Shown piece after piece: positions 1 through 9,589 of a stretch of DNA of 9,589 nt. Numbering within the stretch: position 1 is the first letter of the stretch; each line of letters starts with the position of its first letter. Both the position numbers and the translations under genes were made by a program. Location of the stretch: IMG/VR virus record IMGVR_UViG_2563366982_000003; one strand, written 5' to 3'. Source of the stretch: a virus (taxonomy: Duplodnaviria > Heunggongvirae > Uroviricota > Caudoviricetes). The notes under the pieces are model-generated. The model worked only from the letters and a program-made list of their open reading frames with translations, did not search any database and was not told the DNA's origin.

Positions 1-131
1 TTCACCCATCGCGTCATTGTGGAAAGGCCGACATCCATAGCGCTGGCTGCATCTGCCACGGTGTAATTCTGGTCAACGACCAGTTGAGCGGATTCGCGTT
101 TAAACTCTGCGCTGAAATTTCTTTTTTTCAT
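1..131 (-). CDS. IS911-like transposase OrfA (InsN-like), N-terminal part, truncated by the window edge
   Basis: ATG at 131-129 (minus strand); translation [43 protein letters not shown]..., in a different frame from the annotated 100..798 ORF tail. Recognised from memory of IS911 orfA. Confidence 0.7.
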
Positions 132-203
132 TATGGCACCTGTGTTGTTCTGAGGTGAGCATATCACCTCTGTTCAGGTGGCCAAATTCAGTAAACCACT
201 TCA
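1..203 (-). mobile_element. IS3-family (IS911-like) insertion sequence, partial: left terminal repeat and 5' part of orfA; element continues beyond the window start
   Basis: Minus-strand sequence from 203 downward reads TGAAGTGGTTTACTGAATTTGGCCACCTGAACAGAGGTGATATGCTCACCTCAGAACAACACAGGTGCCATA-ATG, an IS3-family-type end (TG...) followed about 70 nt later by an ORF beginning [43 protein letters not shown], which I recognise as IS911 OrfA (HTH N-terminus). Boundary at 203 inferred from the TGAAGTGG terminus. Not checked against ISfinder. Confidence 0.75.
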
Positions 204-798
204 CACTGCACAGTGATGCTGTCCGGCGATCAATTATCTGGTGCAATACCACCTGCTCGTTTTTCGTCTCCCGCTGAACGCCTATTTCATCCAGGACCAG
301 CAAATCAACCCCGCAAAGCTCCTGTAAAAATTTTTCCCCGGATTTGCCGTTGTCGTAACTGTCATGCAACACGCTCATGACGTCAGACACGGTGACGATA
401 ATCACGCTGCGCCCCTTCACCATCAGCCGGTTGCCCATCGCCGCTGCAAGGTGATTTTTCCCGGTGCCGGTTTTACCGCTGAACACAAAATTCGTGCACC
501 CGGTCATCAGTTCGTCAGCTATGGATTTGGCCTGGCTCAGCGCGTATTTTTGCCCGTCGTTCTGCACCTGATAATTTGCAAACGAGCATTTGCTGTGCAG
601 AGGCTGGATGCCCGAACGATTCAGGATTTTTTCCACCCGCAACTGGCGATTCTGGCGGTTAATCTCCTCGCTGCGTTTTCGTCCTTCAGCAAGTTGCCAT
701 TCCCGCCACTCCTCCACCGTCCGGTACGGTGGAACCGACCCCTGTGGTGCAAGTCTGCGAATACGTTCAAGAACCCCAACTGCCGCAATGTTTTTCAT
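100..798 (-). CDS. DnaC-like replicative helicase loader (AAA+ ATPase); native reading frame ends near 204, the last ~35 codons (100-203) are IS-derived read-through, so the gene is 3'-truncated by the IS911-like insertion
   Basis: 232-aa ORF with Walker A ([15 protein letters not shown]) and Walker B (DLLVLDEIG) and a DnaC-like layout (...[17 protein letters not shown]...); SD-like GGGGGTG upstream of the ATG at 798; the C-terminal tail [15 protein letters not shown]... is encoded by the IS terminal repeat. DnaC homologs carry about 45 more residues after the DRR(S/T) motif. Confidence 0.75.
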
Positions 799-804
799 GA
801 CACG

Positions 805-1767
805 TCACCCCCTGAATCCCGGCGGTATTTCAGTGTCCGGTTCAGAAATGTGATTCACGCAACGCTGCGCAGGCGAACGCCCCAGGCGGATAACCAGTTC
901 ATCCCATTTTTCCCGGAGTTTTGCCGGACTCATGATGTTTTTTACCCAGAACGAATCCCGCTGGAGACGCCCAAACATTTCACAAATTTGTCTGTGAGTT
1001 CTGCCATCCAGCATCCGCATTGTGCGAACGTCATTGGCCCATGCTGTCCAGTTGGGTTCTTTCGGTCTAGTGATCTCGCCATCATAGCTGGCCGCCTGCT
1101 CGTAAAGACTCACGATTCGTCCCCAGATCCACTGTGCGCACACCAAATCTTCCTGACTTCCCCACTGGCGTTTTTTCGCACTGAACACAACCGCGTCAGG
1201 GTGTCGGGTTAAAAAATCCTGTTCAGCCGTCTGCGGGTCCGGTTGCGAAGCGTCCGGACAAGAAGATCTTTTATCTGACGGATCAGGTTTTAATACTGAC
1301 GGATCGGGGTCAATCATCGCCCCCCTAATCGGCAGTTTTTTATCAACAGTTGATCCATCAAAATTTGACGGGTCAACCGTTGAGGGGTCAATATTTGACG
1401 GGTCAACTGTTAACGGGTCATTTTTTGCCGGGCTAATTTTTCTTTTCGGTTTATATGACTCACGCGCCGCCGCCGCAGCTGCTTCGAGTTTTTCCACATT
1501 AAGCCGATAGATATTGCTTACATTACGCCCACCGACCTTACGCTCTTCCTTCGTCAGCCAGCCCTCTTTCGCCAGTTCTGCAATAGCCGATTTCACTGTG
1601 GATTCACTTCTTGCACCGATCTGACGCCGGATAGTTTCAATGGCAGGCCATGACACACCCTCGTCATTGCTGTAGTCTGCAAGACGGGCCATAACCGCCA
1701 CCCTGGATAAGATCATGCCGGTGAAGGCGCACCCTTCCCAGACAAGACCATGAAGCTTGCTGCTCAT
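805..1767 (-). CDS. Phage replication initiation protein (lambda O-like in function; N-terminal winged-HTH, internal iteron-encoded peptide repeats, C-terminal DnaT/YdaU-like domain)
   Basis: Long minus-strand ORF (track 805..1782, GTG start); I prefer the ATG at 1767, preceded by GGGGG. N-terminus LVWEGCAFTGMILSRVAVMARLADYSNDEGVSWPAIETIRRQIGARSESTVKSAIAELAKEGWL is typical of replication-initiator HTH domains. Internal DPSNIDPSTVDPSNFDGSTVD peptide repeat is encoded by DNA iterons. Stop lies 6 nt upstream of the dnaC-like ATG, the O-then-loader order of lambdoid replication modules. Confidence 0.7.
   Translation of the reverse strand: MSSKLHGLVWEGCAFTGMILSRVAVMARLADYSNDEGVSWPAIETIRRQIGARSESTVKSAIAELAKEGWLTKEERKVGGRNVSNIYRLNVEKLEAAAAAARESYKPKRKISPAKNDPLTVDPSNIDPSTVDPSNFDGSTVDKKLPIRGAMIDPDPSVLKPDPSDKRSSCPDASQPDPQTAEQDFLTRHPDAVVFSAKKRQWGSQEDLVCAQWIWGRIVSLYEQAASYDGEITRPKEPNWTAWANDVRTMRMLDGRTHRQICEMFGRLQRDSFWVKNIMSPAKLREKWDELVIRLGRSPAQRCVNHISEPDTEIPPGFRG
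1350..1439. repeat. Six tandem 15-bp iterons (consensus TTGAcGGGTCAAy-nn) inside the initiator gene: candidate phage origin of replication
   Basis: Plus-strand units: ttgatccatcaaaat / ttgacgggtcaaccg / ttgaggggtcaatat / ttgacgggtcaactg / ttaacgggtcatttt / ttgccgggctaattt (1350-1439). Each unit contains an internal dyad (TTGAC...GTCAA). Placement inside the initiator gene parallels the lambda ori iterons within O. Confidence 0.6.
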
Positions 1768-1789
1768 AAAACCCCCGAACACCGTGCTT

Positions 1790-2215
1790 TTAGTGCATCA
1801 CCACAGCATTCCCTGCCGGGCCGCCGCGATTCATCTGGTCATACAAAACAACCGCTGACGCAACAAAATCATCGACATCCTTCACCAGCCGATCCCTCCG
1901 TTCGACGATCTCACGGTAATATTCAGAACTGTGGCTGCGCATACGGGCCACCAGCAAAGGCGGCATCGCCTTTTCGATCGCCGGTAACAGAGCCTGCATT
2001 TTTTCAACAGCATCAGGGGTGTCTTTATCCAGCCAACGGAAAATTTTCTGGGTATTACGGGCCAGGGCTTCCGGATGGCTGTCGTCATACAGTTCCGGGA
2101 ACGTCATTCCCAGCTCGAAATACGCTTTGGTAATTTTCGCAGCCGGTACTTTTTCGCCGTCCGGATGCGCCCAGACATTCATCGCCATGCGGATGTGTTC
2201 ATGCTTGATTTTCAT
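1790..2215 (-). CDS. ydaT: YdaT-family protein (CII-like regulator / putative toxin family of Rac-type prophages)
   Basis: 141-aa ORF beginning MKIKHEHI..., matching my memory of the YdaT family N-terminus and size (~140 aa); start ATG overlaps the upstream gene stop (ATGA at 2212-2215), implying translational coupling with the ydaS-like gene. Confidence 0.65.
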   Translation of the reverse strand: MKIKHEHIRMAMNVWAHPDGEKVPAAKITKAYFELGMTFPELYDDSHPEALARNTQKIFRWLDKDTPDAVEKMQALLPAIEKAMPPLLVARMRSHSSEYYREIVERRDRLVKDVDDFVASAVVLYDQMNRGGPAGNAVVMH

Positions 2216-2514
2216 GAATCAACTCCATCAGATAAGCATGTACTACAATCACCTTCAGCATGAACTACATGTGTTTGCCCCAAACGAATGCCGCTCGCAT
2301 ACTCAGGCCAAATAAGCTCCCAATCATGGGGTCGTAGCTCCGCCCTACTTACTTGGCCTTCCGTCGCAGATTCGATCATAAGGGCGCGGGTTGGAGATAT
2401 AGCTGTTCGTCCAGACGCCATTTGCGATAAGTAAGATGGCGATACACCAAGTCTGGCCGCGAATTTCTTAGCATCACCAACCCTTAATGATTTAATAAAC
2501 TCTTTTAATGTCAT
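2212..2514 (-). CDS. ydaS: YdaS-like Cro-type HTH DNA-binding protein (Cro analogue of the switch)
   Basis: 100-aa ORF; HTH signature KKFAARLGVSPSYLSQMASGRTAISPTRALMIESATEGQVSRAELRP; SD GAGGAAGG 4-12 nt upstream of the ATG at 2514; divergent from the regulator gene at 2612. Confidence 0.7.
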   Translation of the reverse strand: MTLKEFIKSLRVGDAKKFAARLGVSPSYLSQMASGRTAISPTRALMIESATEGQVSRAELRPHDWELIWPEYASGIRLGQTHVVHAEGDCSTCLSDGVDS

Positions 2515-2611
2515 ACCTTCCTCGGTTTAGTGTTTTTTTGCGAGTTTAGTGTTTAATAAACCATTAAGTCAAGTATTTGCTTGTTTAGTGATTACTAAAG
2601 ATAATTACCAC
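2515..2611. promoter_or_regulatory. Divergent promoter/operator region between ydaS-like (minus) and paaR2-like (plus): repeated heptamers GTTTAGT/GTTTAAT and palindromes, candidate -35/-10 elements for both directions
   Basis: GTTTAGT at 2525-2531, 2544-2550, 2583-2589; GTTTAAT at 2551-2557 with complement AATAAAC at 2555-2561; perfect dyad TTTAGT-GATT-ACTAAA at 2584-2599. Candidate plus-strand promoter: -35 TTGCTT (2577-2582), 17-bp spacer, -10 GATAAT (2600-2605). Candidate minus-strand promoter: -35 TTGACT (complement of 2567-2572), -10 TAAACT (complement of 2543-2548). A further TTTAATAAAC copy lies at 2491-2500, inside the first codons of ydaS. Confidence 0.55.
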
Positions 2612-2983
2612 ATGCAAAAAAAAGAAATTCGCCGTTTACGTCTCAAGGAGTGGTTTAAAGATAAAACTCTGCCACCCAAAGAGAAGAGCTACCTATCTCA
2701 ACTAATGAGTGGGAGAGCCTCGTTTGGAGAAAAGGCTGCCAGAAGAATAGAGCAAACATACGGGATGCCGGAAGGGTATCTGGATGCGGAATACGCAGAA
2801 CAACCGGGGGTTTCTCCACCACATGCAGGGTTAACGTCTAATCAACTGGAATTATTGCAGATTTTTTCAGCCTTCCCTGAGGATGAGCAACGCCAGATAA
2901 TCAGCGAGTTAAAGCAGAAAAAAGAATCAATGGAAGATCTCATAGCGAGATGGATTGCGGCGCAAAAATGCCGCCGCGCCTGA
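2612..2983 (+). CDS. paaR2: HTH (XRE/cI-type) transcriptional regulator of the three-component ParE toxin-antitoxin module; occupies the cI position of the prophage switch (PaaR2-like)
   Basis: 123-aa ORF from ATG 2612 (the track's 2549 start is a GTG lying inside the operator repeats, with no SD); HTH region LSQLMSGRASFGEKAARRIEQTYGMPEGYLD; no peptidase S24 domain; directly upstream of the antitoxin/toxin pair. Symbol from memory of the E. coli O157:H7 paaR2-paaA2-parE2 system; the paralogous paaR1 module cannot be excluded without alignment. Confidence 0.6.
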   Translation: MQKKEIRRLRLKEWFKDKTLPPKEKSYLSQLMSGRASFGEKAARRIEQTYGMPEGYLDAEYAEQPGVSPPHAGLTSNQLELLQIFSAFPEDEQRQIISELKQKKESMEDLIARWIAAQKCRRA

Positions 2984-3003
2984 GTTATAAAACCGGAGGA
3001 AAC

Positions 3004-3195
3004 ATGAATAGAGCCCTTTCACCAATGGTTTCTGAATTTGAAACCATTGAACAAGAAAACAGTTACAACGAATGGCTGCGTGCGAAAGTAGCAACGAGCC
3101 TTGCAGATCCGCGCCCAGCAATTCCCCATGACGAAGTTGAGCGCAGAATGGCAGAACGCTTTGCTAAGATGCGTAAGGAACGGAGCAAGCAGTAA
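3004..3195 (+). CDS. paaA2: Small antitoxin of a ParE-family toxin (PaaA2-like, 63 aa)
   Basis: 63-aa ORF MNRALSPMVSEFETIEQENSYNEWLRAKVATSLADPRPAIPHDEVERRMAERFAKMRKERSKQ from ATG 3004 with SD GGAGGA at 2995-3000; stop TAA at 3193-3195, 1 nt before the toxin ATG. Size and operon position match the PaaA2 antitoxin as I recall it from the literature. Confidence 0.7.
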   Translation: MNRALSPMVSEFETIEQENSYNEWLRAKVATSLADPRPAIPHDEVERRMAERFAKMRKERSKQ

Positions 3196-3196
3196 A

Positions 3197-3475
3197 ATGT
3201 TACCCGTGTTATGGCTTGAAAGCGCAGATACCGACCTAGATGATATAACTAGTTATATTGCTCGTTTCGACATAGATGCGGCTGAACGCTTATGGCAGCG
3301 ATTAAGGGGTTGTGTGCTGCCGTTATCCGAACATCCGTATTTATACCCACCAAGCGACAGAGTACCTGGCTTGCGTGAGATTGTAGCCCACCCTAACTAT
3401 ATAATTCTATACCGCGTAACAACATCAAGCGTTGAAGTAGTAAACGTGATCCACGCAAGACGCCAGTTTCCCTAA
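3197..3475 (+). CDS. parE2: ParE/RelE-superfamily toxin (ParE2-like)
   Basis: 92-aa ORF from ATG 3197: MLPVLWLESADTDLDDITSYIARFDIDAAERLWQRLRGCVLPLSEHPYLYPPSDRVPGLREIVAHPNYIILYRVTTSSVEVVNVIHARRQFP, with the characteristic ParE C-terminal pattern (...YRV...V.V..H.RR..). The track's 3101 start overlaps the antitoxin and is rejected. Confidence 0.8.
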   Translation: MLPVLWLESADTDLDDITSYIARFDIDAAERLWQRLRGCVLPLSEHPYLYPPSDRVPGLREIVAHPNYIILYRVTTSSVEVVNVIHARRQFP

Positions 3476-3559
3476 CTTTCACTACCAATAGAAACATAAC
3501 AACCGCAACGACTTTATCAAAAGCGTTGTGTTTGTTATGCCCCGCGGTTTAGTTTTTAC

Positions 3560-3590
3560 TTGACTTAAGTTTAATGTTTATTAAACTAAA
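3560..3590 (+). promoter_or_regulatory. Candidate repressor-controlled promoter of the dicB-type operon: -35 TTGACT, operator palindrome GTTTAAT-GTTT-ATTAAAC, -10 TAAACT
   Basis: -35 TTGACT 3560-3565; 16-bp spacer; -10 TAAACT 3582-3587. A perfect 7-bp inverted repeat with 4-bp spacer (3569-3586) fills the spacer and -10 and is near-identical to AGTTTAGTGTTTAATAAAC at 2543-2561 in the divergent switch region. The stretch TTGACTTAA-GTTTA..TTAAAC is shared by both loci. Confidence 0.5.
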
Positions 3591-3766
3591 AATACCAACC
3601 CACCCCGCCCCACAGAACGCAGGGAAATACTTCGAGTTACCCGGCAGTGGTCAGGGGTTAAGTAGCCAGCCCGAGGCGTATGAACATGACGGCGGGAACA
3701 CTTTGTATAACAGCGCAGCAGGTTTTTTGTTCCGCTACCCCGGCGTTAAGGGGAAATGAGGTCAAC

Positions 3767-3919
3767 ATGGATACGCTCAATCTTGGCAACAACGAATCTC
3801 TGGTATGCGGTGTGTTCCCTAACCAGGACGGCACCTTCACCGCGATGACGTATACCAAAAGTAAAACGTTTAAAACCGCAGCTGGTGCGCATCGCTGGTT
3901 AGCAAGAAACACTGACTGA
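3767..3919 (+). CDS. ydfA: YdfA-like small prophage protein (first gene of the dicB-type operon)
   Basis: 50-aa ORF from ATG 3767 (MDTLNLGNNESLVCGVFPNQDGTFTAMTYTKSKTFKTAAGAHRWLARNTD) with SD GAGG at 3758-3761; the track's longer 3680 start lacks an SD. Size and position match Qin ydfA as I recall it. Confidence 0.6.
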   Translation: MDTLNLGNNESLVCGVFPNQDGTFTAMTYTKSKTFKTAAGAHRWLARNTD

Positions 3920-3930
3920 TGAGGTTGACG

Positions 3931-4269
3931 ATGGAATTTAAAGATTTACCTCCTTCAATCCAGGAGATTGCAGCACACACACTTCGTCATCGTCTGAACG
4001 AACTTGAATTGGAATCGGTAACAAAAAAAGACACTGATAATATGGCTCGCAATGTGCGCGATGCGTTTACTGGGCTGTTTTCAGATACAGCTTTAAATAT
4101 CCATGGCACAGAGGATACAGCAAAACAATTTGCAGAAAAAGAAGTGGAAGATCCCAGTTCAAAGAGCCAGAAACAGCCAAACAACCATGAAATTAACGAA
4201 CTGCTTCTGGCAACAGGCTTCATAAATATTAACGAATATGAACGCCGTAAAAAAATGTTATCTGATTAA
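3931..4269 (+). CDS. Hypothetical prophage protein of the dicB-type operon (possibly the intact counterpart of Qin ydfB plus ydfC)
   Basis: 112-aa ORF from ATG 3931 (MEFKDLPPSIQEIAAHTLRHRLNELELESV...) with SD GAGG 3921-3924; an alternative ATG at 3919 overlaps the ydfA-like stop. No recognisable domain; acidic/Lys-rich C-terminal half. Confidence 0.5.
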   Translation: MEFKDLPPSIQEIAAHTLRHRLNELELESVTKKDTDNMARNVRDAFTGLFSDTALNIHGTEDTAKQFAEKEVEDPSSKSQKQPNNHEINELLLATGFININEYERRKKMLSD

Positions 4270-4452
4270 TCCATCAAGATATCTTTTTAGCATCAGCGTT
4301 TCTACGTTATTAAAACCATCAGATTTTAACATAGCTTCGATTCGCTGATTTAAATTGCCAACTAACTGTTGATACTGAGTAGATGGAAGCATGTGTACCA
4401 GCTCCTTGAGAACACAATAACATGCACCAAGTTTTAACTCCTGCTCTGACAT
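4258..4452 (-). CDS. Candidate small protein gene (64 aa) antisense to the dicB-operon transcript, in the gap between the ydfB/C-like gene and DicF
   Basis: ATG at 4452-4450 preceded by a consensus SD (GGAGGA-taaa-ATG); translation MSEQELKLGACYCVLKELVHMLPSTQYQQLVGNLNQRIEAMLKSDGFNNVETLMLKRYLDGLIR; AT-rich codon usage (TTA, AGA, CTT). No plus-strand ORF of comparable quality exists between 4270 and 4790. No homolog recognised. Confidence 0.35.
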   Translation of the reverse strand: MSEQELKLGACYCVLKELVHMLPSTQYQQLVGNLNQRIEAMLKSDGFNNVETLMLKRYLDGLIR

Positions 4453-4791
4453 TTTATCCTCCATTGAGGTTACTGGTTGAGAATGGAAACCTCTCGTGAC
4501 AGCGTGTGGTCGTGCGCCGGACACGGATAAGAATCCGGCACTGACAGTTTACTGAAAGGATATTTCCCTGAAAAGTCAGACCATAACGCGAAAGCGTACG
4601 GCGAGGTAGCTGGTTCATAGATAGCCTGTCGTTAAATTTTCGTCGACCGTGCGCTTCCGGTTGTGGCAATCCGCGAAATGGCGCGGCGGTAAGTATGGCG
4701 GGGTTATTCCTTCCCCCGTTGAGGACACCGGGTTGTCAGGTTGACCATACGCTTAAGTGACAACCCCGCTGCAACGCCCTCTGTTATCAAT

Positions 4792-4848
4792 TTTCTGGTG
4801 ACGTTTGGCGGTATCAGTTTTACTCCGTGACTGCTCTGCCGCCCTTTT
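4792..4848 (+). ncRNA. dicF: DicF small regulatory RNA (ftsZ-targeting sRNA of Qin-type prophages), including its 3' stem and U-tract
   Basis: Sequence TTTCTGGTGACGTTTGGCGGTATCAGTTTTACTCCGTGACTGCTCUGCCGCCC + TTTTT matches my memory of the 53-nt DicF RNA; GGCGG (4807-4811) / CCGCC (4839-4843) pairing followed by a T-run gives a rho-independent 3' end; lies 180 nt upstream of the dicB ATG as in the Qin dicB operon. Exact 5' end not determinable from sequence. Confidence 0.75.
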
Positions 4849-5027
4849 TAAAGTGAATTTTGTGATGCGGTGAATGCGGCTGAGCGCACGCGGAACAGTT
4901 AAAGCAGTAAGGCGGTCTTTTACTGGCGTAACGAGCATCAACTAACCCGGCGTTAATTGTTAACTGGTTAACGTCACCTGGAGGCACCAGGCACTGCATC
5001 ACAAAATTCATTGTTGAGGACGCGATA

Positions 5028-5216
5028 ATGGAAACGTTATTACCAAACGTTAATACGTCTGAAGGTTGTTTTGATATTGGTGTTCTGCTCAGTAACCGGG
5101 AGTTTACTGAAGATGCCATTAATATGAGGAAATATGAGCCTTATCTGCTCAATGATAATTCCATACTTTCCCGAATTGCTCTTCTTGAACTTGGTATTTT
5201 CGGAGAGCGTCAATGA
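5028..5216 (+). CDS. dicB: Cell-division inhibitor DicB
   Basis: 62-aa ORF METLLPNVNTSEGCFDIGVLLSNREFTEDAINMRKYEPYLLNDNSILSRIALLELGIFGERQ; matches DicB in length and N-terminal sequence (M-TLLPNVNTSEGCF...) as recalled; SD GAGGA 5016-5020; follows DicF. Confidence 0.85.
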   Translation: METLLPNVNTSEGCFDIGVLLSNREFTEDAINMRKYEPYLLNDNSILSRIALLELGIFGERQ

Positions 5217-5401
5217 CTTCAGCATTTGCACTGATGATGACGGTTTTTCTTATAACGGGTGAATCACAGAATGTGATTACCGGAATTTATGCCAGTAAAG
5301 AATCCTGCCTCCAGGCAAGAGACGAGCAAAAAATTTCTGGTGAATGCCTCCCGGTAAAAAAAGTATCGCTGTACCTGAATAACGAAACACCGGCTGGATA
5401 A
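5213..5401 (+). CDS. ydfD: YdfD-like small membrane protein (Qin-type prophage lysis/toxicity protein)
   Basis: 62-aa ORF with start ATG overlapping the dicB stop (ATGA at 5213-5216); hydrophobic N-terminal segment FALMMTVFLITG, consistent with a single transmembrane helix; position matches ydfD after dicB. Confidence 0.7.
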   Translation: MTSAFALMMTVFLITGESQNVITGIYASKESCLQARDEQKISGECLPVKKVSLYLNNETPAG

Positions 5402-5493
5402 CCCTCCAGCCATATTAACACCATACCAACGGATTAAAAATGCCAGCAATGGCAGGGATTTGTTCACCCTTAAATCTGTAATGAGGTTTATCA

Positions 5494-6055
5494 ATGAGCA
5501 CTGATAAAGAAGAATTTGCGCTATATTGCGAAGCAAAAAATGACAAAGTCAGAAAACGTCTGGGAATTAAAGGTGGTTTTTACTGGACTACAGCAAAAAA
5601 ATTATCTGTTGCCATCTCCCGCTGCATTACCGCAATGGATGACAACGATTATGATGAAGACGACTTTAAAAAACCCGTTCGCGTCCATTTACCCGTTGTG
5701 AATGACCTTCCACCTGAAGGCGTGTTTGATACCGAATTCTGCAACCGATACGAAAAAGGCGGGGAAGATGGCATTACAATGGTATTTATCGCGCCCTCTC
5801 CCTCCGTGCAGGAGAAACCAGCCAGTACTGACAATACCAACGTCAACGGCGAAGACATGACGGAGATTGAGGAGAATATGCTCCTGCCGGTTTCTGGTCA
5901 GGAGCTGCCCATTCGCTGGCTTGCGCAACACAGCAGCGAAAAACCAGTAACGCACGTTGCACGGGAAGAACTTCAGGCATTACATATAGCACGGGCGGAA
6001 GAACTGCCGGCTGTTACTGCCCTGGCCATTTCTCACAAAACAAAGCTGCTCGACC
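5494..6055 (+). pseudogene. RecE-like (exodeoxyribonuclease VIII family) prophage exonuclease gene, N-terminal fragment, interrupted by an IS21-family insertion
   Basis: ORF from ATG 5494 (SD GAGG 5482-5485); the track ORF 5494..6105 reads 50 nt into the IS terminal repeat before a stop. Deleting 6056-8193 (IS plus one repeat copy) rejoins this frame exactly to the frame open from 8193 to the window end (...HKTKLLD|[24 protein letters not shown]...). Assignment to the RecE family is from recalled similarity of the N-terminal region and the synteny after dicB/ydfD. Confidence 0.6.
6049..6055. repeat. Left copy of the 7-bp direct repeat (CTCGACC) flanking the IS21-family element: putative target-site duplication
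   Basis: CTCGACC at 6049-6055 immediately before the IS terminus TGTCA; identical heptamer at 8187-8193 immediately after the other terminus. Confidence 0.55.
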
Positions 6056-6115
6056 TGTCAACGCCACGATGTTTGACCGTTATTTGCCATTTTCATGCCC
6101 GCTAAGATACTTTCG

Positions 6116-8085
<1,970 letters not shown>

Positions 8086-8186
8086 GTTGATGTCCTTTCT
8101 GGTGTGAGAACCTTAAGGAAACAACATGTTGGGTGGAGCGGACAATCCAAATGGTGAATTACCGTCTTATATCACTGGCGCTGACA

Positions 8187-8193
8187 CTCGACC
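8187..8193. repeat. Right copy of the 7-bp direct repeat (CTCGACC) flanking the IS21-family element
   Basis: See left copy; only removal of the IS plus exactly 7 bp restores the exonuclease reading frame. Confidence 0.55.
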
Positions 8194-9589
8194 CGCTGGA
8201 GATTCGCGACCTTCACAAACTGGTACGCGACACTGACAAAGTTTTCCCTAATCCCGGTAATTCAGACCTGGGACTGATAACTGCTTTTTTCGAGGCATAC
8301 CTGGACGCTGATTACACTGATCGGGGTCTGCTGACAAAAGAGTGGATGAAAGGAAATCGTGTTTCGCGTATCACCCGTACGGCTTCCGGTGCAAATGCCG
8401 GTGGCGGGAACAAAACCGATCGCAATCCGAATTTAGTACACACCTTCGATGCGCTGGATGTGGAGATTGCAGCAGCCACACTTCCGATGGATTTTAATAT
8501 TTATGAAATTCCGGGCAGCGTTTATCGTCGCGCAAAAGAAATCGTCCTGAAAAAAGAAAGTCCGTTCAGGGAATGGTCCGCAGCACTTCGCGCAACCCCT
8601 GGTATCCTGGACTATTCCCGCGCAGCTATTTTTGCACTTATCCGAAGCGCCCACCCTGAGTTTTATCACTACCCGGGGCGCCTTCAGGGGTATATCAATG
8701 CCAACCTGACAGAAACTGATCACGAGAATCCCACAGCTGAAACGCTCATGGCTGCCCGGCATACACCGGAAAAAGATATCCTGGAAGAAATTAACGGCGG
8801 ACTGGCTGCTGAGTGCAAAACAGAAGAAGAAAAAAATGATGAAGATAACCCGCAACCATCTGGCGCAATGGCAGATGAACAGGCAACGGCTGAAACAATG
8901 GCAGCGGATACAGTTGAACATCATCAGGACCCGCAGCCGCTGGATGACAAGTCACAGGTAAAAGTTACCGCTGACGAAGTAAACAAAATTATGCAGGCAG
9001 CCAATATCAGCCAGCCTGACGCCGATAAGTTGCTTGCTGCCTCTCGCGGAGAATTTGTTGCAGGGATTAGCGACCCGAATGATCCGAAATGGGTAAAGGG
9101 GATTGAAACCCGCGATTCTGTAAACCAGAACCAGCAAGAATCGGAACAGAACGACCAGAAAGCGGAACAAAACAGCCCAAATGCGTTACAAAACGAGCCA
9201 GAAACGAAACAACCTGAACCAGTAGTGCAACAGGAACCGGAAAAGATCTGCACCGCCTGCGGTCAGACCGGCGGCGGCAACTGCCCTGATTGTGGCGCGG
9301 TGATGGGCGACGCAACATACCAGGAAACATTCGATGAAGAGAATCAGGTTGAAGTTCAGGAAAATGATCCGAAGGAAATGGAAGGCGCTGAACATCCACA
9401 CAAGGAGAATGCTGGCAGCGCTCAGGATCACGCCAGCGATAGTGAAACTGGCGAGACGGCAGATCCCTTAATTACGGTGAACGGTCATCATGTTATCACA
9501 TCCACCAGCAGGACGTGTGACCATCTAATGATCGACCTTGAAACCATGGGAAAAAATCCTGATGCCCCGATCATCTCAATAGGTGCAAT
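8187..9589 (+). pseudogene. RecE-like prophage exonuclease gene, C-terminal continuation after the IS21 insertion (open to the window end): Q/E-rich low-complexity linker, CxxC-x10-CxxC zinc-ribbon motif, start of a DEDD (DnaQ-like) 3'-5' exonuclease motif
   Basis: One frame is stop-free from 8091 to 9589 and is absent from the ORF track because it has no stop in the window. Translation ...[51 protein letters not shown]...; acidic/Gln-rich segment about 9100-9240; [16 protein letters not shown] at 9249-9296; [10 protein letters not shown] (Exo I-like D-x-E) at 9522-9551. All minus-strand ORFs listed for 8433-9431 are antisense to this frame. Confidence 0.6.

Follow-up and report, generated by a model that had tools for sequence, protein, structure and literature searches.

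The window analysed here (9,589 nt in all, taken as the reverse complement of L002 1-9589, that is, of scaffold KB732713.1 in assembly GCA_000351545.1) belongs to the early region of a lambda-like prophage located between potB and potC in E. coli. At one edge of this window, an insertion sequence (IS) interrupts the prophage gene for a DnaC-like helicase loader, and the insertion is a real, ordinary and very recent knock-out. We consider it very likely that a simple insertion of ISEc52 at codon 199 has inactivated the phage loader, and that it occurred recently, in one lineage, and before a second element, IS21, entered the exonuclease gene of the same prophage. Nothing about the element, the gene family, the architecture of the prophage or the phenomenon is new, and the case has little importance beyond annotation. 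For annotation, the resulting open reading frame (ORF) of 232 amino acids is best labelled an IS-disrupted pseudogene, and the replication competence of the prophage should not be assumed.

The ISEc52 end and the interrupted loader gene

The interrupting element occupies window positions 1-203 on the minus strand. A nucleotide search of complete E. coli genomes matched this segment to the left end of ISEc52 at every position (203/203, E 3e-101), and the matched copies carry the RefSeq/PGAP label 'IS3-like element ISEc52 family transposase'. The left end of the annotated IS911A of K-12 MG1655 is identical at 201 of the 203 positions. The first-pass annotation had called the element IS911-like, and rightly so: it is ISEc52, a near-twin of IS911. 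The terminal repeat (TGAAGTGGTTTACTGAATTTGGCCACC, 203 to 177 on the minus strand) is the same in ISEc52 and in K-12 IS911A, and it begins exactly where that annotation had put it. Inward from base 203, the segment comprises the left inverted repeat (starting TGAAGTGG), the leader and the first 43 codons of orfA. This 5' part of orfA (1-131, minus strand, ATG at 131-129) encodes the start of the transposase HTH protein, and its 43 codons match Pfam PF01527 (HTH_Tnp_1) with E 1.2e-6 and 29.1 bits (cut-off 24.1). This part of orfA runs in the same direction as the truncated loader gene, in another reading frame. The segment thus shows the 5'-TG terminal repeat and the left-end orfA HTH protein of IS3/IS911 elements, together with an identity above the 95% used for assignment to a named IS, an identity that covers 203 of the 1,250 nt of ISEc52. 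The outcome that would have counted against an IS, a segment with no match to any IS3-family end, is not what was found.

Elsewhere in the species this sequence is common. Of the 5,426 complete E. coli genomes, 4,077 have a match to at least 80% of the 203-nt segment, and the contexts of these matches are unrelated. In Nissle 1917, a complete copy (L004:1601-2850) measures 1,250 bp, starts with TGAAGTGG, ends with CCACTTCA and is flanked by a 3-bp target duplication, GTT; it includes orfB (DDE/rve catalytic domain, -1 frameshift) and the right inverted repeat. The window copy shares with other IS911/ISEc52 insertions in E. coli and Shigella genes its sequence (100% to ISEc52 and 99% to K-12 IS911A over 203 nt), the TGAAGTGG terminal repeat and an orfA HTH start about 70 nt from the left end. 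It differs from them in its site, since codon 199 of the loader gene of the potB/potC prophage is occupied in 0/5,426 complete E. coli genomes. It also differs in being assembled over the left 203 nt only. Complete copies generate a target duplication of 3 bp.

The interrupted gene is intact in ATCC 25922, where it encodes a protein of 248 amino acids (WP_000788950.1, 'ATP-binding protein'). Aligned to it, the window holds a chimeric ORF (100-798, minus strand) of 199 loader residues followed by 33 IS-encoded ones and a TAA at 102-100. The native part (204-798, minus strand) consists of codons 1-198 and one base of codon 199, the first; it matches the ATCC 25922 gene at 100% identity, and the protein is identical through residue 199. 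At the nucleotide level the match extends through base 203, and the first mismatch falls at base 202. This is the third base of codon 199, which reads GTC in the native gene and GTG in the window, both valine, with the TG coming from the IS. The IS-encoded tail (KWFTEF…QRRV and its stop, 100-201, minus strand) stands in place of native residues G200-K248, a loss of 49 residues or about the last fifth of the protein. The reading of the first-pass annotation, that an IS interrupts a DnaC-like frame and supplies the end of the ORF, therefore holds, with the native identity running to residue 199 and the tail DNA being 100% IS sequence. Two of its details needed correction: the break was put just after the DRRTAS motif, which is roughly right, but the native frame runs four codons further, to V199; and the foreign tail, estimated at about 35 codons, counts 33.

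The native gene is widespread, while the disrupted allele is not. The full-length loader gene is present in 1,409 of the 5,426 complete E. coli genomes, with 677 records at least 99% identical. None of these 5,426 genomes carries the loader/ISEc52 junction, and the left junction, sought as a 47-mer, was also absent from the GTDB representative genomes. The insertion is recent and belongs to one lineage only. By profile, the loader ORF passes NCBIfam PRK12377 (406.3 bits, cut-off 389; the profile is 248 positions long) and falls below the DnaC equivalog PRK07952 (229.3 bits, cut-off 357). It is thus a prophage paralog of DnaC and not the host loader.

Lost motifs and the fate of the replication module

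An alignment of the native 248-aa protein with E. coli DnaC (PDB 6QEL/6QEM) covers both from end to end at 49% identity (E 2.4e-74 for 6QEL), which allows the functional residues of DnaC to be placed on it. In DnaC these are K112 (Walker A), E170 (Walker B), N203 (sensor I), R216 (Arg-coupler), R220 (Arg-finger) and R237 (sensor II) (Puri et al. 2021, PMC8213410). Point mutants in each of the five canonical ATPase motifs abolished ATPase activity; at the Arg-coupler, the charge reversal R216D killed ATPase activity and R216A did not (PMC8213410). The Arg-finger is also required in vivo, according to earlier work cited in the same paper (PMC8213410).

In the alignment, the prophage counterparts of N203, R216, R220 and R237 are N204, R217, R221 and R238, all past the break at residue 199. 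N204, R221 and R238, present in the uninterrupted 248-aa homolog, are gone from the window allele and have IS-encoded residues in their place; that is, three of the five canonical tested ATPase residues fall in the lost segment. What is retained aligns to DnaC residues 2-198. It includes Walker A (GKTGTGKN) and Walker B (LVLDEIG) as well as the helicase-binding domain (DnaC 1-75) and the stretch in which the ssDNA-binding patch lies. The native protein thus shares with its paralogs, E. coli DnaC and the PRK12377 family, the equivalents of K112, E170, N203, R216, R220 and R237, although it stays under the DnaC equivalog cut-off (229 vs 357 bits), whereas the window allele is without the last four of these motifs. 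To speak of a removed C-terminus, as the first-pass annotation did, was correct but understated, as the AAA+ module loses four motifs with it: sensor I, the Arg-coupler, the Arg-finger and sensor II. In the AAA+ fold, strand beta-4 runs through the middle of the five-stranded sheet and bears sensor I at its tip. The loader fragment probably cannot fold a stable AAA+ ATPase core. Judged from its sequence, the window loader is almost certainly ATPase-dead, because the lost segment holds sensor I, the Arg-finger and sensor II, each of which is needed for the ATPase activity of DnaC.

The events that we propose are as follows. A 1,250-bp ISEc52 would have transposed into codon 199 of the prophage loader gene, with its left end and orfA co-oriented with the gene. 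Translation would then pass from the loader frame into the IS leader, continue for 33 codons and stop at the TAA. The predicted product would keep the N-terminal DnaB-binding domain, Walker A, Walker B and the ssDNA-binding patch, and would be without strand beta-4 with its sensor I (N204) and all that lies beyond it (R217, R221, R238). No composite AAA+ ATPase site would be possible, and the phage-encoded loader would be inactivated. We infer that the loader no longer works and that replication by the prophage itself is crippled.

Whether this amounts to a dead replication module, as the first-pass annotation had it, is a separate matter: the truncation of the loader stands, and the death of the module is plausible. 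The other parts of the module are in place. The replication initiator gene (805-1767, minus strand; HTH_36, O-like) lies directly upstream of the loader in the same operon and is intact and identical to the reference. The region has the organization of a lambdoid replication module, with the order YdaS-YdaT-initiator-loader, in which initiator and loader come after the cro/cII analogues, and with iterons within the initiator gene. A repeat scan located the iterons as an array with a 15-nt period (TTGACGGGTCAAC-like; five overlapping 30-nt copies) at 1343-1432, encoding a repetitive DPSNIDPSTVDPSNFDGSTVD peptide stretch. Within the initiator gene, window 1275-1432 also contains a 33-nt imperfect palindrome and a CTGACGGATC(A/G)GG pair. 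By its sequence, the array looks like a replication origin whose iterons are intact. As a separate observation, the last 21 codons of the initiator (805-867, minus strand) weakly match the extreme C-terminus of DnaT (NCBIfam NF002770, E 0.004), with residues 305-325 aligned to positions 159-179 of 179; this may reflect a shared interaction motif or chance.

A truncated loader could thus coexist with a living module, either because the initiator recruits host DnaC or because the N-terminal domain still loads DnaB. The intact initiator and iterons are in keeping with this, as is the 49% identity of the native protein to host DnaC along its whole length. Against it, lambdoid phages that encode their own loader normally require that loader. 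The product is also not a clean helicase-binding domain, as it carries a broken AAA+ fragment and 33 foreign residues. The biochemistry of DnaC bears on both sides: the isolated helicase-binding domain supported about half of the wild-type loading of DnaB and near-wild-type helicase activation in vitro, but full-length mutants with a defective ATPase activated DnaB more poorly than that domain alone, and an Arg-finger mutant fails in vivo (PMC8213410). On balance, we regard a living module as unlikely, at perhaps one chance in a handful, and hold to a loader knock-out that probably cripples the prophage's own replication.

Two further possible consequences of the chimeric ORF deserve mention. 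The 232-aa product may act as a dominant-negative trap for host DnaB when the PaaR2/YdaS switch flips on, a speculation to which we give very little credence. If it were true, the remnant would, under control of the switch, poison replication or serve as an abortive-infection effector, and would not be inert debris. In a related reading, early-right transcription would run into the co-oriented orfA and couple transposase expression to prophage derepression. The stop of the chimeric ORF (102-100) lies 29 nt downstream of the orfA ATG (131-129), in another frame, and ribosomes finishing the chimeric ORF therefore cross the orfA initiation region. We also considered polarity on the downstream nin/Q-like genes through an intrinsic terminator. 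A scan of the ISEc52 strand that is co-directional with the operon found no terminator-like sites, and the idea was dropped as unsupported. A literature search on the inducibility of the potB/potC prophage gave nothing usable.

Nature of the junction and order of the two insertions

The assembly places a limit on how much of the IS can be seen. In KB732713.1, window base 1 adjoins a run of 1,740 N, so the IS fragment at the window edge marks an assembly limit and not a truncated IS. The first-pass annotation had pointed to the sequence upstream of the window as the place to look for the remainder of the IS and for the 3' end of the gene that it displaced; the scaffold has the 1,740 N there and resumes past them, with neither piece assembled. 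Past the gap, the scaffold is collinear and keeps its orientation; it starts again 326 nt from the breakpoint, within the DUF1627 gene that follows in the prophage, and is 99.94% identical to ATCC 25922. A simple insertion predicts that 1,047 nt of IS, 3 nt of duplication and 326 nt of native DNA are missing, 1,376 nt in all, and the gap estimate of 1,740 exceeds this by about 360 nt. Simple insertion fits these data because the scaffold resumes collinearly 326 nt on and the gap is big enough for the IS and the native DNA. We thus infer a simple insertion with a GTG duplication. Its right junction would read …GTTGACCACTTCA|GTG|TCGGGATGTTAACAAACC… and be followed by the remaining 151 nt of the loader gene. 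On this side, no start codon precedes M201 within the IS in the native frame, so that a protein called there would not be specific to the junction.

An IS-mediated rearrangement (adjacent deletion or inversion) would instead have left the genome without the 3' end of the loader gene. The right junction falls in the scaffold gap. A scan of JGI metagenomes and GTDB genomes for the IS end, 2-5 nt and then TCGGGATGTTAAC was made, and the predicted sequence …CCACTTCA-GTG-TCGGGATG… was absent from the JGI metagenomes and the GTDB representative genomes. This and the departure of the gap estimate from expectation (1,740 vs 1,376 nt) lean towards a rearrangement. However, the scaffold picks up only 326 nt past the break, in the adjacent gene, with its orientation unchanged and at 99.94% identity to the reference, and the gap has room for the IS and the missing native DNA; moreover, a deletion would shrink the gap, not enlarge it. 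A rearrangement is therefore improbable in our view, and a simple insertion is retained.

A junction that ends in a multi-copy repeat next to a scaffold gap also raises the suspicion of an assembly chimera, made from reads joined at a repeated IS. Yet the exact 232-aa chimeric protein is found on just two contigs of a public collection, one from a genome assembly at NCBI and the other from a metagenome assembly at ENA. The latter contig (L003; ENA ERZ27246782, contig k141_19315) comes from a separate assembly and matches the window at 100% identity along 5,992 nt spanning the junction, and there are two samples for the NCBI contig. We thus see hardly any room for a chimera: the ISEc52 insertion is real and common to at least two sampled genomes. 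The ENA contig itself ends inside the IS, 36 nt past the chimeric ORF, as is usual for assemblies at repeats. The last alternative, that the IS tail is a natural C-terminal variant of the loader family, found no supporting evidence and is rejected as next to impossible, since the tail DNA is 100% ISEc52 sequence found in over 4,000 genomes in unrelated contexts, whereas all full-length copies end …GMLTN…MRVVK and the NCBIfam profile has a length of 248 positions. The comparison with full-length homologs that the first-pass annotation had proposed gives the same answer, the natural end being …GMLTNLNH…MRVVK in about 1,400 complete genomes and not the IS tail.

The second insertion lies deeper in the window. 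A complete IS21 of 2,131 bp (6056-8186, minus strand; istA 6913-8085, istB 6116-6913), 100% identical to annotated IS21, has ends TG…CA and is flanked by the 7-bp duplication CTCGACC (6049-8193 including duplications). All the features expected of IS21 are found, namely a length of about 2.1 kb, an istA with an rve domain, an istB with an AAA+ domain, TG…CA ends and a duplication of 4-8 bp. It splits a RecE-like exonuclease gene of 812 amino acids after codon 187 (5494-6055 and 8187-9589+, plus strand), the remainder running beyond the window end at 9589; the gene is intact in L003 and in L001, the ATCC 25922 prophage. The disruption of the exonuclease by IS21, asserted by the first-pass annotation, was thus borne out. 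The ENA contig carries the same loader::ISEc52 junction but an intact 812-aa exonuclease, and parsimony therefore places ISEc52 first and IS21 later.

Prophage setting and the question of selection

The counterpart of this locus in ATCC 25922 (L001, L005; NZ_CP009072.1, ~3,951,000-4,000,500) is an uninterrupted prophage of about 50 kb, likewise between potB and potC, with terminase, portal, capsid, tail, tail-fibre and lysis genes. In the window, the region upstream of the initiator gene contains ydaT (1790-2215, minus strand) and ydaS (2212-2514, minus strand) and, on the plus strand, the gene for a regulator in the PaaR2 position (2612-2983) and those for the PaaA2 antitoxin (3004-3195) and the ParE toxin (3197-3475), all identical to ATCC 25922. 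Further on, at 4793-4844 on the plus strand, lies a full-length DicF sRNA, which scores 76.7 bits with Rfam RF00039 (gathering score 48). It precedes dicB (5028-5216) and a gene for a DUF1482 protein (5213-5401). The layout at 1790-3475 is that of the CP-933P-type bistable switch with an embedded three-component toxin-antitoxin (TA) system (Jurenas et al. 2021, PMC8630535). Around the loader gene, the order of genes and their Pfam families are as in the CP-933P/Sp12-type early region (PMC8630535): PaaA2/ParE accompany a gene in the repressor position, YdaS/YdaT are divergent, the replication genes follow ydaT, and dicB belongs to the other arm. The closest relative, in contrast, is the ATCC 25922 prophage, complete at 50 kb and with all of its structural genes, while CP-933P is likened by gene order and families.

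The first-pass annotation had read the pattern of two broken and several intact genes as a cryptic prophage under selection for its addiction and immunity functions only. One part of this stands, as the TA and division-inhibitor switch is intact and identical to ATCC 25922. It lends no support to selection. Over the comparable 15,417 nt, the two prophages differ by 6 substitutions (four in the DUF1627 gene and two intergenic) and 0 indels. The other compared genes, including those for RusA and DUF968, the Q-like gene and hokD, show 0 substitutions and 0 indels, and are thus just as unchanged as the switch. Differential retention is invisible here because the divergence from ATCC 25922 is far too small, and the TA and division-inhibitor genes are intact because the insertions are recent, a state that carries no information on selection. 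The claim that both insertions make the prophage cryptic is likewise not supported on the exonuclease side: lytic growth does not normally depend on a RecE-type exonuclease, and the loss of this enzyme alone therefore does not make a prophage cryptic.

IS-mediated decay of lambdoid prophages is familiar from Rac, Qin and DLP12 of K-12 and from the O157 pool, with which the present case shares mobile elements in early genes. It differs from them in its very early stage: nothing has been deleted, and the divergence from an intact copy is 0.04%. In this sense the locus catches prophage decay at its first steps, ISEc52 and then IS21, in an order that can be resolved. At such a timescale, intact neighbouring genes are no evidence of selection.

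The four substitutions in DUF1627 cluster within 170 nt just past the gap (L002 11460-11628), which could reflect a small recombination patch or lower read quality at the contig edge. In the ATCC 25922 prophage itself, the DUF977 gene is already interrupted by an internal stop and the DUF6645 gene is frameshifted; this prophage also encodes IraM and hokD.

Follow-up and report, generated by a model that had tools for sequence, protein, structure and literature searches.

Background

The replication origin of bacteriophage lambda lies within the initiator gene O, in which four 18-19-bp iterons joined by A-tracts are followed by a 39-bp high-AT region (PMC6022878, PMC7466680), and in-frame deletions of this ori leave the O protein functional (PMC6022878). 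A lambda-type O with six iterons occurs in the Stx phages 933W and P27, and the number of iteron copies varies among close relatives (PMC7466680). In the replicon of the Rac prophage of Escherichia coli K-12 (oriJ), the genes are in the order ydaS-ydaT-ydaU-ydaV.

At P1 oriR and in iteron plasmids, a winged-helix Rep protein is associated with iterons, and GATC sites are located close to where unwinding occurs. The iterons of plasmids, in general 17-22 bp long, lie outside rep in DNA that is not coding and contribute, in addition, to copy-number control by handcuffing.

The window analysed here, by which is meant the whole stretch of DNA under study (9,589 nucleotides), carries a tandem array of 15-bp units inside an O-like initiator gene (Table 1). 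As at ori-lambda, several iterons with an internal dyad lie within the initiator gene and a less stable segment comes next in the direction of the gene; the C-domain of the initiator is homologous to that of lambda O, and the encoded peptide tolerates in-frame changes in length, which here occur naturally as 5-aa steps inside the repeat. Several features nevertheless set this locus apart from lambda. The iteron sequence differs and the units abut at a 15-bp period, the N-domain of the initiator displays HTH_36 and a weak DnaD_N but no Phage_rep_O (Pfam, E <=0.01), tblastn matches to lambda-type O genes are limited to the C-terminal half, and the partner is a DnaC/IstB-like AAA+ loader rather than one of the P type. 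Two extra iteron-like boxes bearing GATC are also present, and the AT content of the candidate unwinding segment reaches only 68%, when compared to the high-AT region of lambda. Variation in unit number within one initiator type is shared with 933W and P27, but in these phages the N-domain is that of a true lambda O and the iterons are of the lambda type, and the window initiator matches only their C-domain. With iteron plasmids and P1 oriR, the locus has in common a winged-helix initiator, tandem iterons, an adjacent candidate unwinding region and Dam sites, although nothing in the window suggests a copy-number role by handcuffing.

The replication region of a Rac-like prophage

The window is E. 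coli DNA and includes, from a lambdoid and Rac-like prophage, the region for immunity and replication. Positions 700-2600 are 100% identical to E. coli strains such as ATCC 25922, and at least 80% of this segment is present in ca. 1270 of 5426 complete E. coli genomes. An IS21 insertion is present in the prophage of the window, and this prophage may itself be defective.

As in K-12 Rac, a Cro-like (YdaS) and a CII-like (YdaT) gene are followed by the initiator and a DnaC-like loader gene, and the window initiator shares with K-12 YdaU a C-terminal tail ending in IPPGFRG. The likeness to YdaU stops there: YdaU is a DUF1376 protein, a domain not found in the window protein, whose N-domain and linker show no resemblance to it, and YdaU was discarded as a homologue as the BLASTP alignment is confined to the final 19 residues (13 of them identical). 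The initial "YdaU/O-like" label is thus incorrect, as the tail alone is shared with YdaU. Since YdaU is not homologous except in this tail, the candidate origin of the window is not oriJ and the literature on oriJ does not apply to it.

In the AlphaFold2 model, the N-domain of the initiator is composed of helices at aa 3-15, 20-32, 43-50 and 55-67, a beta-hairpin wing at 71-89 and a last helix at 91-105, with Pfam HTH_36 located at aa 30-76 of the 325-aa ORF. Foldseek searches with the whole model retrieved generic winged-helix proteins only, namely MarR/ArsR/PadR-type regulators, and the predicted winged helix is of a type that recognises palindromic sites as a dimer. At the other end of the protein, aa 158-305 align with the O proteins of lambda, phi80 and Stx phages with 35-39% identity (35% for lambda; E ~1e-18 by tblastn), and the initiator matches PHROG 391 "replication initiation O-like" (E 2e-115) as well as PHROG 277 "O-like". 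Its tail is identical to residues 159-179 of DnaT at most aligned positions (phmmer against PDB), and the PDB sequence search gave no match to the initiator beyond this DnaT-like tail. AlphaFold2 predicts disorder over aa 109-179, in agreement with the initial proposal that the array encodes a linker between the N- and C-domains, and the linker-coding stretch coincides with the region constrained as DNA (see below). No second ORF of at least 40 aa overlapping 1213-1749 was present in the ORF list.

Table 1. Coordinates of the genes, protein domains and DNA features of the replication region in the window.
Feature	Position	Strand	Remarks
DnaC-like helicase loader gene	100..798	-	directly downstream of the initiator; Pfam IstB_IS21 and Bac_DnaA ATPase domains; PHROG 50, E 3e-61
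O-like replication initiator gene	805..1767	-	320 aa from ATG 1767 (probable start); ORF open back to GTG 1782
C-terminal tail, aa 300-320	808..870	-	...VNHISEPDTEIPPGFRG; nearly identical to the tails of E. coli DnaT and K-12 YdaU
C-terminal helical domain, aa 181-297	877..1227	-	pLDDT 80-91; lambda O C-domain homologue
Predicted disordered inter-domain linker, aa 106-180	1228..1452	-	pLDDT <50 for aa 109-162 and 164-179
Conserved DNA downstream (gene direction) of the iterons	1237..1342		mean third-position entropy 0.77; GC-rich end
Least stable 40-bp duplex in the replication genes, candidate unwinding element	1260..1299		nearest-neighbour free energy
GATC box 2	1275..1284	-	GATCCGTCAG; 21 bp from box 1
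GATC box 1	1296..1305	-	GATCCGTCAG; iteron-like GAyCCrTCA; Dam site
Partial iteron-like site	1313-1306	-	TTGACCCC
Iteron array, 15-bp head-to-tail units	1343..1441		core T-TGA-C-SS-G-TCA-A; partial unit at 1343
Iteron unit	1350 (start)		TTGATCCATCAA; good
Iteron unit	1365 (start)		TTGACGGGTCAA; good
Iteron unit	1380 (start)		TTGAGGGGTCAA; good
Iteron unit	1395 (start)		TTGACGGGTCAA; good
Iteron unit	1410 (start)		TTAACGGGTCAT; degenerate
Iteron unit	1425 (start)		TTGCCGGGCTAA; degenerate
N-terminal winged-helix domain, aa 1-105, presumed iteron reader	1453..1767	-	AlphaFold2, pLDDT 76-92
CII/YdaT-like gene	1790-2215	-	
Cro/YdaS-like gene	2212-2514	-	
Regulator gene, then PaaA2-ParE toxin-antitoxin pair	2549-3475	+	

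An array of 15-bp iterons within the initiator gene

Tandem Repeats Finder confirmed the period of 15 bp, with 5.2 copies detected at 1343-1420 and at 1364-1441, and also reported a period-30 super-repeat with 82-84% matches. A repeat search found five in-register copies with a spacing of exactly 15 bp, together with a 33-nt inverted repeat centred at 1378. When two mismatches at most were allowed, TTGACGGGTCAA was found inside the array at 1350, 1365, 1380, 1395 and 1410, two of which match on both strands, and outside the array at a single position (6050). This corresponds to 8 matches for 1.0 expected, a number that was reached in none of 200 shuffles.

The preliminary description mentioned six 15-bp units, each with an internal dyad, in the O-like gene. 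The array is real and in frame with the initiator ORF (805-1782, minus strand), in which it encodes aa 122-142 (DPSNIDPSTVDPSNFDGSTVD), but the dyad TTGAC-NN-GTCAA is good in only four of the units, those at 1410 and 1425 being degenerate. DPS-like motifs also recur outside the array.

Conservation of the array as DNA

A protein search with the initiator yielded 914 relatives, and the initiator is 99% identical to a 320-aa protein cluster of 3163 member sequences. Close relatives in E. coli are 320, 315, 310 or 305 aa long and thus differ by 5-aa steps, the gaps being located inside the repeat. For comparison at the DNA level, 80 loci with 36-68% aa identity were fetched, using one genome per species, from Edwardsiella, Erwinia, Morganella, Pantoea, Providencia, Proteus, Yersinia, Enterobacter, Kluyvera and other enterobacterial genera. 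Codon counts are based on ca. 76 orthologous loci and the entropy profile on a codon alignment of 47 non-redundant loci. An array with a period of five codons occurs at the same place in all full-length orthologues fetched.

These orthologues fall into two N-domain subfamilies that start with MSSKLHG... (group A, which includes the window) or with MSTKLTG... or MSVKLS... (group B). Units were defined by their peptide, and the codon used for each amino acid at each unit position was compared to that used for this amino acid in the remainder of these genes. In group B, where the unit reads AAA TCT GAC nnn TCA, Lys at position 1 is encoded by AAA in 228/228 cases (62% elsewhere), Ser at position 2 by TCT in 266/329 (10% elsewhere) and Ser at position 5 by TCA in 321/354 (17% elsewhere). 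Group A units, such as AAT ATT GAC CCC TCA or ACG GTT GAG GGG TCA, display the same bias with AAT for Asn at position 1 (16/16; 37% elsewhere), ATT or GTT for Ile or Val at position 2 (24/24 and 20/20; 24% and 27% elsewhere, respectively) and TCA for Ser at position 5 (24/27; 12% elsewhere). At codon 4 of the group B unit all three bases vary (Pro, Ala, Thr, Gly, Val, Arg), while codon 4 of group A switches between Pro (CCC/CCG) and Gly (GGG/GGA), which is equivalent to inverting the bases at the centre of the palindrome.

Nearly fixed wobble positions together with one free codon per unit are the opposite of what selection on the peptide predicts. The free codon 4 of group B is spacer-like in its pattern, which is expected neither from peptide selection nor from recent transfer, and codon usage across the orthologues indicates that the repeat units are under purifying selection as DNA and not only as peptide. 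The case considered at the outset of a conservation restricted to the peptide is contradicted by these data, the DNA being conserved in ca. 76 orthologues, wobble positions included.

Extent of the constrained DNA

At third codon positions, the mean entropy is 1.53 bits for the N-domain, a value which implies that synonymous sites are saturated there, then drops to 0.85 over aa ~100-177 and rises to 1.68 afterwards (Mann-Whitney p = 1.4e-14, 47 loci). The low-entropy stretch corresponds to columns 99-246 of the alignment. According to this profile, the constrained DNA spans ~1237-1441: the interval first assigned to the origin-like repeats, 1350-1439, does contain them but falls ca. 110 bp short of the constrained region. 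The segment past the iterons is nearly identical between subfamilies A and B, and the alternation of invariant and fully variable positions suggests selection on DNA rather than recent transfer of a segment.

Two GATC boxes are found in this segment (Table 1). Their consensus across loci is GATCCrTCAG, of which GAyCCrTCA is common to the boxes and the iteron core. In the alignment, the codons used at box 1 are GAT (47/47), CCG (45/47), TCA (41/41) and GTA (42/43), and GATC is kept in 47/47 loci at box 1 and in 42/47 at box 2. GATC occurs in the window segment at 1265, 1281 and 1302, with an AGATCT located at 1264-1269, beyond box 2. Because the clustering of GATC within the window alone is not significant (P ~0.2-0.5), these sites are informative only via their conservation across loci.

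The candidate unwinding element is located just downstream of the array in the direction of the gene and contains box 2. Its duplex stability is -46.9 kcal/mol for a window mean of -55.1 (sd 4.0), and within 100-2600 only the intergenic promoter region 2483-2592 was less stable. A DnaA-box match, TTTTCCACA at 1490-1498, was not retained since such matches are at chance frequency and the orthologues do not keep its codons; no match to the IHF consensus was found.

Iteron variants and modularity of the initiator

The iteron consensus tracks the N-domain subfamily. Group B combines the recognition helix GxSTVRTAI and the wing RRxGNRNASN with the iteron AAATCTGACnCnTCA, and group A the recognition helix (K/R)SxxTV(K/S)(S/A)AI and the wing RKxGGRNxSN with the iteron AnnrTTGAsssnTCA; TGA-N4-TCA at a 15-bp period is common to all arrays of both groups. 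This co-variation, which amounts to a single independent contrast as it follows one deep phylogenetic split, fits a reading of the array by the N-domain and is consistent with the view of the preliminary description that the array is the specificity determinant of this replicon type.

The module also occurs in cultured temperate phages. The initiators of the serotype-converting Shigella phages SfII and SfIV, of phiP27, Citrobacter phiNP, Yersinia YeP1-3 and several Klebsiella prophage-derived phages belong to the same HTH_36 N-domain family (46-55% identity), and the N-domain is followed, as in the window, by a 15-bp array and GATC boxes. Unlike the window, these phages have iterons of group B (AAATCTGACnCnTCA or closely similar variants), and several of them have other C-domains and partner genes. 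The 15-bp array was present in 3/3 enteric-type genes examined (SfIV, phiP27 and EKP1), and a distant Vibrio phage relative is devoid of it. Overall, the N-domain, array and boxes are joined to at least three C-terminal types, which are lambda-O-like, Phg_2220_C and at least one without a Pfam match (phiP27, EKP1), and similarity between differently fused initiators stops right after the conserved DNA. The downstream partner also varies: both the window and phiP27 have a DnaC-like loader there and EKP1 a toprim-domain protein, and no loader is evident in SfIV.

Neither an origin nor these repeats are mentioned in the SfIV genome paper (PMC3851460). More generally, this family of iterons and origins is undescribed in the literature that can be searched with keywords and with the iteron and GATC-box sequences, a body that excludes older subscription papers, and literature matches to the exact iteron and GATC-box sequences were unrelated primers only.

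Function of the array

With a probability that we put at about 80%, the array is the initiator-binding part of a prophage replication origin that, like the one of lambda, lies inside the initiator gene. This reading relies on the DNA-level conservation across genera, the position in the linker, the lambda-O-like C-domain, the loader gene downstream and the adjacent least stable segment, and these elements also agree with the lambda-type ori-in-O arrangement, with a different iteron and period, that had been proposed in the first place. Once the early operon is transcribed (genes Cro-like, CII/YdaT-like, initiator and DnaC-like loader), the cell would contain the initiator, whose N-terminal winged helix, probably as a dimer, would bind the TTGAC-NN-GTCAA cores every 15 bp and may also bind the two outlying GATC-carrying GAyCCrTCA boxes. 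The nucleoprotein complex would then destabilise the adjacent AT-richer segment (~1260-1299), and the lambda-O-like C-domain, together with the DnaT-like tail, would bring the host DnaB via the phage DnaC-like loader, and the origin would fire. As such an origin sits in the region coding for the disordered linker, the DPSxx peptide would be largely a by-product of the DNA.

A more elaborate organisation can be proposed tentatively, and we consider it somewhat doubtful, in which the origin has two parts, the iterons and a segment of ca. 100 bp with the GATC boxes that is possibly Dam/SeqA-sensitive, and in which the whole island is also a recombination joint between C-domain types. The tandem iterons may have diverged along with the N-domain subfamily, while the ca. 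100 bp that are almost identical in both subfamilies could be the unwinding or loading site. Such a joint may let one module made of DNA-binding domain and origin pair with several C-domains, one of which has a host-DnaT-like tail.

The array could also have a role other than that of an origin, either as an mRNA hairpin acting on translation or stability of the initiator-loader transcript or as an operator array for autoregulation or for another protein. Autoregulators are frequent among winged-helix proteins, and RNA folding of the array predicts a very stable hairpin, far beyond that of shuffled sequences (z = -7.4 in the window, median of -4 across orthologues). This capacity to form hairpins is, however, shared by lambdoid iterons simply through their inverted-repeat structure (PMC7466680), and what is conserved here is sequence identity at fixed positions around a free 3-nt spacer, not pairing. 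Moreover, neither sigma-70-like promoters or terminators nor a match to an Rfam family were detected in 1150-1550, and the place of the array, within the linker-coding part of an O-like gene and beside the least stable segment, agrees with the plan of an origin. A role of this kind therefore appears unlikely.

Even less probable is that the linker is a recently exchanged mosaic junction, homogenised by recombination without any selection on the DNA. The joining of the N-domain and linker module to several C-terminal domains, with similarity that ends after the conserved DNA, would be in favour of such exchanges, but these should have left the segment equally conserved throughout, whereas invariant and variable positions alternate in a 15-bp register, unit numbers differ between loci and, in the same loci, synonymous sites of the N-domain are saturated. 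More plausibly, the mosaic junction results from the conservation of the origin DNA.

Finally, the hypothesis that the array is a mere low-complexity DPSxx linker driven by slippage, the DNA repeat having no function of its own, accounts for the predicted disorder of the encoded segment, for changes in unit number by 5-aa steps and for DPS-like motifs beyond the array, but it is hardly tenable given that synonymous codons are nearly invariant across genera with one residue per unit left free, that each of the two Ser of group B has a fixed codon of its own (TCT at position 2 and TCA at position 5) and that synonymous sites have reached saturation in the domains on either side of the linker in these genes.

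Conclusions

Comparative data provide good support for a replication module that would follow the plan of lambda with a different DNA-binding domain, a different iteron and a different partner. The textbook picture of lambdoid replication is left unchanged, but a concrete candidate origin and an iteron consensus are now available for a widespread and uncharacterised class of lambdoid replication modules. On the origin reading, the locus would represent a clean natural case of dual coding, in which the function of the DNA dictates the sequence of a protein linker, and the presence of an origin in the linker would explain why this linker is the mosaic junction between initiator modules.

Copy number of iterons and GATC boxes

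Compared with the window, close E. coli relatives of the initiator (the replication protein whose gene carries the iterons; 86-92% identity) show length differences of one, two or three complete 5-aa units, each corresponding to 15 bp (proteins P0003, P0005, P0015 and P0018; alignment A1, columns 115-150), and therefore iteron copy number is polymorphic in the population. The number of GATC boxes, the iteron-like sites downstream of the array, varies too, since three copies occur instead of two in the initiator gene of phage phiP27 (L083, 469-524), with the sequence GATCCrCAAG...AAAACAT and a period of 22-24. A lone DnaA-box-like sequence, TTTTCCACA, lies ca. 50 bp from the array; such a match occurs at a frequency expected by chance, and orthologues do not keep the codons that form it.

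Features of the window and their coordinates
Feature	Position	Strand	Remark
Initiator C-terminal tail, VNHISEPDTEIPPGFRG	808-870	-	aa 300-320
DnaA-box-like sequence, TTTTCCACA	1490-1498	+	
Regulator, PaaA2 and ParE genes	2549-3475	+	
DicF antisense RNA gene	4793-4844	+	RF00039
RecE-domain ORF with istA/istB	5494-8085		
istB (IS21-type)	6116-6916		
istA (IS21-type)	6913-8085		
Imperfect tandem repeat, AACGAGCCAGAAACGGAACAA	9129-9212		four copies of 21 bp

Other elements of the prophage

Divergent from the Cro/YdaS-like gene lies a cluster in which genes for a PaaA2 antitoxin and a ParE toxin come after a regulator gene (PHROG 5736); it resembles the paaR2-paaA2-parE2 module of a cryptic prophage of O157:H7. 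The IS21-type genes adjoin a 203-aa ORF having an exonuclease VIII (RecE) C-terminal domain, and the prophage is probably disrupted in this region. The window also carries a full-length DicF gene (Rfam, 76.7 bits, E 5e-16) and, where no gene has been assigned, the 21-bp tandem repeat.

The C-terminal part of the initiator

The initiator tail matches the final 21 residues of E. coli DnaT (PDB 2ru8, 6aep and 9zbt) almost exactly, and it is likewise nearly identical to the tail of YdaU from the K-12 Rac prophage, a protein unrelated to the initiator in its remaining part. In both prophages, a DnaC-like helicase loader gene follows the initiator gene. The tail may represent a host-mimicking contact with the helicase-loading machinery; it is given no role in a preprimosome paper from 2026 (PMC13377028).

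When orthologous initiator loci (L019-L077, L082 and L083) were compared with window positions 1228-1767, the module formed by the N-terminal domain, iterons and GATC boxes was found fused to at least three distinct C-terminal domains, namely lambda-O-like, Phg_2220_C and phiP27/EKP1 types having no Pfam match. Because the junction sits immediately past the conserved DNA of the candidate origin in these loci, the comparison suggests that the origin island serves as a recombination joint between the module and its C-terminal partners.

Follow-up and report, generated by a model that had tools for sequence, protein, structure and literature searches.

A near-identical copy of the CP-933P/Sp12 immunity switch, with its paaR2-paaA2-parE2 operon, in an IS-interrupted Escherichia coli prophage

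The locus described here matches a published Escherichia coli prophage switch almost base for base and is not new. It lies in a stretch of viral DNA of 9,589 nucleotides (IMG/VR record IMGVR_UViG_2563366982_000003), referred to below as the window. Between positions 2150 and 3693 the window differs from prophage Sp12 of strain Sakai at only four bases (2241, 2811, 3174 and 3540), none of which lies inside the control sites OR, OL/PL or OM. Sp12 is termed identical to CP-933P of strain EDL933 (PMC8630535), and the experimental papers on this very system describe a bistable CI/Cro/CII-like switch that carries an addictive toxin-antitoxin pair (Jurenas et al. 2021, PMC8630535; Prolic-Kalinsek et al. 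2023, PMC9986795). An earlier, sequence-only reading of the window had matched the locus to the paaR2-paaA2-parE2 module of an O157:H7 cryptic prophage, facing a ydaS-ydaT pair, and had judged it probably described rather than new. The identification was correct, the minus-strand pair being of the CP-933P type, as seen from the identities to PDB entries and the four nucleotide differences from Sp12, and so was the judgement, the locus being reported in PMC8630535. It is nearly certain that the locus represents the immunity region known from lambdoid prophages of the CP-933P/Sp12 type, carried by an E. coli ATCC 25922-type prophage, and that it works as the published switch. Gene order, protein identities and the identity of operators and promoters were read from the window itself, while what is said of binding, of repression and activation, of bistability and of post-segregational killing relies on published work with a sequence four bases different. 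The features are the following.

805-1767/1782: intact O-like replication initiator gene, its product matching that of Sp12 at 316/320 positions
1790-2215, minus strand: ydaT, CII-analogue activator of 141 aa (Pfam YdaT_toxin, E = 2.8e-10)
2205-2222, no strand assigned: OM, primary operator of YdaT, TTGATTTTCATGAATCAA, centred on the ydaS/ydaT junction
2212-2514, minus strand: ydaS, Cro-analogue HTH regulator of 100 aa (Pfam YdaS_toxin, 46.5 bits, and HTH_3)
2515-2611, no strand assigned: OR control region, 97 bp, containing repeats of the GTTTAGTAA type and two diverging promoters, PR and PRM
2543-2572, minus strand: PR-type promoter for ydaS-ydaT, TTGACT-18-TAAACT, from a consensus scan
2577-2605, plus strand: PRM-type promoter, TTGCTT-17-GATAAT, read directly from the sequence
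2612-2983, plus strand: paaR2, CI-analogue repressor of 123 aa without S24 peptidase domain
3004-3195, plus strand: paaA2, antitoxin of 63 aa (Pfam PF21217 PaaA2, 70.7 bits, cut-off 27)
3197-3475, plus strand: parE2, ParE-family toxin of 92 aa (Pfam PF05016 ParE_toxin, 60.9 bits, cut-off 23, full-length)
3495-3539, plus strand: imperfect long hairpin 3' of parE2, candidate operon end (inverted repeat I2)
3542-3587, plus strand (rightward): OL operators and PL-type promoter, TTGACT-16-TAAACT at 3560-3587, from a consensus scan
4793-4844: DicF RNA
5028-5216: dicB

The products of ydaT, ydaS, paaR2, paaA2 and parE2 are 99-100% identical to O157:H7 proteins of solved structure, and these reading frames are therefore not chance ORFs. 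Gene order and spacing are those of CP-933P/Sp12, as are OR, OL/PL and OM; the ParE2, PaaA2 and YdaT proteins are identical, whereas PaaR2 carries the change G67V and YdaS the change A92T. Both variants presumably behave as the reference proteins. The sequence-only reading had ydaS, the 97-bp region, the regulator, the antitoxin and the toxin correctly placed. The span that it gave to the switch, 2212-3475, does hold these genes but is too short, since the switch extends to ydaT and OM on one side and to the second operator/promoter set at 3542-3587 on the other. The ydaT gene sits just outside that span, on its left.

On the minus strand, residues 2-141 of YdaT are 100% identical to O157:H7 YdaT (PDB 8bt1, 140/140) and YdaS is identical at 99 of its 100 positions to PDB 8c7k ('Phage antirepressor protein Cro'), the sole difference, A92T, being located in the C-terminal tail. 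Both proteins score above the curated Pfam cut-offs, YdaS in YdaS_toxin/HTH_3 and YdaT in YdaT_toxin. The start of ydaT and the stop of ydaS overlap by ATGA. The OM operator matches the published consensus 5'-TTGATTN6AATCAA-3' exactly and is the only site within the window to do so with no mismatch; its sequence is that of Sp12 and its position at the end of ydaS agrees with PMC9986795.

On the plus strand, the first 66 residues of PaaR2 are identical to the PaaR2 N-terminal domain (PDB 7nkv/8c3k, 66/66). Over its full length the protein is identical to ECs_2279 of Sakai Sp12 at 122 of 123 positions, and V67, the one difference, falls at the junction directly after the crystallised N-terminal domain. 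The mass computed for the window PaaR2 with a His6 tag, 15,123.1 Da, exceeds that published for intact EDL933 PaaR2-His6, 15,081 Da, by 42 Da, which is explained by the Val-for-Gly change of the alignment. Neither another tag nor removal of the initiator Met explains this gap, given the published N-terminal sequence MQKKE and the G67V change. No Pfam family was matched by the regulator at E <= 0.01, and it is for this reason assigned no S24 peptidase domain, as had been proposed from the sequence. The lack of a Pfam match did not leave it an 'unknown', since comparison with the solved structures and with the Sakai gene settled its identity as PaaR2. Beyond weak similarity of residues 71-119 to DicA, the C-terminal part gave no signal. 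The missing C-terminal S24 domain places PaaR2 outside the lambda CI/LexA-type family of autocleaving repressors, even though it acts like CI; the peptidase motif is also absent according to PMC8630535. Lacking an autocleavage domain, PaaR2 is not SOS-cleavable (PMC8630535).

The antitoxin is 100% identical to PaaA2 over the crystallised chain (PDB 3zbe/5cw7, 62/62) and matched no HTH or RHH family in the Pfam scan; its gene departs from Sp12 at a single, synonymous position, 3174. The check proposed earlier for the 3197-3475 product, similarity to ParE, returned 92 of 92 residues identical to ParE2 (PDB 5cw7_B), and the Pfam scores listed above likewise bear out the 63-aa antitoxin and the ParE-family toxin. 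The paaR2 and paaA2 genes share a strand and are separated by 20 nt, paaA2 ends with its stop at 3195 and the parE2 ATG begins at 3197, and co-transcription of the three genes is taken from the literature. With paaR2 first, as anticipated for the HTH regulator, then a PaaA-type antitoxin without DNA-binding domain adjacent to and upstream of a ParE-family toxin, the operon is a three-component PaaR-PaaA-ParE system. The O157:H7 paralogue paaR1-paaA1-parE1 (Hallez et al. 2010, ref. 8 of PMC8630535) is reported to have the same three-gene architecture and protein families. The window holds system 2 and not system 1, because its proteins are identical to the '2' paralogues. Downstream of parE2, the hairpin at 3495-3539 folds as RNA at -21.3 kcal/mol (z = -3.6) and has no canonical U-tract, so that it is a putative terminator. 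For proteins identical to those of the window, ParE2 was reported to be toxic, PaaA2 to neutralise it, and post-segregational killing to be protease-dependent (PMC8630535 and its ref. 8). In single-cell work, ParE2 activity was detected in neither state of the switch (PMC8630535).

The sites expected of a CP-933P-type switch are all present: a 97-bp OR with repeats, a second OL/PL beyond the operon and a YdaT operator. The length of OR equals the published intergenic length, every base is the same as in Sakai Sp12, and the repeat family was recovered at 2520-2600. A search with the GTTTAGTAA half-site, allowing two mismatches, gave 44 matches against 22 expected and is too loose alone; the assignment of the OR repeats rests on the Sp12 identity and on the repeat families and not on this search. 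OL shares with OR both direct (D1, D2) and inverted (I1, I5) repeats, and OL/PL is identical to Sp12. The hexamers of PR and PL are the same (TTGACT/TAAACT), in agreement with PMC8630535. PRM stayed below the threshold of the promoter consensus scan, its -35 matching the consensus at 3/6 positions, and was placed by hand using the published +1; its failure to reach the threshold fits the weak basal activity reported for it. The -10 hexamer of PRM ends 6 nt upstream of the paaR2 ATG, which implies a leaderless mRNA. 5' RACE and N-terminal sequencing (MQKKE) were done on the identical Sp12/CP-933P sequence (PMC8630535).

By analogy with the published system, PaaR2 would be the CI analogue, produced from the leaderless PRM mRNA and heading an operon that runs into paaA2 and parE2. 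The Cro analogue YdaS would compete with PaaR2 for the same repeats in OR and in OL/PL, about 1 kb apart. PaaR2 would mainly shut PR (ydaS-ydaT) and PL while stimulating PRM at a low level, YdaS would mainly shut PRM, and their mutual repression would yield two heritable states. For the EDL933 locus, bistable heritable states were shown with single-cell reporters, carried on a plasmid and not in chromosomal single copy, and either PaaR2 or YdaS repressed PL933P about 100-fold (PMC8630535). YdaT, the CII analogue, is predicted to bind TTGATTN6AATCAA at the ydaS/ydaT junction and to turn on a PRE-type promoter, which would provide a second transcription route to paaR2-paaA2-parE2. PaaA2 would neutralise ParE2 through direct binding; upon loss of the locus the labile antitoxin would decay and ParE2 would kill the cell. 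Such killing would make paaA2-parE2 an addiction module stabilising the immunity region.

The database names invite another explanation, in which two independent toxin-antitoxin modules, paaR-paaA-parE and YdaS/YdaT, stand back to back with no phage-type switch, PaaR being the detached DNA-binding half of an antitoxin. Pfam speaks of 'YdaS_toxin' and 'YdaT_toxin' and RefSeq of 'toxin YdaT family protein', YdaS shows a weak, sub-threshold similarity to HigA antitoxins, and PaaA2 has no DNA-binding domain, which makes a split antitoxin conceivable (discussed in PMC8630535). Against this, no toxicity was found for CP-933P YdaT (PMC8630535); YdaS and YdaT were shown by experiment to be DNA-binding regulators, and their toxin label is disputed (PMC8630535, PMC9986795). 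The footprints of PaaR2 and YdaS overlap on the operators, both proteins repress PR, PRM and PL, and YdaT activates PRE (PMC8630535). YdaT is a POU-type DNA binder (PMC9986795) whose exact operator is present in the window, OL adds a further set of operators beside the operon, and the genes sit between the O/dnaC-type replication block and the early-left block driven from PL. Two independent modules, which the published assays already contradict, are highly improbable.

The flanks of the locus raise the question of decay. Bases 1-202 of the window are the end of ISEc52, of the IS3 family, which truncates the dnaC-like gene, and a complete IS21 of 2131 bp (6056-8186), with a 7-bp target duplication CTCGACC, splits a recE-like exonuclease gene. 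The sequence-only reading had the replication and recombination genes lost to IS insertions, which holds for these two and not for the O-like gene, which is intact. CP-933P itself is described as cryptic (PMC9986795), and the flanking IS elements could mark a dead prophage in which neither expression of the switch and toxin-antitoxin genes nor selection on them persists. We consider this very doubtful, because each of the five ORFs is intact and has a single substitution at most, all operators and promoters are unchanged, an intact parE2 requires an intact and expressed paaA2 for cell survival, and the same 2-kb region is covered to at least 80% in 591 of 5426 complete E. coli genomes (~11%), which points to maintenance; moreover, CP-933P is also defective, yet its switch is functional (PMC8630535). 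As a separate observation, the sequence holds nothing against the immunity switch as an explanation.

The layout is that of phage lambda, with a repressor gene divergent from a cro-cII-like pair and upstream of O/P-type replication genes, a leaderless repressor mRNA, two accessory genes co-transcribed behind the repressor and a second operator/promoter on the far side of the operon. It had been proposed that the toxin-antitoxin operon occupies the cI position; this is true of paaR2, but paaA2-parE2 correspond to the position of rexA-rexB (PMC9986795). In contrast to lambda, OR consists of four 18-bp repeats and not of three operators (PMC8630535). The window proteins are also not homologous in sequence to CI, Cro or CII, PaaR2 is without the S24 autocleavage domain, and a ParE-type toxin-antitoxin pair replaces rexAB.

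As in prophage Qin of K-12, the downstream left operon of the window carries a DUF1391 gene, the DicF RNA and dicB, which we take to be the layout of the Qin dicB operon. The position of paaR2 is that of dicA in the dicA-dicC switch of Qin (PMC8630535), and the C-terminal part of PaaR2 is weakly DicA-like. As in Rac of K-12 (racR-ydaS-ydaT), a ydaS-ydaT pair faces the repressor. Unlike the window, Qin and Rac are not known to carry toxin-antitoxin genes behind their repressors. The Rac YdaS and YdaT are only 26% and 31% identical, respectively, to the CP-933P proteins (PMC8630535). The similarity of the window to Sp12 stops at ~3694, where the PL-proximal genes of the window are the DUF1391 gene followed by DicF and dicB, and the genes under PL control therefore differ from those of the published strain. 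The dnaC-like protein of the window, IS-truncated, is also just 86% identical to that of Sp12. Sp12 adjoins ynfA/speG, whereas the ATCC 25922 version of the window's prophage adjoins potC.

The IS-disabled dnaC-like and recE-like arms, the untouched switch and toxin-antitoxin pair and the Qin-type genes next to PL suggest a further reading, in which the PaaR2/YdaS switch is mainly a host-level toggle setting the expression of a cell-division inhibitor in a subpopulation, within an immunity region stabilised by the toxin-antitoxin pair. We think this unlikely; if it were true, the intact island between IS-hit flanks would be a natural example of the proposed toxin-antitoxin stabilisation. The intact cassette between IS-hit blocks is anecdotal, and it fits the published proposal of an immunity region protected by its toxin-antitoxin pair. 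In terms of discovery the locus carries little weight, being a near-identical allele of an experimentally dissected locus in a different prophage background. It is a well-dissected case of a phage lysis-lysogeny switch with a toxin-antitoxin pair built in, for which the RefSeq labels are uninformative or misleading (paaR2 'hypothetical protein', paaA2 'RelB family antitoxin', ydaT 'toxin'). No complete E. coli genome carries both IS insertions, the best coverage of the whole window being 76%; the 2-kb cassette was found in prophages inserted at differing sites and in a single deposited phage genome.

The layout proposed by the sequence-only reading, a ParE toxin-antitoxin operon in the cI position of a YdaS/YdaT-type switch, was recovered with the same coordinates and sizes by ORF listing and direct reading:

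100-798, minus strand: dnaC-like AAA+ gene
805-1782 (805-1767 with the start annotated in relatives), minus strand: O-like replication initiator gene
1790-2215, minus strand: ydaT (Pfam YdaT_toxin, 40.9 bits)
2212-2514, minus strand: ydaS (Pfam YdaS_toxin, 46.5 bits, and HTH_3)
2515-2611: 97-bp gap between ydaS and the regulator gene
2612-2983, plus strand: regulator gene paaR2, 123 aa
3004-3195, plus strand: paaA2, 63 aa (Pfam PaaA2, 70.7 bits)
3197-3475, plus strand: parE2, 92 aa (Pfam ParE_toxin, 60.9 bits)

The start of ydaT and the stop of ydaS share an ATGA overlap. The Pfam assignments of YdaT, YdaS, PaaA2 and ParE2 all exceed the curated cut-offs, and the ParE membership expected of the 3197-3475 product was borne out over its full length. 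A Pfam search with the product of the regulator gene matched no family; the regulator therefore lacks an S24 peptidase domain, as had been read.

At the sequence level, comparison with solved structures is decisive in identifying the locus as the paaR2-paaA2-parE2/ydaS-ydaT system. ParE2 is identical to 5cw7_B (92/92), PaaA2 to 3zbe and YdaT to 8bt1; over residues 1-66 the regulator does not differ from the N-terminal domain of PaaR2 (7nkv/8c3k, deposited as 'Phage repressor protein CI') and YdaS matches 8c7k ('Phage antirepressor protein Cro') at 99 of 100 residues. The switch and toxin-antitoxin system of the window are thus already known; what had been observed is confirmed and its interpretation, including the paaR2-paaA2-parE2 identity, is supported. 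The DNA was aligned with prophage Sp12 of E. coli O157:H7 Sakai (genes ECs_2277 to ECs_2281), described as identical to CP-933P, its EDL933 counterpart (PMC8630535). Window 2150-3693 differs from Sp12 at four positions:

2241: YdaS A92T, in the C-terminal tail
2811: PaaR2 G67V, directly after the crystallised N-terminal domain
3174: paaA2, synonymous
3540: intergenic, at the 3' edge of the 3495-3539 hairpin

G67V is also seen at the protein level, PaaR2 being identical to its Sakai counterpart at 122 of 123 residues. The intact mass of EDL933 PaaR2-His6 is 15,081 Da (PMC8630535) and that computed for the window protein with His6 is 15,123.1 Da, an offset of 42 Da, as expected for valine in place of glycine. 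The mass comparison independently confirms full-length PaaR2 identity and the single substitution.

The control elements lie on both sides of the operon:

2572-2543, minus strand: PR-type promoter, TTGACT-18-TAAACT (promoter consensus scan)
2577-2582 and 2600-2605, plus strand: PRM, TTGCTT and GATAAT with a 17-bp spacer (read by hand)
3495-3539, between the parE2 stop and OL: imperfect hairpin with 21-bp arms, -21.3 kcal/mol, z = -3.6 (RNA fold and inverted repeat searches)
3560-3587, plus strand: PL-type promoter, TTGACT-16-TAAACT (promoter consensus scan)

The divergent control region OR is the same as in Sp12 at every one of its 97 bp. Repeat and half-site searches found in it GTTTAGTAA-type repeats, which have been described there (PMC8630535). 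Only 6 nt separate the end of the PRM -10 hexamer from the ATG at 2612, a position that fits the leaderless start and N-terminal sequence MQKKE reported for paaR2 (PMC8630535). A second operator set accompanies PL just past parE2, about 1 kb from OR. Its promoter hexamers are those of PR, and it shares direct (families D1 and D2) and inverted (pairs I1 and I5) repeats with OR. This set is PL933P/OL, the PL and second operator of CP-933P; its region shows no difference from Sp12. PL933P is repressed about 100-fold by PaaR2, and likewise by YdaS (PMC8630535). The primary operator of YdaT, 5'-TTGATTN6AATCAA-3' (PMC9986795), is matched perfectly at 2205-2222, with the ydaS/ydaT junction at the centre of the site; no other perfect match occurs in the window. 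The hairpin has no canonical U-tract adjacent and may be an operon terminator or an RNA-stability element.

At the EDL933 locus, PaaR2 and YdaS have overlapping footprints on OR, and either protein can repress both PR and PRM. The effect of PaaR2 is stronger on PR and PL, and at low level it stimulates PRM; that of YdaS is stronger on PRM. Competition between the two results in two heritable expression states (PMC8630535). Between ydaS and ydaT lies a PRE-type promoter that YdaT turns on (PMC8630535, PMC9986795), giving an alternative transcript of paaR2-paaA2-parE2. PaaA2-ParE2 stabilised an unstable plasmid through post-segregational killing (PMC8630535) and is proposed to keep the immunity region from being lost or replaced. 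We infer that these steps would carry over from the near-identical EDL933 locus to the window allele. With paaR2 leading the operon, expression of the repressor is coupled to that of the toxin-antitoxin pair at the level of transcription, as the sequence-only reading had argued. Database names alone would instead make the locus two unrelated toxin-antitoxin pairs, a reading that both the published assays of the regulators and the arrangement of operators in the window contradict. Reading the locus as a dead relic is likewise at odds with its intact ORFs, with its unchanged control elements and with the expressed paaA2 that an intact parE2 demands.

Compared with lambda, paaR2 replaces cI and paaA2-parE2 replaces rexA-rexB (PMC9986795). 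PaaR2 is CI-like in function but falls outside the CI/LexA family, because it has no S24 domain and does not respond to mitomycin C (PMC8630535). Against NCBIfam NF007257, its residues 71-119 show a weak similarity to the C-terminal region of DicA, the repressor of Qin, that falls well short of the cut-off (E = 1.1e-6). The similarity agrees with paaR2 occupying the position of dicA in Qin (PMC8630535) and hints that PaaR2 has its oligomerisation region in common with DicA-type repressors.

With the IS elements set aside, the window from 203 to 9589 matches a prophage adjoining potC in E. coli ATCC 25922 at 99.98-100% identity. The insertions and the genes downstream of PL are as follows:

1-202: ISEc52 end (IS3 family), 100% identical to many copies
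3767-3919: DUF1391 gene (Pfam), 50-aa product, first after PL
4793-4844, plus strand: DicF antisense RNA (Rfam RF00039, 76.7 bits)
5028-5216, plus strand: dicB (correspondence with the ATCC 25922 annotation)
5213-5401, plus strand: DUF1482 gene
6056-8186: complete IS21, 2131 bp, 100% identical to E. coli plasmid copies
6116-6916, minus strand: istB, within IS21
6913-8085, minus strand: istA, within IS21

The claim that replication and recombination genes had been lost to IS elements holds for two genes. ISEc52 has entered the dnaC-like gene towards its 3' end and cuts it after about 199 codons; the gene product runs on into the element and loses its native C-terminus. IS21, flanked by the 7-bp target duplication CTCGACC (6049-6055 and 8187-8193), splits a recE-like exonuclease gene that runs from 5494 to beyond 9589; Exonuc_VIII is the Pfam match of its N-terminal portion (5494-6105). 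The claim fails for the O-like gene, which is intact (316/320 identical to the Sp12 protein). The two insertions occur together in no complete E. coli genome of the collection, where the best window coverage was 76%.

Near-identity to Sp12 breaks off abruptly at about 3694, a mosaic joint; downstream of PL, Sp12 has uncharacterised ORFs where the window has the DUF1391 gene, whose product resembles that of Qin ydfA. Because DicF, followed by dicB and the DUF1482 gene, lies downstream of PL in the same orientation, the PaaR2/YdaS switch may gate DicF/dicB-type cell-division inhibitors in this prophage.

The 2-kb immunity cassette is widespread (at least 80% covered in 591 of 5426 complete E. 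coli genomes). The prophage carrying it adjoins ynfA/speG in Sakai but potC in ATCC 25922, and the dnaC-like proteins of these two strains are 86% identical; such differing flanks around a conserved immunity module are typical of lambdoid mosaicism. In the 40-kb genome of Escherichia phage Evi (LR597642.1), a record deposited as phage, the entire ydaT-ydaS-paaR2-paaA2-parE2 cassette is present at 3641-5326 with 98.3% identity, so that the module is not confined to records labelled cryptic prophages. Relative to the window, the OR region of Evi has a single base change, and a further one falls just inside paaR2; its parE2 is intact (92/92) and unannotated. In the ATCC 25922 locus (L001, 12091-13776), RefSeq names paaR2 'hypothetical protein', paaA2 'RelB family antitoxin', ydaT 'toxin YdaT family protein' and ydaS 'transcriptional regulator', product names that are uninformative or misleading for a characterised system.

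Follow-up and report, generated by a model that had tools for sequence, protein, structure and literature searches.

The region described here lies in a 9,589-nt stretch of viral DNA, the whole of which was analysed and is called the window. A CI-like repressor gene, paaR2, starts at 2612 on the plus strand, and a Cro-like gene, ydaS, starts at 2514 on the minus strand. The 97 bp between them hold promoter-like sites on both strands, so this is the lambdoid arrangement of divergent repressor and Cro-like genes around a short region with both promoters. The regulator, PaaA and ParE genes form one operon with gaps of 20 nt and 1 nt, as in the PaaR-PaaA-ParE three-component toxin-antitoxin (TA) systems. 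PaaR2 and YdaS have the helix-turn-helix (HTH) motif SYLSQ[LM]xSGR in common (35% identity over 46 aa, E = 3e-4). A LexA-like Peptidase_S24 autocleavage domain, the lambdoid trait behind SOS induction, was not found in PaaR2, which had no Pfam match. This domain is present in relatives with the same HTH and operators (L021, 4.8e-24; L026, 2.8e-17), and DicA likewise is without a RecA-cleavage (Ala-Gly) site (PMC10448788). The role of YdaT is that of a PRE activator (PMC8630535), and the motif of the YdaT box is published in PMC9986795. All features are collected in Table 1.

Table 1. Genes, promoters, operators and RNA features of the immunity region and the operon beyond it (positions in the window).
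Feature	Position	Strand	Evidence
ydaT-like gene (CII analogue)	1790..2215	-	Pfam YdaT_toxin 2.8e-10; protein identical to EDL933
YdaT box TTGATT-N6-AATCAA	2205..2222		sole perfect match in window, 0.04 expected
ydaS-like gene (Cro analogue)	2212..2514	-	Pfam YdaS_toxin 3.3e-12, HTH_3 6e-7, weak P22_Cro
Half-site operator (GTTTAGT only) in ydaS 5' UTR, probably published IR4	2525..2542		assigned by position
PR-type promoter of ydaS-ydaT, TTGACT-18-TAAACT	2543..2572	-	promoter scan; PR933P 5' RACE, PMC8630535
Operator dyad GTTTAGTGTTTAATAAAC over PR spacer and -10, probably published IR3	2544..2561		27.2 bits
PRM-type promoter of paaR2, TTGCTT-17-GATAAT	2577..2605	+	read from sequence
Operator dyad GTTTAGTGATTACTAAAG filling PRM spacer, probably published IR1	2583..2600		21.9 bits
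paaR2, CI-like repressor, 123 aa, without S24 domain	2612..2983	+	no Pfam match; homologue search
paaA2 antitoxin	3004..3195	+	Pfam PaaA2 1e-19; identical to EDL933
parE2 toxin	3197..3475	+	Pfam ParE_toxin 1.9e-16; identical to EDL933
Strong hairpin between parE2 stop and PL, candidate end of paaR2 operon	3495..3539	+	folding, inverted repeat
Weaker operator GTTTAGTTTTTACTTGAC overlapping PL -35 (OL2-like)	3547..3564		12.7 bits, borderline
PL-type promoter, TTGACT-16-TAAACT, predicted start ~3594	3560..3587	+	promoter scan
Operator dyad GTTTAATGTTTATTAAAC over PL spacer and -10 (OL1-like)	3569..3586		22.8 bits; identical in EDL933
5' leader common to heteroimmune prophages; immunity-module mosaic boundary at 5' end	3596..3766	+	alignment
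ydfA (DUF1391), first gene past PL	3767..3919	+	Pfam DUF1391 1.6e-29
DicF small RNA	4793..4844	+	Rfam RF00039, 76.7 bits vs gathering score 48
dicB cell-division inhibitor	5028..5216	+	Pfam DicB 6.4e-37
ydfD (DUF1482)	5213..5401	+	Pfam DUF1482 2.9e-15

At the divergent switch, dyads lie over the PR -10 and within the PRM spacer. The PRM hexamers, TTGCTT (2577-2582) and GATAAT (2600-2605), are 17 nt apart, and the dyad TTTAGT-GATT-ACTAAA that the initial annotation placed in the spacer of the regulator promoter was found there on reading the sequence, at 2584-2599, where it fills the spacer. Transcription of paaR2 starts at the A of its ATG, and the message is leaderless, according to 5' RACE and N-terminal sequencing (MQKKE; PMC8630535). 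The gap between the -10 and this ATG is fixed at 6 nt and is kept in 15 genera. At the switch, four 18-bp inverted repeats have been reported at equal spacing, and in two of these one half is degenerate (PMC8630535). The dyads of the window were matched to IR1-4 and OL1-3 by position rather than from published figure coordinates. In both PR and PL, the -10 hexamer consists of the TAAAC half-site of the dyad and the next T.

The second operator cluster lies past the repressor operon, as expected of a lambdoid immunity region, with the dyad at 3569-3586 and the weaker site at 3547-3564 placed on the TTGACT-16-TAAACT promoter. The motif GTTTAnTTTTTACTTGAC is kept at the position of the weaker site in other genera. 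The 90 nt from 3476 to 3565, in which the hairpin is the main structure, fold at -23.5 kcal/mol (z = -4.07), and 0 of 200 shuffles were as stable; no U-tract directly follows the stem. Folding of the conserved leader (3594-3770) showed nothing unusual (z = +0.86).

The 18-bp dyads of the form GTTTA-N8-TAAAC lie at 2544-2561, 2583-2600 and 3569-3586. The initial annotation had described near-identical palindromes in a like promoter context at the two loci, and this description was accurate to the letter and the coordinate: 2543-2561 reads AGTTTAGTGTTTAATAAAC and 3568-3586 reads AGTTTAATGTTTATTAAAC, with 17/19 positions identical, and the promoter scan gives TTGACT...TAAACT at both loci. TTGACTTAA is found at 3560 (+) and 2564 (reverse complement), and TACTTGACTTAA occurs perfectly, one copy per locus, in opposite orientations (0.03 expected). 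The heptamer GTTTAGT recurs as described, at 2525, 2544, 2583 and 3547, with no further copies on either strand of the 9.6-kb window; this count of 4 compares with 0.92 expected and was reached in 1 of 200 shuffles. A motif scan of the window, with 2543-2561 as the query and up to 3 mismatches, returned only the query itself and 3568-3586, while 200 shuffles gave 0 matches. With up to 1 mismatch, GTTTA-N8-TAAAC is found in the window at 2544, 2583 and 3569 only (0.27 expected). A weight matrix was trained solely on sites from other genera and then applied to the window, giving the scores in bits in Table 1. The best score in shuffled windows had a mean of 5.7 and a peak of 13.6, which makes the site at 3547-3564 borderline. 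The dyads, the heptamers and the copies of TACTTGACTTAA are far beyond chance expectation. A matrix of best 18-mer matches between OR and OL across four immunity types was dropped, since the AT-richness of all regions left it without discriminating power: the value for the window (16/18) equalled the shuffle maximum of 16. It was replaced by the whole-window pattern tests, the cross-genus site count and the matrix from other genera.

Judged by its sequence, the window comes from a lambdoid prophage of the CP-933P/Sp12 type, as in E. coli O157:H7, and carries its immunity region. The intergenic region (2515-2611) is 100% identical to that of EDL933, and five positions differ between 2150 and 3690, none in the dyads or promoter hexamers. 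The OL/PL core differs at 3540 and 3558 only, outside the dyad and both hexamers. PaaR2 carries V67G, and the one substitution in YdaS is T92A. All EDL933 primers of the published work map to the window without mismatch (PMC8630535), which places the EMSA fragment at 2515-2611, the footprint fragment at 2473-2661 and the PL reporter at 3476-3593. By this mapping, the dyad at 2544-2561 falls within the published PaaR2/YdaS DNase I footprint region.

For CP-933P, binding of PaaR2 (CI-like) and YdaS (Cro-like) to the switch region was shown by EMSA and footprinting (Jurenas et al. 2021, PMC8630535). The downstream promoter was named PL933P and its operators OL1-3, transcript starts of PR933P and PRM were mapped by 5' RACE, and bistability was demonstrated (PMC8630535). 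The PR, PRM and PL reporters were each repressed by PaaR2 and by YdaS, and the active PL933P-gfp fragment was repressed ~100-fold by either (PMC8630535). The direct binding data concern the 97-bp switch region only; at PL, what was shown is that a reporter is repressed when the regulators are over-expressed from pBAD24 (PMC8630535). The prediction that one set of repressors acts at both the switch and the downstream promoter has therefore been shown for CP-933P, on near-identical DNA. The 18-bp dyads, with the family consensus GTTTAGTAATTACTAAAC, are the operators recognised by PaaR2 and YdaS.

We consider it highly probable that the window holds a CP-933P-type immunity region in which shared operators serve both the switch and PL and control the early-left operon. 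One dyad lies over the spacer and -10 of PR, which drives ydaS-ydaT, and another fills the spacer of PRM, which drives the leaderless paaR2-paaA2-parE2 message, so that occupancy by PaaR2 or YdaS would block RNA polymerase and produce a bistable switch. About 1 kb on, past the toxin gene and the hairpin, the same dyad again forms the -10 of PL, whose hexamers equal those of PR. With the weaker site over the -35, PaaR2 and YdaS would thereby shut off the early-left operon. PaaR2 octamers, whose presence in solution is cited in PMC8630535, may bridge OR and OL over ~1025 bp (the distance between dyad centres).

An alternative that we find unlikely is that PaaR2 alone acts at PL naturally and that YdaS represses it only when over-expressed. 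Lambda Cro binds OL, and the recognition motif is common to YdaS and PaaR2, both of which speak against this. YdaS also repressed PL933P as strongly as PaaR2 did, but the regulators were induced from pBAD24 in that assay (PMC8630535). Moreover, deletion of the Cro analogue dicC in Qin left dicBp-lacZ activity unchanged (PMC10448788), and at its natural level the Cro analogue may therefore contribute little to the control of PL.

In our preferred reading, with shared operators serving the switch and PL, the operon controlled would be that of ydfA, DicF, dicB and ydfD, which lie on one strand behind the repressor-controlled promoter as in the Qin-type dicBF operon. The genes ydfB and ydfC, found between ydfA and DicF in the Qin type, are absent from the window; their place is taken by a 112-aa ORF and an antisense ORF of 64 aa (4258-4452, -), neither with a Pfam match. 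The PL-to-DicF interval of 1.2 kb is also unlike that of Qin. Past 3756, where the window has ydfA and the 112-aa ORF, EDL933 carries another segment with a minus-strand gene; homology resumes before DicF, which is also found 3' of PL933P in EDL933. PL transcripts would start near 3594 and run through ydfA, DicF and dicB-ydfD to the exonuclease gene, as those of Qin dicBp do. Transcription of DicF and dicB from PL is suggested by the gene order, by the Qin DicA/dicBp precedent and by a simple scan of the plus strand from 3588 to 5100, which revealed neither a further promoter-like site nor a terminator-like one. The dicBF mRNA of Qin is polycistronic from dicBp, without an internal promoter, and DicF is cut from it (PMC10448788). 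The same order, from PL through ydfA, DicF, dicB and ydfD to the exonuclease gene, is seen with four different repressors. Jurenas et al. could assign no function to the ORFs past PL933P (PMC8630535), and the literature found on a link between CP-933P and dicF consisted of general reviews, none of which states PaaR2 control of DicF/dicB.

A somewhat less probable alternative than the one concerning YdaS accepts 3569-3586 as a real operator and promoter but has the transcripts end or be processed at ~3600-4700, with DicF and dicB expressed from another start. The convergent 64-aa ORF lies within this interval and could disturb or end PL transcription. The absence of ydfB/ydfC compared to Qin, the different segment in EDL933 and the lack of an assigned function in the published work point the same way. 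The empty promoter and terminator scan, the processing of DicF from the dicBp transcript in Qin and the recurrence of the gene order under four repressors all favor readthrough from PL.

Conservation was assessed by phylogenetic footprinting of 27 PaaR2-homologue loci from other genera (163 kb). Exact GTTTA-N8-TAAAC occurs in 44 copies, 25 at the switch, 19 downstream and 0 elsewhere, compared to 0.25 expected. The 19 downstream copies lie past the repressor gene and closely follow a -35-like element, giving a PL-like site in 19/27 loci, and in the downstream sites listed the next base is T, which completes a TAAACT-type -10. No convincing downstream site was present within 3 kb in three loci (L019, L024 and L032), L025 has a degenerate candidate at +747, and the sequence of L029 is too short for a downstream site to be judged. 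The distance from the repressor gene to PL differs among the homologue loci, indicating a variable cargo slot. It is very improbable that the likeness of the two loci is a chance or low-complexity effect of AT-rich DNA, or a relic of promoter duplication without an operator role at the second locus: both regions are AT-rich and the crude 18-mer comparison did not exceed its shuffle maximum, but whole-window shuffles never reproduce the match, many genera keep the site at an unchanged position in the promoter despite diverged flanks, and both PaaR2 and YdaS repress a reporter that contains it (PMC8630535). Prophages of the RacR, HTH139 and DicA types with the same ydfA...dicB operon have their own, different repeats at both places. 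Homology to the RacR- and HTH139-type loci begins at ~3596, directly past the -10, and homology to Qin only near ydfA. These data show that the operator-promoter unit moves with the repressor gene as one module through many genera.

A 2021 paper (PMC8630535) already described the operators common to both loci, the PL-type promoter and its repression by either regulator. The bistable PaaR2/YdaS switch has so far been discussed as a regulator of a TA module. Lambda and Qin DicA/dicBp are long-known cases of the same regulatory logic, and little is added as discovery. What is added here is the presence of the dyads across genera in the 27 loci, the variable cargo slot and the separate operators of heteroimmune prophages. 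The practical value is a well-validated annotation, which would put DicF and DicB of this strain under the control of a bistable prophage switch that is already characterised. DicF and DicB affect cell division, metabolism and phage resistance. It is possible, though we hold this only tentatively, that in O157:H7 and related E. coli one copy of DicF/DicB is naturally turned on and off by the PaaR2/YdaS switch and, in addition, that PaaR2-type operators mark one unusually conserved immunity group in Gamma- and Betaproteobacteria, with OR and OL bracketing a swappable slot. If so, the YdaS-ON subpopulation would be the cells that make the division inhibitor and the small RNA, and the slot between OR and OL, which the repressor might join in a loop, would be empty or hold a TA pair, an Arc-like gene or unknown genes.

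The initial annotation took a PL equivalent downstream of the toxin gene as a departure from lambda, and this part does not hold. The lambda topology is the same, with PL downstream of cI-rexA-rexB and firing in the same direction, and paaA2-parE2 hold the slot of rexAB between the repressor gene and PL. Lambda and the window also have in common that the repressor and cro genes diverge, that the repressor mRNA is leaderless, that operators overlap PR and PRM, and that a second operator cluster lies on a promoter past the repressor operon and directed away from it. Octamer formation is a further likeness of lambda CI and PaaR2, as far as it is cited in PMC8630535. In contrast, the operator sequence is unrelated to that of lambda, four 18-bp switch repeats are reported for CP-933P compared to three lambda operators, PaaR2 differs from the lambda repressor in being without Peptidase_S24, and the OR-OL spacing is ~1.0 kb compared to ~2.4 kb. 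No N/nut system of the lambda type was seen in the window.

The closest relative is CP-933P/Sp12, which is the same element apart from the few substitutions given above; IS insertions elsewhere further set the window apart from the CP-933P of EDL933. Qin, with DicA/DicC, is alike in having a PL-like promoter behind the repressor gene, at the head of ydfA...DicF-dicB-ydfD. In Qin, too, operators are common to the divergent region and dicBp, and a subpopulation switches spontaneously (Ragunathan et al. 2023, PMC10448788; Bejar et al. 1988 as cited there). Unlike the window, Qin has another repressor, TGTTAG...CTAACA-type repeats, no TA genes between the repressor and the promoter, ydfB/ydfC and a shorter leader. 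Rac-type prophages with RacR/YdaS have the same gene order as the window, and in a RacR-type locus with the ydfA-dicB operon, TAGGC-N4-GCCTA-like repeats lie at the switch and again at the promoter upstream of ydfA. Their repressor family and operator sequence differ from those of the window, and they are therefore heteroimmune.

Near-identical 19-mers had been reported in the initial annotation at the divergent switch between ydaS and paaR2, which holds promoters PR and PRM, and at a further promoter, PL, about 1 kb downstream past parE2. Their positions were exact (2543-2561 and 3568-3586), and 17 of the 19 bases match. Each contains an 18-bp dyad, GTTTA-N8-TAAAC, and a third copy, mismatched at one outer position, is located at 2583-2600. 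With up to one mismatch allowed, these three are the only such dyads in the window (0.27 expected). When the whole sequence was scanned with 2543-2561, allowing three mismatches or fewer, only the query itself and 3568-3586 were found, and 0 of 200 shuffles gave a match. All four copies of the GTTTAGT heptamer fall within the two intergenic regions, and the perfect 12-mer TACTTGACTTAA occurs once per locus, in opposite orientations (0.03 expected). The claimed promoter context was recovered at both loci by a promoter scan: TTGACT-18-TAAACT at 2572-2543 on the minus strand and TTGACT-16-TAAACT at 3560-3587 on the plus strand. Both -10 hexamers consist of the TAAAC half-site of the dyad and the T that follows; therefore, the two promoters are alike in where the operator sits with respect to the -10. 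As proposed for the regulator promoter, a dyad lies in its spacer: the third dyad occupies the 17 nt from TTGCTT (2577-2582) to GATAAT (2600-2605). This paaR2 -10 is 6 bases ahead of the ATG at 2612. The initial observation was confirmed in every detail, far beyond chance.

The gene layout is that of a lambdoid immunity region plus an early-left operon, and DicF scored 76.7 bits against Rfam. Within the O-like gene, at 1343-1432, an iteron-like sequence (TCAAC.GTTGA.GGG) is directly repeated five times at a 15-nt period; this is probably the origin of prophage replication, as it is in lambda O. A perfect TTGATT-N6-AATCAA box (2205-2222) spans the ydaS stop and ydaT start. It falls within the published PRE933P fragment (window 2187-2306) and agrees with the YdaT recognition sequence given in PMC9986795. 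The window also carries insertion-sequence DNA. Positions 1-203, reversed, match the end of an ISEc52 (IS3-like) copy located elsewhere in the related strain FDAARGOS_1293 and truncate the DnaC/IstB-like gene. An IS21-family element (6056-8186), absent from FDAARGOS_1293, cuts the Exonuclease VIII/RecE-like gene into 5494-6055 and 8187-9589.

Coordinates of genes and published fragments in the window, and of two repressor relatives in their own loci
Feature	Coordinates	Strand	Remark
DnaC/IstB-like replication gene	203-798	-	left of switch
O-like gene	805-1767	-	left of switch
YdaT-family gene	1790-2215	-	
YdaS-family HTH gene	2212-2514	-	
PaaR2 gene		+	right of switch; 123 aa; no Pfam match
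PaaA2, ParE2 genes		+	after PaaR2
DUF1391 (ydfA), 112-aa ORF, DicF, DicB, DUF1482 (ydfD)		+	beyond PL
112-aa ORF	3931-4269	+	between ydfA and DicF; no Pfam match
Convergent 64-aa ORF	4258-4452	-	between ydfA and DicF; no Pfam match
Exonuclease VIII gene		+	after ydfD; interrupted by IS21-family element
IstB	6116-6916	-	IS21-family element
IstA	6913-8085	-	IS21-family element
Published EMSA fragment	2515-2611		
Published footprint fragment	2473-2661		
Published PL reporter fragment	3476-3593		
Relative with Peptidase_S24	L021 3001-3630		
Relative with Peptidase_S24	L026 3001-3654		

Published work on the same region, in the CP-933P prophage of E. coli O157:H7 strain EDL933, found that PaaR2, YdaS, and YdaT behave as CI, Cro, and CII (Jurenas et al. 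2021; PMC8630535). In that work, PR933P and PRM933P were confirmed by 5' RACE, paaR2 was found to be leaderless, and the 97-bp intergenic region was shifted and footprinted by both PaaR2 and YdaS. Four inverted repeats of 18 bp, evenly spaced and sharing the half-site consensus GTTTAGTAA, lie in this region. The -35/-10 elements of an additional promoter, PL933P, are identical to those of PR933P; PL933P has three operators (OL1-3), and either PaaR2 or YdaS repressed its gfp fusion about 100-fold (PMC8630535). The published primers map on the window with zero mismatches. From 2150 to 3690, the window and EDL933 show only five differences, none within 2515-2611, and the published experiments are therefore directly applicable to it. 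The differences at 3540 and 3558 are near PL, but outside the dyad and both hexamers; the protein changes are PaaR2 V67G and YdaS T92A. The prediction that one repressor set acts at both the switch and the downstream promoter was right in substance, and this shared-operator reading is already known, having been published with experimental support in 2021 (PMC8630535).

Occupancy of these dyads by PaaR2 and YdaS is most likely the mechanism. At low concentration, PaaR2 dimers or higher oligomers would fill the dyads over the PR and PL -10 elements, keeping ydaS-ydaT and the early-left operon silent; PRM would be stimulated by low PaaR2 and repressed by higher PaaR2 through the spacer dyad; and YdaS would bind these sites too, but with its preference reversed (PMC8630535). 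The HTH regions of PaaR2 and YdaS have the motif SYLSQ[LM]xSGR in common, which fits recognition of the same operators. Since PaaR2 octamerises, putative looping between the operators at the switch (OR) and at PL (OL) over 1025 bp is plausible. A strong hairpin at 3495-3539, past the parE2 stop and ahead of the PL -35, dominates the 90 nt of 3476-3565 (-23.5 kcal/mol, z = -4.07), with no adjoining U-tract. This candidate end of the paaR2 operon would bar PRM transcription from the PL operon and is possibly a tImm-like terminator or a stabiliser.

It is reasonable to infer that the PL-type promoter drives ydfA-DicF-dicB-ydfD. A simple scan of the plus strand from 3588 to 5100 gave no other promoter-like or terminator-like sites, and the ydfA...dicB gene order recurs behind four repressor types. 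The Qin dicBF mRNA is polycistronic from dicBp without an internal promoter, and the same source characterises dicBp as PL-like and as sharing three operators with the dicA-dicC region (PMC10448788). On the other hand, the window has other ORFs, including a convergent one, in place of ydfB/ydfC of Qin, and Jurenas et al. could assign no function to the ORFs after PL933P (PMC8630535). Downstream of PL933P, EDL933 has DicF, dicB, a DUF1482 gene, and an exonuclease gene, with yet another segment in place of window 3931-4452. Our modest addition is to tie DicF/dicB explicitly to the PaaR2/YdaS switch in this strain.

A second modest addition is that the OR/OL pair is conserved family-wide around a variable cargo slot. 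A homologue scan with one genome per species gave 27 loci with PaaR2 relatives (L007-L033, 163 kb) from Xenorhabdus, Photorhabdus, Yersinia, Erwinia, Morganella, Arsenophonus, Raoultella, Massilia, Mycoavidus, and other genera. Identity was 43-57% across most of the protein or, where the alignment was confined to the N-terminal 58-87 residues, 56-76%. Exact GTTTA-N8-TAAAC dyads numbered 44 (0.25 predicted from composition), 25 of them before the repressor gene, 19 after it, and 0 elsewhere. All 19 downstream dyads have a -35-like element immediately upstream, and those listed are followed by a T, completing a TAAACT-type -10; the common form is GTTTAnTTTTTACTTGAC-N3-dyad-T. A weight matrix built from the foreign sites (consensus GTTTAGTAATTACTAAAC) agrees with the published half-site and recovers the three strong dyads of the window, and 3547-3564 more weakly. 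The switch core is kept across 15 genera, as is its fixed 6-nt spacing from -10 to ATG. This switch DNA (both dyads, both promoters, and leaderless spacing) is conserved to a degree far above the norm for immunity regions of phages. The Xenorhabdus/Photorhabdus group differs in that its leaderless ATG starts a mini-ORF of about 14 codons, followed by a leadered repressor gene. The downstream operator lies 445-2293 nt from the repressor start, and the slot is either empty or holds the TA pair, a gene encoding an Arc-like ribbon-helix-helix or DUF4236 protein, or unknown ORFs (L021, L023, L026, L027, and L033 have cargo ORFs). Some relatives with the PaaR2-type N-terminal HTH and the same operators have a Peptidase_S24 C-terminal domain, so PaaR2 looks like a member of a classical CI lineage whose own C-terminal domain was replaced.

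Heteroimmune prophages with the same ydfA...dicB operon under another repressor have their own repeats at both the switch and the downstream promoter: TAGGC-N4-GCCTA-like in the RacR type, ...AGTACAT in the HTH139 type (139-aa HTH repressor), and TGTTAG...CTAACA-like in the DicA type (Qin). Homology of the window with RacR- and HTH139-type loci begins at about 3596, directly past the -10, and with Qin only near ydfA. Therefore, the operator-promoter unit belongs to the immunity module, as it does in lambda imm434/imm21 hybrids. The 170-nt leader upstream of ydfA (3596-3766) is kept among the PaaR2, RacR, and HTH139 types despite unrelated immunity regions; its predicted fold is not unusual (z = +0.86), and an ORF from 3680 reads in frame into ydfA. 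Placement of the PL equivalent downstream of the toxin gene had been regarded as a departure from lambda, but there is no such contrast. The lambda order is equivalent, with PRM, cI, rexA, and rexB followed by PL firing onward, and the paaA2-parE2 pair here takes the position of rexAB.

Follow-up and report, generated by a model that had tools for sequence, protein, structure and literature searches.

Transcription of the cI gene of bacteriophage lambda from PRM gives the classic leaderless mRNA, and lambda cI is made from both PRE and PRM. In the lambda sequence, PRM reads TAGATA-17-TAGATT-TAACGT-ATG, and the first nucleotide of the mRNA is the A of its AUG. DicA, the cI-position regulator of dicB in the Qin prophage, occupies the same position in a lambdoid immunity region; we know of no evidence that dicA is leaderless.

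The closest described system is the paaR2 locus of prophage CP-933P (Sp12) of Escherichia coli O157:H7, which was studied in strain EDL933 by Jurenas et al. (2021, mBio; PMC8630535). By 5' RACE, the start of the transcript from PRM933P coincides with the predicted paaR2 start codon, a result that rested on five clones and one growth condition, and the primer F-1-PaaR2 is defined by the authors as beginning at the RACE-mapped +1 of PRM933P. PaaR2-His made from a transcript starting at that +1 began with MQKKE and weighed 15,081 Da as intact protein; the source for both determinations was a pBAD construct from which the upstream region was already missing. For PaaR2 made from its native promoter, the evidence given there consists of RACE and a Western-blot size comparison, in which the size was the same.

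The same paper describes, in the intergenic region, four 18-bp palindromes with the half-site GTTTAGTAA together with overlapping direct repeats. These palindromes overlap PRM933P, and the DNase I footprints of PaaR2 (~78 bp) and YdaS (~65 bp) on the 97-bp intergenic region cover both PRM933P and the divergent promoter PR933P, which was also confirmed by 5' RACE. High PaaR2 or YdaS represses both promoters, while at low PaaR2 the activity of PRM933P rises about 4-fold and that of PR933P falls; the bistability of the paaR2/ydaS region is described, and the parallel with lambda cI and PRM is drawn by the authors themselves (PMC8630535). Thus, the leaderless start of paaR2, its operators and the bistable switch were already known and published in 2021. 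In addition, a second promoter, PRE933P, is activated by YdaT and forms an alternative upstream start for the paaR2 operon that gives a leadered transcript; YdaT-induced PRE933P activity reached only the basal level of PRM. Later literature retrieved for PaaR2 mostly concerned the unrelated 'PAAR2' of type VI secretion, and the Rac YdaT paper says nothing new on leaderless translation.

The window carries the immunity region of a CP-933P-type prophage

The window, i.e. the whole stretch of 9,589 nucleotides analysed here, holds the immunity region of a lambdoid prophage of the CP-933P/Sp12 type, and the gene in the cI position is paaR2, the functional analogue of lambda cI (Table 1). Gene order and orientation are as expected for a paaR2-paaA2-parE2 module, with paaA2 and parE2 downstream and ydaS-ydaT divergent, i.e. 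the same order, ydaT-ydaS/paaR2-paaA2-parE2, as in CP-933P; beyond ydaS and ydaT, Pfam searches identified O-like and DnaC-like replication genes.

Table 1. Coordinates of the features of the paaR2 immunity region in the window
Feature	Position	Strand	Basis or remark
ydaT, CII analogue	1790-2215	-	Pfam YdaT_toxin; PMC9986795
YdaT operator OM TTGATTTTCATGAATCAA at the ydaS/ydaT junction, at PRE933P	2205-2222		exact match; described in PMC9986795
ydaS, Cro analogue, with canonical Shine-Dalgarno sequence (-8.6 kcal/mol)	2212-2514	-	Pfam YdaS_toxin/HTH_3
Third direct-repeat copy GTTTAGTGTTT, in the ydaS leader	2525-2535	+	
PR933P-type promoter for ydaS: TTGACT 2572-2567, 18 bp, TAAACT 2548-2543	2543-2572	-	promoter scan
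Second operator palindrome GTTTAGTGTTTAATAAAC, assigned here to 'IR3'	2544-2561		overlaps the PR -10 element
Rejected GTG start, inside an operator copy	2549-2551	+	in frame with ATG 2612, no stop between
TTGCTT, -35 element of PRM933P	2577-2582	+	3/6 to consensus; direct sequence reading
17-bp spacer of PRM933P, GTTTAGTGATTACTAAA	2583-2599		direct sequence reading
Operator palindrome GTTTAGTGATTACTAAAG, assigned here to 'IR1' of Jurenas et al.	2583-2600		fills the PRM spacer
GATAAT, -10 element of PRM933P	2600-2605	+	5/6 to consensus
TACCAC, six-base discriminator between -10 element and start	2606-2611	+	length kept, sequence free across homologues
ATG, transcription start (+1 = A) and paaR2 start codon	2612-2614	+	published 5' RACE
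paaR2, cI analogue, 123 aa, V67	2612-2983	+	sequence identity to PaaR2
paaA2, antitoxin	3004-3195	+	Pfam PaaA2, 1e-19
parE2, toxin	3197-3475	+	Pfam ParE_toxin, 1.9e-16

Residues 1-66 of PaaR2 are 100% identical to the solved N-terminal domain (PDB 7nkv, 8c3k and 8c3l), and 122 of the 123 residues are identical to those of the O157:H7 protein, the exception being V67, which replaces G67 in the interdomain linker. A Pfam search of the 123-aa protein returned no family, neither HTH nor Peptidase_S24. PaaR2 lacks the S24 autocleavage domain and is therefore not SOS-inducible, unlike lambda CI, to which it has no detectable sequence similarity; also unlike lambda, a toxin-antitoxin pair rather than rexAB lies downstream. 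In total, PaaR2 works like CI, yet it is not a member of the CI/LexA family of HTH_3 plus Peptidase_S24 proteins. By tblastn, PaaR2 is 27% identical to the products of dicA-annotated genes over nearly the full length, a marginal match (E = 5e-4), and DicA, like PaaR2, has a short helical C-terminal domain and no peptidase.

At the DNA level, O157:H7 strain ATCC 43888 has exactly the same 97-bp intergenic region (2515-2611), and the segment 2150-3500 differs from this strain by three SNPs in 1351 bp (2241, 2811 and 3174), of which the one at 2811 gives V67 instead of G67. The same segment is 100% identical to ATCC 25922, several ST131 strains and others, and the window therefore derives from a non-O157 relative of the same prophage. 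Compared with CP-933P of EDL933, for which the leaderless start, the operators and the autoregulation were published, the window prophage differs by V67, carries two IS insertions and resides in another E. coli background. When the locus-specific EDL933 primers (PMC8630535 Table S3) were tested on the window, 29/30 mapped exactly, F-1-PaaR2 to 2612-2639 and the PRM reporter fragment to 2539-2612; primer R-CP933P had no exact match in the window, and both 'Neg' control primers were likewise unmatched. The mass recomputed for the ATG-start O157 protein with Met retained and a His6 tag is 15,081.0 Da, and RefSeq annotates an ATG-start CDS of 372 nt in both O157:H7 and ATCC 25922. Because of the intergenic identity, the primer matches, the recomputed mass and the RefSeq ATG start, the EDL933 results apply to the window.

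Several further features of the window lie outside the paaR2 intergenic region. An IS21-family element (6056-8186; istA 8085-6913 and istB 6916-6116, minus strand) is inserted in an Exonuc_VIII-like exonuclease gene, is flanked by a 7-bp target duplication, CTCGACC (6049-6055 and 8187-8193), and is missing in ATCC 25922, whose prophage is otherwise identical. Positions 1-202 are the end of an IS3-family element, whose OrfA starts at 131 and runs towards position 3 on the minus strand (Pfam HTH_Tnp_1); it is ISEc52-like in the annotation of one record and is present in 2426 plasmid records. In the DnaC-like gene (100-798), this IS3-family end has taken the place of the original 3' end, and the C terminus of the DnaC-like protein is aberrant for this reason. 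The gene for the small RNA DicF (4793-4844, plus strand; Rfam RF00039, score 76.7 bits, gathering score 48) sits where related prophages have dicB. Finally, a PL933P-type promoter, TTGACT-16-TAAACT (3545-3593, plus strand), lies just downstream of parE2 with GGTTTAGT and TTTAAT operator-like copies, within the published F-PL/R-PL primer fragment.

Promoter, operators and start codon of paaR2

An earlier reading made from the sequence alone (the sequence-only reading) had proposed that the regulator gene in the cI position is transcribed from a promoter directly in front of ATG 2612 as a leaderless mRNA. The elements that it named, TTGCTT, a 17-bp spacer, GATAAT and six bases before the ATG, are located exactly as it had placed them. 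The -10 element, which it had described as good, matches five of six consensus positions; the promoter as a whole is modest, with 8/12 consensus positions and a -35 element matched at 3/6, and it fell below the threshold of a consensus promoter scan, which called the divergent PR-type promoter and not PRM933P. Since the consensus scan had missed the PRM933P hexamers, they were judged by shuffles and by conservation. PRM933P and the PR933P-type promoter stand back to back, and the AGTCAA block of the latter is conserved.

The dyad TTTAGT-GATT-ACTAAA (2584-2599), with perfect 6-bp arms, lies inside the palindrome GTTTAGTGATTACTAAAG. The motif GTTTAGTG occurs three times in the 9.6-kb window (at 2525, 2544 and 2583), all inside the 97-bp intergenic region, with 0.38 occurrences expected. 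From the dyad that fills the spacer the sequence-only reading had drawn autoregulation, and this agrees with the published footprints and with the repression and stimulation of PRM933P by PaaR2 (PMC8630535).

No Shine-Dalgarno sequence was found before ATG 2612, as had been claimed: the best duplex between the 20 nt upstream and the 3' end of the 16S rRNA has -0.9 kcal/mol, against -5.8 to -10.7 kcal/mol at five neighbouring gene starts taken as annotated, among them ydaS, paaA2 (-9.5 kcal/mol) and the dnaC-like gene (-10.7 kcal/mol). Thus, TTGCTT-17-GATAAT-6-ATG has its -10 element in the range of 6-7 nt before the start codon and its -35 element in the range of 16-18 bp, and the start codon is an AUG without a Shine-Dalgarno sequence. 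Moreover, the protein N terminus corresponds to ATG 2612 by sequence (MQKKE) and by mass, the sequenced protein being that from a construct without the upstream DNA.

The sequence features of PRM933P are real, but by themselves they are only suggestive of a leaderless start. Confidence in this start comes from the published start mapping and from conservation. The former bore out the proposal that transcription begins at the A of the ATG, as for lambda cI from PRM, because the published 5' RACE was done on an identical sequence (PMC8630535).

Codons 2-4 of paaR2 form an A8 tract (2616-2623) directly after the 5'-terminal AUG. Among 57 E. coli-type loci, with variants including L081-L084, four have A7, a frameshift, and in five the tract is interrupted by the synonymous AGAAAAAA; a frameshift is also present in the A tract of the homologue from Morganella (L020). 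These variants are either sequencing errors or real slippage.

Conservation of the promoter geometry among homologues

Homologues of the N-terminal domain of PaaR2 were collected from GenBank phages (Klebsiella phage 5 LV-2017 and Burkholderia phage vB_E177), from one genome per species (25 loci) and from IMG/VR (80 loci), and the loci were clustered into 28 distinct groups. The geometry TTGNNN-17/18-NANNNT-6/7 nt-ATG is kept in 22/28 of these diverged clusters, which come from Enterobacterales, Burkholderiales and Neisseriaceae. They comprise Escherichia, Klebsiella, Raoultella, Enterobacter, Citrobacter, Yersinia, Erwinia and Pantoea, as well as Morganella, Arsenophonus, Acerihabitans and one Photorhabdus, and also a Burkholderia phage, Ca. 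Glomeribacter, Formosimonas and a Neisseriaceae genome. All 22 have TTG at the -35 position and ATG at the start; the gap between the -10 element and the ATG is six bases in 20 clusters and seven in two (L004/L111 and L030). The pattern with a 17-bp spacer and a six-base gap occurs 16 times among the 3,024 ATGs of the same loci, mostly at repressor starts.

In the 20 clusters with a six-base gap, the mean majority fraction is 0.92 for the -35 element, 0.81 for the spacer with its operator, 0.89 for the -10 element, 1.00 for the ATG and 0.73 for codons 2-7; by contrast, it is 0.40 for the six-base discriminator. This comparison shows a discriminator that is constrained in length and free in sequence, and the distance from the -10 element to the ATG is under selection family-wide. 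A fixed length together with a free sequence is expected if the start codon is at +1, and not if the discriminator holds a ribosome-binding site. No Shine-Dalgarno motif was seen in the 22 geometry-keeping clusters. A GAGG before the ATG of the Burkholderia phage was considered and rejected, since it ends 2 nt from the ATG, which by established spacing rules is too close to act as a Shine-Dalgarno sequence. In many relatives, an in-frame stop codon lies 3-27 nt upstream of the ATG, and thus there is no conserved N-terminal extension of the kind that a start at GTG 2549 would give.

Six Photorhabdus/Xenorhabdus copies depart from this geometry. In L008, L009, L014 and L015, the core GTCAAG-TATTTGCTT...TACTAATCACAAT lies ~55 nt before the ATG with no clear Shine-Dalgarno sequence, and in L016 and L018 the promoter core is not evident within 100 nt upstream. 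Judged from their sequences, these copies seem to be naturally occurring variants with a leader, in a gene that is leaderless elsewhere.

The promoter/operator core 2540-2605 is conserved as DNA among the E. coli, Klebsiella (L004) and Burkholderia (L005) phages, while the flanking coding DNA aligns less well than the core, and full-length identity of the Klebsiella protein is only 45%. Such a pattern points to strong selection on the operators and possibly to a shared immunity specificity across genera. In L005, L012, L028, L030 and L031, and also, judged by length and alignment, in L024, the promoter/operator cassette is the same, but the PaaR2-type N-terminal domain is fused to Peptidase_S24; where those relatives carry S24, the tail of E. 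coli PaaR2 is short, helical and DicA-like. In the records of two phages, the annotation of the repressor gene is incomplete: in KY271399 (Klebsiella phage 5 LV-2017; L004 1501-1857) the homologous gene is wholly unannotated, and in PQ789817 (Burkholderia phage vB_E177; L005 1501-2163) the C-terminal part alone is annotated (CDS 1768-2163). Probably, the absent Shine-Dalgarno sequence misleads gene callers at these repressor genes.

A highly improbable alternative to a leaderless start at ATG 2612 is that paaR2 begins at GTG 2549 on a longer transcript, giving a 144-aa protein with the N terminus MFNKPL..., in which case the hexamers of PRM933P would be coding sequence. The reading frame is open from 2549 to 2612, the start was apparently put forward by a gene-caller track, and the leadered transcript from PRE933P would include 2549. 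However, the RACE start at 2612 leaves the GTG upstream of the mapped transcription start, a native-promoter fragment that includes 2549 gives a protein of the ATG-start size, and the published N terminus is MQKKE rather than MFNKPL (PMC8630535), the latter being the peptide start that the sequence-only reading had named as a possible refutation of its proposal; the measured mass is 15,081 Da, whereas 17,532 Da would be expected from the GTG. Moreover, GTG 2549 has no Shine-Dalgarno sequence (-2.5 kcal/mol), the extension is not conserved, and RefSeq annotates the ATG instead. As the sequence-only reading had pointed out, a coding sequence starting there would run across the operator repeats; the GTG indeed lies inside the operator copy 2544-2561, which is footprinted by PaaR2 and YdaS. 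For PRM transcripts, the GTG start is refuted by RACE, protein size, N terminus, mass and non-conservation.

That the hexamers arose by chance in the AT-rich operator DNA and that the true promoter is elsewhere in the intergenic region can practically be dismissed. In favour of chance, the hexamers match at 8/12 positions and escaped the scan, the window has about 0.6 sites as good as this per kb and strand, and 66% of the shuffled versions of the AT-rich 161-bp region contained an equally good match at some position; but only 2.3% of the shuffles put such a -10 element five to seven nt before the ATG. Against chance also speak the published RACE start, which is exactly where the PRM933P hexamers predict it, the 74-bp fragment (2539-2612) with PRM933P that drives gfp in the reported experiments (PMC8630535), and the position and spacing kept in 22 clusters despite the varying discriminator. 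Altogether, these observations support that PRM933P with its start at ATG 2612 is the promoter of the leaderless paaR2 mRNA.

Proposed mechanism and its meaning for the family

We conclude, with a probability of about 0.95, that paaR2 is transcribed from PRM933P starting at its own ATG, as a leaderless mRNA like that of lambda cI and within an operator-controlled bistable switch. Start, N terminus, mass, footprints and reporters come from the literature, and the identity of the locus, the lack of a Shine-Dalgarno sequence and the geometry come from the present analysis. In this mechanism, sigma-70 RNA polymerase uses the weak PRM933P (TTGCTT-17 bp-GATAAT) and starts at the A of the paaR2 ATG, and the mRNA therefore has neither a 5' untranslated region nor a Shine-Dalgarno sequence. 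Ribosomes would recognise the 5'-terminal AUG directly, as for lambda cI, presumably by the 70S-type initiation for which lambda is the precedent. PaaR2 and the Cro analogue YdaS compete for the spacer operator and for the adjacent, overlapping copies that reach into the divergent PR933P; at low PaaR2, PR is repressed and PRM modestly stimulated, while at high PaaR2, or with YdaS, PRM is shut off, and the result is a bistable switch.

The locus shares with lambda the back-to-back PR and PRM with common operators, a weak PRM, the geometry of PRM, an A-rich coding start, positive and negative autoregulation, and a second upstream promoter activated by a CII-type protein. Because the operon is also transcribed, with a leader, from PRE933P, the leaderless mRNA is not the sole paaR2 mRNA. 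Complementing the leaderless mRNA from PRM933P, a substantial share of the PaaR2 made during establishment might come from the long YdaT-activated PRE933P transcript, which is antisense to ydaS and on which ATG 2612 would be internal and used without a Shine-Dalgarno sequence. The induction of PRE933P by YdaT and the exact match to the YdaT operator OM are in line with such a contribution, as is the precedent of lambda, where PRE also serves cI. However, unlike in lambda, nothing resembling a Shine-Dalgarno sequence precedes ATG 2612, and an internal start on the PRE933P transcript may thus be inefficient; moreover, the activity of PRE was no higher than the basal level of PRM. We therefore hold this contribution to be possible, but with the odds slightly against it. 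The leaderless mRNA from PRM933P would be made in either case.

More widely, the leaderless arrangement is probably an ancestral and selected property of a portable promoter/operator/repressor cassette and not a peculiarity of CP-933P. This cassette would consist of the divergent PR and PRM, operators of the type GTTTA...TACTAA and a PaaR2-type DNA-binding domain, and would recur, almost unchanged at the DNA level, in Enterobacterales, Burkholderiales and Neisseriaceae prophages, joined to either a DicA-like helical tail or an S24 autocleavage domain. In this scheme, the Photorhabdus/Xenorhabdus copies, with ~55 nt to the ATG or with the core absent, would represent natural transitions from leaderless to leadered.

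For the annotation of this locus, the correct start of paaR2 is ATG 2612, and the GTG 2549 model is to be discarded. To the published description of the switch, the present analysis makes modest additions, i.e. the family-wide leaderless geometry, the leadered variants of Photorhabdus/Xenorhabdus, which are thereby marked as natural variants for comparison, and the annotation failures in phage records. Phage annotations systematically overlook the leaderless repressor genes of the PaaR2 family or give them a wrong start, probably because these genes have no Shine-Dalgarno sequence. The fixed 6-nt gap of free sequence, found in more than 20 lineages, is a signature that can be read from sequence only and that could predict leaderless genes of the cI type.

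Follow-up and report, generated by a model that had tools for sequence, protein, structure and literature searches.

The DNA from 3560 to 5401 very probably forms the part nearest the promoter of an early-left (PL) operon, that of a defective lambdoid prophage of the Rac/Qin/CP-933P type with the immunity of the CP-933P/Sp12 prophage of Escherichia coli O157:H7. (Positions are those of the window, the whole 9,589-nucleotide stretch that was analysed.) We place it there because a DicF-dicB cassette stands behind the PL933P promoter and the paaR2-paaA2-parE2 genes, which makes this a lambda-type PL operon of such a prophage. A PL operon with DicF and DicB is already known, and the finding is real yet ordinary, because the promoter and the switch were characterised previously in E. 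coli O157:H7. DicF and DicB behind a CI/Cro-type switch are textbook material for Qin. The exception is the RNA leader with which the operon begins. It is conserved and undescribed, it occupies the place of lambda nutL and HK022 putL, and it is the part of the locus that could matter.

The immunity region and the promoter that follows it are organized thus:

1790..2215, minus strand: ydaT, the CII analogue of CP-933P (E 3e-47 to phrog_163, a CII-like activator; exact matches to the EDL933 ydaT primers)
2212..2514, minus strand: ydaS, the Cro analogue (Pfam YdaS_toxin and HTH_3; 1 mismatch in 303 nt against O157)
2515..2611, no strand: 97-bp switch region with PR933P and PRM933P, identical to O157
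within 2515..2611, minus strand: PR933P (TTGACT 2572-2567, TAAACT 2548-2543, by promoter scan)
2612..2983, plus strand: paaR2, leaderless gene of the CI-analogue repressor (residues 1-66 identical to PDB 7nkv)
3004..3195, plus strand: paaA2 antitoxin (Pfam PaaA2 PF21217, 70.7 bits; 100% identical to the O157 protein)
3197..3475, plus strand: parE2 toxin (Pfam ParE_toxin; 92 of 92 residues identical to ParE2 of PDB 5cw7)
3495..3539, plus strand: long hairpin between parE2 and PL (inverted repeat; fold of -21.3 kcal/mol, z = -3.8, a stability equalled by 0 of 200 shuffles)
3547..3587, plus strand: PL933P and OL (-35 TTGACT 3560-3565, 16-nt spacer, -10 TAAACT 3582-3587)

The genes paaR2, paaA2 and parE2 stand in the CP-933P order, divergent from ydaS-ydaT, with the 97-bp operator region between. 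EDL933 primers spanning 1768 to 3593 are all exact matches, and PaaR2 shares 99% identity with its O157 counterpart (its residues 56-119 are 30% identical to DicA). RefSeq labels the product of ydaT 'toxin YdaT family'. The role of YdaS as a Cro analogue has been described, and the switch region has been footprinted by PaaR2 and by YdaS (PMC8630535).

Both control regions carry the same operator, as can be read directly from the DNA. In the whole window the pattern GTTTARTN6TAAAS picks out only three distinct sites: two in the switch region (2544-2561 and 2583-2600, where there is also a half-site at 2525), and one, the full 18-bp palindrome GTTTAATGTTTATTAAAC at 3569-3586, in the spacer of PL933P. 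There is an extra, overlapping match with one mismatch at 2551-2568, and OL has a weaker site at 3547-3564. Counted on both strands, seven matches are present where 0.09 are expected, a number that none of 200 shuffles reaches, and the GTTTART half-sites, 7 of 7, fall inside the two control regions. Operators common to PL and OR, with a promoter placed after the repressor operon, are the OL/PL layout of lambda.

The -35 of PL933P begins 85 nt past the parE stop codon (3475). The -35, the spacer operator and the -10 are identical in O157; the only differences lie at 3540 and 3547, the latter within the weaker OL site. The F-PL and R-PL cloning primers (PMC8630535) map exactly to 3476-3593. It had been predicted that the cassette would lie behind parE, under a promoter that shares the operator of the switch region, and this is borne out: this is PL933P, a published promoter, and gfp fusions made with its EDL933 fragment were repressed about 100-fold by PaaR2 and likewise by YdaS (Jurenas et al. 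2021, PMC8630535). Carried over to the near-identical DNA here, that repression may be expected to apply.

From the start of the transcript onward, the operon and its continuation comprise:

3594..3757, plus strand: structured 5' leader RNA of the PL transcript, about 160 nt (conserved, with strong covariation)
3767..3919, plus strand: ydfA-like gene, first of the operon (Pfam DUF1391 PF07151, 101.7 bits; 84% identical to K-12 YdfA)
3931..4269 (ORF 3919/3931-4269), plus strand: truncated phage gene (matches phrog_2151 in its N-terminal half only, 1-101 of 212 positions)
4258..4452, minus strand: complete 64-aa phage gene of unknown function, antisense to the operon (phrog_4987; WP_001295058.1 in ATCC 25922)
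4511..4792, plus strand: DicF precursor region (conserved; RNase III/RNase E substrate in K-12; fold z = -2.9)
4793..4844, to 4849 with the terminator U-run, plus strand: DicF sRNA (Rfam RF00039)
5028..5216, plus strand: dicB, divergent allele (Pfam DicB PF05358, 125.5 bits, residues 1-62 on profile 1-62)
5213..5401, plus strand: ydfD-like gene (Pfam DUF1482 PF07358, 56.3 bits; 45% identical to K-12 YdfD)
5494..6055, plus strand: 5' part of recE, exonuclease VIII (Pfam Exonuc_VIII; resumes at 8187)

DicF was predicted at about 4792-4848, and it is there, matching the full covariance model (1-52) at 76.7 bits (E 5e-16), where the gathering score is 48. The 52 matched nucleotides (the K-12 annotation gives 53) recur unchanged in K-12 Qin, in an O157 prophage and in phage Tritos, and the identity with K-12 covers the ftsZ-pairing 3' part and the terminator, whose UUUUU run occupies 4845-4849. 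The surrounding DNA, 4511-5132, is 92% identical to Qin, and the 150 nt that precede DicF are about 99% identical. DicF lies upstream of dicB, inside a predicted polycistronic prophage operon. In K-12, RNase III together with RNase E processes it from the dicBp polycistronic transcript; no promoter inside the operon came to light there, and the full-length ydfABC-dicFB-ydfDE species was not detected. Processing of the same kind may be assumed for the near-identical DNA here.

The genes on either side of DicF are, with one exception, those that had been named. The DUF1391 match identifies ydfA. The product of 5028-5216 matches the DicB profile over its full length and by BLASTP is 63% identical to K-12 DicB, although its C-terminal half is unlike those of K-12 and Sp12; judged by its sequence, it probably acts as K-12 DicB does, inhibiting division in a MinC-dependent manner. 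This dicB allele occurs in 854 genomes and in the PPompW phages, and the dicB/ydfD allele is found at no less than 99% identity in 605 records. The ydfD-like gene begins within dicB, sharing 4 nt (ATGA) with it as the K-12 gene does, which predicts translational coupling; its product, of about 62 aa with a hydrophobic N-terminus (MTSAFALMMTVFLITG), belongs by profile to the YdfD family. The exception is the segment taken for 'ydfB/C-like', which is wrong: it consists of the truncated phrog_2151 gene, a partial pseudogene in RefSeq, and the minus-strand gene, both unrelated to ydfB and ydfC, and BLASTP of the 116-aa ORF finds no match to YdfB or YdfC. DNA homology to Qin is confined to 3729-3910, 4511-5132 and 5440-5488. 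Farther along, recE, which is intact in ATCC 25922 (2439 nt), is split by an IS21-family element (IstA, IstB) at 6056-8186, with a 7-bp duplication at the breakpoints.

How such an operon might work can be sketched. PaaR2, and YdaS also, would bind the 18-bp palindromes (half-site GTTTAGTAA); these lie in the PR/PRM switch region and in the PL spacer, so PL would stay off. Were repression to lapse, transcription would begin near 3594 and cross the structured leader, ydfA, the truncated gene and the antisense of the small gene to reach the DicF precursor, from which RNase III and RNase E would free the 53-nt DicF, blocking ftsZ translation, among other targets. Read-through past the DicF terminator would then produce DicB, which would inhibit division through MinC, and the YdfD-family membrane protein, and PL transcripts would formerly have extended into recE-xis-int. 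On this scheme PL probably drives dicF and dicB in this strain. Several features tell against it: the interior is a mosaic, with the truncated ORF and, at 4258-4452, a convergent minus-strand gene that could hinder read-through; the DicF terminator stands between PL and dicB, and the full-length K-12 species went undetected; the DicB allele is divergent; and the PL fragment departs from O157 at 3547. A consensus scan of the plus strand finds no terminator-like site before 5441. To state explicitly that PL933P heads a dicF-dicB operon is useful, if we have it right: the 2021 paper gave the downstream ORFs no function, its authors considering that none could be assigned to those just past PL (PMC8630535). 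The phenotypes to seek in the bistable CP-933P switch would be filamentation and ManXYZ-dependent phage resistance.

It is possible, but we think unlikely, that the locus is something more: an integrated multi-toxin addiction device, in which a single derepression frees ParE2 and switches on DicF, DicB and YdfD, and this coupling retains the dead prophage. The original prediction proposed such a one-step release, and the part of it that stands is the operator common to both control regions. Published work adds that RAE2 stabilises an unstable plasmid through post-segregational killing, and that in K-12 the loss of DicA leads to DicB/DicF-dependent filamentation; it has been proposed, too, that RAE2 limits rearrangement of the immunity region, and the toxin-antitoxin part of the idea that such genes keep the prophage fixed is likewise of earlier date. 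IS elements have entered the dnaC-like gene and recE, yet the immunity region and the cassette are intact. The difficulty is with ParE2. Its gene belongs to the repressor operon, not to the PL operon; PRM transcribes it together with the repressor gene, and its place beside paaR2 is that of rexAB beside cI in lambda. To have one operator release everything is therefore to merge two transcription units that are oppositely regulated. The hairpin at 3495-3539, between them, may be a terminator or an insulator for the repressor operon; it has no adjacent U-tract, and is therefore not a canonical intrinsic terminator. Moreover, Jurenas et al. saw paaA2-parE2 transcribed whichever state the switch was in, with SOS-positive cells equally frequent (0.876% versus 0.953%), and ParE2 acting only upon loss of the locus; by these single-cell data, it is activated in neither state. 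YdaS shuts PL too, so expression of DicF or DicB need not accompany the anti-immune state. The linkage itself is also loose. In phage Evi, RAE2, PL and leader are followed by kil, not by dicF-dicB, and O157 has other interiors; dicF-dicB in turn is found behind DicA-type and CI-type repressors that have no toxin-antitoxin pair at all, and the coupling is therefore better seen as modular shuffling than as a co-adapted unit. RAE2 is present in 595 genomes, the present arrangement in only 87.

Much less probable is that most expression of dicF and dicB comes from a promoter inside the operon, independently of PL and the switch, and that the operator-bearing promoter serves only ydfA and the leader. 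An older study is cited as having suggested a promoter upstream of dicB in K-12; DicF is reported to accumulate there in stationary phase despite DicA, and the foreign DNA that has replaced 3911-4510 could have imported a promoter. But primer extension and RT-PCR in K-12 found none, and detected continuous ydfA-to-dicF transcripts instead (published), and the 280 nt before DicF are conserved at 92-99% as a processing substrate. The consensus scan, weak evidence in itself, finds no sigma-70-like promoter on the plus strand between 3588 and 5400. Slightly less probable still is that the cassette is decaying, a remnant that no longer has a function in this strain. In favour of this, the ORF at 3931-4269 is truncated, IS elements split recE and the dnaC-like gene, and the prophage is probably incapable of replication or RecE recombination. 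Against it, conservation is 100% for DicF and about 99% for its precursor, the ORFs of dicB, ydfD and ydfA are intact and match their families over the full length, the dicB/ydfD allele has been kept nearly unchanged among the many records noted above, and promoter and operators are intact.

We return, then, to the PL operon, and to its relatives. The dicBF operon of K-12 Qin (dicA/dicC switch, dicBp, ydfABC-dicF-dicB-ydfDE) has the same two ends, ydfA at one and DicF, dicB, ydfD and recE/ydfE at the other, and its promoter likewise lies just past the repressor-side genes, under a CI/Cro-like pair. It differs in that the repressor is DicA rather than PaaR2 (the 30% identity involves the C-terminal part only), in lacking the paaA2-parE2 pair that stands here between repressor gene and promoter, in having ydfB and ydfC where we find unrelated DNA, and in lacking the conserved leader core, only the last 45 nt or so of the leader remaining. 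CP-933P/Sp12 of O157 has an identical OR region and, downstream, DicF, dicB and DUF1482; the order of the Sp12-type locus is RAE2, PL, leader, ydfC, DicF, dicB, DUF1482, recE. It departs from our sequence after about 3756, where O157 has a 118-aa ORF, the ECs_2282 zinc-protein gene and a true ydfC in place of ydfA, the truncated gene and the minus-strand gene, and its dicB/ydfD allele is different. In lambda, too, a repressor operon with accessory genes (cI-rexA-rexB) ends before a divergently placed OL/PL whose operators are common to OR, and the early-left operon contains a division inhibitor (kil), recombination functions, then xis and int. Unlike lambda, copies of the E. coli type have neither an N gene nor the boxA/boxB of nutL, and they encode DicF and DicB where lambda encodes Kil. 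PaaR2, unlike lambda repressor, is reported to have no autocleavage domain. The Rac prophage of K-12 (racR, leader, ydaG-ydaF, KilS sRNA, kilR, ydaE, racC, recET) shares the leader (124 bits with model R1), a DUF1391 gene, and an sRNA gene just upstream of a division inhibitor that is followed by recE; its repressor, however, is RacR, KilS and KilR replace DicF and DicB, and sieB is inserted on the opposite strand. As in Rac, the layout found here stands behind other repressors in phages Tritos and 640R1.

The O157 and Rac operons share with this one the leader at their start. Its core (3598-3696) is an extended hairpin of helices H0 to H3, capped by CAAUACNNCGAGUUA and followed by UAAGUAGCCAGCCYGAGGCRUAYGAACAUGAMGGC, with a 3' hairpin at about 3729-3757. 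In the aligned leaders, pairing holds for 86.9% of cells, whereas slid controls give 31-47%; 14 of the 20 pairs are altered on both sides, and the covariation spans four bacterial families. The leader is present in 3459 of 5426 complete E. coli genomes, about two-thirds, K-12 Rac among its hosts. Its structure emerged only from independent folds and CM-based alignment: the fold of the single sequence is not thermodynamically unusual (z = +0.58), and RNAalifold recovered no structure from plain MAFFT alignments, because these mis-register the variable stems. Rfam has no family for it, permissive thresholds yielding only a chance hit, and a full-text literature search with the core sequence returned nothing relevant.

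Other identities for the leader were considered and rejected. It is not a coding region, for copies carry 1-nt indels and the sole ORF starts upstream of the transcription start; nor is it an anti-sRNA such as AgvB/AsxR, whose place is the PR' moron site. A nutL of the lambda kind would require boxA, a boxB hairpin and, after them, an N gene with an arginine-rich motif; boxA matches in the window do not exceed chance, and there is no N-like ORF. HK022 putL resembles it in being a structured RNA directly after PL, in a phage without an N gene. Model R1, however, scores only 6.7 bits on putL, and put consists of two stem-loops of about 70 nt, whereas here there is one long hairpin with conserved single-stranded blocks. 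The leader is also single-copy per prophage (no second, putR-like copy was found in the PR operon of this one), and in relatives from Arsenophonus its core is followed by a nut site, with boxA and boxB, and by an N-like gene.

It is conceivable, though we think it less likely than not, that the leader represents an undescribed and widespread class of structured cis-acting RNA in lambdoid early-left operons, one that might act on the elongating polymerase or on Rho to set what share of the PL transcript reads through the DicF or KilS terminator into dicB/kilR, ydfD and recE. Either processive antitermination in the manner of put or the masking of a C-rich rut site could bring this about. If this is true, then an RNA element, beyond the repressor alone, sets the level of host division inhibition, and the model system for dicBF, K-12 Qin, is one that has lost it.

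The segment at 3560–5401 is best read as a lambda-type early-left (PL) operon, of a known kind and under a known, experimentally characterised promoter. Its genes and RNA, together with one antisense gene, are as follows:

3767–3919: ydfA-like gene; DUF1391, 101.7 bits, 84% identical to YdfA
4258–4452, minus strand: complete phage gene of 64 aa (phrog_4987), antisense inside the PL operon
4793–4844, plus strand: DicF; Rfam RF00039, 76.7 bits against a gathering score of 48
5028–5216: dicB; full-length match to Pfam DicB, 125.5 bits, 63% identical to K-12 DicB
5213–5401: ydfD-like gene; DUF1482, 56 bits, 45% identical to K-12 YdfD

The original prediction had named ydfA, ydfB/C, DicF, dicB and ydfD from the sequence alone, and with the exception of ydfB/C the cassette is real and was placed correctly. 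The DicF sequence is identical in K-12 Qin, an O157 prophage and phage Tritos, and the roughly 150 nt of precursor sequence ahead of it are about 99% identical in the same comparison. Homology to Qin breaks at 5132, within dicB at about codon 35, and the C-terminus of dicB, together with ydfD, therefore represents a different allele. The divergent stretch runs from this recombination breakpoint to 5439, and the allele occurs in 854 of 5426 E. coli genomes and also in PPompW phages of O157. Compared with K-12, O157 and Tritos, a block of ~45 nt (4905–4947) between the DicF terminator and dicB has been substituted, while its flanks are nearly invariant.

The supposed ydfB/C-like gene is something else. 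Similarity to YdfB or YdfC was sought in the ORF at 3919/3931–4269 and none was found; it matches the N-terminal half of phrog_2151 only, and RefSeq annotates it as a partial pseudogene. The phrog_4987 gene converges on the truncated 3931–4269 frame, with a 12-nt overlap at their ends. At the DNA level, only 3729–3910, 4511–5132 and 5440–5488 are homologous to Qin, so the interior of the operon is a mosaic replacement.

The genes upstream are those of the O157:H7 module RAE2 (paaR2–paaA2–parE2). The ParE (3197–3475) is identical to ParE2 of O157:H7 (PDB 5cw7) at 92 of 92 residues, residues 1–66 of the regulator (2612–2983) are identical to the solved N-terminal domain of PaaR2 (7nkv), the CI analogue, and over the O157 proteins identity is 100% for PaaA2 and 99% for PaaR2. 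In that system a 97-bp intergenic region is footprinted by PaaR2 and by YdaS, the Cro analogue, and contains 18-bp palindromes with the half-site GTTTAGTAA (Jurenas et al. 2021, PMC8630535). The same study describes a third promoter, PL933P, beyond parE2; its −35 and −10 are those of PR, its operators are OL1 to OL3, and PaaR2 and YdaS each repress it about 100-fold. The published F-PL and R-PL primers match the window exactly, at 3476–3496 and 3572–3593, as do all other EDL933 primers between 1768 and 3593. The switch region (2515–2611, 97 bp) is identical in an O157:H7 genome, and the PL fragment differs from O157:H7 at 3540 and 3547 only, leaving the −35 (3560–3565), the spacer operator (3569–3586) and the −10 (3582–3587) identical. 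The pattern GTTTARTN6TAAAS, with at most one mismatch, has seven matches against 0.09 expected, all within the two control regions; they represent three distinct sites (2544–2561, 2583–2600 and 3569–3586), with an overlapping match at 2551–2568. GTTTART half-sites, of which the window has seven, are confined to the same two regions. The promoter is the published PL933P, and the suggestion that it carries the switch operator was therefore correct. The gap from the parE2 stop codon to PL contains a near-perfect 21-nt inverted repeat (3495–3539) that forms a stable hairpin (z = −3.8, no adjacent U-run) and may serve as an insulator between the repressor and PL operons.

In such an operon, PaaR2 at OL would hold PL off. 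Upon release, transcription would start near 3594, and the polycistronic RNA would yield DicF through RNase III (190-nt form) and RNase E (53-nt form), by analogy with Qin, for which both forms have been shown; expression of dicB and ydfD would require read-through of the DicF terminator. A crude consensus scan found no plus-strand promoter in 3588–5400, and no plus-strand terminator-like site before 5441, though the same scan missed the DicF terminator itself. The original prediction was, further, that derepression would release a ParE-family toxin balance, DicF, DicB and YdfD in one step. The shared operator at PL favors this, but parE2 belongs to the repressor's transcript and PL does not drive it; both stable states of the switch transcribe paaA2–parE2, with the same published SOS-positive fraction, ParE2 acting instead upon loss of the locus; and YdaS represses PL, too. 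Coupling with ParE2 is only partly supported, and the functional interpretation overall is supported in part. That toxic genes under a repressor make an element hard to lose is an old idea for dicA/dicB, and has been proposed explicitly for RAE2.

Nor is the linkage of RAE2 and PL to dicF–dicB new. The Sp12-type locus of O157:H7 already has both, in the order RAE2, PL, leader, ydfC, DicF, dicB, DUF1482, recE. The published account mentions kil and/or dicB division-inhibitor genes on the PL side, gives the ORFs immediately after PL no function, and uses plasmid constructs that end before dicF (PMC8630535). The linkage is not obligate: RAE2 occurs in 595 genomes, the exact mosaic of the window in 87. 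In phage Evi, PaaR2, PaaA2 and ParE2 are followed by PL and leader and then by a kil module, instead, while in Qin, Tritos and 640R1 the repressor ahead of dicF–dicB is of DicA or CI type and no toxin–antitoxin pair is present. An intact parE2 ORF in Evi (2158–2433), 100% identical to that of the window, is unannotated in the deposited record; an isolated temperate phage thus carries the full paaR2–paaA2–parE2 module. In K-12 Rac, the annotated sRNA KilS (6406–6503 of our Rac locus) lies directly upstream of kilR, the same relative position as DicF to dicB. Such operons may generally place an sRNA with a terminator ahead of the gene for the division inhibitor.

Over 203–6055 and 8187–9589 the window is 99.98–100% identical to the lambdoid prophage of E. 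coli ATCC 25922 and its relatives, in which potC adjoins the integrated prophage. The whole window is present in none of the genomes of the collection searched. Two insertion sequences set it apart from ATCC 25922:

1–202: terminal part of an IS3-family element, in which a transposase orfA begins at about 131 and is read on the minus strand
6056–8186: IS21-family element that splits recE, with a 7-bp target duplication
6116–6916, minus strand: istB of the IS21-family element
6913–8085, minus strand: istA of the IS21-family element

The IS3-family end replaces the 3′ end of a dnaC-like replication gene (100–798), whose profile match stops at 212 of 248, in keeping with the description of the prophage as replication-dead.

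What we judge worth further work is a single item, the conserved, structured RNA leader with which the PL transcript begins (3594–3757, plus strand; core 3598–3696). Of 5426 E. coli genomes, 3459 conserve the 160 nt that follow the PL −10. The leader is found also in several coliphages, at about 75–80% identity in an Actinobacillus phage, and its core in prophages of Arsenophonus, Phlomobacter, Serratia and Superficieibacter. Each prophage has a single copy. It always opens the early-left operon and directly follows the repressor gene, irrespective of the type of repressor. In K-12 Rac it lies between racR and ydaG; in K-12 Qin only its last 45 nt or so are kept.

Divergent copies, folded independently, form the same extended hairpin with different stem sequences and the cap CAAUACNNCGAGUUA. 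A covariance model seeded with E. coli-type copies found 36 copies; in this alignment, which is fitted to the model, covariation is strong: 86.9% of cells pair, against 31–47% in slid controls, both sides have changed in 14 of 20 pairs, the covariation score reaches 0.304 where slid controls give no more than 0.093, and for four of five measures none of 500 shuffles reaches the observed value. The central block served as the search pattern, and its invariance stems partly from how the copies were found. One-nucleotide indels among copies rule out a coding region, no Rfam family matched, HK022 putL has no detectable relation to the leader, and the leader is not a member of the AgvB/AsxR class. 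Candidate roles are an elongation element directed at RNA polymerase or Rho, a 5′ stabiliser, and a processed sRNA.

Arsenophonus prophages have, after this core, a perfect boxA (CGCUCUUUAAC), then a boxB-like hairpin (UCGCU-GAAAA-AGCGA, with variants) and then a gene that encodes an arginine-rich motif like that of lambda N (KSRRRAKQMAFWDRKRAKYEAK); the arrangement lies at 4376–5007 in locus L025 and at 1209–1360 in locus L013. This is a nutL–N system, and it is missing from E. coli-type copies, in which neither boxA nor an N-like gene was found; the core is therefore common to N-using and N-less phages. In Tritos and 666R9 there are operator-like repeats (AAAGTAC...) similar to those of HK022 PL (6310–6400, minus strand, of our HK022 locus), yet these phages carry the leader in place of putL. 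Immunity type and leader type thus assort independently.

Follow-up and report, generated by a model that had tools for sequence, protein, structure and literature searches.

The window, i. e. the whole stretch of 9,589 nucleotides that was analysed, comes from a tailed-phage sequence (Caudoviricetes, IMG/VR record IMGVR_UViG_2563366982_000003). On its minus strand it carries a frame of 64 codons, here called ORF64, which converges on a 116-aa ORF (Table 1). The first-pass annotation had proposed this frame with a GGAGGA-taaa-ATG start and a 12-nt overlap with the stop-proximal end of the 116-aa ORF, and all three were verified at the positions listed. The plus strand between 4269 and 4792 is indeed without a credible ORF, the only ORFs there having 31-36 aa, and ORF64 is AT-rich as had been said (GC 35.9%, GC3 32%, compared with 49% GC in the window). 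The description of the frame as unannotated did not hold. ORF64 is already catalogued, as a hypothetical protein and in a PHROG of unknown function: PGAP/RefSeq carries the exact CDS as WP_001295058.1 "hypothetical protein", and PHROG 4987 gives a full-length profile match (E 3.1e-49, ORF64 residues 1-64 of 64). The RefSeq protein was called by PGAP in a 100%-identical genome and also in ATCC 25922, ST131 and O104:H4, and at least 1000 contigs carry it under the name "MULTISPECIES: hypothetical protein [Enterobacteriaceae]".

Table 1. Features at the ORF64 locus, in coordinates of the window.
Feature	Position	Strand	Basis or remark
116-aa ORF, convergent, early-left operon	3919..4269	(+)	12-nt 3' overlap with ORF64
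Mosaic segment replacing ydfB-ydfC of K-12 Qin	3911..4510		blastn against K-12, and alignment
ORF64 CDS, 64 codons and stop	4258..4452	(-)	RefSeq WP_001295058.1, PHROG 4987
ORF64 start codon ATG	4450-4452	(-)	
Shine-Dalgarno (SD) GGAGGA	4457..4462	(-)	4 nt 5' of the ORF64 ATG; 3' arm of H3
Conserved 5' leader of ~90 nt, three hairpins, ends at ATG	4450..4539	(-)	covariance model R1
H3: anti-SD UUUCCAUU (4482-4489) paired with AAUGGAGG (4458-4465)	4458..4489	(-)	RNAalifold consensus
H2, hairpin conserved in structure only	4490..4509	(-)	two A.A mismatches in the window allele
H1, sequence-invariant 5' hairpin GCCGGAUUCUUAUCCGUGUCCGGC	4516..4539	(-)	first base is the predicted transcription start
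Putative -10 hexamer TAAACT	4546..4551	(-)	-12..-7 from the first base of H1
Weak -35 TTTTCA	4569-4574	(-)	
DicF sRNA gene	4793-4844	(+)	Rfam, 76.7 bits; neighbour, outside the cassette
dicB	5028-5216		flanks the region

The mosaic segment includes ORF64 and the 3' two-thirds of its leader; from position 4511 onward the window is ~92% identical to the dicF upstream region, dicF and dicB of K-12. Other flanking genes are a DUF1482 gene and a DUF1391 (ydfA-like) gene. Within the 116-aa ORF, PGAP annotates only 3931-4081, as a partial pseudogene; in the comparison with a 119-aa Salmonella homolog the frame is kept and dN/dS is 0.39. The prophage backbone was matched in 4318 genomes, compared with 152 for ORF64. 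Relatives of ORF64 occur in other surroundings as well: in Edwardsiella the gene, with the same leader, stands between the xis and repressor genes of a lambdoid prophage, and the second Salmonella type lies within a Cox/Int element. Wherever it was found, the gene is oriented against the early genes around it, and a convergent gene abuts or overlaps its 3' end. The first-pass annotation had characterised ORF64 by its position antisense to the DicF precursor. As a defining feature this link is unsupported, because the Salmonella ORF64 loci, which belong to an element with exonuclease VIII, Ash-family genes and C4/IsrK RNAs, have both the gene and its leader and lack DicF.

That ORF64 might be a real small protein is backed by its conservation, by purifying selection, by a conserved start and by a dedicated leader, and we regard it as practically certain that it is a protein-coding gene. 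The frame runs without indels across E. coli, Salmonella and Citrobacter, with a protein identity to ORF64 of 86% in Salmonella and 72% in Citrobacter. A homolog search with a dN/dS test had been suggested as a check; it returned homologs and Nei-Gojobori values of 0.27, 0.31 and 0.22 for the three pairs of these genera. Among frames free of stops none gave values as low; the remaining frames gave 0.31-2.3, and the single antisense frame with a dN/dS close to that of ORF64 (0.31-0.41) contains stop codons. Judged by this substitution pattern, the ORF64 frame is under purifying selection. A broken frame or a missing SD in the orthologous regions, which would have spoken against the gene, was not what we found: the frame is intact in all three genera and the SD stands at canonical spacing in all lineages.

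The first-pass annotation had recognised no homolog. Besides PHROG 4987, however, and a remote resemblance to IraP, there is a small protein family. When 1.84 billion representative proteins were scanned exhaustively with HMMER, only 5 representatives of it came up. Its remote members are a protein of 67 aa from Edwardsiella tarda (45% identity) and one of 65 aa from Salmonella enterica (36% identity), and both begin at the Met of ORF64. No copy of the protein was found in GTDB representative genomes, INPHARED phages or PLSDB plasmids, and scans of metagenome and IMG/VR proteins gave identical ORF64 copies and one locus similar to the Edwardsiella protein (P0128). Among 5426 complete E. coli genomes, ORF64 is present in 152, nearly always with at least 99% identity, and at least 148 of these 152 copies are intact. 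Two rare alleles were seen among them. Strain GN05476 has an 11-nt deletion that breaks the frame, and strain 95-3322 has a synonymous change and the gene is not called there by PGAP.

When the upstream DNA of five lineages was aligned, the ~90 nt 5' of the ATG turned out to be far better conserved than the protein itself. This segment forms the three-hairpin leader of Table 1, which the covariance model R1 matches in the window with 91.2 bits (E 2e-18). H1, with the RNA pattern GCCGGAU.CUUA.C.GUGUCCGGC, is invariant in all lineages, K-12 included. H2 shows compensatory changes in 6 of its 7 pairs in the MAFFT alignment of leaders, and H3 brings the anti-SD, CUCCAU(U) in RNA letters, opposite the SD. 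The G.U pairs, including an invariant U.G in H1, fit only the strand that has the sense of the ORF.

In the MAFFT alignment of 28 distinct leaders, 90.7% of the cells were paired, compared with 27-39% in slid controls, and covariation was 0.145 as opposed to 0.067, a value reached by none of 500 shuffles; in the model-aligned set of 36 distinct rows the corresponding figures were 92.9% compared with 26-45%, and 0.161 as opposed to 0.061, again with 0/500 shuffles, and in both sets the pair counts of H3 are biased because the scan that first collected the leaders required CTCCA...TGGAGG. The model-aligned leader sets were 92.9% and 83.5% paired, with double changes in 9 pairs. A control rescan was done with H1 alone, without any H3 pattern imposed, and it found an additional leader subtype in which H3 is CUCCU:AGGAG. 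Of 24 sequences that had been taken from the H1-only loci and the protein-homology loci, and were thus unselected by the H3 pattern, 13 have AU and 11 have UA at the H3 pair 58-81, and H3 is 89% paired. The helix between anti-SD and SD is accordingly kept by compensatory change. In the predicted ensembles the probability of the SD being unpaired is ~0.2 for the window and Salmonella and 0.02 for the Edwardsiella type, with an overall range of 0.02-0.22. The consensus SD of the first-pass annotation is real as far as the GGAGGA motif goes; the motif does not, however, signal simply strong translation. The SD of ORF64 forms the 3' side of a hairpin that is conserved and sequesters it, and this argues for translation that is regulated.

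Leaders that are opened by a trans-acting factor or by a condition are well known, e. g. the rpoS leader with DsrA and RprA, the lambda cIII mRNA and RNA thermometers. The window leader resembles SD-sequestering leaders in having an anti-SD:SD hairpin just 5' of the start codon, which is kept by covariation, and in an SD that the predicted ensemble shows as mostly paired. It differs from them in that it matches no family in Rfam 15 even at E<=10, where DicF is the sole match in the window, and in its relation to DicF. DicF was considered as a factor that opens or represses the leader and was rejected, because the energy of its duplex with the whole leader is no better than that with shuffled sequence (p ~0.36). 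DicF is described as opening the pchA leader in work cited in PMC7873438.

At least 14 unrelated small ORFs follow this type of leader, each with the junction exactly at the ATG, and the position is hence a swappable slot for small genes. In the loci that were fetched, 46 distinct cargo proteins of 30-112 aa fell into 14 BLASTP families, and the H1-only rescan added further cargo types. Those cargos that were compared with PHROGs belong to families of unknown function (phrog_4274, 10133, 17494, 8894, 9414) or have no match. Sub-threshold matches gave one cargo a faint likeness to GhoS and another a faint likeness to Lar. By eye, other cargos had been suspected to be IraP-like; Pfam gives no support for this and the idea was dropped. 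The DNA 5' of the leader is 80-95% conserved between cargo types, and on the 3' side homology resumes at variable offsets. In Salmonella loci two cassettes stand in tandem. With a coverage of at least 80%, the leader was found in 960 of the 5426 complete E. coli genomes (~18%), compared with the 152 that have ORF64, in up to 4 copies per genome and with O157:H7 among the carriers. Taken as a whole, the existence of a conserved leader heading a small-gene slot appears very likely.

Extra genes of this kind are familiar from lambdoid phages as morons or lysogenic-conversion genes, e. g. lambda bor/lom and rexAB. Like these, ORF64 is an AT-rich extra gene with a presumed promoter of its own, inserted in an operon whose orientation it does not follow, and it varies between otherwise similar prophages, replacing ydfB-ydfC of K-12. 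Unlike in morons, the presumed promoter and the leader are conserved here, while one coding sequence takes the place of another with the ATG as the precise border, and no terminator was found 3' of ORF64. Fixed sites with variable cargo are also known from integron cassettes and from the P2/P4 defence hotspots. The leader slot shares with them the fixed position, the conserved flanks and the many unrelated small genes. It differs in that no attC-like site or link to an integrase was seen at the slot, in that the conserved flank is a leader predicted to be transcribed, and in that none of the cargos scanned, ORF64 and five others, matched PADLOC defence models. Nor does ORF64 have the features of a type I toxin-antitoxin system: it is amphipathic, soluble-looking and modelled as a three-helix bundle, and no antitoxin sRNA was identified.

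A search for a promoter upstream of ORF64 on the minus strand, as the first-pass annotation had envisaged, came out differently depending on the method. The consensus scan was empty upstream of ORF64 and its homologs in every lineage and did not call the -10, whereas comparison across families located a -10 at a fixed offset. For this comparison, the 40 nt 5' of H1 were grouped into 14 families with less than 75% identity. TAnnnT stands at exactly -12..-7 from H1 in 8 of the 14 and at every other offset in 0-2 of the 14. Three more families have near-matches (GATACT, TATAAC, TATAGG), and an extended TGn is present in five. On the strength of this pattern, ORF64 probably has a promoter of its own, and its mRNA would start at the G of 4539 (CP009072.1:3995707, minus strand, in ATCC 25922), which would make H1 a 5'-terminal hairpin. 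A consensus terminator scan found no intrinsic terminator 3' of ORF64, and none in the homologous loci. The position of the cassette would allow convergent transcription against the dicB operon.

IraP (YaiB; Pfam PF10796, PDB 8GKV) is an anti-adaptor that blocks the RssB-mediated delivery of RpoS to ClpXP. PF10796 is the top Pfam match for 5 of 6 members of the ORF64 family. The Edwardsiella protein P0128 reaches 24.5 bits, compared with the gathering cut-off of 23.2, over residues 3-65 (profile 20-83), and is named IraP by NCBI, where two family members bear that name. In the comparison of the ORF64 family with the IraP alignment, hhalign gave E 4e-4 and a probability of 35% for ORF64 13-64 against IraP 31-83; its score of 24.4 was reached by none of 400 column shuffles (mean 10.7, maximum 20). 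The AF2 model of ORF64 (pLDDT 80) has helices at 3-20, 24-44 and 49-62, that of IraP (pLDDT 79) at 2-38, 42-58 and 67-82, and both helix breaks fall at equivalent positions once the +18 offset from hhalign is applied. The resemblance of ORF64 to IraP residues ~19-83 is weak but consistent, and we favour homology between the two. Both are small, all-helical enterobacterial proteins with profile similarity and matching helix breaks. In contrast to IraP, ORF64 has 64 instead of 86 aa, falls below the curated family thresholds, is carried by a prophage with its own leader and not next to phoA, and lacks the first ~18 residues of the coiled coil, including L9. The N-terminal coiled coil of IraP (residues 1-35) has been proposed to contact RssB, and the L9S exchange in it reduces activity (PMC4428439). 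That ORF64 acts as an RssB anti-adaptor is rather unlikely in our estimate.

The explanation that we consider best, with a probability of about 0.6 as a whole, is a cassette gene with a gated leader and a mini-IraP product. According to it, ORF64 would be the cargo of a self-contained cassette in Rac/Qin-type lambdoid prophages of Enterobacteriaceae, placed on the strand opposite the early-left (ydfA-dicF-dicB) operon. A sigma-70 promoter with its -10 at 4546-4551 would start the mRNA at the first base of H1, yielding an independent transcript convergent with the dicB operon. Sequestration of the SD would keep translation low until some factor or condition opens H3. The product would be a three-helix "mini-IraP", equivalent to IraP residues ~19-83, which would most likely bind a host protein, RssB (the RpoS adaptor) being the first candidate, and by which the prophage could tune the stress response of its host.

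The alternative that stands up best, although we think it unlikely, is that ORF64 is real cargo, a small amphipathic helical protein that looks like IraP by convergence only and has another role, such as anti-defence, superinfection exclusion or action on a different host-takeover target. ORF64 lies below every curated IraP threshold (14.4 bits on PF10796, under the cut-off of 23.2; no match on NCBIfam, whose IraP model NF007598 requires 78). There is also no pairwise or structural match: BLASTP of ORF64 against K-12 IraP gave nothing, the ORF64-family HMM did not retrieve IraP 8GKV from the PDB sequences, and fold searches with the ORF64 model did not rank IraP. The other cargos in the slot, whether the faintly GhoS-like and Lar-like ones or the rest, are unrelated and of unknown function. 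On the other hand, IraP consistently comes first in Pfam for members whose mutual identity is no more than 36-45%, P0128 passes the gathering score, hhalign exceeds all 400 column shuffles, and the helix boundaries agree in a register derived from the sequences. Moreover, the PADLOC defence models matched neither ORF64 nor the 116-aa ORF nor five other cargos.

Improbable in our view is that the element acts mainly as an RNA, its convergent or antisense transcription disturbing the ydfA-dicF-dicB transcript or the processing of DicF, with the peptide secondary. This would fit with the cassette always opposing the early-left operon and overlapping the 3' end of the convergent gene, and with the missing terminator after the cargo, as transcription could run on antisense. 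It would also fit with K-12, which retains H1 and H2 without any cargo: like many other prophages, K-12 Qin has kept just H1, H2 and the anti-SD and lacks both SD and cargo (R1 29 bits). A K-12 3'-end dataset (PMC7815308 supplements) contains no minus-strand feature near this leader remnant. Yet the protein frame is under purifying selection, the cassette is also present where DicF is absent, and a conserved SD, spacing and start codon, with an exact ATG junction for every cargo, would make no sense for a pure RNA.

Far less probable still is that a longer IraP-like gene of ~90-100 aa has decayed and left ORF64 as its 3' remnant, a pseudogene in E. coli. It was suggested by P0006 from Citrobacter (103 aa) and P0004 from a metagenome (91 aa), which extend upstream in frame, the extension adding ~10 bits to the IraP match; P0006 reaches its 24.2 bits on IraP only with it. 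The N-terminal extension is, however, the in-frame translation of the non-coding leader that unrelated cargos have in common, so the score of P0006 is inflated, and the reading of these proteins as a full-length IraP was rejected. Furthermore, Salmonella has an in-frame upstream stop, in E. coli the homologous segment lies in another frame, the remote homologs of 65-67 aa start at the Met of ORF64, and every lineage has the SD at canonical spacing from that Met. A chance ORF in AT-rich DNA, for which the shortness, the GC content of 35.9% and the lack of a strong Pfam match might speak, is refuted by the comparative data, i. e. conservation, dN/dS, conserved start, dedicated leader and the PHROG and RefSeq entries.

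In the open-access literature we found no paper on WP_001295058 or on the leader 13-mers, and no antisense cassette in the dicBF papers. The same holds for the IraP likeness of the ORF64 prophage gene, for a covariation-supported three-hairpin leader with a fixed -10, and for a leader heading a hypervariable small-gene slot in ~18% of complete E. coli genomes. If the explanation by a cassette with a gated leader and a mini-IraP is true, about one in six complete E. coli genomes would carry a conserved module of promoter and leader, often in several copies, which places a changing set of functionally uncharacterised small proteins under a common translational control. One RNA element would then offer a way to find and test dozens of small prophage proteins. 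One of these cargos would be related to an RpoS anti-adaptor and have spread horizontally, and control of the general stress response by a prophage would be directly testable in ATCC 25922, ST131 and O104:H4. In K-12, part of the "long untranslated region" that precedes dicF would be the remnant of a decapitated cassette.

A bolder reading, which we hold to be quite unlikely, combines a new class of cis-regulatory RNA, at the head of the swappable slot in DicF-type prophages, with a phage-borne mini-IraP that binds RssB/IraP and resets RpoS proteolysis in lysogens and that is shut off by DicF through codons 2-8. DicF would be made upon derepression of the early operon, and the state of the prophage would be linked to the general stress response of the host. 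The complementarity between DicF and codons 2-8 of ORF64 is suggestive only. It comprises the 3' half of DicF (4815-4838), i. e. the region that pairs with the ftsZ RBS (PMC5069750), and positions 4428-4449, which are predicted to pair over 8 bp and then 11 bp with a one-base bulge, in the stretches CAGAGCAG and CUGCUCUG. A gap-penalised alignment score of the two was not significant. RNAduplex gives -29.2 kcal/mol for the duplex, an energy equalled or beaten by 0.23% of dinucleotide shuffles and reached by 4.4% of all 40-nt windows in the sequence analysed. Among 24 cargo start regions, the pairing of DicF with that of ORF64 is the strongest, the next one having -23.1.

The leader, a conserved 5' RNA of about 90 nt in which hairpins H1 and H2 are followed by a hairpin that pairs an anti-SD with the SD, occurs with different small ORFs (cargos) joined to it at the ATG. 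At Salmonella loci two such cassettes lie in tandem, whose cargos are ORF64, the 64-codon frame antisense to the region upstream of DicF, and a 69-aa MPTKPV... protein. At the same loci, outside the cassettes, C4 antisense RNA and IsrK arrays with Ash-family genes are found. Another cargo family following the leader (e.g. at L151, L162 and L121) is a proline-rich peptide of 30-33 aa (MLINQFGDSDRPMPDGQVPYRPAPSPRPPSKP and variants), which may resemble proline-rich peptides targeting the ribosome or DnaK. The leader of K-12 Qin retains H1, H2 and the anti-SD and lacks the SD and the cargo (29 bits). Thus the 'long untranslated region' that precedes dicF appears to consist in part of a cassette remnant.

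Feature coordinates in the window and at the comparison loci (L-numbers, own coordinates)
Feature	Location	Coordinates	Strand	Remark
DnaC/IstB-like replication ATPase gene	window	100-798	minus	frameshifted per matching RefSeq genome's annotation
PaaA2/ParE-type toxin-antitoxin pair	window	2950-3195 and 3197-3475	plus	RefSeq label RelB/RelE-ParE
DicF 3' half versus ORF64 codons 2-8	window	4815-4838 versus 4428-4449	plus versus minus	complementarity
IS21-family element	window	6116-8085	minus	IstA 6913-8085, IstB 6116-6916
'Decapitated' leader	L003 (K-12 Qin)	2546-2631	minus	between ydfC and dicF
Tandem leader-cargo cassettes	L006/L007/L009 (Salmonella)	5913-6003 and 6602-6690
ORF64 allele with 11-nt deletion	L045 (E. 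coli GN05476)	1501-1684

The complementary stretches of DicF and the ORF64 start could form a duplex of 8 bp plus 11 bp with a one-base bulge, at a predicted energy of -29.2 kcal/mol. Among 24 cargo start regions, that of ORF64 has the strongest predicted pairing with DicF. The pairing energy falls in the 0.2% tail of shuffles, yet in the 4.4% tail among all 40-mers of the window. A rare ORF64 allele was seen in GN05476, the one genome inspected of the three (out of 152) in the 90-95% identity band; its deletion lies near the 3' end and shifts the frame at about codon 57.

The convergent 116-aa ORF (3919-4269, plus strand) is probably a real gene, although its PGAP annotation is limited to 3931-4081, as a partial pseudogene. 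Compared with a 119-aa Salmonella homolog its reading frame is kept, with a dN/dS of 0.39 that is equal in both halves.

The prophage, whose DnaC/IstB-like replication ATPase gene is annotated as frameshifted, is probably defective. The RecE/exonuclease VIII gene is split by the IS21-family element, leaving an N-terminal fragment at 5494-6105; it is uninterrupted in NZ_CM142675.1, a genome that is otherwise identical. The toxin-antitoxin pair lies between the repressor region and ydfA and is preceded by a 144-aa ORF (whole region 2549-3475, plus strand). This ORF has no Pfam match and is possibly the third-component regulator.

Follow-up and report, generated by a model that had tools for sequence, protein, structure and literature searches.

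An IS21-family insertion splits a prophage exonuclease gene whose intact product joins a RecE-type N-terminal region to a predicted DEDDh nuclease domain

The stretch of DNA analysed here (the window, 9,589 nucleotides, IMG/VR virus record IMGVR_UViG_2563366982_000003) ends in a region, positions 8187-9589, that is very probably the 3' part of an early-left-operon gene of a lambdoid prophage, split by an insertion sequence (IS), the intact product of which is a mosaic of a RecE-type N-terminal region and a DEDDh exonuclease domain. The analysis established the architecture of this product, its catalytic residues, its fold and the junction at which its nuclease was swapped, together with the genomic context and the disruption of the gene by the IS; the features found in the window are collected in Table 1. 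The protein and its two-domain arrangement are already represented in RefSeq, Pfam and PHROGs, and this is an ordinary, known and very common prophage protein.

When compared with the genome of E. coli ATCC 25922 (sequence L001), the window falls into two matching blocks, 203-6055 and 8187-9589, which have 7 bp of the reference in common. Identity to L001 is 99.98% in the window up to 6055, and positions 8187-9589 are 100% identical to L001:10001-11403, inside the CDS that encodes WP_000102132.1. Between the two blocks lies an element that carries everything by which the IS21 family is recognized, namely istA (encoding the DDE transposase), istB (encoding the AAA+ helper), inverted repeats and a target duplication. 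Its terminal inverted repeats, TGTCAACGCC and TGTCAGCGCC, were read directly at the ends of the element, and the RefSeq name for the sequence at 6056-8186 is IS21-like element. Taken together, the two ATCC 25922 blocks and the IS21 genes, repeats and duplication indicate that an IS21-family insertion splits the exonuclease gene. Position 8187 is the first base past the right inverted repeat of the IS and thus constitutes the right-hand insertion junction. The same position was also considered as the start of an independent gene, a possibility that was rejected given that the sequence is internal to a longer CDS into which the IS has inserted. There is no start codon at 8187.

From 8187 onward, frame 3 has no stop codon up to the window end (467 codons), and it is also open upstream of 8187, into the IS21-family element. 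An in-frame ATG is present at 8151, inside the end of the IS, which could permit a truncated product and counts against certain inactivation. On the other side of the element, the listed ORF 5494-6105 corresponds to the 5' fragment of the exonuclease gene running on into the IS. Antisense ORFs within 8312-9431 were taken as spurious, given the strong protein homology on the plus strand. The insertion has most likely inactivated the split exonuclease gene. The junction between IS and gene was detected in none of 5426 complete E. coli genomes, and therefore it seems that sequenced strains lack this particular insertion or carry it only rarely.

Table 1. Features of the split exonuclease gene and of the inserted element, in window coordinates
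Feature	Position	Strand	Basis or remark
Exonuclease gene, 5' fragment (aa 1-187)	5494-6055	+	Pfam Exonuc_VIII, residues 57-187, E 2.9e-33
Target-site duplication CTCGACC, left copy, 7 bp	6049-6055		ATCC 25922 match blocks overlap by 7 bp; read directly
IS21-family insertion sequence, 2131 bp	6056-8186	-	IS21 Pfam domains, RefSeq naming, ends read directly
istB	6116-6916	-	266-aa ORF; Pfam IstB_IS21, E 2.5e-90
istA	6913-8085	-	390-aa ORF; Pfam rve and Mu-transposase C-terminal domains
Target-site duplication CTCGACC, right copy, 7 bp	8187-8193		Read directly
Exonuclease gene, 3' fragment (aa 186-652 of 812), running off the window end	8187-9589	+	ATCC 25922 identity
Conserved RecE-type region, aa 186-385	8187-8786	+	Aligns with K-12 RecE 174-~370; near-identical over aa 186-260
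Acidic low-complexity stretch, aa 386-442	8787-8957	+	9 E, 8 A and 7 D in 57 residues
Conserved helical segment, aa 443-496	8958-9119	+	Common to RecE; predicted helices, pLDDT 60-69
Q/E/N/P-rich linker, aa 497-538	9120-9245	+	10 Q, 8 E, 6 N and 5 P in 42 residues
Cys4 motif C540-x2-C543-x7-C551-x2-C554, candidate zinc knuckle	9249-9293	+	aa 540-554
Tail of the Cys4 module, aa 555-570	9294-9341	+	Nearly invariant in homologue alignment; kept in K-12 RecE
Acidic linker, aa 571-615	9342-9476	+	RecE homology stops at ~9472-9476
Start of DexA/Rv2179c-like DEDDh module, aa 616-652	9477-9589	+	Exo I D635/E637 at 9534-9542

In ATCC 25922 the intact gene is a single CDS annotated 'exonuclease' and encoding 812 aa (WP_000102132.1), which is preceded by dicB and a DUF1482 gene and followed directly by xis and int. 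In the induced E. coli phage vB_EcoS-640R1 xis and int also follow the homologous gene, which is annotated exodeoxyribonuclease VIII and has a 100% identical DEDD domain, and no recT is annotated in the early region of either this phage or the ATCC 25922 prophage. A Pfam search with the full-length protein identified Exonuc_VIII (PF06630) at residues 57-189 (E 2.7e-33) and a complete Rv2179c-like DEDDh domain (PF16473) at residues 631-802 (E 1.3e-67), the latter matching its family HMM end to end (profile positions 2-177 of 177) with 227.4 bits (cutoff 27). The distant representatives P0125 and P0128 likewise carry both Pfam domains. Unlike RecE itself, the protein does not reach the cutoff of the NCBIfam RecE equivalog NF007259 (907.2 bits against 1269), positions 1-603 of this 877-position profile being matched by residues 1-615. 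Several existing PHROGs families cover the 812-aa protein, including phrog_2082, a profile of 823 positions that is matched to its end by residues 439-812.

The C-terminal domain contains all motifs of a DEDDh nuclease, Exo I D-x-E, Exo II D and Exo III H-x4-D, and none of the five residues concerned (D635, E637, D735, H785 and D790) varies when the domain is aligned with T4 DexA and stand-alone homologues. The established polarity of DEDD enzymes is 3'-5', and a metal-dependent 3'-5' exonuclease activity can safely be predicted for this domain. Only D635 and E637 lie within the window, and the domain could be observed in full only in the intact copy, which belongs to another genome. The fragment encoded in the window, when scored alone, reaches 26.1 bits against the Rv2179c-like cutoff of 27, with fragment residues 446-467 matched, a score below the cutoff because only 22 residues of the domain are inside the window.

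A first AlphaFold run, with an alignment of 120 near-identical homologues, gave a mean pLDDT of 34 and was discarded, and a second run, for which the alignment was made more diverse, yielded pLDDT values of 85-96 for the DEDDh domain, below 50 for the linkers and about 50 for the Cys4 motif. Searching the PDB with the domain model, Foldseek returned T4 DexA (8KEN/8KEL) as the best match (E 1.7e-12), ahead of RNase T and Orn/REXO2, with a probability of 1.00 in every case. DexA was also the sole match when the PDB was searched by sequence or by profile (E 1.7e-6 with a single sequence and 2.8e-17 with a profile). T4 DexA (exonuclease A), the structure of which was solved by Kang et al. (NAR 2025, PMC12153337; 8KEL, 8KEN), is therefore, among proteins of known structure, the one closest to the C-terminal domain in sequence as well as in fold. 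The two have all five DEDDh catalytic residues in common, but their identity is only about 26%, and DexA is a stand-alone protein of 227 aa with extra loops, whereas the 812-aa protein has a RecE-type extension of 615 aa.

The top Pfam family of this domain bears the name 'Rv2179c-like 3'-5' exoribonuclease', and its founding member, unlike the 812-aa fusion, is a small mycobacterial protein that stands alone and carries the name of an RNA exonuclease. The family name makes RNA a possible substrate and is a point against a DNA-directed enzyme. It is conceivable that the fusion is an RNA-directed nuclease, as reported for Rv2179c, serving for example to trim host or phage RNA, which would agree with RNase T and oligoribonuclease being its next structural neighbours and with the name '3'-5' exoribonuclease' given to homologues in many sources. 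However, the nearest solved relative in sequence and fold is a DNA exonuclease, at E <= 0.01 a profile search of the PDB retrieved no DEDD chain besides DexA (Rv2179c was absent), and the RecE-type front end comes from a protein that processes DNA ends; on balance we consider an RNA-directed role unlikely.

As far as residue 615 the protein is related to RecE of the Rac prophage of E. coli K-12 (b1350), which is likewise located in the early-left region of a lambdoid prophage. In BLASTP comparisons residues 58-615 align with RecE 50-592 at 58% identity and no similarity to K-12 RecE was detected past residue 615, and with blastn the DNA homology with K-12 recE stops at nucleotide 1841 of the gene, around window position 9472. 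The two proteins have in common Exonuc_VIII, an SRGEF...DPNDPKW segment, the Q/E linker, which is 14 residues longer here than its K-12 RecE counterpart, the Cys4 motif, which in RecE reads CNACGQTGGDNCPDC, and the acidic linker. They differ in the C-terminal nuclease, since Pfam assigns to K-12 RecE, besides Exonuc_VIII, a PDDEXK-like DUF3799 domain (PF12684) at 615-850, whereas the intact 812-aa protein has no Pfam match to a PD-(D/E)XK domain and carries the DEDDh domain in its place. They also differ in that recT does not come after the gene. Because the Cys4 motif and the Q/E linker both fall inside the RecE homology, these two elements are native to RecE and only the nuclease was exchanged; the swap lies at about residue 615, with DEDDh replacing PD-(D/E)XK.

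Concerning RecE itself, a 2023 review cites a crystal structure for the nuclease domain and states that the N-terminal domain has no known function (PMC11611040). That the RecE linker and Cys4 region persist beside a wholly different nuclease suggests that the RecE-type N-terminal region has a role independent of the type of nuclease to which it is joined. In fusions from other genera the region of aa 186-385 is 24-63% identical. The acidic stretch that follows (aa 386-442) has pLDDT values below 50 in both AlphaFold models, the helical segment of aa 443-496 also occurs in proteins with unrelated N-termini, such as P0072, and the Q/E linker is predicted by AlphaFold to be disordered.

A preliminary description, made from the window alone, had read this fragment as an unusual string composed of a Q/E-rich linker, a zinc-ribbon-like CxxC-x10-CxxC and a DEDD-type exonuclease motif at the window edge, and had raised the possibility of a RecE-type N-terminal region combined with a DEDD exonuclease that continues beyond the window. 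The linker, the paired CxxC and the Exo I motif are all encoded in frame 3, where every string quoted was found, and the motif at the edge is the D635/E637 pair of a domain that has 22 residues inside the window and is complete in the ATCC 25922 copy. The proposed combination was borne out both by the full-length domain search, with its downstream DEDD domain, and by the alignment with Rac RecE. Calling the string unusual was not justified, since the linker and Cys4 motif are also found in K-12 RecE and the DEDD form outnumbers RecE itself in E. coli (see below). As for the cysteines, the two CxxC pairs are real but are separated by seven residues rather than ten, and the zinc-ribbon-like label is unproven: no curated zinc-ribbon Pfam family matches the region, for which the top match is YhfH (E 0.41), and structure prediction gave no confident knuckle fold, with a pLDDT of ~48-53 in both AlphaFold models. 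Their expected conservation among orthologs held within Escherichia and failed in other enterobacterial genera.

Of 120 close homologues of the Escherichia clade, 119 have the complete set of four cysteines, even though the intervening residues vary. K-12 RecE has the set too, as do the copies from E. albertii and E. ruysiae and the representatives P0132 and P0188, which have other C-termini. None of the 21 RecE-N::DEDD fusions from other enterobacterial genera has these cysteines, and several of these fusions contain other short motifs, such as GGGVFSIEGL or NVQMEE, in this region instead. It is quite possible, though not probable, that the motif is a lineage-specific insert in a linker, devoid of zinc binding or any structural role, as its absence from every fusion beyond Escherichia, the low AlphaFold confidence and the lack of a curated family would suggest. 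Against this, the Cys4 motif and its tail are among the stretches best conserved with respect to RecE in proteins whose overall identity is only 58%, the cysteines have been kept while neighbouring positions changed, and short strands are predicted on either side of the two knuckles in both AlphaFold models. Moreover, when the 10 cysteines of the protein were placed at random, a Cys4-type pattern arose in only 13 of 200,000 trials, and thus a chance origin of the cluster is unlikely. An unrelated DEDD protein (P0370) has a Cys4 knuckle of its own, a different one located in its N-terminal extension, which also argues against a mere insert. The Cys4 motif may therefore be regarded as a conserved module of the Escherichia lineage and a candidate zinc binder.

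Of 5426 complete E. coli genomes, 4069 contain DNA of the DEDD module, with as many as 7 copies per genome, and 1736 contain the PD-(D/E)XK domain of RecE, which recT nearly always follows, so that in E. coli the DEDD form is commoner than RecE itself. A search at the level of representatives retrieved 11,811 relatives, and among the best-scoring matches listed most are stand-alone proteins of ~180-200 aa. Genomic context was surveyed at 80 species-level loci, mostly from Enterobacterales, with 6-kb flanks; 25 of these loci encode RecE-N fusions (641-828 aa) and 49 have stand-alone genes, and in about 33 a tyrosine integrase gene lies no more than ~1 kb downstream. No RecT-family match (by tblastn) or RecE-nuclease match was found within 6 kb at any of the 80 loci, in an annealase search that covered the RecT family.

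These observations bear on whether the protein could be a functional equivalent of RecE, that is, the exonuclease half of a two-component recombinase whose annealase is encoded elsewhere. Such a function could be imagined for a protein that occupies the position of RecE in the prophage map, has the RecE-type N-terminal 615 residues and is annotated as exonuclease or exodeoxyribonuclease VIII in RefSeq and phage records. We nevertheless regard it as very improbable, considering that no RecT-family gene accompanies the DEDD genes either at the surveyed loci or in the annotated early regions of ATCC 25922 and vB_EcoS-640R1, that the PD-(D/E)XK domain is missing, and that a 3'-5' polarity would leave no 3' tail on which an annealase could load. 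With no annealase gene and a polarity that does not yield the 3' tails required by RecT, the DEDDh fusion is probably not a recombinase of the RecET type.

Our literature search found no relevant account linking RecE, DEDD nucleases and prophages, or Rv2179c and RecE, and a paper on Gifsy-1 proved to be unrelated. The study of T4 DexA lists WP_000102132.1 among bacterial DexA homologues in its Table S3 and mentions neither its prophage context nor the RecE fusion (PMC12153337). The same study describes EcD ('HREX'), a stand-alone DexA homologue of E. coli that degrades 5hmC DNA and, when plasmid-borne, protects against T4 (PMC12153337). With the forward-primer sequence given in that paper we found an EcD-like protein of 189 aa, 38% identical to the DEDDh domain, which is probably EcD itself. 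The 3' end of its gene differs by one base from the printed reverse primer, and the printed reverse-primer sequence had no match in viral contigs. EcD, with ~189 aa, belongs to the same Pfam family as the domain of the 812-aa protein and has no N-terminal extension.

By analogy, the prophage protein might act as a defence nuclease of the EcD/HREX type, selectively degrading the 5hmC DNA of incoming T-even phages and so protecting the lysogen, a proposal in line with the family and fold held in common with DexA, the listing in Table S3, the protection conferred by EcD and the resemblance of the EcD-like protein to the DEDDh domain. The residues that the DexA study ties to 5hmC recognition, however, are not clearly kept. 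At the position of DexA W152, which is Trp in DexA, in the EcD-like protein and in most stand-alone homologues, the 812-aa protein has Tyr (in RYYNDRD), and D169 has no clear counterpart, its position being aligned with Ala or Lys, and an Asp following two residues later, in a loop where the alignment is unreliable. At the position of DexA D90, which is involved in tetramer formation, Asp707 is retained, whereas EcD has Ala78, and the position of S87 is occupied by Pro. In addition, the gene is placed at the end of the early-left operon beside xis-int, and genes so placed would normally be silent in lysogens, and no PADLOC model covers the full protein, which produced just a weak match to a generic DEDDh model. 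EcD-type specificity of the fusion is thus not supported by the residues compared, and we find a role in defence against T-even phages improbable.

We favour a DNA-trimming enzyme, for which we infer the activity, the substrate and the biological role. D635, E637, D735 and D790 would hold two Mg2+ ions, with H785 as the putative general base, and nucleotides would be taken off a free 3' end. A long and largely disordered tether would connect this nuclease with the binding target of the RecE-type front end. By analogy with T4 DexA, trimming or degradation of DNA during phage development, or in conflicts between phages, seems the more likely role for such an enzyme.

A broader proposal is that the ~615 RecE-type residues are a reusable chassis that accepts alternative nuclease heads, PD-(D/E)XK accompanied by RecT, DEDDh without an annealase and possibly others, with the DEDDh protein, the majority form in E. 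coli, in a role of its own and the Escherichia-specific Cys4 motif as a real zinc module that helps to bind the target. We hold this proposal as a whole to be possible but rather doubtful. If it were true, the DEDDh form may degrade competitor or host DNA in the manner of DexA, or may clear 3'-ended products, DNA or RNA, that host defences generate.

The value of these observations lies mainly in annotation and little in discovery. Genes of E. coli prophages that are labelled 'exodeoxyribonuclease VIII' or 'RecE' are more often the DEDDh chimera than true RecE, and since this chimera has no RecT partner and is expected to act with the opposite polarity, support for recombination of the RecET type should not be assumed from the label.

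The 7-bp target duplication CTCGACC flanks the IS21-family element that interrupts the E. coli prophage exonuclease gene, and the junction between element and gene was found in none of the 5426 complete E. coli genomes of the collection. An ATG lying within the IS end (window 8151-8186) is in frame with the 3' fragment of the exonuclease gene, the reading continuing LDPLEIR..., and a GGAG is found about 12 nt upstream of this codon. Judging from the sequence, a shortened IS-exonuclease fusion (aa 186-812) could be translated from the IS-end ATG, if the region is transcribed.

Other prophage genes accompany the interrupted gene. The ORF at 3101-3475, in the toxin-antitoxin region, has a ParE_toxin match in Pfam, and the YdaS-like and YdaT-like genes adjoin the replication genes, the same placing as in Rac-type prophages. 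The window matches the prophage of E. coli ATCC 25922 except for positions 1-202, which have no match there and appear to mark a mosaic boundary within a DnaC/IstB-like gene (ORF 100-798, minus strand).

Features of the prophage window
Feature	Window position	Strand	Context	Annotation
relB/relE-type toxin-antitoxin pair	3004-3475		prophage early region	annotated at matching ATCC 25922 locus
YdaS-like and YdaT-like genes	1790-2514	minus		Pfam YdaS_toxin, YdaT_toxin
IS21-family element, 2131 bp (istA, istB)	6056-8186		interrupts exonuclease gene	

A 99% identical copy of the exonuclease gene is carried by a contig binned in a Veillonella parvula MAG (L005, JAGZPX010000007.1), most likely as a result of binning contamination.

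Among homologous proteins, the Cys4 motif is missing from fusions of the RecE-type N-terminal region to the DEDD domain in other genera (P0128, P0131, P0137, P0138 and P0152; related loci L009-L071). In the corresponding linker, several fusions from other genera have two short conserved motifs in common, GGGVFSIEGL(M/V) and NVQMEE, which might be protein-binding peptides. A different Cys4 knuckle, CPECFGDDECETCDGSG, lies in an unrelated N-terminal extension on the DEDD domain of the 294-aa protein P0370, apparently a further case, independent of the first, in which a Cys4 motif has been combined with the DEDD nuclease family. Two RecE-type proteins (P0188 and P0132) keep the Cys4 module and have C-termini that are neither DEDD nor PDDEXK, Exonuc_VIII being their only Pfam match; they may represent additional variants of the head, or their genes may have decayed. 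In P0163 (703 aa), the RecE sequence stops inside the Cys4 motif and is followed by different sequence, which looks like a deletion joining recE to a downstream gene.

Stand-alone genes resembling EcD, the E. coli DexA homologue reported as an anti-T4 nuclease (Kang et al. 2025, PMC12153337), were found at locus L092 (7842-8411) and at five similar IMG/VR loci. This 189-aa gene begins with the published EcD forward-primer sequence, has Ala78, and at its 3' end shows a one-base difference from the reverse primer given in the supplement to that paper.

Of the 5426 complete E. coli genomes, 4069 carry the DEDD exonuclease module, in up to seven copies, and 1736 carry the canonical RecE PD-(D/E)XK domain; many RecE-like annotations are therefore DEDD chimeras.
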